Origin: Adineta vaga
Taxonomy: Eukaryota > Animalia > Rotifera
Reading direction: 5' to 3'
Length of the DNA stretch: 64,000 nt
Assembly (NCBI GenBank): GCA_021613535.1
Contig: CP075493.1
Coordinates: 4,526,001-4,590,000 of the forward strand
Made by a program: the position numbers and the translations under genes. Below the pieces are notes generated by a model. It was not told where the DNA came from, ran no database searches, and saw nothing but the letters and a program-made list of their open reading frames with translations. This document shows positions 1 through 64,000 of the stretch, in pieces. Each line of letters opens with the position of its first letter. Positions within the stretch are counted from its first letter, which is position 1.

Positions 1-2
1 AA

Positions 3-1079
3 ATGACAATATCTGTCTTAGATCTAGAAAATAAATGGATTTCCATTGGAAATATGTCTGAATCTTTAATGAACCAGAGATCGATATTCATTCCAGAAGA
101 TAATTCTATTCTTGTTATGGGTGGTACTCAAGATGAATTCCTCTTTTCAAATAAAATTCAAAAGTATCAATTGATAAATCAATCATTGATATTAAACTTC
201 AGCAGTTCGATGAATATTAAACGTAATCTTTATTCAGCTGATCGACTATCATTATCAGGTTTAATTCTGCTCATTGCTACATCAGAAGAACAATCAATTG
301 CTGAATTATTCGATCCTATTTCAAGTCACACGACATCAATCGAAATGTTAACTAATCGACGATTTTATACATCTGTTGTTCTTCCAAAAGAAGATAGAAT
401 TATTTTAATAGGTGGTAATAATTATTCGTCGACTGTTCTCTCAACTGGTGATGTTTTTAATGGTACACATTTTCTACCGATATTAAATAAAATGATGGTT
501 AAACGTATCTATCATACAGCTACATATATACCAACAATGAATAAAATTCTAATTACTGGTGGACGAGATAATGAAAATGATGGAAAAAATACATATGATA
601 CAATTGAATTCTATGATATAACTTCGAACATGTTTGAAAGAATACCCAATATTACGATGTCAATAGCACGAGCTCGACATACAGCTACTTATATTCCATT
701 TCCTATTGATAAAGTATTGATTATCGGCGGAGAAACTAATGATATCAATTATCTTGATAGTTGTGAATTATTTGATATTCAAACATTATCATTTACAAAA
801 CAAGGAACAATTGCTTATGGACGTTCGGATCATCATGCTGCATTATTGAATAATAATAATGATATTTTAATAACAGATGGTATTTCGAATAGTATGTCAA
901 TTATATCATCAGAAGTTTTTAGTCTAAAAACAATGTCTTCATGCCCAACGGCAACGATGAATACACTTCGAGAACGTTTTACATCGACATTAATACCATT
1001 AACTGGTGAAGTACTTGTGTGTGGTGGTAGAGATATTTTCTATAATACATTGAATAGTTGCGAACTTTATATTCCATAA
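3..1079 (+). CDS. Kelch-repeat (galactose oxidase-type) beta-propeller protein, possibly 5'-truncated by the window edge
   Basis: Repeated R-x-x-H-T-A-T...(I/V)LI(T/I)GG...ELF/YD units (e.g. RIYHTATYIP..KILITGG, RARHTATYIP..KVLIIGG); intronless ORF. Confidence 0.85.
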   Translation: MTISVLDLENKWISIGNMSESLMNQRSIFIPEDNSILVMGGTQDEFLFSNKIQKYQLINQSLILNFSSSMNIKRNLYSADRLSLSGLILLIATSEEQSIAELFDPISSHTTSIEMLTNRRFYTSVVLPKEDRIILIGGNNYSSTVLSTGDVFNGTHFLPILNKMMVKRIYHTATYIPTMNKILITGGRDNENDGKNTYDTIEFYDITSNMFERIPNITMSIARARHTATYIPFPIDKVLIIGGETNDINYLDSCELFDIQTLSFTKQGTIAYGRSDHHAALLNNNNDILITDGISNSMSIISSEVFSLKTMSSCPTATMNTLRERFTSTLIPLTGEVLVCGGRDIFYNTLNSCELYIP

Positions 1080-1251
1080 GATTAAATCGAATAAAATATT
1101 TTTCTTTGGATTAATGACATTTGAGATTCAACGAGTAATCTATGTAACTCTATTTTAAAACGTACTAGTTAAGAATATGAAAAGAAGAAAAATCAATAAA
1201 TAAACTGAACAGAAAACTTCAGAGTGTTCCTCGGAAAGATAAATCATATTA

Positions 1252-3414
1252 TTACCAATAATAAAATTGATTACGTTCATTCTTATCATTCATATCACAA
1301 CCAGGAGTCCATTTGGAAAGTTTCGTTAGATTTTTAAAGCCAAGCTGTGCTGCTGGACTATTTGATTGTATAGTAAAGAAATCACATTGATTTACATCAC
1401 CCATAAATAGTGGATCGGCAATGAGACTACTATTATCTTGTCCAGTTTTTTGCCAATCAGAAAATGATGTATGATGTCTTCCGAATAGTAATGTTGTACC
1501 GTACGGATTATAATAAAGATTATTATTAAAGAAAGCAATGACATCTTGATCAGATTCGTAAGCTGAATGATTACTACCTTGAAATGTATCATAAACAATA
1601 TTACGTTGAAATATTAATGATGTATGATTTTCAGCAAGTGCAATATGAATATCACCATCCGTATCTGGATCACCAGCATGTGGTGGTGGATTAAGTGAAG
1701 CACGTGCAAAGACATTATTGATAATAGTATTATTAGCACCATAATGTTGAAAAAATGATGCCCAACCAGTGTTGTAAACAACATTATTGGAGACAACAAC
1801 TTGAGATGTACCTTCATCAAGATAGATACCCCACATATACATAGCATAACTAAATACGTTCTTAATGACATTTCCATGAATTACTGTTCCTGGTTGAATA
1901 CCAAGTGTATAGATACCACCTTGATCACAGAGTATATGTTGTCCAGTATTATAGATATAGTTACCTTGAACTAATATATTACTAGTATACGATGGAGCAT
2001 AACTCCAAGTCCAACCAAGCGATATCCCCGTATATCGATGATGATGAATACTATTATCAGCAATGATAACATCCATGGCTCGGTGACTGATAACGGCGAC
2101 ACCACTAGGAAAAACATTTCCACCATAACTTATTTCATTAGAGATAATATGAATAGATGTGGTCGGTGTTGGAACTGGTTCTATCATTTGTCCTATTCGA
2201 ATACCACCAGCACCAGTATCTGTTACTAAAGAATTAAGTATATTAATATTAGTTGTACCTTCTTTGATCCATACGCCATATGAACCTGTATGACTAATTT
2301 CAATATCGGAAATAATGATAGCTGTTGCATTAGCTATGTAGAGTGAAGCATATGTAAGAAAAGACGCTGCTTGGGCATCAGCCTGTTGTGTACGATCAAT
2401 ATTCCATGCACTATGTTGTATGACGATATTATTTATAATGATATCTTCGACAGGATTTGTAACATCATCACCAGCTACGGTCATAACGATTTCATTTATT
2501 GGCGTAATGATTTCAGATTGATTTGGATCGTAAGATCCATCTGTTGCTAAATAAACTGTTTTAGTTGCACTGACGAAACAAAATGTATTTGCAGACAATG
2601 CTGTACACATATTTTCAACATGAAAGCGTCGTTGACCTTGAGCTACAGCTGCTCCAATGGGACGATCCGATGGATTTGTAAAGAGAATTGTTCGATTACT
2701 ATCAAGTTTATCAATGTAATGATGTGATGTTGTCCAACTGTGATAGACAACAACCATTGTATCATTGAGTGGCCAGGATGAATCAAATTGTCCATCAGCA
2801 TAATGAAAACCATATCGTGCTTGATTCGGATCGGATAATGGAGCTTCATATTGCAGATATGTCGATGGATTCATAGGAACACGTGTACGAGGAATACGTT
2901 GAGTATTGACAAATAATTGATTGATAAACACTGATGTAGTAACATTTGCTTGATAAACATTACCACCCATGGATATCCAACCAGTCACTGGTATTCCACC
3001 ACTTACACTTGCTTTTGGTAATAAGCGATGTACATATTTGGAAAAGATCTGTTTCTGATACAACATAACATCGTTGACATTCATTGTTGTCAATCGTGTA
3101 TGACTATGAACTTGTCGAAAGCGAATAGGATCGACATAGTGATGAACTGGATATAAATAAATTGTTGCTCTTCGTGATGATGTCATTCTACAATAATAAT
3201 TCCGTTCGATATGATCAAGTGCTTGTTGAAGTGATGAATAGGGTCGTGTAAATGAACCATCTGCATTATCACCAAATAATAATGGAAATGGAACAACATA
3301 AAGCTCATTGATCAATGCTGTTGTGCTACATGACGAATTAATATGATTTGTCTTAACAAATGCTACTAAAACATAAAACAATACTATCAATTGAAACATA
3401 TCGATCCGTATCAT
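1252..3414 (-). CDS. Secreted right-handed parallel beta-helix protein, GH141-like / pectin-lyase fold, bacterial type
   Basis: Signal peptide; motifs QLFVN..RIPRTR, YHSWTTS, DQGGIYTLGIQPGTVIHGNVI, WGIYLDEGTS, FFQHYGANNTIINNVFA; 720 aa, intronless. Confidence 0.8.
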   Translation of the reverse strand: MIRIDMFQLIVLFYVLVAFVKTNHINSSCSTTALINELYVVPFPLLFGDNADGSFTRPYSSLQQALDHIERNYYCRMTSSRRATIYLYPVHHYVDPIRFRQVHSHTRLTTMNVNDVMLYQKQIFSKYVHRLLPKASVSGGIPVTGWISMGGNVYQANVTTSVFINQLFVNTQRIPRTRVPMNPSTYLQYEAPLSDPNQARYGFHYADGQFDSSWPLNDTMVVVYHSWTTSHHYIDKLDSNRTILFTNPSDRPIGAAVAQGQRRFHVENMCTALSANTFCFVSATKTVYLATDGSYDPNQSEIITPINEIVMTVAGDDVTNPVEDIIINNIVIQHSAWNIDRTQQADAQAASFLTYASLYIANATAIIISDIEISHTGSYGVWIKEGTTNINILNSLVTDTGAGGIRIGQMIEPVPTPTTSIHIISNEISYGGNVFPSGVAVISHRAMDVIIADNSIHHHRYTGISLGWTWSYAPSYTSNILVQGNYIYNTGQHILCDQGGIYTLGIQPGTVIHGNVIKNVFSYAMYMWGIYLDEGTSQVVVSNNVVYNTGWASFFQHYGANNTIINNVFARASLNPPPHAGDPDTDGDIHIALAENHTSLIFQRNIVYDTFQGSNHSAYESDQDVIAFFNNNLYYNPYGTTLLFGRHHTSFSDWQKTGQDNSSLIADPLFMGDVNQCDFFTIQSNSPAAQLGFKNLTKLSKWTPGCDMNDKNERNQFYYW

Positions 3415-4174
3415 AATACTGTTGTCTATGTTTCCTGTCGTTTTTCTTATAATTAATAAATCTAAAATAAATGAGAATTAATATGCCATCAGTAACTACA
3501 CACTAGAATAATACGAACGAAAAAAAAACGAATATTTAGAGTAATAATCTTCTTTATTAACACATGTACCTTGAAATATTAATAGATTTTGAGATAAAAT
3601 GCATATTATATCATCTGGTTATACAAATTTTATTCACACTACAGCGATAATAATATTAATAAATCTTTTCTATCTTCATATGAAAGTCAATAAATTATTT
3701 ATACATACTCATCCCAATTAAAATTTTTGATAAAACAAATCTTTCTGAATTATTCTACAAAACATTTGTATATAGTTTCAAAAAAATTCGTTTGGTTCCA
3801 TTTGCCATCGATCAATAATAGTATAATTTCTATTAACTTTTATTTCAGTTTAAATTAATAGAACACCAATCTGAAGTATTGTTTTTATTTATGGACGTCT
3901 TACCTGGCGTTGTGCATGACATGTGACAAAATATACAAGGTTACATCATGAAGTAAAGGACAAAAAAAAGAAAAATACTACGAAATTTGAATGATTTATT
4001 GTTGTTTACGTTTGTAAAACAGATACAAACTTTTTCTTACTCTCGCCTTCTATTTATATGTATGCGAACAAAATCTTCTGTATAATAGAAGTTGATTTTT
4101 TTCTCGAAAAGAAAAACAAATTTGAACAATAAGAAGAAGGAAGTTCGATTATCCATTGCATATCAATGAATTCT

Positions 4175-6355
4175 TTACGTTAGCTTATAAAATTCAGGTG
4201 AAGATAAAAGTGTCAATGCAGTAAACAAAGCCATTGAAATCGAAAAAAGAATTAAACAAAGACGATCAATAACCATGGCCATAAATCTCCAATCCTGTGA
4301 TTCATCATCGAGTTTTTCTTCTCGTTGAATATGATGCGTTATAATAGCTAAATGATTAATAATCATTCGTAGTTCTGAACGAATCAGTTCTTTATCAAAT
4401 AAAGGATTTTCTTTTGTTAAATCTTGTTGACGACGAGAATGCGATGATTTAGAACTCGGAGTTAGTGAAAAATTGATTATGGAATCTGGACATTGTCTAT
4501 CTTTATCATCGGAAAATGTTGAAGAATGTTCATTTATATTGATTATATTATTCGGTAATGTTTCGAAAACATTACTTAATAATGGTGCAGATGGAATTTT
4601 GTTATCAAGATTATTAATAGATCCATTGATTACATTGGATTCTTTATCTGATTGTGACCAACGACGTCGTATTGCATGCCATGAAAGATCATATCGAGGA
4701 CGTTTCATCCGTAATAACCAAGCCAAATAATCACAAATATATTTTCGAGTCTGAAAAAGAAGTATCAAATCGAATGGAAAGAATTCTAAGATGTAACTTA
4801 ACATACCCATTTAGGTATTAGATGATTTTTTCCATTTCGAAAATGAATTGAAATAACTAATACGGATGCCACAACGGATATTGTTGACATTATCATAATA
4901 CATAGAAAATATTTAGTTATAATAGGTACAGCTGCTGAACTTGGTGGCATGATTTCTGCCATTAATAAACTGAACATAATTACCGAAAGAAGAATTGTAA
5001 TTTCTATAAAAAAAAGACACGATTACATGTCATAAATAAAATAAATTCATTATACGATCAATTTCAAATTCTTACGTAATGTTAATTTTTCACCACTATC
5101 GGGTGCTAGAACAAAGCCAAGTATTGTCATACAACTGATCAAAAAACAAGGTACTAAAGATGAAAGAAAGACAATCAATGTTTGTGTTCGATCAAATCAT
5201 TCTTACCAACGATATTTGTGAAATAATACATCGAACGTCGACGAATTTTAAGTGTATAGAGAACGAAGGGATATAACGTCGGACAACAATCATATTTTAA
5301 TGCATCACTAACTGCTGTAAAATCTAAATAAAAATATATCATTATCTAAGAATAACAAACTCATGAGAAATTACTTTCTAGATCCCATTCTGCACTTTTT
5401 ATATACGCATCTAATTGACCTTTATTACTGTCAGCAGTCAGATTAATTCCTATCAGAAGAAAAACAATCTTATCAGAATATCTCGTTTCTTTTTTTTTCA
5501 TCATATAATTTACCATCACTATCGTATGTCCATGATCCAAATTTCAATGTACAATATTGTGTATCCAAAAAAATGCAAAGATAAACGATAAAAATTTAAT
5601 GAAATTATTAAAACAAAACTTACAAATGGAAATAAAGCAATATTAAATGAACAAATTGATTTGAATATTCCTGGTGGAACATATAAGATATTTCCATCAT
5701 GTTGTACAACGGCATTGACTTTCATAGTACTATCAAACTTTTCGTCAGCACTGAAAAGAAATGCAATTTATCATTCGATCATACTTATCGTTTAAGAAAC
5801 GAGTATACCTATTATAGAGAAGAATATCTGGTGTCCAAATTTGTGCACTTGGTAATCGAACAGAAGAAATGCCACCAAATTCATTTGGATCCCAAACCAA
5901 ATTATAATCATGCCATGACTGTAAGAAAGTAATTTTTAGAATAATAAAAGTAGTTAGTATATATAGAAAGAGACATACGAGAACTAACCAACCACTGATA
6001 ATAATCACTTCATTTTTTCCATCCTAGAAATAGTCGAAGACTACGGTAGAGTAGAAAGAAATAATCTTTATTCTTACTTACAAAATCAATTATTTGTTGT
6101 AGAGCTAAATTCATACTGACAGCAACTGTTTTATTATCATCTTCAACAGGTCGTTCAAGTAGATCATATTGTCGATCAGTCAAGAGATATTTTGTTAAAC
6201 GACGATGATGAGTGCCTCCAACTATCATTCGTTATAGTTTCTCTTTTGTCTTCGCTAAAACTCATCAACTTACGTATTACGTTGAATAATGAAGATACAA
6301 TTAGTAGGTACAATATCAATTGTTGTTGTTGTTGTTGTTGTTTTGTATTTACCAT
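4175..6355 (-). CDS. Nicotinic acetylcholine receptor alpha subunit (alpha7/ACR-16-like), multi-exon
   Basis: Spliced exons give signal peptide, YDLLERPV, WTPDILLYN, Cys-loop PPGIFKSICSFNIALFPF, vicinal YDCC (about 5283-5294), PDSGEKLTL, and TM4 DWRFMAMVIDRLCL; ATG at 6355. Confidence 0.93.
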
Positions 6356-8098
6356 GAGTCCTTCAAAAATTTACATATAGCATAAGATGAAATCATACAT
6401 GTACCATTTTAGAACATTGACAAATTATATTTGCAGTAATTATTAAATTAACATGTCTATGAAGCATTGTGCATAAGAAAAACATATAGTCAGGTTCGTA
6501 GAACTAGCGAGTTCTTTATCTCTGCCTCTCTCGAGTATGCTTACCCTCGATTTGTCAGTTATAGTTATCTGGGTTTGTATATTCGAAGAGTCGTTGAAAA
6601 AATATAATCTATCAATTAGTTTCTATTGACAACTTTCTCAAGATTAATAATAAAGATTTATACTTTATTACGAAGAGTTTAAGAATGATGATGAAAAAGA
6701 TAATTGTAAATAGTTTTGTACAATTAAGAAAAACACCTATATCGGAAAAGTGTTAATAATAATAATATAAAAGAAAATAATTGTATAATACACGTGTGAA
6801 AGTGAAAGAAATAGAGGAGATTAGATTTTATTTGTATTTGAATAGAATAATAAAGGTAATCGATTTTTCTGATCAAAATAGTGAGGAAAAGAAAAGAAAA
6901 GAAATACGATAGATTTATTAAATTATAAATTACACATTCCCCTGTCATGGTTGAATGACGAATACAAGATCAATAGAAAAGAAATCAACGATTATTTTTG
7001 TAGCCATGAGAATGTTATTATCAACTTAGACATGTATATTTCTTAGAAAACAATTATATACATCGATTGTTATGCGACTAATTTCAATTCATTCTTTTTT
7101 TTCTAATTTCAATATTGACTTTATTTGAAGTTGAAACCATTGTTTTACATCACTTCAATGAAAATATATTTTGATTTGAATAGAATTATCATAATTAACT
7201 TTCTCAAAGTATCTTATACGAATAAAAATGAAATACGATCACTCACATGAAAATAAGAAGAATTGTCAATCGTATGTTCATTGAAATTCAATAATAAACG
7301 GTGTTTTACCTGAATGAGTGTCGATACGTAGGCAATCATGTACAATATCTATTCTTTTCTAATATGATTCTAAAGAGATCATTTCTCAACATGTTTCATG
7401 TCGTGTTTGTTAAATATTCTCAATTGTGTACTTGCGATATTCATTCATGTTGGAAAGTATCGACATATTTATCATATAGATGCTTCAATTCAACTTGATA
7501 ATTACTAAAGTAGCGTATTTCGTACTTTTGTAGAATAACTGTCTTTTTTGGTAGCAAAGCTTTATTGTATAAAACAACACAGTAACATAAAGTCAACGGA
7601 AGGTATTGTACTTATACAAAAGCTGGAGTAGAAAAAAAAAGGACACATGACGTATGTCTTTTGTCCGTGGAATATAAATAAGAACGAGAAAAGTTATATA
7701 TACTAATAGTGATTGTAGATGGGGTGACGCGTGTAAAGTCTAACAAGAATAACTGCCTGAAATATGGTTATACTAGATCAACTTTTCATCGAACAATGAT
7801 TCACTCAATGTGTACATAAAGAAATAACAAGGTACAAATAGTAGAAAACTTCAATATTCTCTTCAATGAGATTTAAAACTCGATAAATCATACAGTCTTT
7901 TCCAAAAAAGAAAAGAAAAGTATATGTTTGATTTGAATAAAAATAAGGAGTTCGTTAAAGACGATTACAAGAGTGAAAAAAATACATAGTTCGTATATCT
8001 TATAAATGCGTCATTAATGACACGATAGTAACTGAAGCATAACATTTGCGTTACCTAGACTGTCTTCATTATGAATGCAATATTTTTGATATATCACG

Positions 8099-9358
8099 AT
8101 GGGTATAGTCATGAAAGATTGGCTTCTTACACTTTATTATGAGTGAGTAAACATTCCATCGAAATGATTTGTTTTAAACTAAATTTTCTGTTTTATAGAC
8201 TGACGGGTCTATATGTTGGTGTAAAAAAACATACATTATCGCTTGATGATGATGAACATACGATATTCAGTTATTATGAAAAAGGTAAACCTATCCTTGG
8301 ACAAGCAAGTATGCTATTTATACACGGATTTTCATCGAATAAAGAAGCATGGCTTCCTGTAATGCAAGTAAAACTATTACGAATTCATTTCATTACAATA
8401 CTCTTTTATATTTTAAGTTTATTCCTGATGAATATCATTCGATTTTAATTGATTTACCACGACATGGAGAAACAGTTGATTTAAAAGAAGATCAACATAC
8501 TATTGATGAAGTTCTTGATAAATTAAAATTAGTAATAGATCTATTTTCTACTTCTAAACATAAATATGTTTTCTTCATTTAGTTTATTGATAATATGAAA
8601 CTAACTGAACCAATATATTTAATTGGAGCATCTATCGGTGGAACAATTGTTGCTCTATTTACGATTAAATATCCTGAATATATTAGTATGATCTGTTTAC
8701 TTGCACCACCTCGTAAGTAACCCTATTTATTTTGATACATCGATCGAATTCATTTGATAAATTTCATAGCTATAAAACGGTATGAAAGTGATTTAATTCG
8801 ACAAATACATTCAGGAATGGATCATATTCTTTTACCAGCAACTACGAAAGAATTTTATGATATGGTGAATTTATTAACAGTGAAGAAAGTTGATGAACCT
8901 AAAGCATTTCTTGATAAATATTTCAAATCACGATTACGTGTACGAGAACAACAGAGACAAAGTAAATTATTGAATATATTTCATTATATTCTCTTTCAAT
9001 TGAATTATTTAGTATTGCAATCATTTCTTGAATATGAATATTTTAATCTTGAACAATATTATGAACAATTAAAAACAACTCAATGTTCAGCATTGATTCT
9101 TTGGGGTCGTCAAGATCAAGTATGTGTAATTGTGAGAGAGAGAAAATGTAATGTATTTCTAATTTTCAAATTATTTAGTTATGTAAAGTTGAAGCTGCTG
9201 ATTATTTTTCCAATTTAATTTCCGATTCTCAAGTAATACTTTTTGATCAATGTGGTCATTTTATTTCCTATGAAAAACCAGAAGAAACAGCAAAAAATAT
9301 CATTGAATTCTTAGACGTGCAATCCTATGATATAGTCGAAGAGTCCACTGCATTTTAA
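8099..9358 (+). CDS. Alpha/beta hydrolase, ABHD6-like monoacylglycerol lipase, multi-exon
   Basis: FIHGFSS oxyanion motif, IDLPRHGET, nucleophile elbow GASIGG, LILWGRQDQ, CGHFISYEKPEE across GT-AG joined exons. Confidence 0.85.
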
Positions 9359-9639
9359 ATACAATTGTATATTTTTTTGTAAAACTTATTTCAGCTTATC
9401 AACTTTGTTGAATACAATCTAATCATTATTCGACAAAATCTCTTATTTCTTAATATTTATAAAATGAGTACGAATTATGCTCGAGTCTATATTGTGCTAG
9501 TTTGAACATAAGAACAAATACTTCTTGGTTTCTTTTGGATATTTATGTTTAGGATATCTGTGAATTAGTCAATTAATCTGTATTTCATATGAAGTTTGTT
9601 TTCTCGAATAAATGAACTAGAAAAAAAAGAATCTAGTTT

Positions 9640-10572
9640 TTATAATGGAGTATAAAGACGAACATATGGTTGCCAAGGAAAAGGACAGTATCGAACATCA
9701 ACATAAATGTCATATGAACGTTTTGTTCGTTCATTAATCAATCGAATCATTCGTTGATCACAATCAATAATTAATTGTATGACATCATCTGTCTCCATAT
9801 CATTTTGCCATCTACTATAATTTGTATTAGTAACACCGTGTAAATAAACATAATTATCCTTTCCCCAACCATAAAATGTGGGATTTTATACGGATGTGCG
9901 TAATCTGCTGTAGTTTGGGATATAATTCCAATAAAAATTCGACTTCTTGTTGGATCATATTGATCAAGTATAAATCGAATACGATGATTTCCCCACGAAT
10001 ATTCACCATAGGCATTTAAACTTTGATGTATGTTATGTTTTCGTCCACCCATATCATCAAATGCTTTTTCAGTCAATACAATTGTTCTTATAAATGGAAT
10101 TATAGTATCCATTTCTTCCATTTGTACTTTTTGATGTTTAATAAATAAATTTTGTAGTCGAGAAAGTTTCTCTGTCCATTGTTTTAGGTCTTTTTCAAAG
10201 TAATTTCCTTCATCTTGAGCTTTACGTAATTGTTTTGTAAGTGTTGCCAAACTTTCATCGATAGTATCAGTTTGTTCTCGATTAAGATTGAATAAATCAT
10301 GACGAATAGTATTTGCTGTTTTATGAATTTTCTCAATCGATTCTTGTTCCCATCGATCAATTTGTCCCATAATCATTCGACGATGTTCATCTGTCGAATT
10401 TTGTTTGAAACGATCATGAATATCGAGTAATTCATAGAATTGTTCGTCGAGATCATGTCGATGTTCATTTGTGTGCTGTAAACAAAATGTTTTCGAACAA
10501 CCAGGACATATAAATACACCAGCGGTTTTGCCGCATGATATACAAAATTTCTTCTGTTTTTTTGATGTCAAC
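9640..10572 (-). pseudogene. B-box + coiled-coil + SPRY/B30.2-like protein with one frameshift near 9885 (pseudogene or sequence error)
   Basis: CxxC..CxGC..FCLQH B-box; adding one A in the A4 run near 9885 restores FYGWGKDNYVY...DVIQLIIDCDQRMIRLINERT...CPFPWQPYVRL* ending at 9640. Confidence 0.75.
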
Positions 10573-11092
10573 ATAGAAATCTTATGATAGTAAATATACA
10601 GATACGAAGACAAAACTTATAAACAACTACTACTATCACTATCTGATAGTATTATTTAGAAGAAAAGGGTTATCTCCAACCACGACGTGCTGGGAGAAAA
10701 GGTAGACCACTTTTTGTAGAGTCAAATTTCAACGAAGATAACACGGCGACAATATTTATTTTTCATGATGAAGAGACAGTTTTGAGAAATTCCATTTGCG
10801 TCATGTTCGTATAGATTGCAAACATCTTTCCTAATAAAATATTTGCTCGTGAGTAAACAATGATATAATCAGAAAACGATCAAATATTATTTCTGTTATT
10901 GTATAAGATGAAAATGTTGAAATCATAATCGAAAATAGAGATGAAGTACATAAGACACTAGCACCCTCAATCGATATGTGGATTTCAATTGACTTAAACA
11001 ATCCTCCAATAGAGTTTCATTGAGAAATCTTGTCTTGTCTTTTCTTTTCATTTCGAAATTCTATTCTCATTCTCAAACGGACAGTCAATAGA

Positions 11093-12829
11093 ATGAATTT
11101 AGAATTCTTAGCTAATGAATTATTACTTGATCTATTCGATTATCTTCATCCAATTGAATTGCTTCATGCATTCTATGGTTTAAATATTCGTTTCAATAAT
11201 CTACTCTCTCTTTATCTTCAAACTCAATGCTTAGATTGTCGATCAATATCGAAACAAAATTTTGATTATCTTTGCAAAACAATTCTTCCTTGTATATCTG
11301 ATCAAATCATTTCAATTCATCTTTCGAATGGTGATGATGTACCCGGTGAACTCGATCAATTTTTTTCTTATGGATTTCAATTTCAACATTTGCATAATTT
11401 ACAAACATTATCATTATCTCATATTCGTTCAACAGAATTAGTTAATGAAATTCTCTTAGATTGTCCACAATTAGTTTCTTTGAATCTTATAAAATGTTAT
11501 TTTTATGATGATATTGAAACATCTAAACGATGTACGAATACAATTTGGAATTTATCGAAATTAAAATCGTGCTATCTAGATATTGAATATTGGACTTACT
11601 TCAAAAATTCTCTACCAACATGAATTTCATCATCTCTTCAAACTTTATCGATAGAAAATAATTACATATCTTTAGATAATTTAATTTCAATATTTAATTC
11701 TACACCTAATTTAAACAATTTTACTGTTGAAGTATCATCTTCTACTACAAAGAATGATCAACAAGTTTCATTTACAATTCCACGATTAAAGAAACTGAAT
11801 ATGAAATTTTATGAATCATTTCATATTTTAAGTTATTTTCTTAAGAATTTACCGAATTTATCTGAATTAATTATTGAAACTGACGAAATATGGATCGATG
11901 GTTATCAATGGGAAGATATTCTAATGAATTATTTAAAACAATTGAAAATCTTTCATTTACTAATGTTCTATCAAATCAATTCAGAGAAAAATATCATCGA
12001 TGAAATAACTTATTTGATCGAATCATTTCAAACAACATTTTGGTTGAATGAATATCAAAAATTTATTCGATGTGATTATCATTCAGAACATGGGCGAACT
12101 TGTCTCTATACACTTCCGTATGGTTTTCGAAAATTTAAGTCAGACACCTGCAATATGTCGATATCAACATATCCGAAAGAGAAAATGTCGAAAGCATTTC
12201 ATTCCGTTCGATCTGTCGTTCTTAGTTCTGTAACAAATGAATTTGCATCGAAAACATCCGTTCAATTGTCGAATATTCAACATCTTGAATTATATTATCC
12301 ATTTGATGATAAATTTTGGTTAGTTTTAACGAACTTCGATCGTTTAAGATCATTAGAAATCATTTCTATACCATTTCTATCGGAAACCGATCGACACATT
12401 GATTATGTTTATTCATTAATTGAACGTTCTAAATATCTTTATTCGTTATCAATGGATTATTTAGTTCTAGAAGAATTATCGACAATGTCAACTCCAATTA
12501 AATCTATTCGTCGATTAAATCTAATGGCTAATGATGGACATTTCTATGGATCTGAATGTATTTCATTAATACAATCATGTTTCGGTAATCAATGTGAAAT
12601 TTTATTCATCAATCTTGAAAATCGAACGATTGCTTTGGATATTATTCATCAAATGTCTTATCTTCGAGTATTAATATTTCAATGTCAAGATGATCAATGG
12701 GAAGATAATCAGGAAACGATGTCAACTACTGATGAACTTCTTCCATATTTCAAACAACATCTATCATCGAACTGTTCTATTCTACGAGATGAACATGAAT
12801 CAAATATCATTCAATTATGGATTCGTTAA
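11093..12829 (+). pseudogene. F-box/LRR-like protein of a lineage-expanded family, with one in-frame TGA at 11621-11623
   Basis: N-terminal LEFLANELLLDLFDYL F-box; ORFs 11030 and 11801 share a frame, separated by one TGA; collinear with the intact paralog at 38716-40467. Confidence 0.8.
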
Positions 12830-12880
12830 GTTATTCTGTTTTTGTTATAGTTATATAAAAAAATAAAAGAAGAAATAAAA

Positions 12881-15800
12881 TTAACATGTTTTTGTAATAA
12901 AACCAATATTACTCGTTCCAGCTAATGCAATAACTAAATCTTCCATAGAATCTCGATTAAAATCACCATATGCAATTGAATAAGGTATGGATTGATATCC
13001 AGTAGCAAAATTTGTTATTTTTCTAAAATTTCCGTTTTCATAATCTTCAAGAATACTAACTCGATTTGTACCATGATCAGTAATAATAATATCTAATTTA
13101 TTATTTCTATACATATCAAGTACAGTTATAGATGAAGGACGAGAACCCGATTCTAAATAGTAATAGGACACGTTCGAAAACGTTCCATTTTCATTTCCAA
13201 ATAGAATACCAATGGATTCATTGAGATAATTAGCAACGAGAATATCTAACCAATTGTCATGATTTAAATCGACAAGAGCAACTGAAACTGGTGAAGTACC
13301 TTTACCTGTTGAAATCGTCGTTTGATTAGTAAATGATCCATCACCAAATCCGAGAAAAATACCGATATTTTCAGCATCTGAATTAGTAACAACAAGATCC
13401 GTATATTTATCATTATTTAAATCGCCAGCAGCAACTGATTGTGGAACAGATCTATTTCCCGTTGAAAGTGTTGTTTGAACAAGAAATGGTTCACAACAAA
13501 AAGCAAGAAATACTCCAATATTCGACGTTCCATAATTAGCAACAACAATATCATCTTGTTGATCATCATTAAAGTCTCCAATAGCTAAAGATAATGGACT
13601 TGATTGATCTCCTGTTGTATACATGATTTGTAGAGCAAAAGTACCATCATTATTACCATAATATATTCGTAATGTATTCTTTTCTGAACTAGTTGTAATA
13701 ATATCTAATACAACATCATTATTGAAATCATGCGCTATTAAAGCCGATGGTTTATCAATAAATTGAATTGAATATTTGATTTCTTCGAGAAAAAATCCAT
13801 TTTTCGTAGCAAGTAAGACTCCAACTTGATTATTAATCATATTAACAATTAAAATATCTAACCAATAATCACCATTAAAATCACCAAGAGTTATCATACT
13901 TGGTGTAGTATTCAATCCAGTCGAATAATTTATTTGTCGTTCGAAACTTCCATTTAAATTTCCAAAAAATATTGTTAGACTACTTGCATTATAATTCGTT
14001 ACTGCAATATCAAGATAAGTATCATTATCGAAATCACCTTTTGCTAATGTATTTGGACTTGTACCAGATCCTGTTGAATAAATTGTTTGATTATCAAATG
14101 TACCATTACCTTGATTGAAAAATAGATGAATACTATTCGAACTACTAATCGCTAATGCAATATCCGATAAATTATCATAATTAAAATCTCCTGTAATCAT
14201 CGAAGATGGATAAGAATGATTCACATTCGAATAAATTCCAATATTTTCAAAACTTCCATTACAAAAACCAGTAAATATCGAAAAAAAACTCTGAAAAATA
14301 TTCACTGTTACAATATCTAAACATTGATCATCATCAAAATAACCACTGGCAATTAAATGTGCTTCACGAAACGAATTCGTTGAAAAGACGATTGGTGAAC
14401 GAAATGTTCCATTTCCATATCCTAGAAATACACTTCCTGTTGCTTGTCCATCTGTACTACTAACAATATCAAGATTCTTATCATTATCGAAATCATCTAC
14501 TATAACGAAAATGGGATGCGAACGAAGATCAATTGCATATGTAATTTGATTTAATAATGATGTATATTGATAACCAAGAAAGATACTAAGCGTATTTGTG
14601 CCTGAATTTGTAACGACAAGATCTGACCACGTATCATCATTGATATTTGCAATAACAATGGCAGATGGACGAGAATTACTACCAGTTGAATATGTTGTTA
14701 TCATACGAAATGTTCCATTTTGAAGTCCATAGAAAATACTAATGGAATTACCTGCAAAATTTGCAATTGCTATATCAACATTTCCATCATGATTAAAATC
14801 TCCAAGAGCAAGATCCGATGGTAAAGAATTTGCACCTGTTGAATAAGTGAGTTCATCAGAAAAACTTCCGTTTTGTGATCCAAATCGAATCTCTAATTCT
14901 TCGGTACCATAATCTACAATAGCTAAGTCAAGTTGACCGTCATGATTGAAATCGTGAACAGCAATGGCTACTGGTTGTGAAGCAGCACCTACCGTATATA
15001 CACTCGAAGTTTTCAATGCACCATAATCATAACCAAGAAGAATGGCAACATCATCAGCTAATGCATATGTAACAATAATATCCAAACGATTATCATGATT
15101 AACATTATCAATTGTTAATGCCCATGGTCCAGAATTATTTCCAGTTGAGTAAGTTTTTTGATCATCAAATGTTCCATTTGAAAAACCAAGAAAAATACCT
15201 ACATTATCATTACGATAATTTGCAACAATAATATCCGATATATTATCATTATTTAGATCATTAATCGAAATGGAATAGGGCGCTGCATAAAGATCATTTT
15301 GATACACAACTTCTCTATCAAATTTTTCATTATCACTTCCGAAATAAATCACAATATTATTACTTAAACCATATGCAATTACGAGATCAAGTTGTTTATC
15401 ATGATCTATATCTTCGATTGCGATTGACGTTGCACTTAAACCATATTTTGATGTATAAATTGTTTGATTTCGAAATGTTCCATTTTTCTGATTGAAAAAT
15501 ATACTAAAATTACTTGCAAATGAATCGACAACAATAATATCTAGATATGCATCATTATTCATATCAGCAATATCAAGAACATCAGGATTTGTAATACTAT
15601 CAATACTATATACCGTTTGATTCGTAAACGTTCCATTACAATATCCAAAAAATAATCCAATATTTTGTATATTATATTTTCCAATAACGAAATCTACACA
15701 ATGGTCATTATTAAAATCACCAATACTAATCGATCTTGGATATGATCCACTTTCGAGTGGAATCGTTTGTATTGATGAAAATGTTTCATTCGTATTTCCA

Positions 15801-17682
15801 AATAGAATTCCAATACTATCCAATTTTGAAAGAGCAATGATAATATCCAATTGTTGATCATTATTCAAATCAATTGTTCGAAGAGATGATGGTGTAGAAT
15901 GTGAACCTGTTGAATATGTTGTTTGATTGGAGAATTTTCCATTTGTTAAACCAAAGAATATTCCAATATTATCTCCTTGATTATTTCCAACAATAATATC
16001 TGTTTGATTATCATGATTAAGATCTGCTGTAACAATTGATTTTGGATTAGAAAAATCACCTGTCGAATAAGTATTATCAAGTTTAAAAACTCCTGGATCA
16101 TATCCAAGATAAATTCCGATACTATTTGTTCCATAATTAGTCACGAGAATATCTAAACGATTGTCATTATTTATATCACTTGTAATAATCGATGATGGAT
16201 ACGTAGAGAAACCATTTACATAGCTTTTTCGATTGGTAAATGTAAGATTTTTATCTCCAAGACAGACTAAAATCTTACTATTCAAATAATCAACTACAAT
16301 TATATCTAACATCATATCTTTATTTAAATCAGCAGTTATGATATATGATGGACCGTAGATACTCGTATTGAAAAGTATTTGTTGTTTTTCAAAAGTTCCT
16401 TGACCCGTACCACGAAATAAACCAAGATTTCCTGTACCAGAATTAGAAACAATAATATCCAAGTAATTGTCATCATCAAAATCTCCAACAGCAAGTGAAT
16501 ACGGACGAGATTGAAAACCAGTTGAATACATTGTTTGTTCAGAAAAAGAATTATTATGATTATTCAGTAGAACACCAATATTATTATCACCATTATTCAT
16601 AAAAACAATATCAAGATAATTATCATAATTAAAATCAGCGAGAATAGTCAAATACGGAATCGAATCGTAACCAGTAAAATATGTTGTTAACAATGAAAAA
16701 TTTCCATCACCTTGTCCAAGAAATATATCTATGCAATTAGTACCATAATTTACAATAATCAAATCTAATTTTTTATCATTATTCAAATCACCAACATCGA
16801 CTGAAAGTGGTCGTGATACACCTGTAGATATGAGTAATGAAAGTTCAAAACTTCCATTACCATCACCAATGAAAATGCCAATTGTATGCGTACCATAATT
16901 TGCAACAACAATATCCAATCGATTATCATTATTAAAATCGCCAATATCAACAGAATAGGGCGATGAACTCAAACCAGTTGAATAGTTTATTTGTGAAGCT
17001 AAAACACCCTTGCCAATGCCTAAACTAACACCTATATTATTCGTATTTGAATTTGCGACGACAACATCTAAGAATGTATCATTATTAAAATTGCCAATCG
17101 CAATTGATCGTGGATTGGAATTTTGATTTTTAAAATTAATTGGCATTGAGTGGAATTTCAATGTACATGGAAGGTCTAAAAAATACTCTAATTCGTTTTA
17201 TCAGATCTTTTCAAAATCCAATCGTCTACCTTTCTTCTTTCCCGAAGTTAAACATACGATTATGATACTAACAGTTATTGCTAAAATTGTAAATAGAATA
17301 AAACTTGAATATCCAATATATGAGAGTAATCCTGCTTGACGACATCGTCTCCTATACGTAAAAGTATCATCGTCATCAATGAAATTGACAAAACCTAAAA
17401 ATTGATCTTACCAAAGCTTTGTTCCCCAATGTTTCTTTGTTAAATTATGATGAAAAATATCAATAAGTTCATTTTCTGGTAGAGTAGGAAGTAGAGAAAA
17501 AGTTGATCGTAAACTAGATAAACCTTTTCCTCCTTGTCGTTCGTTTTCAGGAACTGGTAGTCTAACCATTGGTATCTCATTCTGAACTGTAATCACATTG
17601 TTCTATCGAGAGAAAAAAAGAACCTATCATAAGAAAGATTGTTTGTATTACATAAAATCATACTTACATTTGTAGTAGACAT
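12881..17682 (-). CDS. Type II membrane FG-GAP/VCBS-repeat protein (28 Ca-binding repeats)
   Basis: 28 D-x-N-x-D-x-x-x-D motifs in the large exon 12881-17175; upstream exons encode a TM helix (SSFILFTILAITVSIIIVCL) and MSTTN start at 17682; boundaries of the 5' exons are approximate. Confidence 0.88.
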
Positions 17683-18098
17683 ATTTCTATTTGAAATAAT
17701 TAATCGAATGGTAATACCAATATACGCCCTTATAGTTTTCTTCTTTTTGTATCAATGATCACGTTTTGTATACCTTATTAATGAAAATGAATCTTTTCTC
17801 TATACATGATTGTGTATTATTATATTCTCTACCGATTAATTAGACGTAAGATAAAAAAAAACCTATAGCGTTCTTTTTTTCAATGAATACCATATTCTAT
17901 TGTGATATGTAAGTGTACTGAATAGCATATGAATAATACAGAAAAGAAACATAATATAAATACATTAGTTTCGATCATATCGGAAATCTATTATTTAAAT
18001 ATCATTCTATCACAGCTTTTTTGTACAAAAAAAATTGACTAGAAGTACATCATAAGAAAGAGATTTGTACAAAAAATAAATAGAAAGAGAATAATACA

Positions 18099-19292
18099 CT
18101 ACGAATTGATTCTTACAAAACATTGAATAGTTTGTCTACAAATAGGACAAGTACGAAGAGCATATCCACATGATACACATGCACATAAATGACCACAAGG
18201 CATACAAGCTAGTTGTTTTTCTTCTGTGAGACATATTAGACATTCTCCTGTGGATTGTTTTGATGATGATGATGAAGATGAATTTTGTGATTGTAATGCT
18301 TTGGATGGAGTAATAATTTTATCTCGACAACCTTTGATATGATCGATTTGTTTTTTAAGTATTAAACATGCCATTGTTAAATCAATATCTGATGCAAAAT
18401 CATCATTTTTTACTTTAAATTGATCTTCAATACAACGTTTGATAACATTCAATTGATATTGTGATTGAAGACGTTTTACAATGGGTAAATCAAGTCTTGC
18501 TGATACGATTTGTGCAAGTTCACCAACACTAAGCTTATCTGTTTGTGGTAGTATTCGTTTTTTTGATGATTGAATTTTTCCATATAATTTTTCACCACAA
18601 AGATGTTTAGCATAGATACAATTGGGAAACCATCGTGCATGTTCAATAATTGGCTTATCATTTGGTCCCCATTTGTGTAATGAACCATTACAATAGAAAC
18701 ATGTTACAATATTATTTACGCCTGAATAGAAAAATCCAGCACGAACTAATTCGTCAACACTCGGTGCATCAGTGGGCCATGTAGTTTTTGAAAATGTCTC
18801 TTCTCGACGAGCAATGCCAGTCATAACTGGATGAACAGGTGCCAATTTTTCAATTAATGCATCATTGATGATTTTTGGCAATGATAATACAGGTGATATA
18901 GAAAGAACAAATGGACATTGTGGTGCAAGTCCAGCATGAACTGTAAATGGATCATCATAGATTGTCCATTCATGACAAATTGTATTACAATAGATACATA
19001 TGACACGATCACTGGTATTGCATGAAAACCATCCTGCATCTGCCATTGATTCCCTAGTTGGCGTTAAATGTTGCCAATGTGAAAGACTACGAATTCGTAC
19101 TTGTTTTATTGATTGTAATTCATTGAAAAAAGATTTTATTTGTGGAATAATTTCTTGTTCTTTTTCGGTAATTGTTTGTAAAACAAAATTGGATGATTTA
19201 AGTTGATTAGTTTGACATGTCGATGAACAATTATTATGAACATGTCCTTGTTTAGTAAAGTCTTCAGTTTCTATAATCTCGGTAGTGGCCAT
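18099..19292 (-). CDS. Inhibitor of apoptosis protein (BIR-BIR-RING)
   Basis: Two BIR domains (AGWF..VICIYC..W..H..CPFV; AGFFY..VTCFYC..W..EHARWFPNC) and C-terminal RING CLIC..PCGH..C..C..CPICR. Confidence 0.95.
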   Translation of the reverse strand: MATTEIIETEDFTKQGHVHNNCSSTCQTNQLKSSNFVLQTITEKEQEIIPQIKSFFNELQSIKQVRIRSLSHWQHLTPTRESMADAGWFSCNTSDRVICIYCNTICHEWTIYDDPFTVHAGLAPQCPFVLSISPVLSLPKIINDALIEKLAPVHPVMTGIARREETFSKTTWPTDAPSVDELVRAGFFYSGVNNIVTCFYCNGSLHKWGPNDKPIIEHARWFPNCIYAKHLCGEKLYGKIQSSKKRILPQTDKLSVGELAQIVSARLDLPIVKRLQSQYQLNVIKRCIEDQFKVKNDDFASDIDLTMACLILKKQIDHIKGCRDKIITPSKALQSQNSSSSSSSKQSTGECLICLTEEKQLACMPCGHLCACVSCGYALRTCPICRQTIQCFVRINS

Positions 19293-20314
19293 GTATAAAA
19301 TAAATATTTTGTAAAATATGACCGAAAAAACTCTTACGTATTGCCTGGAAGTTTATGGGCATCTCAGAGAAAGTAATACTATATATATATACGTTAATAG
19401 AAAGGAAAAAACCCTTTTTCTCGTTTAATGTTTATGTGTCATTATGAATACACAGAACAGAGAAAAAAATCTACGTACTTCGTTTTATTAAAAAATATCT
19501 TGCGTTCTACAGTTTTATTCCCTTTCATTTTACTTTGATAAAATATTTGATAATATTTAATTACCTATGTATCAAGTTTCTTTTCTATTCCTTTCATCTA
19601 TATCTTACTTACAAGAAAAATCCCATTGAAATGTTTTTACAATACTGAAACATTCCCAATAGCTAACAAACACGTGCATCATGGCATGTTTTTTTCTTTC
19701 TTTCTTTCTTCTACTGATGAATGTTAATAAACATATACGTATATAGATTGTCAAGAACAAAAAATAAGAATATGACGTTTGTTGGAGAAATAACTTTTGT
19801 CGTTCTCTCTTTTTTACCAACTGATGATTACATCGAACGTTTTGGATCTCGAATATTCGCAAATGTACTATTACGACTTCAACCATATATTTATTGTCGA
19901 TAAAGATAAAAAAAAAAGAAAGGTTTTTTTCCATGTTTGATGAGTGCACATACACATACTTTTTTTTACACCCTCGTTTCACTTGGAAAAATGACATCAG
20001 AAAGAAAATTATTGACGCAATTTATCATCAATCATCCATTAAAAGTAAAATAATCACGACTAAACAAACAAGCATCACAAATATTTTTCAATCTCGCCAA
20101 CCATACTTTACAGTGTTTTTCTTACAAACATATATATGGAGTTTTTACTATTGAGATAATGATAAGATATGATTAGAATTCTGTGGAGTTAAATAAGTTT
20201 ACAATAGAAGTACGACAATTAAGTATCTATTATTTGTGTTGACTATGTTTTGATTTGGATGATTAGTAAGCCATCTATGTATTTTATAATAGATACAAAT
20301 ATTATATCAAATTA

Positions 20315-20660
20315 TTAACATCAATCTAATAGTTAATCCACCATAGAGACCTAGAAAAATAGTTATGAGATACAGAATACTATAGTTTTCTATGTGCGAA
20401 ATAACTAGAATAATTGTTAGCATTTTTCTCATGTTTCAACAAATAATTCATTGATCAGTGGACGAATTAACGTCGATGAAACAGGTTCGGGACGAACCTT
20501 GGTGAATATGTTAAGGGCAGGTGGAACAAATAGAGAATCAACAGAGTCAGCTAATGTTTTCAAACATGCTGAATTATAGATACATTCAAGTGTTGATAGT
20601 TGAAGATCAAATGAAGGTAAACAATCACGAGCTACGCCTAATTATTGGATATTAATCAGC
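20315..20660 (-). pseudogene. Decayed C-terminal fragment of a lineage-expanded Cys-containing membrane protein family
   Basis: Minus-strand translation CLPSFDLQLSTLECIYNSACL...LINELFVET*...NYSSYF...LITIFLGLYGGLTI with stop and frameshifts; family recognised from memory only. Confidence 0.55.
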
Positions 20661-21055
20661 TGGTAATCATTTTTCCAAGCGCTGCAAGTAATTAGTTGAA
20701 TTGACAAATGACAAAACTATTTTAAATATCATGCCAAGAAATTCATATTCAGTAATAATTATAATGATCTTGAGTGCTGAATCAAGATATATGTACCCAA
20801 CTGACTTATAAAATGCATACATCGAGCAATATTGTACAAAAATGATATTCACAACAAAATGTACAACTCGAACTAATAATCGTAAAAGAATTTAAGAATA
20901 ATCATTTAAAATTACTATTTCAATAATGAATATTTTCTATATTGAATTTAAAGTCATCTCGAACAGTTTGAGAAACAAAGAATTCTCTAAGAAATCAAAT
21001 ATTACTATCTTATGTTCCCAATGAGATGAATAAGATAGAGAATCGATATTAGTCT

Positions 21056-21292
21056 TCATTTATTTTGCTCTTGATCAAGTTTCGATATATTTTCTTCAAT
21101 ATTTTTTATCAATTGCATCTTTAATTCATGATAAATTTTCAATTTTTCTTCTTGTTGTTTTTGTAATTGATTTAGTTCTTTCTGAAGTATATAATGCCAT
21201 GGATATAGAACTTTAACTTGAAAGCATAATGCACATGATGCAATGAGAAAATTTATAAAAGGTAAATATTTGTGAGCACTCAGATTGATCAT
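21056..21292 (-). CDS. Small single-TM + coiled-coil protein with FQVxVLYPWH motif (fungal-type family)
   Basis: 78 aa; INFLIASCALCFQVKVLYPWH followed by a coiled coil. Confidence 0.7.
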   Translation of the reverse strand: MINLSAHKYLPFINFLIASCALCFQVKVLYPWHYILQKELNQLQKQQEEKLKIYHELKMQLIKNIEENISKLDQEQNK

Positions 21293-22173
21293 TTCATGAA
21301 GTTCAGAAAAAAATTCTCATACTCTCGAAAGGCGGGTAGGATTGTTTTTCATACATTGAATATATATAAGTGTTTGTTTTCGATTATGAATCGATATTAC
21401 TGTTGATATATTTACTTCTATTCATGTATATGAATAGAAATTTTTACTTCAATAAATAAAATGAATGAATCATTCAATATGGCAAATAATTATTTTGCTG
21501 AATGAGAAAAGAATTATTTATATCAGCCGAAAGCATTTAATATTGCAAGTACGAGGTAAATAGTATCCCTTGTATAGCTTTACTCTTTCTGTTCTGATTT
21601 ATGTTTCAAAGCTGCACAGCATTTCTTCACTTTCCTTTTCTGTTTCCAAATACTGAATTTTCAGTACTTTAAGCGCATCTTTATCTTCATTTTTAAAGAT
21701 TTATCAAACTGTATAAACAGCATGGAGAAAAATATTGCTCTAGTCTTGCATTTTTCACATCTTTTCTTTCCTCAGATTTGTCATCTCAAACACTTACACA
21801 CGCGATTGTCGACATATTTCATATATGTCGTGTACTTGAGCAATACAAATTATAAAGAAAATACGAGAGAAAACGTTTCTTTCAGTGAATGGTAAAATGT
21901 TTTTTTCTTTTAAAAAGTAATGAATTTGTTGCTCCATTTTTTTGTTATTCATTTTACACACGTCAGTATGTTGTCATTCTAACAACTGTCGCGTATTGTT
22001 AGCATTGCATCAGCTATGTTAAGTTGATAATGATCCCTTATCATACACAATTTGAGTATATATATATATATATGATTTTACACAATACAACTATCGTGCA
22101 TTTAGTTTAGTTACTTAATGCAACTCAAGTGTCAGATTAAACGATATTCTCAATGGGTTAGGCACATTCAAAT

Positions 22174-22598
22174 GGGCTGAAATTTTTAGAATATGTTGGG
22201 GCTATGGTGGAGAAGCTATGATAAAAATTTCAGCCCTGTATCATGATGTGGAAGGGAGATATTCACTAAACAAGGGTGAAAATAGCTCATCTGAGAACCT
22301 AAATTTCTCGGTCCCGGTTCATGGTAAATTCTTTTTTTTTTGTTAGAAAGAGCATGTCAAGCTGCGGTGCATGATGAGACTCTTTTTTTAAAAATCTCAC
22401 TAATTATTTAAAATAAAAAGAAAACAAGTTGTAGGTGTCAAAAAACCTCTGAAAATGGGGATCCAATTGTATAACTATTTTTATAAATTTCAAAACAAAG
22501 CTTAATTGAAAAAAAGGGTCTCATCATGCACCGCAGCTTGACATGCTCTTTCTAACAAAAAAAAAAAAAATTTACTATGAACCGGGACCGAGAAATTT
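22174..22598. mobile_element. Foldback/MITE-like element fragment containing two inverted-repeat pairs
   Basis: Arms of about 89 bp at 22301-22389 and 22509-22598 are near-perfect reverse complements; a 14-bp IR gggctgaaattttt / aaaaatttcagccc lies at 22174-22187 / 22223-22236; locally higher GC; no ORF of note. Confidence 0.65.
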
Positions 22599-23112
22599 GA
22601 GTTCTGCGTTCGAAAAAGTGTAAATCGAGAAAAAGTGAAAACATTTTTCTGAAGTGAATTTTTACGGTTTTCAGCGTTTTTACGCAATTTTTTGGTACAT
22701 TTGAGAAGAGTAATCAGAAACTATTCTATTTTTTTTTCTTGATATGTTTAAATAAACTTTTGTGAGGCTCGTTGAACTTCATTAATGGAGTAAATTTATA
22801 TTCCGCAACATGAACATAATAACCTTTCTTCAAATGCTCTACTAATATCGAAAACAGATTGGGTTAACCTTTTTCTATTAAAACTTATATTCATCAAAAG
22901 TATTTCGCGCCGTTACAAAAACTAAAACAGTAATTATAATTTAGAAATAATCATTTGATAAGAAAAAAGAGCGCCAAATATTAACATAACAAATGGTGGA
23001 TCGTATAATATATGTCGATCCCGCTTTATCACATTGCTTCCGAAGTTTTTCGTTGTTCAGCATTATGTTGAAAAACAAATTTTCGATTATTTTTTTTTAT
23101 ATAAAGTTATTC

Positions 23113-25824
23113 ATGACTATGAAAAAAGATCTTCATATTTACAAATGGTATGCTGATTTAATTGATAAAGAAACTGATAATGTTATTATTGTTTATCTTG
23201 GTGAACTTGAATGGAAATTTCTTAAACTTAGTTTTACAAATATTTTACAATTTCTTCGAAAACATACTTTAGTTTCACATGGAACGTTTTCAAATTATCA
23301 ACCACCGATCTTCGAAGATAAGTCATTAGTTATCAAGTCAACGAAATTATCTGGTCAATGGACAACTGAAAATGAATGTATTCGAGAAAAATTGTATGAA
23401 AATAAGAATGGATACATTCTTTGGGAATGTTTTATGCCAAGCGCAATGGCAGAGATTAAAATCGATGGAAATATAAATCAAGGTTTAGGTTATGTTGAAC
23501 GTTTGACAATGACTTTAAAACCTTGGCAAATGCCAATCAGTATTTTACGATGGGGAAGATTTTTATGTGAAAATCATTCGATTATTTGGATTCGTTGGGA
23601 AGGTGAAGAAGAAAAAGTTTTAATTTTTCATAATGGATTCAAATATCTTCATGGTATTATCAATGATGATAAGATCGAATATGGAACATATCGTTTGATA
23701 TTAGAAGAGAAATATATTCTACGTGATGGACCTTTAATTAAAACAATATTTGATGAATTTAGTTGGATTCAACAATGCTTTCCAGCTGGATTTTTAAATA
23801 TGAAAGAATGTAAATGGCAAACACAAAGTAAACTATATGAAAAGAATGATTGTGTTGCAACTGGATGGTCTATACATGAAAATGTGGATTGTAAACCAAA
23901 GATGCAATCGTTGGGAAAGATTTTCTATGGTTCATTATTTACTATTCTAATTCCATTATTATTAATCTTTTGGGCAAAGCAAACCGAACATTTTATTCAT
24001 CTACCAATTCCAACAAATTCTTTCATTGCAATTCTATTTTCTTTCTTTGGATCTATTTTAATGATTTTAGCGATGTTAGAATTATGGTATAAAGGTCATG
24101 GATTGCCAATGAATGCTTATCCACCACCAAAACTAGTCACAACTGGTGTTTATAAACTATTTCCACATCCGATTTATATTGGAAGTTCATTGATATGTTT
24201 CGGTCTATCAATGTATTATCAATCGAAAAGTGGATTTTGGTTAGTATCACCAATATTAACTTTAGCATGGCTTGCATTGGTATATGGTTATGAGAATGAA
24301 GATCTAAAAAATCGATTTCCTAAATTGACATGGAAAACCTTATTGGATTTACCAGATAATGTGAATGTGAGATGTCAATTTACAGATATTCTTTCTGCTT
24401 ATTGTTTAGTTCTAATTCCATGGTTAATTCTTTATCAACTTATTATATTTATTGGTCCTTCAGCTTATTCAATATCAACATATTTTCAATTTGAATCGAA
24501 TATTCCTGTTATTGAATGGACAGAATTGTTCTATCTTTTAGCATATCCTTTTGTCGCTTTAGTACCATTAATTATACAAACCAAACAACAAATTCGTTCT
24601 TTTATTATCGATGGTTTATTAAATATTAGTATTGGAATCTATTTACAATTCATATTACCCTTTGTTGCTGTACCTAAAGTATTTATTCCAGAAACATTTT
24701 TAGGACATATTTTATTACATGAACGTGATTTGGATGGACCTACTGGTGCTCTACCATCTTTTCATGTTTCTTGGGCATTTCTTTCTGCTTATTATTACAC
24801 AAAGACTTGTCCAAAATTTAAAGTCTTGTTTTATATTTTGTCCACTTGTATATCAACAAGTTGTGTTACTACAGGAATGCATAGTATAATTGATGTCATA
24901 GCTGGTTATATCTTATTTCTTATTTGTATTAAACGAGAATTCATATGGAATTGCATACGAAATTATTTTGAAAATTTAGCAAACTCTTGGTCAGCTTATC
25001 GAATTGGTTCGTTACGTATTATTAACAATAGTATTTACATATTTTTAAGTACATCAACAGGTTCTTTTATTCTTTTTTCACTCATCGGAAATATTTATGG
25101 AATATTCTGTATTAGTCTATCTTCATTATTTTTTGCTGGATTAGGGGGACAATTAATGGAACGTTCTTCGGGATTATCTCGACCATTTGGCTATTTTGGT
25201 TGTATCACTGGTGGTGTAATTGGATCGATTGTCGCTTCATGGTTATTCAGAATTCCCGCTATCTCACTTTTAGCAGCATATGCTTTAGCCAGTCCTTGGA
25301 TACAAGCAATTGGCCGTTTACGTTGTGTTGTACAAGGATGTTGTCATGGTCGGCCAACGAATAAGTCTCTTGGAATATTAATAACTAATCCACGTTCTCG
25401 AGTTTGTTCATTATCCCAACTACGCAATATGTATATTCATATCACACCTGCCTATTCGATTTTAGCAAATAGTTTGATCGGAATGCTTTTATGGCGACTT
25501 TGGTATTCAAATATTTCCTTATCTTTGATCATTAGTCTTTATTTCATTCTAATTGGTTTGAGTCGATTTGTTGAAGAACAATTTCGAGGTGAAATTCAAA
25601 CAATGATTTATTATCGATTGAAAATCTATCAATGGACAGCGATTATATTTGTACTGATAGGAATTTGTTTTAGTATGATTCCATTCTATGACAATATTCA
25701 TTTAAATCTTCAATGTAAATATGAATATATTATCCCGTCGATATTATTTGGACTAATTGTAGTACCTGTTATGGGTGTTGATTTTCCGGAATCAAAAAAG
25801 AAATTTTCACGTTTAACTGATTGA
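23113..25824 (+). CDS. Fusion protein: soluble beta-rich N-domain + phospholipid/isoprenylcysteine methyltransferase-like + PAP2 phosphatase + prolipoprotein diacylglyceryl transferase (Lgt)-like; bacterial type
   Basis: PEMT-like KLVTTGVYKLFPHPIYIG...YENEDLKNRF; PAP2 PSFH and SCVTTGMHSIIDVIAG; Lgt-like IGRLRCVVQGCCHGRP, HITPAYS, SRFVEEQFR; the ORF opens at 22993, probable start at 23113/23119. Confidence 0.85.
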   Translation: MTMKKDLHIYKWYADLIDKETDNVIIVYLGELEWKFLKLSFTNILQFLRKHTLVSHGTFSNYQPPIFEDKSLVIKSTKLSGQWTTENECIREKLYENKNGYILWECFMPSAMAEIKIDGNINQGLGYVERLTMTLKPWQMPISILRWGRFLCENHSIIWIRWEGEEEKVLIFHNGFKYLHGIINDDKIEYGTYRLILEEKYILRDGPLIKTIFDEFSWIQQCFPAGFLNMKECKWQTQSKLYEKNDCVATGWSIHENVDCKPKMQSLGKIFYGSLFTILIPLLLIFWAKQTEHFIHLPIPTNSFIAILFSFFGSILMILAMLELWYKGHGLPMNAYPPPKLVTTGVYKLFPHPIYIGSSLICFGLSMYYQSKSGFWLVSPILTLAWLALVYGYENEDLKNRFPKLTWKTLLDLPDNVNVRCQFTDILSAYCLVLIPWLILYQLIIFIGPSAYSISTYFQFESNIPVIEWTELFYLLAYPFVALVPLIIQTKQQIRSFIIDGLLNISIGIYLQFILPFVAVPKVFIPETFLGHILLHERDLDGPTGALPSFHVSWAFLSAYYYTKTCPKFKVLFYILSTCISTSCVTTGMHSIIDVIAGYILFLICIKREFIWNCIRNYFENLANSWSAYRIGSLRIINNSIYIFLSTSTGSFILFSLIGNIYGIFCISLSSLFFAGLGGQLMERSSGLSRPFGYFGCITGGVIGSIVASWLFRIPAISLLAAYALASPWIQAIGRLRCVVQGCCHGRPTNKSLGILITNPRSRVCSLSQLRNMYIHITPAYSILANSLIGMLLWRLWYSNISLSLIISLYFILIGLSRFVEEQFRGEIQTMIYYRLKIYQWTAIIFVLIGICFSMIPFYDNIHLNLQCKYEYIIPSILFGLIVVPVMGVDFPESKKKFSRLTD

Positions 25825-26045
25825 TTGGAATGTTTCAATGATTTGTAAGGTTTATACGGTAGAGAAAACAAGTGTCTTTGTATTTAGTCATGAATCGATA
25901 AAAAATAGAATTTAGTCATGTTCTTCATTGTTTTTATTAACATGCTAGATTAATCTCTATCAATACAATCGTAACTTGATTATTCGATGTATTACAGTTT
26001 TGTTTTTCCTATAAAAGAGTTTATGTTTTTTTTTAATAAATAAAG

Positions 26046-27162
26046 ATGAAATATGAATATACAATTATATTTTGTCGTATTTTAATTTGTCTTTTGGCTA
26101 TTTCATCAACGATAGTTCTTTCATTAATGCCAGTCTATCTACCAACACCAATTACCAAAGTAATTGTTGATAATGATTGATTTGGTGCGGCATCATTTAT
26201 TCCTGTTTTACTCTTGTTAGATGCACAAATTCAAGTGCTTGATCTTACAGTTGCCGTTGGAAACAGTTGAGTTGCTCATGTCACTTTACATGTTTTACGT
26301 TTCGTTGAATTATGTAATTTAAATATATCTGTTTATAGAGGTGCTTAATATCCAATTTTGAATACTCTATTTCGTACTGAAACATGGGAAAGAATGCATG
26401 GTGAATTGCCTTATAAAGGAGCATATGCAGAACAAAATTTAACTGCAGAAACAATCGGTTTTGATCCAACACGTATCGTTTTATCAGCCTTACCAGAAGG
26501 CCTTCCAACTAAGACGACTGTGAAGGATATGAATGCAGTTAATTTTCTTATTTTAAAAATTCATCTATATTCTGGTCAAGTCTCTATTTTAGCACTTGGA
26601 CCATTAACAAACATTGCATTAGCTATAAAAACTCAACTCAACATTTGCAAGAAATGTTAAAGAAATCTTTATACAAGGCGGTTATCTGGATGCTAATATT
26701 GCTCAAATAATTGGTTCATTATTTCAAGCAGATCCTAATTCTGATTTCAATATTCTCTTCGATCCTGAAGCATCATCATCTATGGTTCTTACTGCTCATT
26801 TTCCTTCAATTGTTCTTGTTGGTCATGCAGCACAATTAGTAACCTTCGATTCATCCTATATCGATAGTATTACTACGACAAATACTCCTTTAATAACATT
26901 GATTGCGAAATATTATCCACGTAATCTTCCGATGTGGTATGAAGCAACTACGGCGACAATTCTCTATTCAGATCTAATTACGGATGCTTTTTCAGCGTAT
27001 GCAGATATTGATATTTCATTTAGTAGTCCATTTTATGGACAAATTCATATTCGGAAAAAAGCACTTGCACCAAGCTATGTTCGAAATGTTAGTTTTATTC
27101 AATCTAGTTCGACAAGCAGTTCAACGAACCTATTAGAAGCGTATATGTTAATCTTGTTATGA
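26046..27162 (+). pseudogene. Secreted inosine-uridine-preferring nucleoside hydrolase pseudogene (fungal-like)
   Basis: Signal peptide, KVIVDND*, SVYRGA*YP, ALGPLTNIALA, QGGY, DFNILFDPEA; in-frame stops at 26178, 26268, 26346 and a frameshift near 26630. Confidence 0.85.
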
Positions 27163-27602
27163 CAATAAATTTCTATGTTTTCGAGTAGAGAGAAAAACGA
27201 CCATGTGAATGGATTTAATGTTTACTGCTCATGTTATTGCTATTGTTATTTTAGTAACTCAATTTTCTTCTTCTTCTTCTTCTTCTATTTATTGTCAAGA
27301 AAGAACATACCTTGAAAAAATCAAAGCAGAAGAAAGAGAAAGAAAGAAAAAGAGAATTCCAATTTACAGTAACATCATCTTCTATTTCTTTTCTTCTCTG
27401 TTTGCTAGACGACTGACGATTACATGTGTGAATGTGTGTGTATGCACACAGAAATTTAAAGTATTTATTCATAATAATAATTCCTTATTTTCTTCGCCTT
27501 CTAGTTCAAAGTTGAATATTATAACTAATCAAGAGAAGAAAAACAAGAACAAGAAGAAATTAATTGATCAATTTGTATTTTCTAAAGAAATTCAATGTAA
27601 TT

Positions 27603-28421
27603 ATGTCTAGTAATTCCAGTAACGCTCCACGTTTAACTATAACAAATACGTCTCTTTATCAACCAATTCATCCAAATACAATTACAACTACAACTGCAAC
27701 GATTCCAGTAACTCGTTCAACGATTAATGATTTTCGTGAAATTGTACGTGAACAATCATTTGTAACTCCAACAAATTCAGATTATAATTCTATTGATGTT
27801 CCTGTAAAAAAATTTCCACCCTTACCCGATATAACTGCATTGAATACTTCTATAAACAATGGATTCTATCGTACAGAAACAATTCTTACATCACCAAAAC
27901 AAGCACATCCGAAGAAACAAATTTTCAATCATTTCGCACCAGAACAACGCGGATACTTACCTGCATTGAATAAATCTCATATGGTATCGACAATGTCGAA
28001 AGTAATGGATCTCGATGAAGATTTACCACACTATGTAACTGATACAAAACATCGTGCGGCAACATATACATCACCCGGTGAACGTATTGTATCGCCGATA
28101 AAACGTCCATCGGCACCTATACCACCAACAAGTGCACAAATCAAACGACCTGGTCAAACTGCATTTATTAATGGTGAAGAAGACGAACAAGATGATGATT
28201 ATTGTTCAGGTGCAGAAGATGATGATAGTCAATTATTTGACGAACATTTTCGTTCATATCAACAACCGATTATCATGAATAATCGGCGAATAGATCATTA
28301 CAGTAATAAAAGTCGTCTTCAACATACAACAAGTAAACATCCGACTATAGTGGTTAATGATGATGATCATGATGATGGTGCTCATCCAATGGATTCAATT
28401 GATTTTGAACCATTTAATTAA
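27603..28421 (+). CDS. Unknown, probably disordered protein (Thr/Pro-rich with acidic tract)
   Basis: Long open frame with coding-like codon usage; AATAAA downstream. Confidence 0.6.
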   Translation: MSSNSSNAPRLTITNTSLYQPIHPNTITTTTATIPVTRSTINDFREIVREQSFVTPTNSDYNSIDVPVKKFPPLPDITALNTSINNGFYRTETILTSPKQAHPKKQIFNHFAPEQRGYLPALNKSHMVSTMSKVMDLDEDLPHYVTDTKHRAATYTSPGERIVSPIKRPSAPIPPTSAQIKRPGQTAFINGEEDEQDDDYCSGAEDDDSQLFDEHFRSYQQPIIMNNRRIDHYSNKSRLQHTTSKHPTIVVNDDDHDDGAHPMDSIDFEPFN

Positions 28422-28679
28422 ATTTTCTTTTCTAGTAATGTTATATATGAATTTAAATAAAAGTACATTGATAGAAAAAACTAACTGTAAATCATATCAA
28501 ATATCAATCTCGAATGTAGAGTGATGATTAAGACTACTCACACCCTCCATCGTTTCTAATTTTATTACATAGTAATAACCATTTGATTCTTAAATCAATA
28601 AAAATGTTTTCAATCTAATCTCCATTCTTTTTTGTTTATCAGCAGGTTTTATTCGATTTTATAAACTGTTAGTATCACA

Positions 28680-29702
28680 ATGAATTGTATTATCGTACCT
28701 CTATCTGTAATTACATTCCATGTATTATTCTTAGTTGGAGAAACGAAAAGTTCAGCTTCACTTGGTCTTATCGGTGATGCGACGGATGTAATACGACCAA
28801 CATCAGGAGGTACAGTTCTCGTTGGTGGTGGTCCTGATGTTGATGCAGCAATGCAATGGATGATCAATAAATCAGGTGGTGGTGATTTTGTCGTACTTCG
28901 AGCGACTGGTACCGATGCTTACAATAGTTATATCTACAATTTAGGTTCGGTTAATTCCGTTGAAACTTTATTAATTGATTCACGCACGTTAGCAAATGAT
29001 CTTCAAGTAGAAGCAACGATTCTAGGAGCTGAAGCTGTGTTTATTACAGGTGGAAATCAAGCAAATTATGTTAATTATTGGAAAGATACGAAAATAGAGG
29101 ATGCACTTAATTATCTTCGAAATACTAAAAAAATACCTATAGGTGGTACATCGGCAGGTTGTGCTATTCTCGGTGGAACTTATTTTCCTGCTCTCTACGG
29201 TACACTGACAACGAATGATGCTCTTGATAATCCTTACAATCGATATCTGACTTTGGGTCATAATGATTTTCTCAATCAACCTTATCTAATAAATGTTATT
29301 ACGGATACTCATTTCAATAATCCAGATCGACGTGGTCGCCTCATAACATTTCTAGCACGTATGAATCAAGATTACGGAATTGTTGGTCGTGGCATTGGTG
29401 TTGATGAATCAACAGCTGTCTGTATTGAATCTAATGGTACTGGTCGTATATTTGGTACAGGTACTGCTTTTTTCCTAAGTCAAAATGGACCTGCCTACAA
29501 GCCAGAAGTATGTACTAATACTTCTCGTCTCGATTGGTATCGTCATCGGCAAGCGGTAACAGCATATAAAATTATTGGTAATAAAGATGGATCAGAAAGT
29601 TTTGATTTAAAAACATGGAGTCAAGTGAATAGCAAAATACATCAATATTATTATGTAAATCGTGGTGTTTTGGGCTTTTTTTTAGGGGAAAAAAAGAGTT
29701 GA
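28680..29702 (+). CDS. cphB: Cyanophycinase-like peptidase S51, bacterial type, probably secreted
   Basis: LVGGG, AEAVFITGGNQANY, catalytic GGTSAG, ITDTHF..DRRGRL, GIGVDESTA; hydrophobic N-terminus; intronless. Confidence 0.85.
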   Translation: MNCIIVPLSVITFHVLFLVGETKSSASLGLIGDATDVIRPTSGGTVLVGGGPDVDAAMQWMINKSGGGDFVVLRATGTDAYNSYIYNLGSVNSVETLLIDSRTLANDLQVEATILGAEAVFITGGNQANYVNYWKDTKIEDALNYLRNTKKIPIGGTSAGCAILGGTYFPALYGTLTTNDALDNPYNRYLTLGHNDFLNQPYLINVITDTHFNNPDRRGRLITFLARMNQDYGIVGRGIGVDESTAVCIESNGTGRIFGTGTAFFLSQNGPAYKPEVCTNTSRLDWYRHRQAVTAYKIIGNKDGSESFDLKTWSQVNSKIHQYYYVNRGVLGFFLGEKKS

Positions 29703-29729
29703 ATTTATTTCTTTAAATAAAAAGTAATG

Positions 29730-30258
29730 TCAATGACGTCGACATCCTTCACCACTATCTAAGTCATTTGGACCGTTACTACCCGTGGCAGTTCGTGGTA
29801 CTTGTCGAAGTCGATTGTAGATATCACGAGCAACACTTTCTCGATTACGTTCAGCTGTTCTGTCTGCTGCTTTAGCTGATTTCACACCAGTAACAAAAGC
29901 TGTACAGTTGCTATATAATAATGCTTGATTTACAGGACTTCTAATAAATGTAACGAAATTGATTGATTCACTTTGTAAAACAGCATTATATGTTGTATTC
30001 TGTTGAAAAGCGTTGAGAAGATTAATTGTATTTGTTAAATATGTTGCTTGAGTTGTTGTATTTGCACAAATACTAGTTGGAGTAACAAATAGTTGAACAA
30101 AATAGCTAAGAAATGATTGTGAACTTCCACGATGAGCTAATGATGCGCTGATACAGATGAACAACTATAATCAATAAATAAAATATATTTTCTTTTTTTA
30201 AATAAATTACTAAAGAAAAGTCTTTACTTACGAATGCGAAACAAACAAGTTTAGCCAT
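29730..30258 (-). CDS. Small secreted protein of unknown function (2 exons)
   Basis: Exon 1 MAKLVCFAF spliced in phase 0 to LFICISASLAHRG..., forming a signal peptide. Confidence 0.7.
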
Positions 30259-30743
30259 GATACTTCGAGGTAGTCTAATAAATATGTTAAGCTAAACCGA
30301 TTCCACATTTATATCAATTTCAATTCAATAGAAAAAAAGAATGTACTTTTTGTTAATGTGATGTAACACATCTGTTTTAAAACGAATTAGAAGATTCTAA
30401 TGAGTATAATAAAATGTATTCTTATTGTTATGATACAAAAACGAAGTAACAGATGTTTGTATAGAAAACATGTTAACCTAAAAGGACAAGAGGAGGTGTA
30501 AAAAAAAACAAGTCAATGAGTTCCAGTCTCTTCTCTAGTCATTGAATTCTTTTTCATGTGATGTCATTATAATTGAAAAATGGAATTGAGAATTATTTAC
30601 ATATGTTTCTCTCAGTTTTGTTTCAATGAAACCTTTCATATTGATTTGTAAATAGAAAAAAAGATGATTGAATTCTTTTCTTTCTTCCGCTCCGTAACAA
30701 CTTTACAAATAAATATAAATCAAAAAACACTAATAAAACAACT

Positions 30744-32024
30744 ATGATGCTACCATCTTCAACTGTTACTAATCCTAATGTAAGTGAATCATTTTGAACT
30801 ATATTTAAACATTAAAGAATACGTATATCTATATTTATTTAGATAAAATCTCGTTCCTATCGTATTTCATTACTAAATACTGATCATCTTTCCACAGCAA
30901 TCGAAGAGGATGAAGTTGATCTAGATGAAACAAGCGATTTTCCCAATACAGACACGATATTACCTCAACTTATTCCACCAACTACTGCACCGATATCAAT
31001 TCGATCATGGACAAACTTATCTGAAGAAAAGACAAAGAAACGATATTCATCTCGTCTGTATAAATTTGTTCAATTGGAAAAAGCACTTCAATCAGCAAAT
31101 CTTCTGAATAGTACCGATGAACGAAAGAAATTCGAACAAGATTATCATCAATCATTACAAAAAGATAAATTTAGAGAATTTCTTCAAACATATTATCGTA
31201 AAATTCAGATACATAAAGAAGAAATTGCTCGTGAACAAACAATGAAAACATCACGAACATTTACTTTTGTTGATTTAGAAAAGAATTTTCTTGCTTTAGA
31301 TCCAACACATGATGTTAAAATTGTTTTTGTTAATCATCCAAAACGATTTCTACCATCAAATCAACAACATTCAATGTCAGGTATTCAATGTGAAGATGCT
31401 GCTGTTGAAACATTCTATGAAAATCTTTCTCGTCGTTTACTAAATAATCCATCACGTGCTCGAGATGAAATTACGCATTTTGCTCGTCAAACAAGTGAAC
31501 GTCTTCAAGAATATATCCCATGTTTATCGCATGTGCCCTATCGAGTGAAAATTATTGATGAACGTGATAAAGAACATTCAATGGATGAACAAGCATTATT
31601 AAAAATGAAACATCGACAAAATTTAGCTGTGATTGAAAAACGTCGACAGAAAATTATGAAAATGATTGTACAAACAAGAAAGAATCAAATTAAAATGAAA
31701 CAATTAGATAAACGTGCACAATTAACCATTGATAATTCGACGTATTGTAAAGAATTACTTGAGAGAGTACATGAAATTGAAGAAAATATTAAAGAAAAAC
31801 CTCGACGAACACGTTCTGTCTCACAAAAAATGAATAGTATTCACTCATCGTCTTTGACAACAAGTCAAACTGTAACACCGACATCGTCGATAAGGCAATC
31901 ACCTCCTTTCGAAGATGCACTTTCAATGTATCAGATCGAAAAATCCAATAAAGTCCATGTCATTCAATCAACACGACCATTTACAAGTCCAGTTAAAAAA
32001 CCACAATGGATTAATTATTGTTAA
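30744..32024 (+). CDS. Unknown coiled-coil protein (2 exons)
   Basis: MMLPSSTVTNPN|gtaagt intron ..tttag joins in frame with ORF 31074-32024. Confidence 0.7.
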
Positions 32025-32139
32025 TTATTCAGCTTTTTCTCTTCATATTTTTTTTTCAAAATAAAGTGATGCGATACATATTTCTACGAAAGAAATATGT
32101 CGAAAATGACGTTACTGTTATCTTTTGTTGTTCTATTAT

Positions 32140-32375
32140 TTATCTATTTGTTTCTCCGTTATGATAATCAAAACGATAGTTGATTCAAATCTTAGCCTTC
32201 GAGTTCTCCACAAAGCTTTCCTGTTGTTAATTTATTAGATGAAATGGATCATCTTTTTATTAGACGTGATTTTCATGAAAATTTAGTTTAACAGATTAAT
32301 ATTGGTGCCGTTTGTAAACAAAATTCTGGGAAAGGTATAGCAAGTTACACGAGAAAAACAAAAAGTTTTCAATAT
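32140..32375 (+). pseudogene. GNAT N-acetyltransferase remnant
   Basis: Translation NLLDEMDHLFIRRDFHENLV*QINIGAVCKQNSGKGIAS ends in an acetyl-CoA motif-A-like GKGIA; contains a stop and lacks a start. Confidence 0.45.
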
Positions 32376-32431
32376 GCGGAAAAATGATTTTTCCTTGAAA
32401 TCATAAATACGAAAATAAAAAGAAATTATTT

Positions 32432-33089
32432 CTATTTTTGAAATTTAAGTGATGCTGAATTGACACAATGACGTTCTTGAATTACTTTACCATTTCCATC
32501 ACGTAATCCTTCACCTTCAAAAACATGACCTAAAATATAAGAAAGAAATTCCTCTTTTCTTCTCTTTTAACTTCATACAAACCTAGATGACCATCACAAT
32601 TAGCACATAAAATCTCTTGACGATAACCATCAACATCTATCTTACGTCGAACAGATGAACCCATTGAAGAACTAAACGCTGGCCAACCACAATGTGAATC
32701 AAATTTCGATGATGAACTATGAAAAGAAATGTATTGTACAGATTTCGAAAATTCATTCGATATATTTTATACTCATATAATTCATGTCCACAACCAGCAC
32801 ATTGATAGATTCCTTTTTCGAAATGTTTATCATATTTTCCTGTACCAGGATATTCCGTATCTTTCAAACGTAATATACGATATTGTTCATTTGTTAATCG
32901 TTTTTTCCATTCATTATCGGATAGAATTTGTCGTTGTTTCGTATGGTCTGTTGATGAAGATAAATTTACACTAAAAATTCAAAAATATCTTACTACGTAC
33001 ATATTTTCGTATCGTTCTATGTTATACTTAGGTTTAGTGAATAGAAAAAGAGAACGTTGAGTAAGAATAGTTAAAGAACGACGTAACAT
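32432..33089 (-). CDS. msrB: Methionine-R-sulfoxide reductase B with putative mitochondrial presequence (4 exons)
   Basis: Spliced: EWKKRLTNEQYRILR..TE, CAGC, KFDSHCGWPAF, EILCANCDGHLGHVF, RHCVNSASL; N-terminus MLRRSLTILTQRS. Confidence 0.93.
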
Positions 33090-33180
33090 AATCAATAGAT
33101 TTTCTACAATCACATAAAGATATCGAAAAAATATATTTCTTTAGGAAAAAAAACGCAATCAACAATGAACAAATAGAAAA

Positions 33181-33528
33181 TCACCATAATCCTCGTCGTG
33201 AATATGATTTTAATATACTCAATGAAGGATATCCTAGAATAAATGTCTGTATTATCCATAATTTTGTTGATTCTTGATCGATATTTAAATGCTGACAAAT
33301 TCGACGAGCAACATATGCTTCATAACTATGTGCAATAACTGTTGACCAAAGGATGAGAAAAAGTAGAAGACGATAATTCGAAATAGAATGATATAAAAAT
33401 TGACCAAATCCACCAAATTTATGAAAAGGTATTGCATATGGCCAATGAACCATGAGAAATAAAAAGATAATACAAGCAGGAATAATAATCCACCAGAAAA
33501 ATTTTGGAGATTCAAAACTTTTACTCAT
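33181..33528 (-). CDS. TMEM254: TMEM254 (DUF4499)-like membrane protein
   Basis: AHSYEAYVARRIC...LWIIQTFILGYPSLSIL signature; 3 hydrophobic segments. Confidence 0.8.
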   Translation of the reverse strand: MSKSFESPKFFWWIIIPACIIFLFLMVHWPYAIPFHKFGGFGQFLYHSISNYRLLLFLILWSTVIAHSYEAYVARRICQHLNIDQESTKLWIIQTFILGYPSLSILKSYSRRGLW

Positions 33529-33706
33529 CTGAAATAGACGTATGTTTTGTTTGTTTCTTATCAAATCGACGAATACATGACAGTAATCAAGAAAGAAATT
33601 GTAATCATTTGTTTAAAAGAAAGCAAAACAATACGAATGAATTTCGAAGACAAAACAACAAAAACAACAACAACAATGTTGACAAATACACATATGAAGA
33701 AACTAT

Positions 33707-34529
33707 TCACCGTACACGATCTGTATTACGATAACTACAATTATCACGTAGAGAATCATTGTGTGTTTTATATTCAAGTGGACCTGAAATTTAAAAAAAA
33801 AACAAAGGAAAATATGAATCGTTCAAGATTCAATGATAATTGCTAACTTACATTCAAGTGGTAGATTAAGAACTTTCTTCATGGTTTCTTTGATTCGTTG
33901 TGTTACTAATTGATTATTTGCTGTTTTCGTCCATATACTAATTAGATCTTCTTGTGGACGTATAGAACATACAATGCCACAAATTTCTTTTCCAGCATTA
34001 AATTGTTCACCAATAATTGCAAAAACAAGTAATTCCCATAGACGAGTGGATAAACCTTTCTTTAATCGTAAAATCCATTTCCCACCCAAACGATTTCCTT
34101 CTTCTTCCCACATAGGTTTTAAATTTTCTTTAAATAAATGAATATCACTAGAAAAGAACGAAGATATTATTTCAATTCAATTATTTATTTTCTTCATACC
34201 TATAAAACGGAAGTTCAGAAGGAGATTTCATATGATCATAATAGCACCAAAACTCTTCTATAGATCCAAATGTGCCTGGAAAAGATCGAATTTATTTTTT
34301 AGTTTGAAAGAAGATTCTTCGTACCTAATTTTTTCAAACAGGAATCATAATTAACTGAACTATTACGGAATGTTGGTGGTCGATGCGTATACCAAAATGT
34401 CCAACGTCCTTCGAGTAAATGGAATGAACTATCAACATCGGACACATTATTTTCATCTTTTGTTAATGGAGAATTTTCAGTATTGTCTGTTGTTTCTGCT
34501 GTCGTTATCTCTTCATCATTAGTGGTCAT
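33707..34529 (-). CDS. eIF4E2: eIF4E class II (4EHP), 4 exons
   Basis: HLLEGRWTFWY, KPMWEEEGNRLGGKWILRLKKGL..RLWE, GEQF, last exon LEYKTHNDSLRDNCSYRNT; Tyr at the cap-stacking position as in class II. Confidence 0.9.
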
Positions 34530-34793
34530 TTTAATGTTAGAGAAACAAAGAGAAATAAATCAGTATGAGAAAGAAAGATTATACCTATAATCAATTCGAT
34601 AGAACATATATGAAAAACGACAGGTAAAATAATACACTTTCGATTGGACGAACAAGCAATCCATACGAACGATACAACTGAAACAATTGTAAAGAAACGA
34701 CATCTATCACAGAAGTTTAGTAGTAAGTTCAAGACAATTTATTTTTATTCAGAAAAAAAAGATCAGAAAAATTATCATCACTTGATGATCTTC

Positions 34794-36015
34794 TTAGAGT
34801 TTAGCTAAACGCATGACAGCTTGTGTTAGATAATAATCACCATATGATAACGATACATCATACGGATTCTTTGGATAAGGACCAATTGTACCATTTGTAA
34901 GTAATGCAGGTAATTTATATTCTTTATCACCATAAATCATAAATTTTGAACTGGATAATTGATCAACAATGGATTTTGCCGTAGTTAAAAATCGATCTTT
35001 AAGATCTGGTGTTGGTACATATCCAGATAATTCTACAAGTGCACTTGCTAAAATAGCTGCTGCTGATGTATCCCTTGGTTGATATGGTAATGTTGAATTA
35101 CCCGGTGCATCATAATCCCAATATGGAATTACATCAGTACTACTGGGAAGATGTGATAGAATATAATTTGCTGCACCAATCGCTTTATCAAGAAATGGTT
35201 GATATTTTGTATAACGATACGCAATAGTAAAACCATGAACACTCCAACTTTGTCCTCGTGCCCATGTTGACCAATCAGCATAGCCTGTATGAAAAATAAA
35301 TAGAAGACATCCTAATTATTCGATTCATTTTACCTTGTGCTGTATATTTTCGAATAACACTTCCATCCACTTCGTTGTATTCGACAACATGATATGTACT
35401 ATTATCATCTCGAAAATGTTCATGCATTGTTCGATTTGCATGTTGCCATGCTATATTATATAATGTTTGATCTTTCGTTTGATTACTTGCTTCGAATAAT
35501 AATTCTAAATTCATCATATTATCAATAATAACTAAAAAACCTTGTGCACTATTCCATGATCGTGTACATCGAACAATCGGTGAATATCGAGTTGCTAATG
35601 AATGTGCAGCAGTGATAATTACATTTAAGTAATCTTGAAATTTTAATAGACGATAAGCATTACCAAAACCAGACATGATAACAAAACCAATATCATGTGT
35701 ACCTGTATTATTGGCAAACGGTGCTGTTGGAAGTGTTACATCAACAGCTCGTTTGATTGATTCTCGTGTTGCATTATATTGTACAATATTCCAGAAAACA
35801 CCCGGGAAAAATCCTGATGTCCATCCACTTGTTGCTGTTGTTGATTTCCATTCGAATTCTAATGGATCACCATAGGATGGATAGAATTTTCCTTGAGAAT
35901 CCACAAATTCAGAATAGAGTGTAGAATATTGAACGGATGCATAACGCATCACATCTATAGCAAATACATGCGTACACACTAATAATAAACTAGTTATAAG
36001 CAAACGTATAGCCAT
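34794..36015 (-). CDS. ugl: Secreted GH88 unsaturated glucuronyl hydrolase (one intron, 35285-35333)
   Basis: WTSGFFPG, THDIGF, VIIDNMMNLELL, TAQG|YADWSTWARGQSW, PYWDY, DTSAAAI, YGDYYL. Confidence 0.92.
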
Positions 36016-36252
36016 TGAGAAAAATGCTATGAAAAAGAATGAATGGAGATGTGATATATATATATATATATATATATTGTCGGTTAACTTTATTTGCAAA
36101 AGTAACAATTGATAAGAATCAACCTACCTACATTATCTTACATACACATAGAATAACAAACGATACTATCAAAAACGAAGAAAAAGTATGAAAACTTTAT
36201 TATGTTAAATAATAAAAATAACAACAAACATCTAAATAAAATCACAGTTCTA

Positions 36253-36990
36253 TCATTCATCATCACTTATCTTGCTTTTCGACTGTCGTTGTTGACCTAT
36301 TATCATATCCGAATTCTCATTCATCCCTAATCGAGTATATTTATAAGTGATAATTTCTTTCGAATTCGATCGATAGATATATACGGACATTATCATTAGA
36401 ATGAATGCAACAACAGTTTCACCAGCAATGGTTAGATTATAGATCAATGAAAAATTCCATGGTGGTTCATAGGTATAATGTCCACCACTAATCATTGATA
36501 ATAACGAATATAAAATCGTTAGTAGAAGCATTTGACGAGGATTGATTTGTTGTTTTGTACAACATAGTAATACTTTTCGAGTCACAATCATAAATAAAAT
36601 TGTTAAAGGAAAATTAAAGAAAAATGTTTGTTCCATTTCACTGAAGATTATTTTTCTATATAAATGTTTTGGTTCAAAATATCCTACAGGTTCATAAATA
36701 TTATGAGCATAATGTGAAACATGAAAGATAATATTCAAAAATAGAATCAATGGTATAACTAATTGATAGAATCGATTTTGTTTGAATATTCTTTGATATT
36801 TCATATAAGTTAATAGCAAATTAAGCAATGTTACCATTCCGAGAAGAATTGATATAATGACCATACTTATTCGAATCCATGAAACTTGTTGTTTTGGTTC
36901 AAATATAAGTACATCTTCATTACGAAATGTACTTATTCGAAACAATGGATTTGATTGAAATCTTAATGTTGAAGAATAATTCATATTCAT
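36253..36990 (-). CDS. Multi-pass membrane protein with conserved His motifs, unknown function
   Basis: About 5 TM segments; HVSHYAHNIYEP and GGHYTYEPP motifs; intronless. Confidence 0.7.
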   Translation of the reverse strand: MNMNYSSTLRFQSNPLFRISTFRNEDVLIFEPKQQVSWIRISMVIISILLGMVTLLNLLLTYMKYQRIFKQNRFYQLVIPLILFLNIIFHVSHYAHNIYEPVGYFEPKHLYRKIIFSEMEQTFFFNFPLTILFMIVTRKVLLCCTKQQINPRQMLLLTILYSLLSMISGGHYTYEPPWNFSLIYNLTIAGETVVAFILMIMSVYIYRSNSKEIITYKYTRLGMNENSDMIIGQQRQSKSKISDDE

Positions 36991-37345
36991 CTTTTTTTAG
37001 AAAATAAGAAAGATATTGAATAAATCAAAAGTTATCCAGAGATTACCTAACTTCACCTCTATACAGGAGACTATATACTTTTCTCTACCATTATCATTAG
37101 ACGTCGTCAAAATCGATTCTTTTATAAACATCTTTATCACATAGATTATATTTTGAAGAATAAGTCCTTACGTCTCTTTTTTAACAAAATTTTAGATACT
37201 TTCATCTAGTGAATTTATTAATTTTCAAACATATTCTGTTTACATATACTTAAACACGATGGAAATAATATGAGAACGACATTCTCTCTTATGTTGTTGA
37301 TTATTATTCACTTCAACAGACATGATATTGTTATGAAAGTCTATG

Positions 37346-38355
37346 TCATTGTGGTGCTATTTGATGATGTTCGTGAATAGAAAACATCTTTGATAATACA
37401 TACAGCACTTGTCGACGAAATCGTTCTGATACACAGATATAAATATAAAATGGACTCTAAAGATGAAAGAAAGAAAGAAAGAAATGTCATAGAAATCATT
37501 TTTACTTACAGCAAAACACGTATAATATAAAATCGTCATTAGAGAATATCCAAGACGTAATTGTCCAAAACGAACTGGATCTTGAATATTTGCAAATGCA
37601 AGAATGGAATATAGGATACCATTTGGTGAAATCGATAAAATAGTGTAGACAACTTGAATAAGAACCATTCGCGATAATTGTTTATCTAATTCTCTTCGAA
37701 TAAATGGTTTTGTACGATACGAGATTTGTTGAATATTATAATAAGTCATTAATCCAAATGAGAATGTTATTGAACATGGTAGAATATTTCCAAGAATAAG
37801 ATAATTAAAATAACTATTATATAAAATAAAATTCATATTTGTTGTATCACAAATGATTGAATCAGTCGTATTTGAATGTACAAGGTTATAAAAGATTAAA
37901 CATGGACTTTGTTGAATAAATGCAATACATAGAGCAACAACGATCATACAACGTGCTCTTTTCAAAGTACACCATTGAGGCCATCGAGATGGTGAACAAG
38001 TCGTAAGATATTGATCAATGGTTGCAAATGATATACAAACGAAGGACATCAATGAACTTAATTGAAAACTAAATGTTCGAAATTTACAATAGAATAATGA
38101 ATTATATGTCCAATCAATATTGAAACCAGTAATCATTATTCGAGAAAATAAACCTGTAATTAATTGCATTATATTAACAATAGAAAGTACTGTTAAATAA
38201 AATGCACAAGTATTTTGTCGAAATGTTCGTAAACTAAGAAATACAATTATATTGAGAATTCCTCCTATCAAACCACCAAATAAAATTGATATACCACAAT
38301 ACCGAATAATCTGTTGATTCGTATGAAGAAGAAATGCAATTATTGTTGAGGACAT
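37346..38355 (-). CDS. Orphan class A-like GPCR (lineage-expanded), one 3' intron
   Basis: GGILNIIVF, CKFR..ATIDQY, KQLSRMVLIQ, spliced SPFYIYICVSERFRRQ. Confidence 0.85.
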
Positions 38356-38392
38356 CTGTATGTTATTTGTTTGATCTGATGTAAAGCATACT

Positions 38393-38417
38393 TATATATA
38401 TATATATATATATATAT
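38393..38417. repeat. (TA)n microsatellite upstream of the GPCR gene
   Basis: About 12 TA units. Confidence 0.85.
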
Positions 38418-38715
38418 CTTATATGCTCGTTGAATTAACTAGAATACTATCAACTGTAGGACATTGTTTCCTATCCATGACTAATGATCTCGCATATGAA
38501 AGGAAAAGACATCATTAAAATTAATAGTTAAAGAAGGATGAAAGAGTTTATATAATTTATTATCCTATATTTTACTGATCTTCTTACGTATTATGCCGAT
38601 AAAACATTTTCCAAACATCTAATTTACTCAATGACACTTTTATAAAAGTACTGATTTTCACATCATATGTAGGTACTTGAGATTTTAGTCTAAGTATACT
38701 TTTCAATTATATTTA

Positions 38716-40467
38716 TTAACGTAACATAATATGAATATCATTAAGAAAATATGTATCTCGAGTAATGATATATGTCGATGGTAAATGATTCTTTAACCAA
38801 GATAGGAATTGATCATCACTTGTCGTACATTGTAAATCATCTGCAAATTGAACAATTATTACTCGAAGATTATTGTTGATAGTTTTCATCATTTCGAGTA
38901 ATGCATAACGATTGAGTAAATTGATAGAAAGTATTTCACATTGACTATTGAACAATGAATGACTTAACATGCTACACTGTTCATGATTGAAATGATGATG
39001 GTAATCTCGTAAATCTAATCGACGAATGGATGTGTTAACAATATCAAGTGAACATATTGATGAAATAGATAGTGAGTTTGTTTCTAATCTTAACGAATTC
39101 AGACATGGTAAATGATGAATCAATTTGTGTAATTGAGATAAAGTAATATCTTGTACATTTCCAGAAATAGTCAATGATGTTATTTGATAAGGAATGAAAA
39201 TCAATGACCAAAATTGATCTTGAATTGGAAATTGAATGGATAAATGACTTATATTTGGAAAACGAATCTGTGGTAATAAAGTAGTTGTTTGTAATGAATC
39301 AGTTTTATATTCTAATATTTTAACATGATTATAATTATCACAGATACGATCATTTCGACAAGTTGATTTACGTATTGTAGATGGAGAAAATTTGATTTGT
39401 ATTAATCTATAAGGTAAAGTATAAAGATAAAATGGACTTGATTTATCTGTTAAATTCCAATGACATTGAATAAACCATTGATGTTCTTCTAACCAAAATG
39501 GATGTCGAAATGAATCAAGTAGAACATCAATATGTTCTTCTCTATCATCAAGATTGCTTAACAACATTTCGATATTGAATTGAAATTGCGTTAGATTAGG
39601 TAAATATTGACGGATTATATGTTCCCATTGATAACCATTTAATATTTCCTCGAAAGAGTAAATACTAAGCTCAGAAACATTAATATTCAAGTGACGAAGA
39701 TTTGGCATGTCTTGAAAAAGTTCAATTAATTGATTTTCTTCTAATCTATCTAAATGAAGTTGTAAACTTTTCAACGATAAACAAGGACATCTATCATTAT
39801 TATTATAATCAAATACAGGATTGAGTATAATGGAAAAATCTTGTAAATAAGGTGTTTGTTTGAGTAAAGCATAGACATTTTGTTGATGATATTGTGTACC
39901 CCAAATATATAAATATGTTAATGATGAAGATATAACTGTCGGTACAATATCATTGTTTTCAAAATAGAGATTTAAATAACAATAGATTAATTTTGGTAAA
40001 CTCCAAATTGTATTCATTAAATGTTGACTACTCATATGATCAAAGTTAAGATAACAACCAGCTAGAGTAAGATGAGTTAAATTTGGTAGATATTTCCATT
40101 CTAATATCATTGTATGCATGATTTCATTCGAACAAAGATCACATAATGAAAGTCGTTGTAATTGATGAAATTGACGAAGTTTTAGACCATGTTCAAGGAA
40201 ACTATTGATTTGTTGAAGTGTATCATCATTATTTGAAAGAGTTAATGAGATAAGATGCGGAGCTATAATTGGAAGTGATTGTTGACAAATACTTCTGAAA
40301 TCATCGTGAGATACGAATGAAAAACTAACATTGAATGATTGAAAATGATAAATAAGAAGTTGTTGAAAACGATAATTCAAATGGTAGAATGATCGAAGAC
40401 AATCAATAGATGGTATATATGTAAATAATTCACATAGTAATTCATTAGGAAATGATTCTAAATTCAT
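38716..40467 (-). CDS. F-box/LRR-like protein (lineage-expanded family)
   Basis: MNLESFPNELLCELFTY F-box, leucine-rich repeats, LYTLPY motif shared with the 11093 paralog. Confidence 0.85.
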   Translation of the reverse strand: MNLESFPNELLCELFTYIPSIDCLRSFYHLNYRFQQLLIYHFQSFNVSFSFVSHDDFRSICQQSLPIIAPHLISLTLSNNDDTLQQINSFLEHGLKLRQFHQLQRLSLCDLCSNEIMHTMILEWKYLPNLTHLTLAGCYLNFDHMSSQHLMNTIWSLPKLIYCYLNLYFENNDIVPTVISSSLTYLYIWGTQYHQQNVYALLKQTPYLQDFSIILNPVFDYNNNDRCPCLSLKSLQLHLDRLEENQLIELFQDMPNLRHLNINVSELSIYSFEEILNGYQWEHIIRQYLPNLTQFQFNIEMLLSNLDDREEHIDVLLDSFRHPFWLEEHQWFIQCHWNLTDKSSPFYLYTLPYRLIQIKFSPSTIRKSTCRNDRICDNYNHVKILEYKTDSLQTTTLLPQIRFPNISHLSIQFPIQDQFWSLIFIPYQITSLTISGNVQDITLSQLHKLIHHLPCLNSLRLETNSLSISSICSLDIVNTSIRRLDLRDYHHHFNHEQCSMLSHSLFNSQCEILSINLLNRYALLEMMKTINNNLRVIIVQFADDLQCTTSDDQFLSWLKNHLPSTYIITRDTYFLNDIHIMLR

Positions 40468-40709
40468 TTGTTGTTATATATAGCATCTACAAAATGTGTG
40501 AAGGCAAAAATAGTCTTTTCGAAGAATATTTATAACGTACACGTATTGCGAAATAACATTCTTATGCAATAACATACACAAGTGAAATTTTTCTGTCTAG
40601 ATTGCATCGAATGAATTGCAAAAACAATATTCTAACTATCGATTTAATGAAATTCTATTTATTAGTAAAAGAAAATCAATGTCACGTTTATTTTCCCGTT
40701 TAATATCTA

Positions 40710-42473
40710 TTAGAAGACATCAACATAGAGTTCATTACCACTACCCGTACCGATATGAATATGCCAAAAAGATATCGTATATGTATGACCAACAATAGCT
40801 GGAAATGATTGACCAATAATAATAATACTAATTGAACCATCACAATCAGCTACAAAACATCTGTATGGCGATGAACGACAATTAAAACCAACATCTATAT
40901 CTGCTGGATTACCGGAACCACTAACAGTACACGTTGATCGACACCATTGACTCCATCCAGCCAAAGCTGTTGCATTATCAAAACTAGGATTTTCAAGTAA
41001 TTCAACACTCGATGCTAGAGTATCAACTACCGATATGTCGTCTAAATAATGAAAATTATTTGTGCCAGTTTCGATAGCAAAATAAAGAACTGGATTTGTA
41101 TAAGTCGCAGTATAACTTCGTGTTTCTTGTGTCCAGGTACTTGGTGTTGCTCCAAATCTGCTAAGTATTCCACCACGACCGGCATCAGTGCACATAGGAG
41201 CTAAATTATAATCAATATCGAAAATCTCGATCTTCGAAGAGTATTTGTAACTTACTAGTCAATGCTCTAGTAGTAGTAGTTGTTGTAAGTGCTACAAATA
41301 CATAAATATTAATCCATAAACAAACATGAATATACGTACTGGATGTAGTGATCGAAGTAGTCGATGTTGTTGCTATTAGAAAAGTAAAATAGATGCTTTC
41401 TGTTTTTCTTAATAACTATCGATCCTACCAGTAGTCGACGTTGTCCTTGAAGTTGAACTACTTGATGTCGTCGTCGTCTGAGACGTTGTGCTAGTAGATG
41501 ATGTGGTTACCGAAGTACTACTAGTACTACCTAATGATATATAATTTCAATTGAGTATACTATATTTCTCTAAGTATTTTACTAGTGGAAGAAGTACTCG
41601 ACGTTGATGTTGTACCTAAACAAGAAAAATAAAAAATATGATCATTGGATATTTTTTATAAGGTCTAGAGAAAATTTACTGGTACTAGTCGTTGCAGTCG
41701 TCGACGTCGTACTTGTTGGTATCGTTGTTTTAGGTGCATCTCCTAATCATAATATGAAATTTAGTAGGAAAACATTGAGAAGAGCATAGATGATACATAC
41801 GCATTATGAGAGTTGCTATTAAACCAGCTAGTGTAGCAAGAAAAAGGAGAACTAGCAGACATACACAGGCGATACCACAACATCGACTATATTTACATAA
41901 ACGTGAAAATATTTTATGCCATTTACTTTTTTTGCTAGATGAAATAGACAAGCGAAAATGTTTATACTTACGAATCAACAAAAAACATGAAAATTTCCAA
42001 ACCTTTGATGAGATCCTCTTTCTATGATGTCGTTTATATCACCAAAGGTTCTTGACGAATTATTACTACGATTGTAACTATCCGTTGTACGAAACATTTT
42101 CTAAAAGAAGAAATTCATGATTAATATATAAACTACATTTATATACCAATGGAATTTGAATCGGAACGTTCTTTTTCGTATGATACGATTGTTGATTTGG
42201 CTTAACCAATTCTTGAAAATCACTACTATTCGATCCTTTAAAACTTTGTTCATTTAAGTTATTAGCAGTTTTAGATTGAAGTGAACTACATGTTGTAAAA
42301 ATTCGTCGTTGTGCACTTGAATAAATTGGTTGTTCTGAACGTTTTATATGTCGAATACTAGTGTGACTCTGAGTACTATTCGTTCGTGACATAGCAGATA
42401 GTTCTCTTTTGCCCACTCTAGTCACATTAGGTACGCGAGATTGAGTCGAGATGATTCGAGGCGACTTCGACAT
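40710..42473 (-). CDS. Type II membrane mucin-like protein with Thr/Ser micro-exon stalk and C-terminal CBM-like domain
   Basis: TM CCGIACVCLLVLLFLATLAGLIATLI; several short Thr/Ser exons at 41256-41742; last exon ELLENPSFD..GWSQWC..YTISFW; 5' exon structure approximate. Confidence 0.7.
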
Positions 42474-42891
42474 CGAACTGTTGCTGTTATGAGAGATGAA
42501 ATGAAAGAAATACCTTGTTTTCGATGCTTTTGTAATCCTTTTTTGTATATAAGCAAAGTATATTTCAAATAAGGTTTCACAATCAGAAATCCAATTTAAT
42601 TATCGGCACAATCAAATAGAAAACAATGAATAGGATTTGTGATTTATTTTACTGATTCCTTTGTTCGCTCTATGTCACCAAGAAATCGATCAGTCAACAT
42701 CTTGTAAAAAAGATTTCTATTCTCAGAGCTGTATTCGAATCAAATATGGAACAATCAAGCCAGATAAGTATCTAATAATTTGAAAGAAGTATTGTCGATT
42801 GAAATATGGCGTGAAGATAAGTCTTATTTCGTTCTGTGAACTATTTATTTTCTATTTCAATCTATAATCATACAGAAAAAAAAGGTCATTT

Positions 42892-44087
42892 TTATCCTCT
42901 AGGATAGTTTGCATAATGTTTACAATTTGGATGATGCTGGTGATTACCATGTTGTCGTATTTGTTCATAATCTGCTAAGCAAGACCAACAAAATTCATAT
43001 TGACATTTAATACAAGTCATATGATCACATCCATCGTTTTTTTCAATTTGATATGGACAGTTTGGACATGTTTTCGTATTTTGATTTAACCATTGTAAAC
43101 TAGCTTTGTGTTCGTCATTAATACTTGCATCATATTCATCACATGTCAAACCTTGATGCCATGGAATTCGATGTATAAAACATGTTTTCGTTTTACAATA
43201 AACACAAGTAACAATATTCATCGATCGGCCACCTTCATTCAATTGTCCCATTTGACATTTTGGATTTGAACACCAAATAAAGTCATCCAGTTGTTCAGCA
43301 TCATGTTGTACTAGGAATCGATCATATCTTTCAAGAAGCTTCTTATCTTTATTTGAAATAAGTATATTTTTAATTGTATTATAATTCAATTTCGTATTAC
43401 ATCCAAGTTCAGGACATCGAACATCATCAGTATAGAATTCTTGAAATGCTTGTTGAATATGACGATAAATACAAGCATTACAAATCGTTCGTTGTGCTTG
43501 AAGGCATGTATGATTGGATAGCGTATGAAAATCTTTTGTTGATTTGTCATCAAAACATACTTGACATGTTTGACGATGACGCGTTTTTGGTGGACGTGGC
43601 GGTCTAAATTAAATTTCAATTATAAATCGATCATCAAATTACATGTTTACTTTTGATGATTAGGAGAAGCAGATGATCCTAATTGTTGAAATGTTCTGAC
43701 AATTGTTGTACTAAGACGTCGGGCTAAAATACAACAAAGTTTCAGTGATCAGTTATCAAAGAATATATAGCTTACCAGCTCCAGATATTCTGTTCGATCG
43801 TGCACTATTCAATGATGTTGTTGACGCTGTTAAAATATTTTGTGAAGTACTATAAAAAAAAGCAAAAATTTACGAAACATGCTTTGATCATCAGTTTTTA
43901 CTACGTACGAAGTTGTTCTATTTTGAGATGACAGTCTTATTTCATCATTTTGATTCAATATTGGAAGATTAGCATGTTGTTCTAAGAAGCAATCTAGACA
44001 GAAATATATCCCTTCAACCAGAGCATAGTTATTTGTCGGCAAATGTTTTTCACATGTAATACACTTCATGTTCTTTGAATTTGACAT
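42892..44087 (-). CDS. RBR (RING1-IBR-RING2) E3 ubiquitin ligase, multi-exon
   Basis: RING1 CQVC..ICNAC..RCPELGC; IBR WCSNPKC..CVYC..CFIH..WHQGLTC; RING2 CPNC..IEKNDGCDHMTC..FCWSC. Confidence 0.9.
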
Positions 44088-44583
44088 GTAATGTATTGAA
44101 GAAGAATTTATATACAATTTTCTTTTCTTCCAACTTGATTATTTACTTTTTGCATGGTATGATTCATCACCATTGATACTGAAAATTGCAACATCAATAA
44201 ATGAATAATAGTCATTTACGGAATGCAATTATCGAAGATATAAAAAAGAACTGTATCGTCGTAAATGAATATATCTCAAATCGTTTATCAACTAGTTATA
44301 TTCTTCATAAGTATATTCAGAGGTGTATTTCTTTTTGTCGATCAACACCCTTTTATATGTATTTAATTGCCGGTGATGCTTTATAACTGCAAGGATTTGA
44401 TTATTATTACTAGTTTGAATACGAACTAGTCGATATGACAAAAATACTCGACATCGTATTGTACAAAGGGTTATAATCTTTTTGACGAGATTAATCGATT
44501 GAATTTACAATGTTTATTTTGTAATAGAAGGTAACAAATGATTTGCCTATCCGGAAAAAAGAACAAACATTTCTTTTAAGACT

Positions 44584-46559
44584 TTAATGTCGTTCCACAA
44601 ATGTTACAAGTGAATGAGCAATATTTTCACGAAAAGGAATCTGCTCTTTTTGAATAAGCCTTGCACATAAACATTTTAATTTTAATTGTGTTTTTACTTT
44701 TAATAATTCTTTGATTCGTGAATCAGATATTAGATCCAGAGGTGTTTCATTAAAGATATTAACCCAGTCAAGATGAGCATCATAAGCACAGAGTAATTGA
44801 AATATTGATTCATTCAATTCATATGAATTAGATATAAAAATATGTAAAGGTGTATTTCGTTTAGTATTATTTGCATCGATATCAGCACCACACAGTAATA
44901 GAGTGCGAACAGTATATAAACATGGATATCTACACGAATGAAATATGAAAATAAACGATATAATTAATAAATACAACAACAAACTTGCATAATCGATCAA
45001 TAGCAATATCTGATGATGAAGTTTGTTCATTGAGAGCTAAATGTAATAATGAAGAACCATCTATTTGTGTTGTATATCGTTTTCGATTGATAGAATGTAT
45101 TAATTGATAGAAGATTTTAAGATCATTGTGATTCGTTGATGTTTTAGTTAAAACCTTTTTTTTTGTAGAAATTTGTAAAATGATGAAGAATTTCTAAAAA
45201 CGAAAGATCATAACGAGAACATACCTGACAAGTCATGGTAATAAAAAAAAGTAATGTAAAAAGATTTATATCAAATTCTTTCGAATCATGATCTAATCTA
45301 TCGGTAATAACATCAATTAATTCACATAAATCTTCTATTCGAATAGCTGACCATTTATTTATAATAATTGCGAAAGTTTTAACTAAATATCGAAGTTGTT
45401 TCGAATGAATAGATATTTTATGTTGCTGTTGTAATTTTAATGTATAATTCCAAAGTGCGATACCTTGCTGATATTGACTCGTATAAGCAAGAGTAACAGC
45501 ACGTTGTAAAAGTGAATGATGATATTTGAAATGTGTTGGTCCAAGTAAACGTTCACGTATAAGTAATGCTTCGATGTGAAGATCGTCGGAATTTGTTCGT
45601 AATTTGTATAATTGTTCATTTGTTTGACATTCTTGTCGATAATTAAATATTTCATGAGTAGATTGTTTCAAAGATTTTGGTAATTGATGAATTGATCGAA
45701 GTTGAAAAGCTTTTGATATATGTTGATATGCTTCTTCAAGATTACAAGCTCCATATTCTCTACATGCAAATGCACTTCCAAGTAATTCTTCTGCTTCTAT
45801 TTGTTCAAAGACAGAACAATGAGAAACAATAATATCTACAAGATCAGTACGTCGTTTTTCTGCTGCTAATATTAATGGCGTAATTCGATCATGTTTCGTT
45901 GGAAAATTACGTGCACCTCGATCGATTAAAAATTGCACTAATTCCAATGAACCACGTTCAACAGCAAGAAAAAGTGGTGAACGTTTCTCATCATCACACT
46001 CATTGACATCACATCCTAATTCATCGACAAGATAACGAACTAATTCAACATGTTCACGAAAGACACTTAATATTAAATTTGTATCATTATGTTCTTTTTT
46101 TATCGTTATATCGGCACCATGTTTAATTAAATAACGTGCATATGTTACATTTCCATGATAACAAACACAACGAAAGGGCGTTGAATTAGTTTTTATTCTA
46201 TGATTTATTTGTGCTCCATGTTCAATGAGTAGCTTCATTATATTGAAACTATTATTCGCTGCTGCAATCCATAAGACCGTCACATTTTCATAGACTTTCG
46301 GAGAGTGACGATTAACGCTGATTCTAACGAGATTTAATACTTCTAAATCGAATTGGAATGAATTCAGTAACATACGTACCATATCTTCGTAATCATTTAA
46401 ACATGCAATCATTAACAAAGTACATGTATGATTCTCAGATATATTATATAAATGATTGAGATGTGCAAGTGGATTGGTTGTTGATAGAAGAAGTGTTTTT
46501 AATGAATTGATATCATTAGTTTCTGTTGCAGATAATAGGGAAGAATCAATGTCATTCAT
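44584..46559 (-). CDS. fem-1: Fem-1-like ankyrin/TPR substrate receptor (3 exons)
   Basis: Ankyrin repeats with TNSTPFRCVC, IEAEELLG, EALLIRERLLGP, YPC..NTPLH and C-terminal BC/VHL box LKCLCAR. Confidence 0.88.
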
Positions 46560-46974
46560 ATTTTAAAGGTAAGAAGCGAGTGAAATTTTCTTCCTTTGTC
46601 GGATCTGTTTTTTTATTTTTGTTATTTCTTCCATCACGTGTGTTTTGCGTCACAATGCACACATACACTTGACATAAGTGATAAACAGACAGCAACAGAA
46701 AACCAACGCATGAGAAAAAAAGTCAAAGAAGAGAGGAACTAAAACCTGATTTTATTTTTTCTCCGTGATATATGGCAAATAGAATAAAATCATTTGCAAT
46801 ATAATAAGATTCATACAGCCATACACAATGAGAATAGTAGCAGTCATGCTTTTTTCGCCGTTATTCACCCATTTATTTATAAAAAAAAATTATAACTACA
46901 AAAAGCCAAAATTTTGTCAGTAGAGTGAATATGGGTTTGTATATTAAATGCAAAAGTGCAAGAAAAAAAGATCA

Positions 46975-47550
46975 ATCAGTATGGAAATGAAATGCATAAA
47001 TCATCAAAGGCAAACTCTGTTCCATTTTGTGCTAGGCCATCCACAGGAGTACCTCCTGAGGCTGTGAAAATCAGCATATCTAGATTTGTACAACTACCAC
47101 AACTAATAGTTGTCGAATTCACTGTGTTTATGAGGAAACTTCCAGATATTTTGTTCACACCAAAACGATAAGCATATATCCACCATTCGAGATTTAAACG
47201 CCAACCAGCTGATATTTTAACTTGATCAAATGAAAAACTTGTACCATTTGCTGATTGTATTCGAACAAATGCACCTCCTGGATTATAAGCAACATATGAT
47301 GGAGAACTTTGAGCTATTGGATAGCCACTCAATGGTACTGTTGATGAATTGAGATACATGACATTGGTCCAATTGAGATTATTATAGCCATTTGGTACAA
47401 TACCAGATGTTGCAGTTTGCCCAGCAATATCATCAAATGTTATACGTGTTGTACAGACTAAGATAGAACGAAAGATAATACAAAAACTAGCATAATACAG
47501 GTAAAACAGATGGACACTTACAAGGTTTTGTAGTGGTTGTGGTTGTCGTC
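46975..47550. repeat. Direct repeat copy A (matches 49561-50137)
   Basis: Two substitutions seen across the ~480-bp exon; similarity extends through the intron into the end of the stalk exon. Confidence 0.95.
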
Positions 47551-48261
47551 GAAGTAGTTGTCGCGGATGTTGTGGATGTTGTTGTCGCTGTCGTAACACT
47601 GGTAGTGGTAGCAGTAGTGGCCGAAGTTGATGTTGTACTGGTTGATGAAGTTGTTAGTACGAGAACTTGTTGTTGAAGTACTGCTCGAAGAAGTGGATGA
47701 ACTAGTTGAAGTAGTTGTAGTCGTTGCACTTGTAGTAGTTGCAGTCGTTGCACTTGTACTAGTCGTCGATGTTCCTGTAGTTTGTGTAATAGCATTTGCC
47801 GTTTTAGCTAAAATCAATGATTGATATCTATGTATACTGATAGTCTATAGAAATCTTTTTTTTCTAATTTTTGACAATAGAAAAAAAGAAGATAGAATTA
47901 AAAATATGAAGATGTATTCACCTGGACTGACTAAATAGAGTGAGAGAAGTGTTGCAAAAGCTATTCCCATAGTTAATGCACCAGCAATAAGACCGAGTAA
48001 AACTGGTGTTGAACATGGACAGCAGCAGAGTGAACTACATAGATTAAAATATTACAAATAACAAATAAGAACATGGCAATATAAATAATACTCGAAAAAA
48101 CCGGATTTTCTTTGTCGTCGTCGTTCATACTCTGAATCATTGTTTTGTATTTTCTTTTCTTGACTGCTGTATGATGTATTCTCTAGATCATCATTCTCAA
48201 TATCCATCATTGCCGGTAGTTGCAACGGAGACCCTGCTTCTCGAAGTTTTTGTTGAGACAT
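46976..48261 (-). CDS. TM + Thr-rich stalk + ITFDD-type C-terminal domain protein, copy 1 (apparent frameshift near 47655)
   Basis: Exons: MSQQKL.., TM LLGLIAGALTMGIAFATLLSLYLV, Thr stalk, terminal domain RITFDDI..PNGYNNLNW..FAFDDLCI. Confidence 0.7.
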
Positions 48262-49560
48262 AGCAAAGGAAAGATGAATATCAGCCGATGAAAAGTTATG
48301 TTCTTCAGTGATCAAAAAACAATAGAGATTTATATCAAGTGCTTGTTTACTAACACGCCTTTGTTTTCAACTAATCGAATTTTCGTTTTCGTCATCATCG
48401 AACATATGCAAAGTAGATCTGTTTTTATTTGGTCTCAAATATAATTATTTTTTAGTTATTTTTAATGAAAGTGAATCGTGTATTTAAAACATTCCTGAAA
48501 TCAGATCAATCCTTTCAAAAAGGAAATGCTGCTAGGCATTTGTTATAGTGATGATTTCGAAATACATTTCTCATTCTTTTAAGTTCATATATCGAGTTAA
48601 TAATAATTCAAAAACAAAATTATACTACTTCAATCGAAAACAATATAAAAAAAATATCTCGTGCATGTATATAAATCAACATAGCTGAATGAATTTTAAA
48701 TGAAGTATCAGTCAGTGCAAATATAAAATTCGTTCTAAAGTAGTTAATAATAAGAGATACGTTATACTGAAATATGTTTTTGAACGTCATCATTGGATAC
48801 GTTCTCACATTGTAACGCACGAAATTAATTTAGTTTGCTAAATCGGTTAGAGAAGACAACAAAATGTTTGTGTATTCACGTATTCTATTGATATATAGAT
48901 GATTAATTAGTTAAAAGAACATTCCTAATCATTTTTCTTTTTCAATAGAAACTTTACGTCCTTCCTTAGTGTTTGTGAAACAATTAAAGTAATCTAAGAA
49001 CTTTGGCTCTAGGAAAGTATATCGCTGACGTATACAATCAAATTATATTTCGTATAAGTAGAAGTCTAACAGATAAAACTGGATAGAAAATCTCTATTCA
49101 AATCAGTGCTTGCTACCTTTTTCATATTCAAACTTAAAGTGAGGACATATCGAAGAATTCTATCAATGGAATATTTAATGTTCTTATTAATAATTTTTTA
49201 ACTTCTATACGATTTCATCTCGTGATTACATTGAATACAAAAAAGTAAAAATGAAAGAATAATTACATTTTCTCATTTTTGTATCCAATTGTTATAAAAT
49301 ATGTTTCACGTAAGAGACTCGTGTGCTTGTTTAACTACATCGTAAGCAACAGGATTCGATACCTATATATATTTGTTGAATAAATGAAATAAGATAACTA
49401 GTTAATACAATTCACAAAAAAGTAAATGTAACAAATCGGACATAAACTATGTTAATTGTGGAATATGAATAGATAGAATCTAATTATTATAAAAAATGCA
49501 TTAGTATAAAGTATTGGAATACATTCTTTTCAGATCAACATTAAGTATTTGGTTTGACGC

Positions 49561-50137
49561 ATCAGTATGGAAATGAAATGCATAAATCATCAAAGGCAAA
49601 CTCTGTTCCATTTTGTGCTAGGCCATCCACAGGAGTACCTCCTGAGGCTGTGAAAATCAGCATATCTAGATTTGTACAACTACCACAACTAATAGTTGTC
49701 GAATTCACTGTGTTTATGAGGAAACTTCCAGATATTTTGTTCACACCAAAACGATAAGCATATATCCACCATTCGAGATTTAAACGCCAACCAGCTGATA
49801 TTTTAACTTGATCAAATGAAAAACTTGTACCATTCGCTGATTGTATTCGAACAAATGCACCTTCTGGATTATAAGCAACATATGATGGAGAACTTTGAGC
49901 TATTGGATAGCCACTCAATGGTACTGTTGATGAATTGAGATACATGACATTGGTCCAATTGAGATTATTATAGCCATTTGGTACAATACCAGATGTTGCA
50001 GTTTGCCCAGCAATATCATCAAATGTTATACGTGTTGTACAGACTAAGATAGAACGAAAGATAATACAAAACCTGGCAAAGTACAGGTATAAGATATTGA
50101 CACTTACAAGGTTTTGTAGTGGTTGTGGTTGTCGTCG
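49561..50137. repeat. Direct repeat copy B (matches 46975-47550)
   Basis: Offset of 2586 bp from copy A. Confidence 0.95.
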
Positions 50138-50704
50138 TAGTAGTCGTTTGGCCTGTGGAGGAAGTGCTCGTTGTTGTTGTCGCTGTTAATGTGGTAGTGC
50201 TCATTGTTACTGTTGCTGTTGATGTAGTAGTAGTAACAGTAGTCGCAGTCGATGAAATAGTACCAGTAGTAGTAGTATTGCTAACAGTTGAGTTTGACGA
50301 CACAGAAGTGAAATTACCTAGAGAACTGTCTGAGATATTCAGAAGAATATTTATTATCATTTTTACGCGTATTAGTCGTCACGTTTGTTGATCCTATAAA
50401 TATAGTGCTCGTTGTTGTGCTATCGATAGCAGCAGATATGGCGGAAATTAGGAGCGATAATTTATTTAATTATCTGGATAAAAATGAAACAGTAATTAGT
50501 AACAGTATTATTCACGATCATTTTTGGATATAGAATGAAAAAGCTTATACCTGATTTGCCAAATACCATTACTAGCGCTGTAGTGGTGCCTGCAGCACAT
50601 AGTAAAAAACCGATGGTCATAATATTCAGAGATGCTTTCGATGAAGTAAAAGCATTCTTTCTGCTTGTCTCAGTCGTCATGTCCGCGGTAGTATGAGATA
50701 GCAT
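49562..50704 (-). CDS. TM + Thr-rich stalk + ITFDD-type C-terminal domain protein, copy 2
   Basis: MLSHTT.. TM IMTIGFLLCAAGTTTALVMVF, Thr stalk, terminal exon nearly identical to that of copy 1. Confidence 0.72.
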
Positions 50705-51229
50705 ATTAAAGAAATATATGTCATTTTGGATATGATTTTTGGAACGATTGACGAATTGTTTTGAATAGTCAACTTGTTCGATGTTAAAATCAAAATAAAA
50801 AAGAACTTGTAAGGTTGTTTATCATGTCTCTTCAGTATCAGTTTTGGAGATTTTGCAAAAATAGTTCAATTTCTAGCAAAGCTAAATTGATAAATCATCA
50901 AGTACAAATTTCAAATGAAATTACAGAAAAATAAAATCGATATTTGTTATAGTATTAAAATCTAATTACAAATCAATATGACATCACTATCATCATTATG
51001 TATTTAGTTTTGTTTAAATTCGACATTTGTGTTCGTCAAGTGGGAGATAATGACTCAACGAAAATATTTCCCATTTTACGGGGATACAAATTGACAAGGT
51101 AAGGTATGTCATCAATGTACAAATGATAGATATACACTGACGCTATTTTGTTTGTCATTCTGTTCTATTCTAAGATACAGATTTCTATATAAATCTCATT
51201 TCGACATCTTCAAATCTATATTTCTTCCA

Positions 51230-51804
51230 ATGACTACAATCGAACAACCAAAGAATACTATAAAAAATGATCAGATAGATATAGTGATCTGTGATCCAAG
51301 CACCTATATACATTACATCGAAAGTATGGTTTTCTCAGATTACATCCATGTCTGTTGGTTATCTTTCATTGTATATAATATTTATTTCTCTATCAACTTT
51401 TTAACTACTTATTGGTATTCATCATTTGAATGATTGTCCTAGTGAACGTTTTATTCCTATTTATTTGATTCTGGTCAGTGTAGAAGCAGTAGTTTCTACT
51501 TTTATTTTTACTCTTGGGTTGTTTGATCTGGCTTAGTTTATTGCTGTAAGTATTTGCGAAGGTAACCTTTGATTTTTATCTATTTTAAATGATAAATTAT
51601 TCATAGGATAATGTATGGGTATTTCGAACACAATATTTTGTTCAATTTACTAATTCAAATGCAAATCGAAATACGTTCTATGAACGTTCCATCTGTAGAT
51701 ATGCTGCATTTTGGACGATAATTATTATCTATATTTGTATTATTTGTACATGGAGTGTGAAACTTTTTATCAAATGTTGTCGACCAAATAAAAGTTCGAT
51801 ATAA
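51230..51804 (+). pseudogene. TMEM272-like membrane protein pseudogene
   Basis: CPSERFIPIYLI and LFDLA*FIA|DNVWVF motifs (family consensus recalled as CP...IPIYLIV and WFIAGNVWV), with a stop and frameshifts. Confidence 0.6.
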
Positions 51805-52214
51805 ATACGTTTAACTGAATATTTGTATCTGTACTGAAAAAACTGGTAATTATTTATCTTCTTCAGTGTATCAATTCTTAGAGTCATGCAAGTTAATTCT
51901 TCAAAAATTTATTAGAAAATTCAAATGATCACATGTCAATGCTCATATGTATTTCTTTACATGATTATATAGTTCAGATTTGTCTTTCCTATAAACCTAG
52001 TGACATGATCTTTAGGAAGGACAAGTGATTAATAATAAAGTAGGTTTATTATCACGAACAAAAAAACTTCATAATAAGAAGAATAACATTTTACTTTGTC
52101 CTCTTTTTACACATATCTGTTTTAAATAGACAGAAGGTATTGAAAATAATGTTAAATTTTCCATTAAGATTTATTATTGAAAAAATGAAGAGAGAGAGAG
52201 AGAGAGAGTAAAAT

Positions 52215-53243
52215 TTACAATTGACCTTTCCTTCTATACATAAGATGAGTCTGTCTTTCATTGCGATCATATCGTTGTCTATTTCCGTAAAGACAACATA
52301 GAATTTTTTTCAATACATTTATCCATTGATGTCGAAATATCTCCGATGAACATAAATAAATAAAAAAACTTGTATAATTACTCCAAAAAAGTAGATATGA
52401 TGTCTGATGAATAAGATTTTCTTTTGCTTGTAATAATAAGGATTTCGAACCATACATACTACTTAACCAATAACAGTTAAAAACTGAATATGGTATGGAG
52501 GCAATTGTCGATTTGATTGATTGAAGAATAAGCATGAAGATTAGTTGTTGATTAATTCGTCGAATATGTACGGATCGATATTTTGTTCGTCTATGACGAT
52601 GATGAATATTCTTATGTGTAAGATAACCAAATATCATCATAATAAGGGGAGGTAGAAATCCATTAAATATACAAACATAAATTAATTGTACAACATAACA
52701 AGTTATATGACGAGCAGGATTTGAACATATATAACGATTTTCTTGAAAAGCATGATAGAAACGTGTTGCACAAAAGAGAATTGGAATCGAAATAATTGAC
52801 CAAAAACAAAGAATTAATTTAATGCAACGAATACCAATATGACGACGAGCATAATACCAACGAGTACTTTCTGAAGAACTTAATAAATATTGTGAAATAC
52901 TAGCAGATGCTGTTAATGTTCCTGATGATACCGTAAAAACATAGGCAAAATAACTTTTCGTTTTACAATAAGCTAAATTATTTATTGTCCAATCATAATG
53001 AAAACCATATTGAAGAATATTTGCTAATGGTTCAAGACTTAAATGCATAAAATCACATATCGATGCTACAAGAAGATAGAGTGAACAAGCGCGACTACTA
53101 TATGTTTGTTGAAGAAATGTTCCAATGTTCATAATTGTACCAAATAAACAAACAATATACAAAAATATACCTATGTATTTAGTTAGCTGCTCCGAAAGAT
53201 AATTATAATGGAGTAAACGTAAATCATTCGTAGTGTTTGTCAT
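52215..53243 (-). CDS. Orphan class A-like GPCR, intronless
   Basis: FGTIMNIGTF, CSLYLLVASICD, YCKTKSY, PPLIMMIFG, QQLIFMLILQ, NYTSFFIY..SEIFR. Confidence 0.85.
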   Translation of the reverse strand: MTNTTNDLRLLHYNYLSEQLTKYIGIFLYIVCLFGTIMNIGTFLQQTYSSRACSLYLLVASICDFMHLSLEPLANILQYGFHYDWTINNLAYCKTKSYFAYVFTVSSGTLTASASISQYLLSSSESTRWYYARRHIGIRCIKLILCFWSIISIPILFCATRFYHAFQENRYICSNPARHITCYVVQLIYVCIFNGFLPPLIMMIFGYLTHKNIHHRHRRTKYRSVHIRRINQQLIFMLILQSIKSTIASIPYSVFNCYWLSSMYGSKSLLLQAKENLIHQTSYLLFWSNYTSFFIYLCSSEIFRHQWINVLKKILCCLYGNRQRYDRNERQTHLMYRRKGQL

Positions 53244-54837
53244 TTTACTCAAAGAAAAGATAATGTATGTATGTAAAGAAAAGTAAATTATATATAGAAG
53301 TTAGGGAAACCGTAGGTTGTGTTTTATCTCATATAAAAGAACTTTTAGATCAGTGAAAAAACGGATAAATAAAACGAAGATTAGCCTTTAATAACATGTT
53401 GGTAGTTTTGAGAAAGGAAAAAATAACTGTTATTTGACGTATTTGTATTTTTTTTATGACATTGGTAACATTCTACTTATTATTGATGGAAGAAAAAGAT
53501 CTGTTTTCTTTTTGAATAAAATCATGTCACTGTTTTATTTCTTTACAGTTCAGACGTGTGTTAAATATTCATTATAGCCTTTTGAGTTAAAAGAATATAT
53601 CTTATAAAAACTAATTATTCAATATACATAAGTCTGCGGATATAATATACTTTTGTTTTCCTGAATAGCCAAAGTAAATAGATTTTACTTGAGAATACTG
53701 CGATTCTATTATCTAATGAAATAAGAGCTCAAAAATTAGGTTTCTTTCAATTAATTTTTAAATAGTCTGTTTGACGTATGAGTATAAAGATCAAAAAAAG
53801 CTTCATTCTTCCATGTACAATCATAAATCAAATAACAAAAGAGTTCATTGAGTATCACCTAACCTATACTGACGGTTGATTTCAATTCATACGTTTTTAC
53901 TAATATTTTATTTTAAATTATGTCATTTATTTCAATATACTTCATACGAAGATTTTCAAAAATGAATTATATCTGACGTTGAATTGGTCTTGAGGATTAG
54001 AAGTTGTTTTTGCTATCGATAAACAGTTCATTAACACAGTATTATGACAGTTGAGTAGAAAATAATCAAAAAAAAACATCGCGATACGTTCGGGAAGAAT
54101 TAAACTCTTTTTTTTTCTTTGATAAGAGAGTGTGAAGAACCACTGCTTTCAACAAATAAGATTTAAAAGCAAATTAACTACATATGTATGTGAGAAAAGA
54201 AATTTAATGTCAATAGTAAATCTTACCAAAGAGACTTAGTTTAGTTATCTGTAAACGAAGATAGTAGTATCAATCTAAAAAGCTTTTTGTGTGTCATGTA
54301 AATACATGGGTGATGTATTTTATAAGTGAATAAGATCTCGATCGTTGTGCAAGAGAAAAGCAAAATACTCAAAGACCTATAGATTAATCAGCGTGATAAT
54401 CTACTCTCATATGATACTATTTTTACATTTGTCTATTTCGACAGGGAATTCAGCAGATAGAAAATGAGACGAGGAATGAAAAGTAAAGTTGTAATTAAAG
54501 TTCTTTTGCATGAAGCTCAAGGGAAATTGATGACTGACTAGTGAAAGATGTATAGAATAACTCATTCGAAAATTCCATGTATAAACATATCTTGAACAGA
54601 CTATCTGTCAAGAAGAAAAGTTCTTTTCAACTAAATATTTAGATTACATCTTGTCGTTGATAGAAGCTTAGACTTTTTTTTGAAAAGAAAAGAAACGAAA
54701 TTAAAATTTAAAAAATCTTTCAAATATTTAGTAGGATCTATTACATTATTCAAAAAAGCTTACAGAACTGAGAATATTTCATATGGAACTTATTTCGTCT
54801 GTATTTTATTGACAAAAAAACTAAAACTGCACAAAAT

Positions 54838-57800
54838 TCAATCAAAAAAGTCAAAAATTTGAATAATTGTCATTGAATTGTCCTTCTCAAATGGTACACA
54901 TTCTTGTAGAAATGTAAATAAATATTTTATATTCACACGAACATAGACAATTGTTTGGTTTTTGTCCACCGGATTTTTATATTCAAATACAATATCAAGG
55001 TTTGATCGTTGTTTTAACCATAGAAGACGTTCAGTATTATTATTGTTAATCGTTATTTCAATTTGCATTGATTCAGTTACATTTGATATCGATATAAGTT
55101 TGATTTTTGATTGATGAGAAGCTAATTTTTTCAATATAGATGTAAAACTACCATGGCGAGGTACGCGTACAGCGTAGAGACCATCTTTTGATAACTTTTG
55201 TATATCATCAATATTTTCATCAATACTTTGTTTAAAATCAAAATTATCATCAATATTTTCAAGAATCAGTTGTTCATATTCAGGTTCCAATCGAATACCG
55301 CCAACATATCGAATAAGAAAAGAAACAATTGATAATTGAATAAATGCTCCTGTTAATAAAATACCAACAACACTATTCATAAGAAATCCAGTTGAAGTCA
55401 AAACAGCTTTTTTAAAACCATATTTTCCAATAGCTAATTCTGTTTCTGTGCGAAATAATGACCAATAAATCGAAAGAAATTTGATAAACGGAAAGAAAAA
55501 GAATGGAGTATGATTTAAATAGTGTCCAAATTGAGTAGCTATACGCACAACTAACCATTCACATGGTCGATAATAATTTGATTCAGGTGAAGCTTTGATT
55601 TGATGAAAATTTACATTTTCAGTTATTTCATTTATATCATTTGTATTCATTTTTTCTTCACGTTCGGGTTTACGTACAACAATCATAATATCATCTGTCG
55701 GATCATCTTCCTGTTCATTGTAAACGAATGTATCTTGAAAACCAGCTTGTCTTAAACAAGAACGCCATTGTTCAATAGTACGAAATGCTCGTATTTCATT
55801 GATTTCTGATTCATAATCAACACGAGTAACTGCATTGAAAACCATATGTGCAACATCTAATAATGGTTTAAGTTCTTCGTATGCATGATGTTCTCGAAAG
55901 AGAAATAAACCATTTGGACGAAGAATTCGATGAATCATTTGAAAATAAATCTTCAATTGATCTTGTGGTAAATGATGTAAACCCATATAACAAACAACAA
56001 GATCAATTGATTCACTTGGAATAGGTACATCAGTTAGATTCGAAAAATTATATGGAATAAAAGTACCAATTGAAAAGAGACTATTTCGTTCAACAATATC
56101 TGTTAAACGTTCACGTTCATTCACAATATAAACACGACCATCTTTTATTTTCAATATTTGACGTAATTCATTAATACATCGACCACCATCACCAATACTA
56201 ACGATATCTTTAATCTAAATAAAATACAAGAAAAAAAAACATTCAAAGGATAAAACGATGAACAGTATTTACCTTTCCACAATATCCTAAATGTTTGAAA
56301 ATTGTAATCTGCTGTCTTAACATATCTTTAATTTGCGATCGAAGTTGACGAATTTGTTTAATAATTGCAAATATTTTTCGCATAAAAGCAAACTGTCGTG
56401 TTTTTAACGTATGTTCTAATTCTCGATAGATATCATGATCATTTTTATTCATTGGATTTCTTACAGCTCGATTGACATAATTGAAAATTACATGAGCAGG
56501 TTCAGCATTGAAAACTGTACGAAGAAATTTACGAAATTTTTCTCGGAAAATTTCATCTGTAATCACTCGATGAAATGAATTCATTCGACGTTGTTCAACA
56601 ATAACAAATTCATCAGTCAATAATTCGATTTCTTTCGATTGTTGATCATCTCTACGAAAAGAAGTATCTCGTTCAGGTCGAAAATTTTCATACCAATCAT
56701 TTGAAAACAATCCAATGGGATCATAAGTATGTTTTTTTTCGAAAAATTCTGCAAACATTGGATATGCTTGAAGAATTTGTTCATAGGAATAATGTTGTCG
56801 ATAAGGAAGATAGAATGTTCCATGACATTGAAAAGCTAATTGAATTAATTGTTGATGAATATCTTTTACTTCATGATCACCGAGGTCATTACGTTTAATT
56901 CGAAAATAGAAAACAAATGCATAACAATCATTTCGTTGTGCATAGGCAAGAAATGTTAAATCATCTTTCTTAACAAATCGTATGGTTAAATTTAATAGAA
57001 AGACATTATCATAGTGCTTTTGAAGTATTGGTATTAATTGAGTATACCATTGATGAAAATAATCTTTAGGAATGAAATATTCTTGAAGAATAAATGTATC
57101 ATCATAATATGTTAGAGGTTGATAGAGTAATGCCATTGGTTTAGCTGATTCGTACATGGTAGTATTTCGATCGGTTGAATAAGTTAGATCTAATGGTTGA
57201 GCAGCGATTTTTTCTAATGCAAAACGTATTCGACGAAATGGACGATGTTGAGCAAGATAAGTGTAGATTAAATGTTGACGTGGATGCATTACACGTGCTT
57301 CATCACATAAATCAGCAACAGTACCTGATGTTCCTGATTCTTGACGAAAAACAAACATTAAAATATTATTTGGACGAACAAGATCTACACGAGCTATTTT
57401 AATTTCAATCGTTGGATCATTGAGAAAATCTTCATAATATGTTGAAAATTGATCAGACTATTGATGACAGAAAACATAAAAAGACATCTCTTTTCTAATA
57501 GAAAGTTTCTACCTGTAATCGTATATATTCTAGTGAAGTTTTCACATTTGCTACTGTTTTTAATCTTAATCTTGTAATAATTCCAAAAAGTCCATAACCA
57601 CCAATCATTAATGAAAATAATTCCGAATCTTTTTCTCGATTACATTCATTTTTCTTTCCATTCATATCAATATATTCAATACTAATAACTGATTCATACA
57701 TAGCATAATCAGACGTTATACCATGAGCATTGACTGATATAGTTCCAGCTACACTAAATGTACAATAACTTTGCATGACGACAGGTGATCGACCATAGGA

Positions 57801-58913
57801 ATTCAATTTTTTAATCACATGTGTCCATGTTGCACCAGCCTCAACGAGAACTTCTTTCGTTGATTCATCATATTCAACACGATTGAGATATTTCAAATCA
57901 CAAACATAATCTCGTCTATTTCGCTTTCGAGATGGTAATGTTTGTCCACCCATGGTATGTGCTTGTCCACGAACTGATATTGTTCGATCTTGAGATTTAG
58001 CTTGGCAAATTAAATATTCGATATCATTTATTGTACGAGGATAGAATAATGAATAAACTTGAGTTTCATTTAAACGTGAAACATCATCGAGTAGAATTTC
58101 ACCGGTAAAATCTAAATTAAACTTTGATTTCGACCAAAACCATTGATAGAATTGATAGAAACAGATGAAGATAATTATCAAACCTATAATCGAACGATTA
58201 GTTAAAAAATAATAAACTCCAATCGAAACATTTGGAAATAATCGAATCATTGTATTCAATACAATTAAACTAAGTACAGATAATGGTGTAGGAATTGTAA
58301 TCATCAGATATTCTCGAAGAATTGTCATTTGTTTTGTAAATATTTTCAGAAAACGTTTGGAAATTCGATAAGTTAAACGATTGGTTAATGATGTATAAAT
58401 ACCAAGTAAGAAGAGAATAATTGTCATCAAAGTTGAATAACGATGAAGAGTTAAACTTTTACGAATTTCTTGCCAATATCCAATTTGAACGACTGTTTGC
58501 GGAGATCGTTCATCATTATCATCGTCACCGGTATTGAAAAATGTGAATGAAAATAGAGAGAATTTAAAAATAAGAATTAATATATAAATAAAAACGGGAA
58601 CTTCAATAATAGTTGGTTTTCGCATAAGTGATTTTATTACTTTTCGAAAAATATCCAAGCATTTTTGAAGTGATGTAAAAAATTTTGGTATTCCCAATAA
58701 ACAAATAAGAAGAATTAATGTTGTGGCAAGAGTATTGATTTTCCATAGATGGAAAATATATGAAAAATATTGAATAATATTCAAAAAATCCAAACGAAGT
58801 AATATTCGAAAAAGTTGATAAAACCAATCCGAAAGACAAACTACTGCCAAGGCATAGGCGATATACATTTTTTCAGCACGATTTTGTACCATTGGTTTTA
58901 TATTTCTCTCCAT
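54838..58913 (-). CDS. ~1320-aa fusion: multi-TM N-terminus + FAD-binding (PCMH/VAO-type, ALO/DprE1-like) oxidase + class I SAM methyltransferase + C-terminal domain; 3 exons
   Basis: Introns 57458-57512 and 56215-56272 join the three ORFs in frame; SVRGQAHTMGGQ, VEAGATW, SVAGTISVNAHG, GGYGLFGII, GTFYLPY, YDPIGLFSN; DLVVCYMGLHHL..ILRPNGLFLFREH. Confidence 0.88.
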
Positions 58914-60159
58914 ACTTTTGACGATTGTTAGCTGTCAAATGTTTTTTACCAATATTTAAGTATATTCTTGCACAATCATAAGGTAAGGTAATTACTGGAG
59001 GAGAAAGAAAATAAAAGCATGTGTGTGATTCAAGGTTATTGTATTCCGTCGTTGCTGTGGTTGCTTGAATATAATAACACCGATTTCATCAAGCAGAAAA
59101 AAATTATAAATAGGGCAAATGTTTTTCTTTCGCGAGTTTCTTCAAACAACACGCGTTGAATAAACAATGTGAATGTTCTATATGATTGAAAGAATAAAAT
59201 CGATGGATATACTTTAGCAACAAAACAACTATTGATTCATACGTAGAATAATACCAACAGAAAAAGAAATGGAATGGAAGAAAAACAACACATTTATGAC
59301 GTGACTTATTTTTCTCAATCGAATGAAACAGTAGATACTCATGATTATAGGACTATATCTTTGTTGTTATAAATTTCAGTATAATAGGAGCATCATTTCG
59401 AATATCTGATGAATAATGTTGCGATTTATCCAATAAAATTAAAATAAAAAGTCCATCTGTTGAAGTTTGTGTTATGGGCCATAGTTAAGTACTTCTATTA
59501 TTATTGAACACGTTCAAATCAGTAGAGAAGATCTTCCTTTGATCGTCCTTGAATAAATGATCAATTGTTTTCTCGTACAAACATTATCGAACAAAGATTA
59601 TAGACTCGATAAGTTCTTCATCCATATCAACGCCAATTATGTTCATCATCATCTGTTGATGGTTCACTATCTTTAAATCGATCCGATACTCGTGGCGTAT
59701 CATTATTATTGTCATTGATGTTTCGTCTTTCAAATTTTCGATTATGTTAATAAACAATCTGCACATTATTGTTATTATTTAAATCAATTCGAGTTAATTG
59801 AAAATTTGTTAAGGCATATATGACATGATATTCCTCGTCGATCTGTATAGATGTGCGGAGATTCAAAGCACGTGTGATTATTTCACAATGAATTGCATTT
59901 GAAGTCATTTGAATTCGATAGAATTTCTTCATGATAGAGCTCCTCTATATATTCTAGCTGGTTCTTGCACAACAGTTTTATTAGTAATCCTTAGAATAAT
60001 ATTTTCAGCTTCATCGTATAGCGAATATGTAAACTATAGTGGAAAGAAAATATCACCGACAATTTAATAAAAGATTTTATTTAGCTTCCTGTAAAAAGTA
60101 CAAAATATGTTGTAAGATCAGCTATGATTCATATATATGAATTCAATGAAATGAAATAT

Positions 60160-61043
60160 TTAAGGCTTAAACCAAATAGGTCGAATCTTCATTTCTGTTG
60201 TCTTTAATGAATAATGAGGGCCTTTAAATGTTCTCCAGTTCACTCCCGCAGCATATATTGTTGGATGATGTCCTCGTAAGTAACCACCGTTCAGGTTTGA
60301 ACTATGACATGAGCCATACCACCATGCTCCGTTATATACTTGTGCGCAAGAACTAGTATGAAGATCGTTATCTTCATCTTTAGTGGAAAATCGCTTGCCA
60401 CTGTGAATAAGTAATGAATCCCCCGCATCTCCCTTCACGAACGATTCTAATGCCAGCCGATACTTGTCTAATTCGTTCGAGACTCGAAAGCTGTAGTACT
60501 GAGCATAACGTTTCTGCCCATCAAAATCTTCGAGATCAACACGTAATTGATATCGATCTTGATTAGTCAACATTGCTAACCGATCGTTTCCTAACCAAAA
60601 TTGTCGATGAAGATCACCAAAACCTCGTTTATATTCAAGCCATGTTCGATAAAAGTCTTCTTGAGGAACAAAATCACCTCGTTTTTGAAAAACTATCCAT
60701 CCACCACCATCTGTATCCATATCACACAACACCATAAATGGCTTTCCTATTATTTCAATAGAATATTATATTTATGAGTACGATATGAAGGATTATATAT
60801 ACCTTCTCTTGGCCAAATCTCGTAGACACCAGTTGGTGCATGTTGATTCGATGCTTGAGCATTGCGATAAACAGCTGCACAATCTTCTGGATAATCACTT
60901 AAATATTGATGATCATTCGATTTAAGTTCAATAACGTTTGAATGATTGAAAACGAGACCACGTGATAAGTCAACATTAATATCATATCCATTTACCAATC
61001 CAACAAGTGTTACGAAGAGTACAATAATATGTTTTAGCTGCAT
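60160..61043 (-). CDS. Secreted fibrinogen-related protein (ficolin/FReD-like), 2 exons
   Basis: Signal peptide MQLKHIIVLF.., PEDC, CDMDTDGGGWIVFQKR, FWLGND, FSTKDEDND, GAWWYGSCHSSNLNG, EMKIRP. Confidence 0.93.
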
Positions 61044-62369
61044 TTTTATTTTAAAATAATGATACGATGATGTTGTTTTCGACATTATATATATGCATAC
61101 ATATGACTCATATCTTTATATCTGTTCGATCATGATTACTGAATTATTTTTATGCTATGTCGTCGAAATTGCTTTGTGTGTACACAGGTGATATGTGGTT
61201 GCTAGGAACGCAAGAACGTTTTTCAGAGATAAATGATTATCGTATCTTCTAATATCCGTTTTTCATGAAAACGAATAAATCTTAAACTATTGATAAGCCA
61301 AATGAATATATTCTCATCAAGGAAAAAAACTTTCTACAATACATAGTTTCGCTGAATGAGATATACGCATCATTTTATTCACAAGATGAAAAGGCTGTTA
61401 TTGAAATTTCTTCAGAGAGTTTTGACTGAATCGATTTACTTATCAAACAAAATAGATCTTGCATTTTCGATAAAGGATGGGAAGTACTGATGTAAAGAAA
61501 TTATGATAGATATTGTCATTAAGGAAGCTATTCAAGAAAAAATTCATCAGTTTAAACCAATAACACCACGAGCATAAATTAATTAAAATGTAACTGAAAA
61601 AAGAACGCCATATCTATTTATATCAATATGAAAAAGAAATGAGAACAGGTAATTGCTTTCATAGCGAAGGAAATATCTTTTTTCGGCGAAACTTAATCAT
61701 TGTTTAAGACTGATGAAAAAGATTAAAATAGAGCTTTGTCACATGAATTGATATTTTGTTTTTTATTAAAATTTTAAATCTGGATCATACCATGAGTCAT
61801 CTTGTCAACAAAACAATCATATACGTTCGTGCAATTCGAAAGAGACTTCGTTTTCTTCATTTGCGTTTTCTATATATGTTAGTCGAGCATAGTTTCGAAA
61901 TTTAAAAGATACGAAAAAGGAAAATCATTCGCAAACGCTATCAATAACTTGAGTTGATTGATTCACGCGGAATGACACTTAACACTCCCCAAAACTGACG
62001 ATAAGAATATCACGGACATCTTTTCTCTATTAGTTTCAGTCAAAATAAAAAGAATAGGGTCTTAACATCATCTTAAGTAAAGATTCTATTTCAATGTCGT
62101 ACGATTATTTGTCGGAAATTCCCATTCAATTTATATTTCTCATCCTCAACATTTACTCCGGTATTTTTGATTCTTTTAGTATTCTATTACTCGAACTGTA
62201 GTAGATTTACATCAAAGCACATTCGCAGACATCAATCTCTTTTCGATATCATTTGATCCTTTTTCTGTAATTGACTTTCATCATGAAAATATATATAAAT
62301 ATATAAATCAGACAACGATCGATAACAGGACTCAGAATTGATGTGAAGAAGAAGAAGAAGGTGTTATCA

Positions 62370-63412
62370 ATGCAACGAAGTACGATTAATCTTGTAACGT
62401 TTGCTATTGTTTGTAGTTTATGGTTACTAGCAAAGTGTGATGCACAGCCAAGTAAGTTCATTCTATGACTATCAGAGTTCATTGATGTGATGTATATATT
62501 CTAGAAAATGAAGTAGATTGCAGTCAATTTGTTAATGATGAAGATATTCTTCGTCAATTACCATTTCCTCTTGTGGACCATTCATACGAATTTTCGCAAA
62601 ATCATAGTAAGGTAGAGATGTATGAAAATACAAGTGATGTCCGTGGTATTTCCATCTACAAAGAAAAAGTTGTTCCATCTAGTATTTATTGTTTGTCGAA
62701 ACTTGAAAAATTAGAAGTTTATCAAACACCGTTTGAAAATGGTAATGTATCCGTGATTGTTGTCGTAAAAGAGGAGTATAACTAATTTTGTTTTCATCTC
62801 GTTGTGATAGACATTGTTCCTGATGCATTAGGCAATCTGGAAAATCTTGCTCAATTGATTATTTTCGATGTAAAGATTGCGAAATTGACTGAAAAACTGG
62901 CAACGCTACGAAATATGATTATGTTAACACTCATTCAGTGTTCATTAATTTATGTACCAAATCTCAGCAATTTGCAACAATTAGAATCTCTTTCCTTGGA
63001 TAAAAATAATTTGTCACATGTTGATGGTATAACTGGTGTTACAGATCTAATGCTCGAGAATAATCAATTCAAACAAATTCCCATGACACAAGATCCAGAT
63101 CGATTAATGGTACTCGCTATGGGTGATAATCCATTAACAAGTGCTGCACCTATTATGTCGTATAAGAATCTCGAGTGGATCTTTTTGAATAATGCAACAA
63201 TAACATCAATTCCAGCAACGATTGATAAATTGCGAAATGTGGAATATCTTCGTTTATCTAATAACAAACTCACTCGTCTACCAACAAATATTCTGAATCT
63301 TCGTCGTTTGAAAGAGTTGACTATCGAAAACAATTTAATTGCAAAAAGAGATGTTGAATCAATTCGTCAATCATTCAAAAGATCACATCCAAAATTGAAA
63401 CTATTGTCTTGA
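62370..63412 (+). CDS. Secreted leucine-rich repeat protein (3 exons)
   Basis: Signal exon MQRSTINLVTFAIVCSLWLLAKCDA; LxxLxLxxNxL repeats in the last exon. Confidence 0.85.
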
Positions 63413-63562
63413 TAATAAGACTGTTTTTCTTTGAAAAAAATGATCAACTTTATCATCTGAATAAAATAACTACAAACATAGAAAAAGTCAGAATCGCAAA
63501 TATACCAAAAAACGGTTATCTAACGAATACTCTACTGTCTTCAGAGATATCTTACATTAAAG

Positions 63563-64000
63563 TTATAGAGATAAAACCGTATGTTGAAGAAATACAATAA
63601 AAATAGAATAGAAAAGAAAACTAGATTTAAAACTTATAATACATCCTTTATTTCCAGTATATTGATTTTTACAAGTACCATTCGTGCGACCATTATTAGC
63701 ATCCGAAGGACATATTGATTGATATTGATTTTGACAAGCTTGTGTACAAGTTATCGACGTACATGGAGTTGCTGAGACATCACCTACGTAAATATTCGGT
63801 AAACAATCACGACCTGATTGGCAGCACACACATGAACATGTCGTGCCAACAGAAGATCCGGTAACTGTATTTACGGATGTCGTTGATGTTGTTGTCGTCG
63901 TTGATATCATTCCGAGACATGTGCCAATGGTTTGTCCTTTTTGCTCCCCAACACATTGATTTGGATATTGAGCATTACATGAAAGACTACATGAACTTTC
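63563..64000 (-). CDS. Cys-rich repeat / Thr-linker protein with hydrophobic C-terminus (GPI-like); 5' end outside the window
   Basis: Frame is open to the window edge; two similar C..C..QY..C....G.C units; hydrophobic tail. Confidence 0.65.
   Translation of the reverse strand, partial: ESSCSLSCNAQYPNQCVGEQKGQTIGTCLGMISTTTTTSTTSVNTVTGSSVGTTCSCVCCQSGRDCLPNIYVGDVSATPCTSITCTQACQNQYQSICPSDANNGRTNGTCKNQYTGNKGCIISFKSSFLFYSIFIVFLQHTVLSL

Follow-up and report, generated by a model that had tools for sequence, protein, structure and literature searches.

A probable bacterial two-gene cassette carried as a single gene in the bdelloid rotifer Adineta vaga, with a possible role in membrane-lipid tailoring

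Gene transfer into bdelloid rotifers is well known, and a 64,000-nucleotide stretch of the Adineta vaga genome (the window; assembly GCA_021613535.1, contig CP075493.1, forward-strand positions 4,526,001 to 4,590,000) raises the question of what a bacterial-type protein ending in a relative of prolipoprotein diacylglyceryl transferase (Lgt) is doing in an animal, how it came to occupy one open reading frame (ORF) and whether it matures lipoproteins. The explanation preferred here, with a probability of about 0.8 as a whole, is that a bacterial two-gene cassette was transferred, fused and kept as a membrane-lipid tailoring enzyme. A literature search found no paper on the cassette, and no substrate, product or activity reported for any of its members.

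Four modules in one reading frame

A single uninterrupted ORF of 943 aa runs from 22993 to 25824 on the plus strand, and a start at 23113 gives a protein of 903 aa that matches the Rotaria and Adineta orthologues (903-904 aa) end to end with 100% coverage. The sequence-only reading had described four modules in one intronless ORF, a soluble beta-type N-terminal domain followed by PEMT/ICMT-like, PAP2 and Lgt-like membrane modules, and this layout was borne out in one 903-codon frame (Table 1), together with the quoted motifs KWYADL, GLGYVERL, LRWGRF, GRLRC..QGCCHG and HITPAY. Searching module by module recovered Pfam PEMT, PAP2_3 and LGT above the curated cut-offs, and AttH/CrtC-type, Aur1/SMSr and Lgt folds among structures. 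The AlphaFold2 model of the full-length protein had a pLDDT of 89.4 and a pTM of 0.79.

Table 1. Positions of the features within the window
Feature	Position	Strand	Basis or remark
Whole ORF, 903 codons + stop (protein P0001)	23113..25824	+	Intronless; single copy in assembly
Module 1, residues 1-259, soluble double beta-barrel	23113..23889	+	AttH/CrtC/25-phosphosteroid-lyase/Diels-Alderase fold
Fusion junction, linker C260-K263 and M264	23890..23904	+	Alignment to bacterial gene pair
Module 2, residues 264-420, PEMT/ICMT-like membrane methyltransferase (predicted)	23902..24372	+	Pfam PEMT, conserved columns
Module 3, residues 423-606, PAP2_3 (Aur1/sphingomyelin-synthase-like)	24379..24930	+	Pfam, structural matches, conserved columns
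Module 4, residues 607-903, Lgt fold	24931..25821	+	Pfam LGT, 5azb match, profile alignment
Divergent Lgt signature G-R-L-R-C-V-V-Q-G-C-C-H-G, residues 734-746	25312..25350	+	
Putative 3' UTR	25825..26064	+	AATAAA signals 26035-26044; transcript-like contigs stop at 26064

For the N-terminal 264 residues, AlphaFold2 confidently predicted a double barrel made up entirely of beta strands (pLDDT 93.9), in agreement with the soluble beta-type domain expected from the letters. AttH/CrtC-type barrels aligned with 228-241 residues of this part of the model (residues 1-264) at VIA-align Z 17.5-21, Foldseek returned an E of 1e-9 with probability 1.00, and unannotated bacterial clusters of the ESM Atlas matched at TM 0.90-0.91. 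The barrel family counts 859 representative homologues, with K11, Y13, D15, Y127, R149, E232, K234 and E256 as its invariant polar residues. No Pfam match was found in the N-terminal 264 residues or in any of 73 family members, and the CrtC, Lipocalin_9 and Svf1 profiles gave none at E <= 10 for the rotifer domain or at E <= 1 for the 73 members. Since hydratases, lyases, Diels-Alderases and lipid carriers match about equally within the same Z range, the barrel may be either catalytic or a carrier. An ESM Atlas row from Myxococcota has an AttH-like barrel fused to CDP-alcohol phosphatidyltransferases.

In module 2, Pfam PEMT matched residues 305-391 with 33-37 bits (cut-off 25), and the ICMT model scored 16.8, under its cut-off of 24. 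The SAM-binding HPxYxG...E motif is conserved as H352-P353-x-Y355-x-G357 with the downstream invariant E394, and the Arg expected before HP in ICMT-type motifs is missing. No solved ICMT or PEMT structure appeared among the structural matches to the model, so the methyltransferase identity rests on the Pfam match and the motif.

Module 3 matched Pfam PAP2_3 over residues 471-606 with about 49 (48.7) bits against a cut-off of 27, the general PAP2 model reaching 25.3, under its 27.2 cut-off. Model residues ~409-608 aligned with IPC synthase (9vj4/9ivc) at Z 13.0-13.4, with SMSr (8ijq) at 12.8 and with PgpB at 11.1. Motifs C1, C2 and C3 are the established definition of PAP2 enzymes; here C2 (P548-S-F-H551) and C3 (H590-x3-D594) form a His-His-Asp triad that is invariant or nearly so, the phosphatase C1 motif K-x6-R-P is absent from the module, and the C3 S-R arginine position of the phosphatases is an invariant C584. 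The module looks more like a head-group phosphotransferase of the Aur1/SMS type than a phosphatase, which fits poorly with the dephosphorylating step of the assembly line (methylate, dephosphorylate, transfer a lipid) proposed by the sequence-only reading.

In module 4, a 7-TM Lgt fold is accompanied by an amphipathic helix and hairpin, by an additional eighth TM and by a C-terminal tail that is conserved (DFPxS..RFSRL). Pfam LGT matched residues 698-854 with 63-67 bits (cut-off 24.9) over profile positions 86-238 only, E. coli Lgt (5azb) aligned with 229 residues of the model between 616 and 861 at Z 16.6 and rmsd 3.7, and a profile alignment to 5azb gave an E of 8.5e-6.

Across the 18 helices, as taken from the predicted model, K+R counts alternate perfectly in the manner of the positive-inside rule, the counts placing the SAM loop, the Lgt signature and head (7.0 K/R, 1.5 D/E) and the C-terminal tail inside and the PAP2 motifs outside. 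On charge statistics and predicted-model helices, the PAP2 site would therefore lie on the membrane face opposite the other three modules.

The bacterial gene pair, its fusion and its transfer

In bacteria, the homologue of module 1 is a stand-alone cytoplasmic protein of ~262 aa without a signal peptide, whose gene stands directly upstream of a ~640-aa three-module gene in a tight two-gene cassette. Of 80 bacterial loci spread over many phyla, 74 had the barrel gene as the immediate upstream neighbour on the same strand; none of the 80 had the fused form, and no other neighbour was conserved around the cassettes. Relatives are present in at least 521 bacterial genomes, counting one genome per species. 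The three-module proteins of bacteria reach 40-53% identity over residues ~265-903, and the stand-alone barrel proteins, encoded on the same contigs, are up to 49-52% identical. The phrase 'operon in one ORF', used of the locus by the sequence-only reading, is literally true, for two genes and not for four, as the three membrane modules already form one bacterial gene and the barrel is a separate gene upstream.

At the junction, the rotifer ...HENVDC-KPK-MQSLGK aligns to the bacterial ...HEKVEWM(stop) followed by MKDITGK, and in one Hymenobacter sp. MAG (locus L003) the pair lies in one frame with the stop and 9 nt in between. M264 is, judged from this alignment, a remnant of the start codon of the bacterial gene downstream, and the rotifer fusion is the loss of a stop codon and a short spacer, which turned two products into one 903-aa protein. 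The fusion might have occurred in an unsampled bacterial donor instead of the rotifer; a fused form on an AT-rich contig (P0200) falls close to the rotifer clade. An independent bacterial fusion (P0326), sister to Minicystis rosea, has a separate PAP2_3 gene adjoining it, suggesting that the modules are functionally linked.

The fused gene of 903-904 aa was found in the assemblies of Rotaria sordida, R. socialis, R. sp. Silwood1, Adineta ricciae and A. steineri, the full-length Adineta and Rotaria orthologues being 68-75% identical. The rotifer sequences group in a single clade (SH-aLRT 100), which is nested with a support of 99 among Hymenobacter, Bernardetiaceae and metagenomic Bacteroidota, in line with the bacterial origin that had been proposed. 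The trees of the membrane part and of the barrel both unite 17 rotifer-type sequences in one clade, and the nearest bacterial rows to the two parts (P0024 and P0124, respectively) come from a single contig. As the two halves of the rotifer gene are each nested among Cytophagales-like Bacteroidota, a single transfer is indicated. It is considered highly probable, for the evolutionary and anatomical part of the explanation, that the cassette was acquired once from Cytophagales-like Bacteroidota and, with stop and spacer lost, became one intact gene that is conserved across bdelloid families.

Proposed function and rival readings

The rotifer protein is proposed to be a membrane-lipid tailoring enzyme and not one of lipoprotein maturation. 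At the cytoplasmic face, the barrel would bind, and perhaps chemically activate, a hydrophobic substrate (lipid or isoprenoid) and hand it to two cytoplasm-facing sites, namely the SAM-dependent methyltransferase and the inverted Lgt-fold module, which probably still uses a phosphatidyl-type donor since it keeps the Arg/Arg/Glu set that binds the phosphate of phosphatidylglycerol. The acceptor site of the Lgt-fold module would be an invariant Arg/Cys/Cys-Cys-His cluster, for which a metal-binding or covalent-thiol role is conjecture. On the opposite, exoplasmic leaflet, the Aur1/SMS-type PAP2_3 module with its His-His-Asp triad would transfer a phosphoryl head group, and the product would probably be an unusual polar lipid. 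This particular mechanism is offered with low confidence. Slightly more doubtful still is the idea that module 4 represents a new branch of the Lgt superfamily, an inverted, cytoplasm-facing Cys/Cys-Cys-His enzyme by which a barrel-delivered non-protein acceptor would receive a lipid group (diacylglyceryl or related) from a phosphatidyl donor; if true, it would be combined with methylation and head-group phosphotransfer within the same polypeptide, and an undescribed lipid class would be present in hundreds of bacterial species and, via transfer, in bdelloids.

The cassette might instead be an isoprenoid or carotenoid tailoring unit, in which the barrel, as a CrtC-like hydratase or lyase, would act on a tertiary phosphate or a terminal isoprenoid double bond, and the product would be methylated and phospho-modified by the membrane modules. 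Kievitone hydratase, 25-phosphosteroid lyase and AttH/CrtC-type proteins are among the solved relatives of the barrel, CrtC Pfam matches occur in some ESM Atlas clusters of its fold, many hosts (Hymenobacter, Bernardetiaceae, Minicystis rosea) are pigmented and isoprenoid-rich, and the invariant polar residues of the barrel suggest catalysis rather than passive carriage. However, no CrtC, AttH or Svf1 HMM match was obtained in the 73 family members, the cassette has no linked genes for carotenoids or isoprenoids, and the PAP2_3 and Lgt folds indicate glycerolipid or sphingolipid chemistry, so that such a unit is considered unlikely.

Another rival is that the gene is a decaying, functionless relic of transfer, a pseudogene-in-waiting still undisrupted. 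Many bdelloid foreign genes are of uncertain use, this one is single copy, and its apparent expression is low: transcript-like contigs (contigs and not reads, from four runs that are guessed to be RNA, no run being on record as such) cover it at a depth of 2-6. They span the ORF and the 3' UTR only, without the flanks, their ends being suggestive of an RNA end, and those of records 3, 9 and 16 bridge the fusion junction; the gene is apparently transcribed. Half of the variants seen in the ORF are non-synonymous (9 against 9 synonymous), as a relic might show, but only 21% synonymous changes are expected by chance (p = 0.007), in a test that is weak for its n of 18 and low-depth contigs. Besides this synonymous excess, decay is opposed by a 2.7-kb ORF intact at 30% GC, where stop codons arise easily, by the conservation of full length at 57-77% identity across deep rotifer-type lineages, by the retention in the rotifer protein of all 45 invariant columns of a 113-sequence alignment, and by the lack of indels inside the ORF in any aligned transcript-like contig, all of which make a relic improbable.

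A working prolipoprotein diacylglyceryl transferase at the C-terminus, providing the rotifer with bacterial-type protein lipidation, is very improbable. E. coli Lgt carries the signature G142RLGNFINGELWG154 and a negatively charged, periplasmic head, H103GGL is its proposed lipobox-peptide site, and it is inactivated by H103A/N/Q/R/Y, E151A/Q and G145A/I/V (PMC4728403). Module 4 has the whole fold, a Pfam LGT score above the cut-off, and the Lgt residues R143, G154, R239, E243 and R246 (E. coli numbering), the phosphate-binding set R735, R818 and E822 (R143, R239 and E243 in E. coli) being invariant in 113 sequences. Against this, G145 is replaced by R737, N146 by C738 and E151 by C743, all three replacements being invariant, as is the GRxRCxxQGCCHG signature across the 113 aligned sequences, and the H103 position, within RPFGY(F/Y)G, is occupied by F in the rotifer and by Y in the consensus; H103Y and several changes at the E151 and G145 positions are among the inactive E. 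coli variants. The NCBIfam Lgt equivalog scored 50 bits against a 334-bit cut-off, and four cassette-bearing bacteria each encode in addition a separate full-length canonical Lgt (195-247 bits). The positive head loop is predicted by the positive-inside rule to face the cytoplasm, unlike the periplasmic head of Lgt. The module clearly breaks the defining rules of Lgt and is not an ordinary lipoprotein transferase, and the suspicion that its divergent motifs point to a different acceptor has been strengthened.

Bacterial contamination or mis-assembly, which a clearly bacterial-type protein and an intronless ORF might suggest, has next to no likelihood given an ORF 4.5 Mb into an 18-Mb contig (the window lying at 4.53 Mb) of a six-contig, 100.8-Mb assembly, an ORF GC of 30.3% and GC3 of 17.7% that match the host window (GC 30.2%) where the nearest bacterial cassettes have 50-68%, a BIR-BIR-RING IAP gene 4 kb upstream, the recurrence of the fused gene in independent assemblies of the five Rotaria and Adineta species as against its absence from the 80 sampled bacterial loci, and an AATAAA lying 20 nt short of where the transcript-like contigs end. 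The earlier view of an integrated gene is upheld by this composition and contig, by orthologues in five or more named species of bdelloids and by the transcript-like contigs.

Significance and comparison with known systems

On the preferred reading of a transferred and fused membrane-lipid cassette, the locus is a clean case of a bacterial operon converted to a single eukaryotic gene, the loss of one stop codon being the solution to expressing two cistrons in an animal. The fusion acts as a natural 'Rosetta stone', indicating that barrel protein and membrane enzyme act jointly, and highlights a conserved gene pair present in more than 500 bacterial species of many phyla, whose Lgt-like module probably acts on the opposite membrane side from Lgt. 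Identifying what the cassette makes could bring a new membrane lipid to light and show the Lgt fold in a new use, and the gene would add a membrane-lipid trait to the long-retained foreign functions of bdelloids.

The double beta-barrel fold of module 1 is shared (Z 17.5-21) with the AttH/CrtC-fold proteins, including CrtC (carotenoid 1,2-hydratase), kievitone hydratase, 25-phosphosteroid lyase and the fungal Diels-Alderases Fsa2, CghA and Phm7, all of which carry or act on hydrophobic lipid or isoprenoid ligands. Unlike these proteins of 320-380 aa, the cassette barrel has ~260 aa, 6-10% identity and no HMM match to them, an invariant residue set of its own and an obligate membrane-protein partner. 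Yeast Svf1, a tandem lipocalin, binds ceramide feeding Aur1 (PMC10038888). It is a functional analogue of distant similarity, the delivery of ceramide to Aur1 paralleling a barrel beside a PAP2_3 module.

Among the membrane modules, module 2 resembles the PEMT/ICMT enzymes (Ste14; PF04191/PF04140) in keeping HPxYxG plus Glu and in its PEMT score above the cut-off. Module 3 resembles Aur1 (inositol phosphorylceramide synthase) and SMSr in its PAP2_3 match, its best structural matches and its His-His-Asp triad, and differs from them in an identity of only 11-17%, the C3 Arg-to-Cys change (C584) and its position between two other modules. With E. coli Lgt (5azb; PF01790), module 4 shares the 7-TM fold and the phosphatidylglycerol-phosphate Arg/Arg/Glu set; in contrast to Lgt, it adds Cys-His to the replaced positions to give GRxRCxxQGCCHG, has the extra eighth TM and conserved C-terminal tail and a positive head loop with predicted inverted topology, and is always fused to PEMT and PAP2_3 modules, with canonical Lgt coexisting in the bacteria.

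Foreign genes of bdelloids are well documented (PMC3499245, PMC4632278, PMC11258130). Like other such genes, the rotifer fusion gene is bacterial in origin, intronless and host-like in composition, and it may likewise be transcribed; unlike them, it comprises two adjacent cistrons that were captured together and welded into a single eukaryotic ORF.

A bacterial cassette acquired by bdelloid rotifers and fused into one gene

Bdelloid rotifers have acquired and fused a bacterial gene cassette, conserved and autonomous, that serves a membrane process. In Adineta vaga, the uninterrupted open frame encodes the 903-residue protein P0001, in which a soluble N-terminal AttH/CrtC-fold barrel is followed by three membrane modules. 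The sequence-only reading had proposed a four-module bacterial lipid-modification operon in one ORF, and all the motifs it quoted for this one-ORF gene were found in P0001. Full-length relatives from Rotaria and Adineta are 903-904 aa in length and show 68-75% identity to P0001 at 100% coverage, while the orthologue at locus L007 shares 57% protein identity with the rotifer protein, its DNA being too divergent for a meaningful dS.

The assembly comprises 100.8 Mb in six contigs, with the window at 4.53 Mb of the first, and carries the P0001 gene as a single copy. That the ORF is a bacterial contaminant is very unlikely, because it is placed on a contig of 18.1 Mb according to its database record, the named eukaryotic homologues are all bdelloid (Rotaria sordida, R. 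socialis, R. sp. Silwood1, Adineta ricciae and A. steineri), a BIR-BIR-RING inhibitor-of-apoptosis gene 4 kb upstream provides a metazoan context, and the GC content of the ORF (30.3%, GC3 17.7%) resembles that of the window (30.2%) rather than the 50-68% of the closest bacterial cassettes.

Coordinates of the features discussed (positions in the window, in P0001 or on the contig named)
Feature	Location	Strand	Description
Open frame	window 22993-25824	+	without interruption
P0001 gene	window 23113-25824	+	903 residues from ATG at 23113
PEMT	P0001 residues 305-391		Pfam, above curated cut-off
PAP2_3	P0001 residues 471-606		Pfam, above curated cut-off
LGT	P0001 residues 698-854		Pfam, above curated cut-off; profile positions 86-238 only
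Inhibitor-of-apoptosis gene	window 18099-19292	-	397-aa single ORF; two BIR domains and C3HC4 RING
FG-GAP ORF	window 12881-17161	-	1,426 aa, unbroken and intronless; FG-GAP/FG-GAP_3 repeats
Nucleoside hydrolase-like sequence	window 26160-27015	+	inosine-uridine type
Peptidase_S51 ORF	window 28680-29702	+	340 aa; dipeptidase E/cyanophycinase-type
P0326 fusion locus	L009:7218-10565		barrel, PEMT and LGT-like; bacterial metagenome contig; PAP2_3 not detected within
P0200	L008:836-3460		874 aa, fused barrel, PEMT and LGT-like; 5.5-kb contig of a public run, gene-poor, 24-30% GC

Three other sequences lie in the neighbourhood of the fused gene. The large FG-GAP ORF consists almost entirely of these repeats (23 stretches, E 2e-147) and may be another foreign-looking gene, and the ORF with a Peptidase_S51 domain, a mainly bacterial family, may be a further acquired gene. 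The nucleoside hydrolase-like sequence directly downstream matches its family in two pieces with in-frame stops (two TGA and one TAA, then one TAA) and has no cover from transcript-like contigs; at least seven other copies, mostly intact, are present in the genome, and this one may be either a pseudogene or a gene interrupted by short introns.

Expression of the P0001 gene is likely, as judged from contigs of four runs from three studies (presumed RNA, none recorded as RNA) aligned to window 22400-28300. These transcript-like contigs span 23302-26064, resume at a downstream exon from ~27503 and leave 22400-23187 and 26143-27324 without any cover, which is the pattern expected of transcripts. 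They end 20 nt past AATAAATAAA at 26035-26044, three of them bridge the fusion junction, and no joints or indels were found among them within the ORF. It is also unlikely that the gene persists as a dead relic: the 18 single-base differences in the ORF are divided into 9 synonymous and 9 non-synonymous ones against a random expectation of 21% synonymous (p = 0.007), and P0001 retains all 45 columns that do not vary across 113 aligned proteins from rotifers and bacteria.

In bacteria, the two parts of P0001 are generally encoded separately. From residue ~265 to the end, P0001 matches hundreds of ~640-aa proteins with the same PEMT-PAP2_3-LGT order at 40-53% identity, and the N-terminal part is up to 49-52% identical to 'hypothetical proteins' of ~262 aa that stand alone and recur on contigs bearing three-module proteins. 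An exhaustive HMMER search with the N-terminal part gave 859 cluster representatives, almost all of ~260 aa, and on two bacterial contigs the 262-aa gene and the three-module gene lie on one strand, the former ending 9 or 50 nt ahead of the latter. Scanning one genome per species revealed relatives in at least 521 bacterial genomes, with host phyla including Bacteroidota, Acidobacteriota, Gemmatimonadota, Myxococcota, Planctomycetota, Ignavibacteriota, Zixibacteria and others. The barrel gene is located immediately upstream in 74 of 80 fetched loci, its stop preceding the start of the alignment in the following gene by 3-181 nt (mostly <50 nt), often with overlapping frames; it is 1.5 kb off in one locus and not seen in five, two of which are at contig ends, and a fused gene occurred in none of the 80.

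The cassette is a self-contained two-gene unit. Clustering of all other ORFs of the 80 loci yielded no further conserved neighbour, the next-best cluster being present in only seven, and the genomic context therefore gives no functional clue. An ATP-grasp (R2K) gene upstream in one bacterial locus (L001) was rejected as a partner for want of conservation in other loci. PADLOC defence-system models matched neither the rotifer protein nor either bacterial protein, and a literature search on the domain combination, bdelloid Lgt and related themes found no publication on the family.

Origin by transfer and fusion

The membrane part gave a maximum-likelihood tree in which the 17 rotifer-type sequences are monophyletic (SH-aLRT 100) and nest (99) among Hymenobacter, Bernardetiaceae and the metagenomic proteins P0023-P0026. 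In the barrel-part tree, the rotifer clade (96) joins (97) the barrel proteins P0123 and P0124, the latter being the upstream neighbour of P0024 on one 610-kb Bacteroidota-type contig. Since both halves have the same closest bacterial relatives, the trees are consistent with the capture of two adjacent bacterial genes in a single event. At the junction, the rotifer sequence ...HENVDC-KPK-MQSLGK stands against ...HEKVEWM-stop, then MKDITGK, in the bacterial pair. The old start Met is kept as M264 in A. vaga and in P0007 from Rotaria socialis, and its position is occupied by I or R in other rotifer sequences. Both genes share a frame in the locus of a Hymenobacter sp. MAG (L003), with a stop and 9 nt between them, and from this type of arrangement the loss of one stop codon would suffice for fusion.

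P0326, an 854-aa protein encoded on a gene-dense contig and sister to Minicystis rosea, is a separate, truly bacterial fusion. It is adjoined by a separate, divergently transcribed 236-aa PAP2_3-like gene, and the locus looks as if the PAP2 module had split off. Because the fusions are independent, the barrel and the membrane enzyme can be argued to work together. P0200 forms a long branch near the rotifer clade with no PAP2_3 detectable in it, and may be a divergent rotifer paralogue or derive from another eukaryote. The high-GC 'fused' protein P0062 (931 aa) was discarded as a bacterial fusion because genes broken into fragments abound on its contig, which suggests frameshift errors.

Modules and predicted topology

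The first ~264 residues gave no Pfam match at E <= 10, nor did Pfam searches of 73 barrel-family members return anything relevant. The barrel alone was predicted with a pLDDT of 93.9 (whole protein, pLDDT 89.4 and pTM 0.79), and residues 1-264 match the fungal Diels-Alderases Fsa2, CghA and Phm7 as well as AttH, 25-phosphosteroid lyase and kievitone hydratase (Z 17.5-21; Foldseek E down to 1e-9). The AttH/CrtC fold includes carriers of hydrophobic ligands as well as enzymes that hydrate or cyclise such ligands or catalyse eliminations on them. The barrel is taken to be without a signal peptide because its homologues begin at the first strand.

The putative PEMT/ICMT assignment of the first membrane module is based on Pfam together with the conserved H352-P353-x-Y355-x-G357 ... 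E394 pattern; no ICMT/PEMT structure was present in the structural match lists. Residues ~409-608 match the IPC synthase Aur1 (Z 13.0-13.4), SMSr (Z 12.8) and the phosphatase PgpB (Z 11.1), Aur1 and SMSr being slightly closer to the predicted model than PgpB. The PAP2_3 module conserves its His-His-Asp set (H551, H590, D594) but neither the C1 Lys/Arg nor the C3 Arg of PAP2 phosphatases, and an invariant C584 stands at the C3 Arg position.

For residues 616-861, the superposition on E. coli Lgt (5azb) spans 229 residues with Z 16.6, and a profile built from 45 members of the family aligned with 5azb at an E of 8.5e-6. Searched against PDB sequences as a single sequence, the Lgt-like part gave no match, and an ESM Atlas feature search returned generic Lgt-family clusters only (score 0.89-0.90). 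The E. coli residues R143, G154, R239, E243 and R246 are kept as R735, G746, R818, E822 and R825, while H103 is replaced by F in the rotifer and Y in the consensus, G145 by R737, N146 by C738, E151 by C743 and L152-W153 by C744-H745; the signature GRxRCxxQGCCHG is invariant in the family alignment. In E. coli Lgt, activity is abolished by each of H103A/N/Q/R/Y, G145A/I/V and E151A/Q; the lipobox-peptide site has been proposed to be H103GGL, and the first phosphatidylglycerol site includes E151 (PMC4728403). P0001 scored 50 bits against the NCBIfam Lgt equivalog with a cut-off of 334 bits, each of four cassette-bearing bacteria also has a canonical Lgt (195-247 bits), and no other LGT-like sequence was found in the rotifer genome. 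Judged by its residues, the module is not Lgt, and canonical lipoprotein lipidation by it is unlikely.

For topology prediction, K+R were counted per segment between model helices and averaged over ~96 bacterial sequences of the alignment, and high and low values alternate with no exception across 18 helices. The high segments, predicted inside, are the SAM-motif loop (mean 2.6), the loop after the methyltransferase (4.3), the amphipathic linker before the Lgt fold (6.2), the RPFG loop (1.4), the signature plus 'head' loop (7.0, with D+E 1.5), the RFVEE loop (3.5) and the C-terminal tail (3.1). The low segments, predicted outside, are the loops in between (0-0.5), among them the last PAP2 motif loop, together with loop L5 (1.2) and the C2-motif loop L7 (2.5), both with an acidic excess. 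In the simplest reading, the methyltransferase and Lgt-like sites would face the cytoplasm together with the barrel, and the PAP2_3 site would face outward. PAP2 sites usually face outward. Because the head of E. coli Lgt is negatively charged and periplasmic (PMC4728403), in contrast to the positive, predicted cytoplasmic head of the cassette module, the Lgt-like module appears inverted relative to E. coli Lgt.

Proposed function and comparison with known systems

The four-module protein is tentatively proposed as a lipid-tailoring enzyme, with a probability of roughly one in four for the scheme as a whole. The barrel would bind or activate a hydrophobic substrate at the inner face and pass it to the methyltransferase and to the Lgt-fold transferase, which may still grip a phosphatidyl-type donor and could employ a Cys/His centre to serve an acceptor other than a protein or to form a covalent intermediate, and the Aur1/SMS-like module would exchange a phosphoryl head group at the outer leaflet. 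The main alternative, the tailoring of isoprenoids or carotenoids led by a CrtC-like hydratase activity, is rather improbable. ESM Atlas neighbours of the barrel include unannotated bacterial clusters (TM 0.90-0.91), clusters with CrtC domains, and a Myxococcota cluster of 778-aa proteins in which CDP-alcohol phosphatidyltransferase and GtrA-like TM domains share one chain with a similar barrel (TM 0.81), the last being a second recurrent pairing of the barrel fold with phospholipid head-group enzymes. By analogy only, the barrel of the proposed lipid-tailoring enzyme can be compared with yeast Svf1, a ceramide-binding tandem-lipocalin protein that supports the delivery of this ligand towards the synthesis of complex sphingolipids (PMC10038888).

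That bdelloids take up foreign genes is well known (for example PMC3499245 and PMC4632278), and in this respect the P0001 gene is one more case. Less ordinary are a cassette found in the genomes of more than 500 bacterial species without a described function, a single animal gene made from a two-cistron operon by a fusion whose scar can still be read, and an Lgt-fold module which, by its sequence, fails the defining residues of Lgt and probably faces the other way.

What the first reader, a model, noticed from the sequence alone, without database searches (positions are those of the whole stretch)
54838..58913. Spliced mega-fusion of membrane anchor, FAD oxidase, methyltransferase and an unknown domain
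Seen: three ORFs join through two canonical introns (55 and 58 nt) into 1320 aa. Established: RGxxHxxGGQ and GxISVNAHG..GGYGLFG mark VAO/PCMH flavoproteins related to aldonolactone oxidase/DprE1; GLHH..LRPxG marks class I methyltransferases. The SAM motif I is atypical (VSIGDGGR). The tail (NYYRPCEWLVV...HTPFFFFPF..YW) recalls a 'PEW' domain I remember as linked to such oxidases in bacteria (unverified). Inference: a domesticated foreign oxidise-then-methylate small-molecule or lipid pathway that has gained introns and a multi-TM anchor.
Basis: partly seen in the sequence, partly recalled or inferred. Interest (0 to 1): 0.82.

Follow-up and report, generated by a model that had tools for sequence, protein, structure and literature searches.

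The report
Borrowed oxidase-methyltransferase fusion in rotifers
A tiny freshwater animal (a bdelloid rotifer) expresses a four-part enzyme gene (membrane anchor, flavin oxidase, methyl-adding enzyme and an unnamed domain) that its ancestor most likely took, already fused, from a single-celled eukaryote or giant virus; the same unstudied enzyme occurs in amoebae, giant viruses and Legionella-type bacteria, and its substrate is unknown.

Summary
The gene is real. Three exons on the minus strand are joined by 55- and 58-nt GT-AG introns into 1320 aa. Single RNA contigs from two studies remove both introns. It matches Adineta vaga model I4U23_001477.

Domains: multi-TM N-terminus; VAO/PCMH flavoprotein (DprE1/aldonolactone-oxidase fold, probable flavin-linking His319, catalytic Lys replaced by invariant Tyr); class I methyltransferase; and a 270-aa tail with no Pfam or close PDB match (three-helix bundle plus two ferredoxin-like folds).

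It is not DHCR24. The oxidase-methyltransferase-tail fusion is not a rotifer invention: it occurs in many protists, Tupanviruses and other giant viruses, and some bacteria. In bacteria the tail gene sat beside, or was fused to, the oxidase in 25 of 26 genomes checked.

Bdelloid copies (three genera) form one clade with both introns shared, among protist sequences. The nearest protist proteins also carry TM N-termini. Grouping with Thecamonas is rejected; a viral or bacterial donor is not. No named non-bdelloid animal was found.

Best reading: ancient transfer of a ready-made membrane enzyme that oxidises and methylates a lipid-linked or amphipathic substrate (substrate inferred). I found no paper on the family.

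The parts
57513..58913 (-). Exon 1 (aa 1-467): N-terminal membrane region and FAD-binding PCMH domain
58128..58913 (-). N-terminal multi-TM region (aa 1-262); 4-6 hydrophobic segments by Kyte-Doolittle; conserved in bdelloids (27-58% identity); single copy in this genome
   Evidence: hydropathy only, no topology predictor
57513..58106 (-). FAD-binding PCMH domain (aa ~270-467): RGQAH319TMGGQ, QSYCTF, SVNAHG, GGYGLFG; His319 is the probable covalent flavin link
   Evidence: covalent link inferred from family knowledge
57458..57512 (-). Intron 1, 55 nt, phase 0, GT-AG; same position in Rotaria and Didymodactylos
56669..57457 (-). Substrate-binding cap of the VAO-type flavoprotein (aa 468-~730): LQE593YF, N623xTxR627, GTFYLPY686
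56273..56626 (-). Helical subdomain leading into the methyltransferase (aa ~745-862)
56215..56272 (-). Intron 2, 58 nt, phase 0, GT-AG; same position in Rotaria and Didymodactylos
55666..56214 (-). Class I SAM-methyltransferase fold (aa 863-1045): atypical motif I (SIG870DGG873), acidic residue after strand 2 (E895), invariant GLHH, R969xH971, H985, N989, E1002xR1004, D1033
54838..55608 (-). Unnamed C-terminal 'EW..HTP' tail (aa ~1065-1320): three-helix bundle with one hydrophobic helix plus two ferredoxin-like alpha/beta folds; stop codon 54840-54838

Best explanation
An intact, expressed single-copy gene of the bdelloid Adineta vaga, acquired horizontally once, before Adineta, Rotaria and Didymodactylos split, as a ready-made flavoprotein-methyltransferase-tail fusion. 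The donor was most likely a protist whose copy was already membrane-anchored; a giant virus is not excluded. Two introns were then gained. Shown: splicing, architecture, folds, bdelloid monophyly, shared introns, tail-oxidase linkage. Inferred mechanism: a membrane-bound two-step tailoring enzyme. The flavoprotein, with FAD probably bound covalently at His319, oxidises a CH-OH of a sugar or polyol group, as its nearest folds DprE1, galactonolactone dehydrogenase and alditol oxidase do. The substrate is probably lipid-linked or amphipathic. The class I domain methylates the same molecule. The tail is the oxidase's partner, docking it on the membrane or presenting the substrate. I put the origin part at about 0.8 for HGT and 0.55 for a protist donor, and the chemistry at about 0.35.
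For: Splicing and one transcript. Purifying selection on alleles. Catalytic domains 85-90% identical among Adineta species against 57% for the anchor. Bdelloid clade 100/100 with Didymodactylos basal, and best tree joins it to TM-anchored protist proteins at 76/81; a clade with Thecamonas is rejected, p-AU 1e-6. No named non-bdelloid animal among 83 word-search hits or the exhaustive top 150. Shared introns. Fold Z 36.0 to DprE1, 35.7 to GLDH, 34.3 to alditol oxidase, 31.1 to cytokinin dehydrogenase, 28 or less for other VAO enzymes; MT Z about 16 to small-molecule methyltransferases. Tail beside or fused to the oxidase in 25 of 26 bacterial genomes checked, and in several without an adjacent MT.
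Against: Donor unresolved: bdelloids with giant viruses (p-AU 0.27) or next to bacteria (0.12) are not rejected. The protist anchors show no provable homology to the bdelloid anchor (hhalign probability 5%). The catalytic Lys of DprE1 and the HWxK motif of aldonolactone oxidases are replaced by an invariant Tyr, so the substrate differs from every solved relative. Many members (viral, dictyostelid, kinetoplastid) lack a TM anchor. Bacterial neighbourhoods show no conserved pathway genes. Most metagenomic hits are unnamed, so an unannotated animal copy cannot be excluded.
Confidence: 0.5

Rival explanations
1. Methylate-then-reduce lipid modification like BfaB/BfaA (10-methylstearate): the MT makes a methylene intermediate on a membrane lipid and the flavoprotein reduces it.
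For: Precedent for an FAD-linked oxidoreductase plus a SAM methyltransferase acting on membrane fatty acids (PMC5660069); membrane anchor; weak hits of the MT family to lipid and quinone methyltransferases.
Against: The MT does not hit cyclopropane-synthase (CMAS) models in the bdelloid protein. A His at the covalent-flavin position (65 of 70 rows) is typical of oxidases (own knowledge). A DHCR24/BfaA-like gene appears to lie elsewhere in this genome (C4, 30% over 110 aa; its identity rests on recalled motifs).
Confidence: 0.12
2. Detoxification or catabolism of a soluble microbial metabolite (oxidise and methylate a xenobiotic or food-derived compound), with the anchor only placing the enzyme in a gut or vacuole membrane.
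For: Distribution in bacterivores and amoeba-associated microbes; MT nearest to small-molecule and natural-product methyltransferases; many members are unanchored.
Against: Single copy and strongly conserved catalytic domains over the whole bdelloid radiation suit one fixed substrate better than broad detoxification; giant viruses keep the full fusion.
Confidence: 0.2
3. Vertical inheritance from an early eukaryote with loss in all other sampled animals, fungi and choanoflagellates.
For: The family occurs in Amoebozoa, Discoba, Rhizaria, Alveolata, Apusozoa and a green alga; the bdelloid stem is long and its place among eukaryotes is weakly supported.
Against: The only sampled opisthokont relative, Thecamonas, is rejected as sister (p-AU 1e-6) and belongs to another subfamily. 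No named animal outside bdelloids. The family is patchy and interleaved with viruses. Bdelloid HGT, including from protists, is common (PMC4632278).
Confidence: 0.1
4. The methyltransferase fold does something other than methyl transfer (as RquA or RdmB do), using its His-rich invariant site.
For: Shortened motif I (GDxG); invariant H942, H943, H971, H985, R969, E1002, R1004, D1033; best NCBIfam hit of the A. vaga domain is RquA, though far below cut-off (25 of 175 bits).
Against: G870, G873 and the acidic residue after strand 2 (D/E in 73 of 78) are kept, as expected for SAM binding; the HH..L.P.G....DH pattern also occurs in YcgJ-type methyltransferases.
Confidence: 0.1

Closest known systems
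DprE1 (decaprenylphosphoryl-ribose 2'-oxidase; NF053785)
   Same: Best fold match of the flavoprotein part (Z 36.0, rmsd 2.8, 391 aligned); C-terminal cap motif aligns; membrane-associated lipid-sugar substrate is the model for the proposed chemistry.
   Different: 16% identity; 34 of 500 bits for exon 1; the Lys of GGRLYTAKD is an invariant Tyr; carries a His at the flavin-link position; fused to MT and tail; no DprE2 partner seen.
Aldonolactone oxidoreductases (GULO, ALO, GLDH) and alditol oxidase
   Same: Fold Z 35.7 and 34.3; flavin-binding motif with His; Pfam ALO weak hit.
   Different: HWxK motif absent (YLPY); ExR pair appears as TxR; 54 of 397 bits for TIGR01678.
Uncharacterised FAD-MT-tail proteins of protists, Tupanviruses and bacteria (e.g. 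Tupanvirus 'oxidoreductase FAD-binding' 1094 aa, Arcella EP01124 P030358, Pharyngomonas EP00761 P001944, dictyostelids, Bodo, Thecamonas, Legionella steelei Lste_1369 plus its neighbour)
   Same: Same domain order and motifs, 34-40% identity over the whole core. This is the family the gene belongs to.
   Different: No function or family name found; bdelloid-specific introns and anchor sequence; one subfamily carries a ~450-aa insert between MT and tail; in Legionellales the tail is a separate upstream gene.
BfaA/BfaB 10-methylstearate pathway
   Same: FAD-linked oxidoreductase plus SAM methyltransferase acting together on membrane lipids.
   Different: Two genes; the methyltransferase here gives no CMAS hit; BfaA is proposed as a reductase.
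DHCR24 / Delta24-sterol reductase
   Same: PCMH FAD domain, membrane anchor.
   Different: No MT or tail; not among fold or profile hits; a separate DHCR24-like gene appears to lie elsewhere in this genome.

Membership tests
VAO/PCMH flavoprotein superfamily | PCMH FAD-binding domain plus cap domain | tested here: met
   PF01565 68 bits against cut-off 26; model of the A. ricciae orthologue aligns over about 390 residues at Z 36
VAO/PCMH flavoprotein superfamily | Covalent histidyl-FAD | not testable with these tools
   His319 kept in 65 of 70 aligned rows, Phe in 5 bacterial-type rows; needs protein
Aldonolactone oxidoreductases | HWxK motif (PMC9602106) | tested here: not met
   Equivalent stretch is GTFYLPY, Tyr686 invariant
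Aldonolactone oxidoreductases | ExR pair (PMC9602106) | tested here: inconclusive
   Family has N623-x-T625-x-R627; equivalence to ExR is inferred, not shown by a residue-level alignment
DprE1 | Score above NF053785 cut-off and Lys of GGRLYTAKD | tested here: not met
   33.7 of 500 bits for exon 1 alone; single-ORF bacterial relatives reach 78-103; Lys aligns to Tyr
DHCR24 (metazoan, vertical) | Orthology to sterol reductases; single flavoprotein domain | tested here: not met
   Closest relatives are FAD-MT-tail proteins; DHCR24-like gene on C4 matches only 30% over 110 aa
Class I SAM-dependent methyltransferases | Rossmann-like fold with SAM-binding motif I and acidic residue after strand 2 | tested here: met
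   PF08241 37 bits against 21; Z about 16; G870, G873 and E895 conserved, but motif I is atypical
Class I SAM-dependent methyltransferases | Methyl transfer activity | not testable with these tools
   needs an assay
BfaB / cyclopropane fatty acid synthases | CMAS domain | tested here: not met
   No CMAS hit for exon 3 at E 0.1; one bacterial relative hits at 0.004, below cut-off
Bdelloid horizontally acquired genes | Chromosomal, intron-bearing, transcribed, nearest relatives non-metazoan, bdelloid copies monophyletic | tested here: met
   (downstream GPCR gene kept beside it in another bdelloid contig)
Bdelloid horizontally acquired genes | Absence from monogonont rotifers and other animals | tested here: inconclusive
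   No named non-bdelloid animal; most metagenomic rows are unnamed; no direct animal-genome search available

The most novel reading that the evidence does not exclude
The family defines an undescribed two-step pathway (covalent-flavin oxidation plus methylation, served by an unnamed accessory domain) that makes a specific modified lipid or glycolipid. It moved among Legionellales, giant viruses and phagotrophic protists and entered an animal lineage once, where it has been kept under strong constraint.
Probability: 0.3. Interest if true: 0.72.

Novelty: new variant of a known kind. Interest (0 to 1): 0.47.

Why it matters
Foreign metabolic genes in bdelloids are well known, and this gene model is already in the public annotation, so the transfer alone is unsurprising. 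What adds value is the family. It is a conserved flavoprotein-methyltransferase fusion with a 270-aa domain that has no Pfam, NCBIfam or close PDB match and that tracks the oxidase gene across bacterial phyla. It is present in about a fifth of sampled Legionellales genomes, in giant viruses, many protists and all sampled bdelloid genera. Its cap site (invariant Glu, Asn, Arg, Tyr) differs from every solved VAO enzyme. Tractable hosts exist (dictyostelids, Legionella species), so the unknown reaction can be tested. It is also a candidate case of eukaryote-to-animal or virus-to-animal transfer dated to the bdelloid ancestor by shared introns.

Tried and rejected
Alternative splice sites: other open GT-AG pairs exist for intron 2 (49 nt), but RNA uses the 58-nt one. 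Three separate genes: rejected by single spliced contigs and by single-ORF homologues. Contamination: rejected (chromosome-scale contig, introns, orthologues in three genera, conserved GPCR neighbour). DHCR24, DprE1 and aldonolactone oxidase membership: failed. Anchor as part of the 27-gene rotifer anchor module noted by another agent: the anchor profile finds only this locus. Homology of protist and bdelloid anchors: hhalign 5%; only Pharyngomonas clearly beats local shuffles (34 against 24.5 bits) and only without composition correction; left open. Tail by language-model features: no usable hit; PDB gives only generic three-helix and ferredoxin matches, Z up to 8.7. Bacterial neighbourhood clustering gave only an MFS fragment in Bacillota and a DUF4383-like small membrane protein beside tail genes. 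Literature searches (yitY; tupanvirus oxidoreductase; family terms; locus tag in the supplements of PMC11258130) found nothing on this family.

Full report
Observation. The window lies on contig 1 of a 100.8-Mb, six-contig genome. On the minus strand three ORFs join through introns 57512-57458 (55 nt) and 56272-56215 (58 nt), both phase 0 and GT-AG, into 1320 codons. RNA-type contigs from three runs in two studies are single records of 3.8 kb that cover all three exons and skip exactly these introns; a fourth run, from another organism label, confirms intron 2. They start at 58794, so the first 39 codons rest on orthologues. The public Adineta vaga protein I4U23_001477 is identical exon by exon. 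Of 29 allelic differences 20 are silent (pN/pS 0.12) and none alters the flavoprotein. The gene is single-copy.

The window's model was searched exon by exon, by reference. The frame check was done inside a script, and the public record of this protein was used only in local alignments and trees. The big search was run once because the transfer claim rests on absence of animal relatives.

Anatomy. Residues 1-262 hold 4-6 hydrophobic segments by hydropathy. Residues ~270-730 are a VAO/PCMH flavoprotein (PF01565 E 8e-19, PF04030 weak). The AlphaFold model of the A. ricciae core (pLDDT 90) matches DprE1 (Z 36.0), galactonolactone dehydrogenase (35.7), alditol oxidase (34.3) and cytokinin dehydrogenase (31.1); other VAO enzymes score 28 or less. 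His319 stands where VAO-type oxidases link FAD covalently (own knowledge) and is kept in 65 of 70 rows. The Lys of DprE1's GGRLYTAKD aligns to an invariant Tyr686, and the HWxK motif that marks aldonolactone oxidases (PMC9602106) is absent, so it belongs to neither family. Residues 863-1045 are a class I methyltransferase fold (PF08241 E 5e-9; Z about 16 to small-molecule methyltransferases). Motif I is short (SIGDGG), but G870, G873 and the acidic residue after strand 2 are kept, with an invariant His-rich site. No curated MT family comes near its cut-off. The tail (~1065-1320) folds confidently (pLDDT 93) into a three-helix bundle and two ferredoxin-like folds. It has no Pfam match and only generic PDB matches, but it matches unnamed bacterial clusters at TM 0.63-0.65, one of them fused to an FAD_binding_4/ALO protein.

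Family. The same FAD-MT-tail order occurs in Adineta, Rotaria and Didymodactylos, and at 30-40% identity in Arcella, Pharyngomonas, dictyostelids, Bodo, Apiculatamorpha, Plasmodiophora, Polykrikos, Cymbomonas, Thecamonas (no tail), Tupanviruses and other giant-virus contigs, and a few bacteria. Of 123 new representatives from the exhaustive search, 64 have the full architecture. The fusion is therefore older than the rotifer copy. In bacteria the parts also occur apart. Among 80 loci chosen by oxidase motifs, 7 have a tail gene next to the oxidase. The tail was found in 32 of 151 genomes of Legionella steelei's order, 3 of 301 Acidobacteriota and 3 of 301 Chloroflexota. In 19 of 20 and 6 of 6 genomes whose loci were fetched, the oxidase gene is adjacent or fused. 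Several of these loci have no MT within 6 kb, so the tail goes with the oxidase.

Origin. Bdelloid proteins form one clade (100/100) with Didymodactylos basal. Both introns sit at identical codons in A. vaga, Rotaria socialis, Didymodactylos and a metagenomic bdelloid contig, and are absent from the protist, Thecamonas and Tupanvirus genes examined. The best tree joins bdelloids to five protist proteins (support 76/81, not strong); those with complete N-termini carry hydrophobic regions of 230-340 aa. A clade with Thecamonas is rejected (p-AU 1e-6); clades with giant viruses (0.27) or bacteria (0.12) are not. No named non-bdelloid animal appeared, though most metagenomic rows are unnamed. Transfer into bdelloids, also from protists, is ancient and common (PMC4632278), and amoebae are a known site of gene exchange among Legionella, giant viruses and hosts (PMC11323580). 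Whether the anchor came with the gene or was gained separately is open: it evolves fast (27% identity within bdelloids) and profile comparison with the protist anchors gave 5%. Two copies in Rotaria species and in Didymodactylos would fit gain before the ancient bdelloid genome doubling, with loss of one copy in A. vaga (inference; synteny not shown).

Mechanism. Shown: one membrane-anchored polypeptide with two enzyme folds under strong constraint and a tail tied to the oxidase. Inferred: the flavoprotein oxidises a CH-OH of a sugar or polyol group, since its three nearest folds do so; the substrate is lipid-linked or amphipathic, given the anchor, the hydrophobic helix of the tail and the DprE1 precedent; the MT methylates the same molecule; the tail docks or presents it. 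I give this chemistry about 0.35. Rivals are detoxification of a soluble metabolite (0.2), BfaA/BfaB-like methylate-then-reduce lipid modification (PMC5660069; 0.12) and a non-methylating role of the MT fold (0.1). Bacterial neighbours gave no pathway clue.

Verdict. A real, expressed and anciently acquired gene. As a bdelloid HGT case it is ordinary and already annotated as a hypothetical protein. As a family it appears undescribed in the papers I could search, with an unnamed domain and a new cap-site signature. Novelty: new variant of a known kind; interest 0.47.

Noticed in passing
G000 C1:17240878-17242308 and C3:20353394-20354752 (L003/L006, L004/L007): Two 99%-identical stand-alone FAD oxidases (about 480 aa open frame) of the same broad family on a very long branch among bacterial sequences; a separate acquisition.
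   Followed up: partly
G000 C4:8970239-8970595 (L008:547-2184, minus): 546-aa open frame that looks DHCR24/BfaA-like by recalled motifs; not identified further.
   Followed up: partly
window 58932-58996, minus strand: Possible 65-nt GT-AG intron in the 5' UTR, ending 18 nt before the ATG; not covered by RNA contigs. A small separate RNA contig lies at 59153-59418.
   Followed up: no
window 58794: Contigs from three runs all end at this base; not a splice acceptor, probably an allelic branch in the assembly graph.
   Followed up: no
L011:11720-13061 (Adineta steineri): A second copy with frame changes in the MT and tail, probably decayed; its public model P0036 is a chimera.
   Followed up: partly
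P0044 (Rotaria sp. Silwood2): Model joins an ADP-ribosylglycohydrolase to the cap-MT-tail part; probably a gene-calling join.
   Followed up: no
P0082:856-1343 and relatives: Dictyostelid, kinetoplastid and dinoflagellate members carry a conserved ~450-aa insert between MT and tail with no Pfam match.
   Followed up: partly
L029:5275-5712, L085:3927-4472 and 4 other loci: A small DUF4383-like membrane protein accompanies the tail and oxidase genes in several bacterial phyla.
   Followed up: partly
L016:5923-9845: Legionellales tail gene plus oxidase-MT gene as a two-gene unit in about a fifth of sampled genomes; bacterial tails have a duplicated helical part.
   Followed up: partly
window 46976-47599 and 49562-49945: Two near-identical ORFs after Thr-rich linkers, a local tandem duplication.
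   Followed up: no
window 52215-53252, minus: Rhodopsin-type GPCR gene downstream; also downstream of the orthologue in L010.
   Followed up: partly
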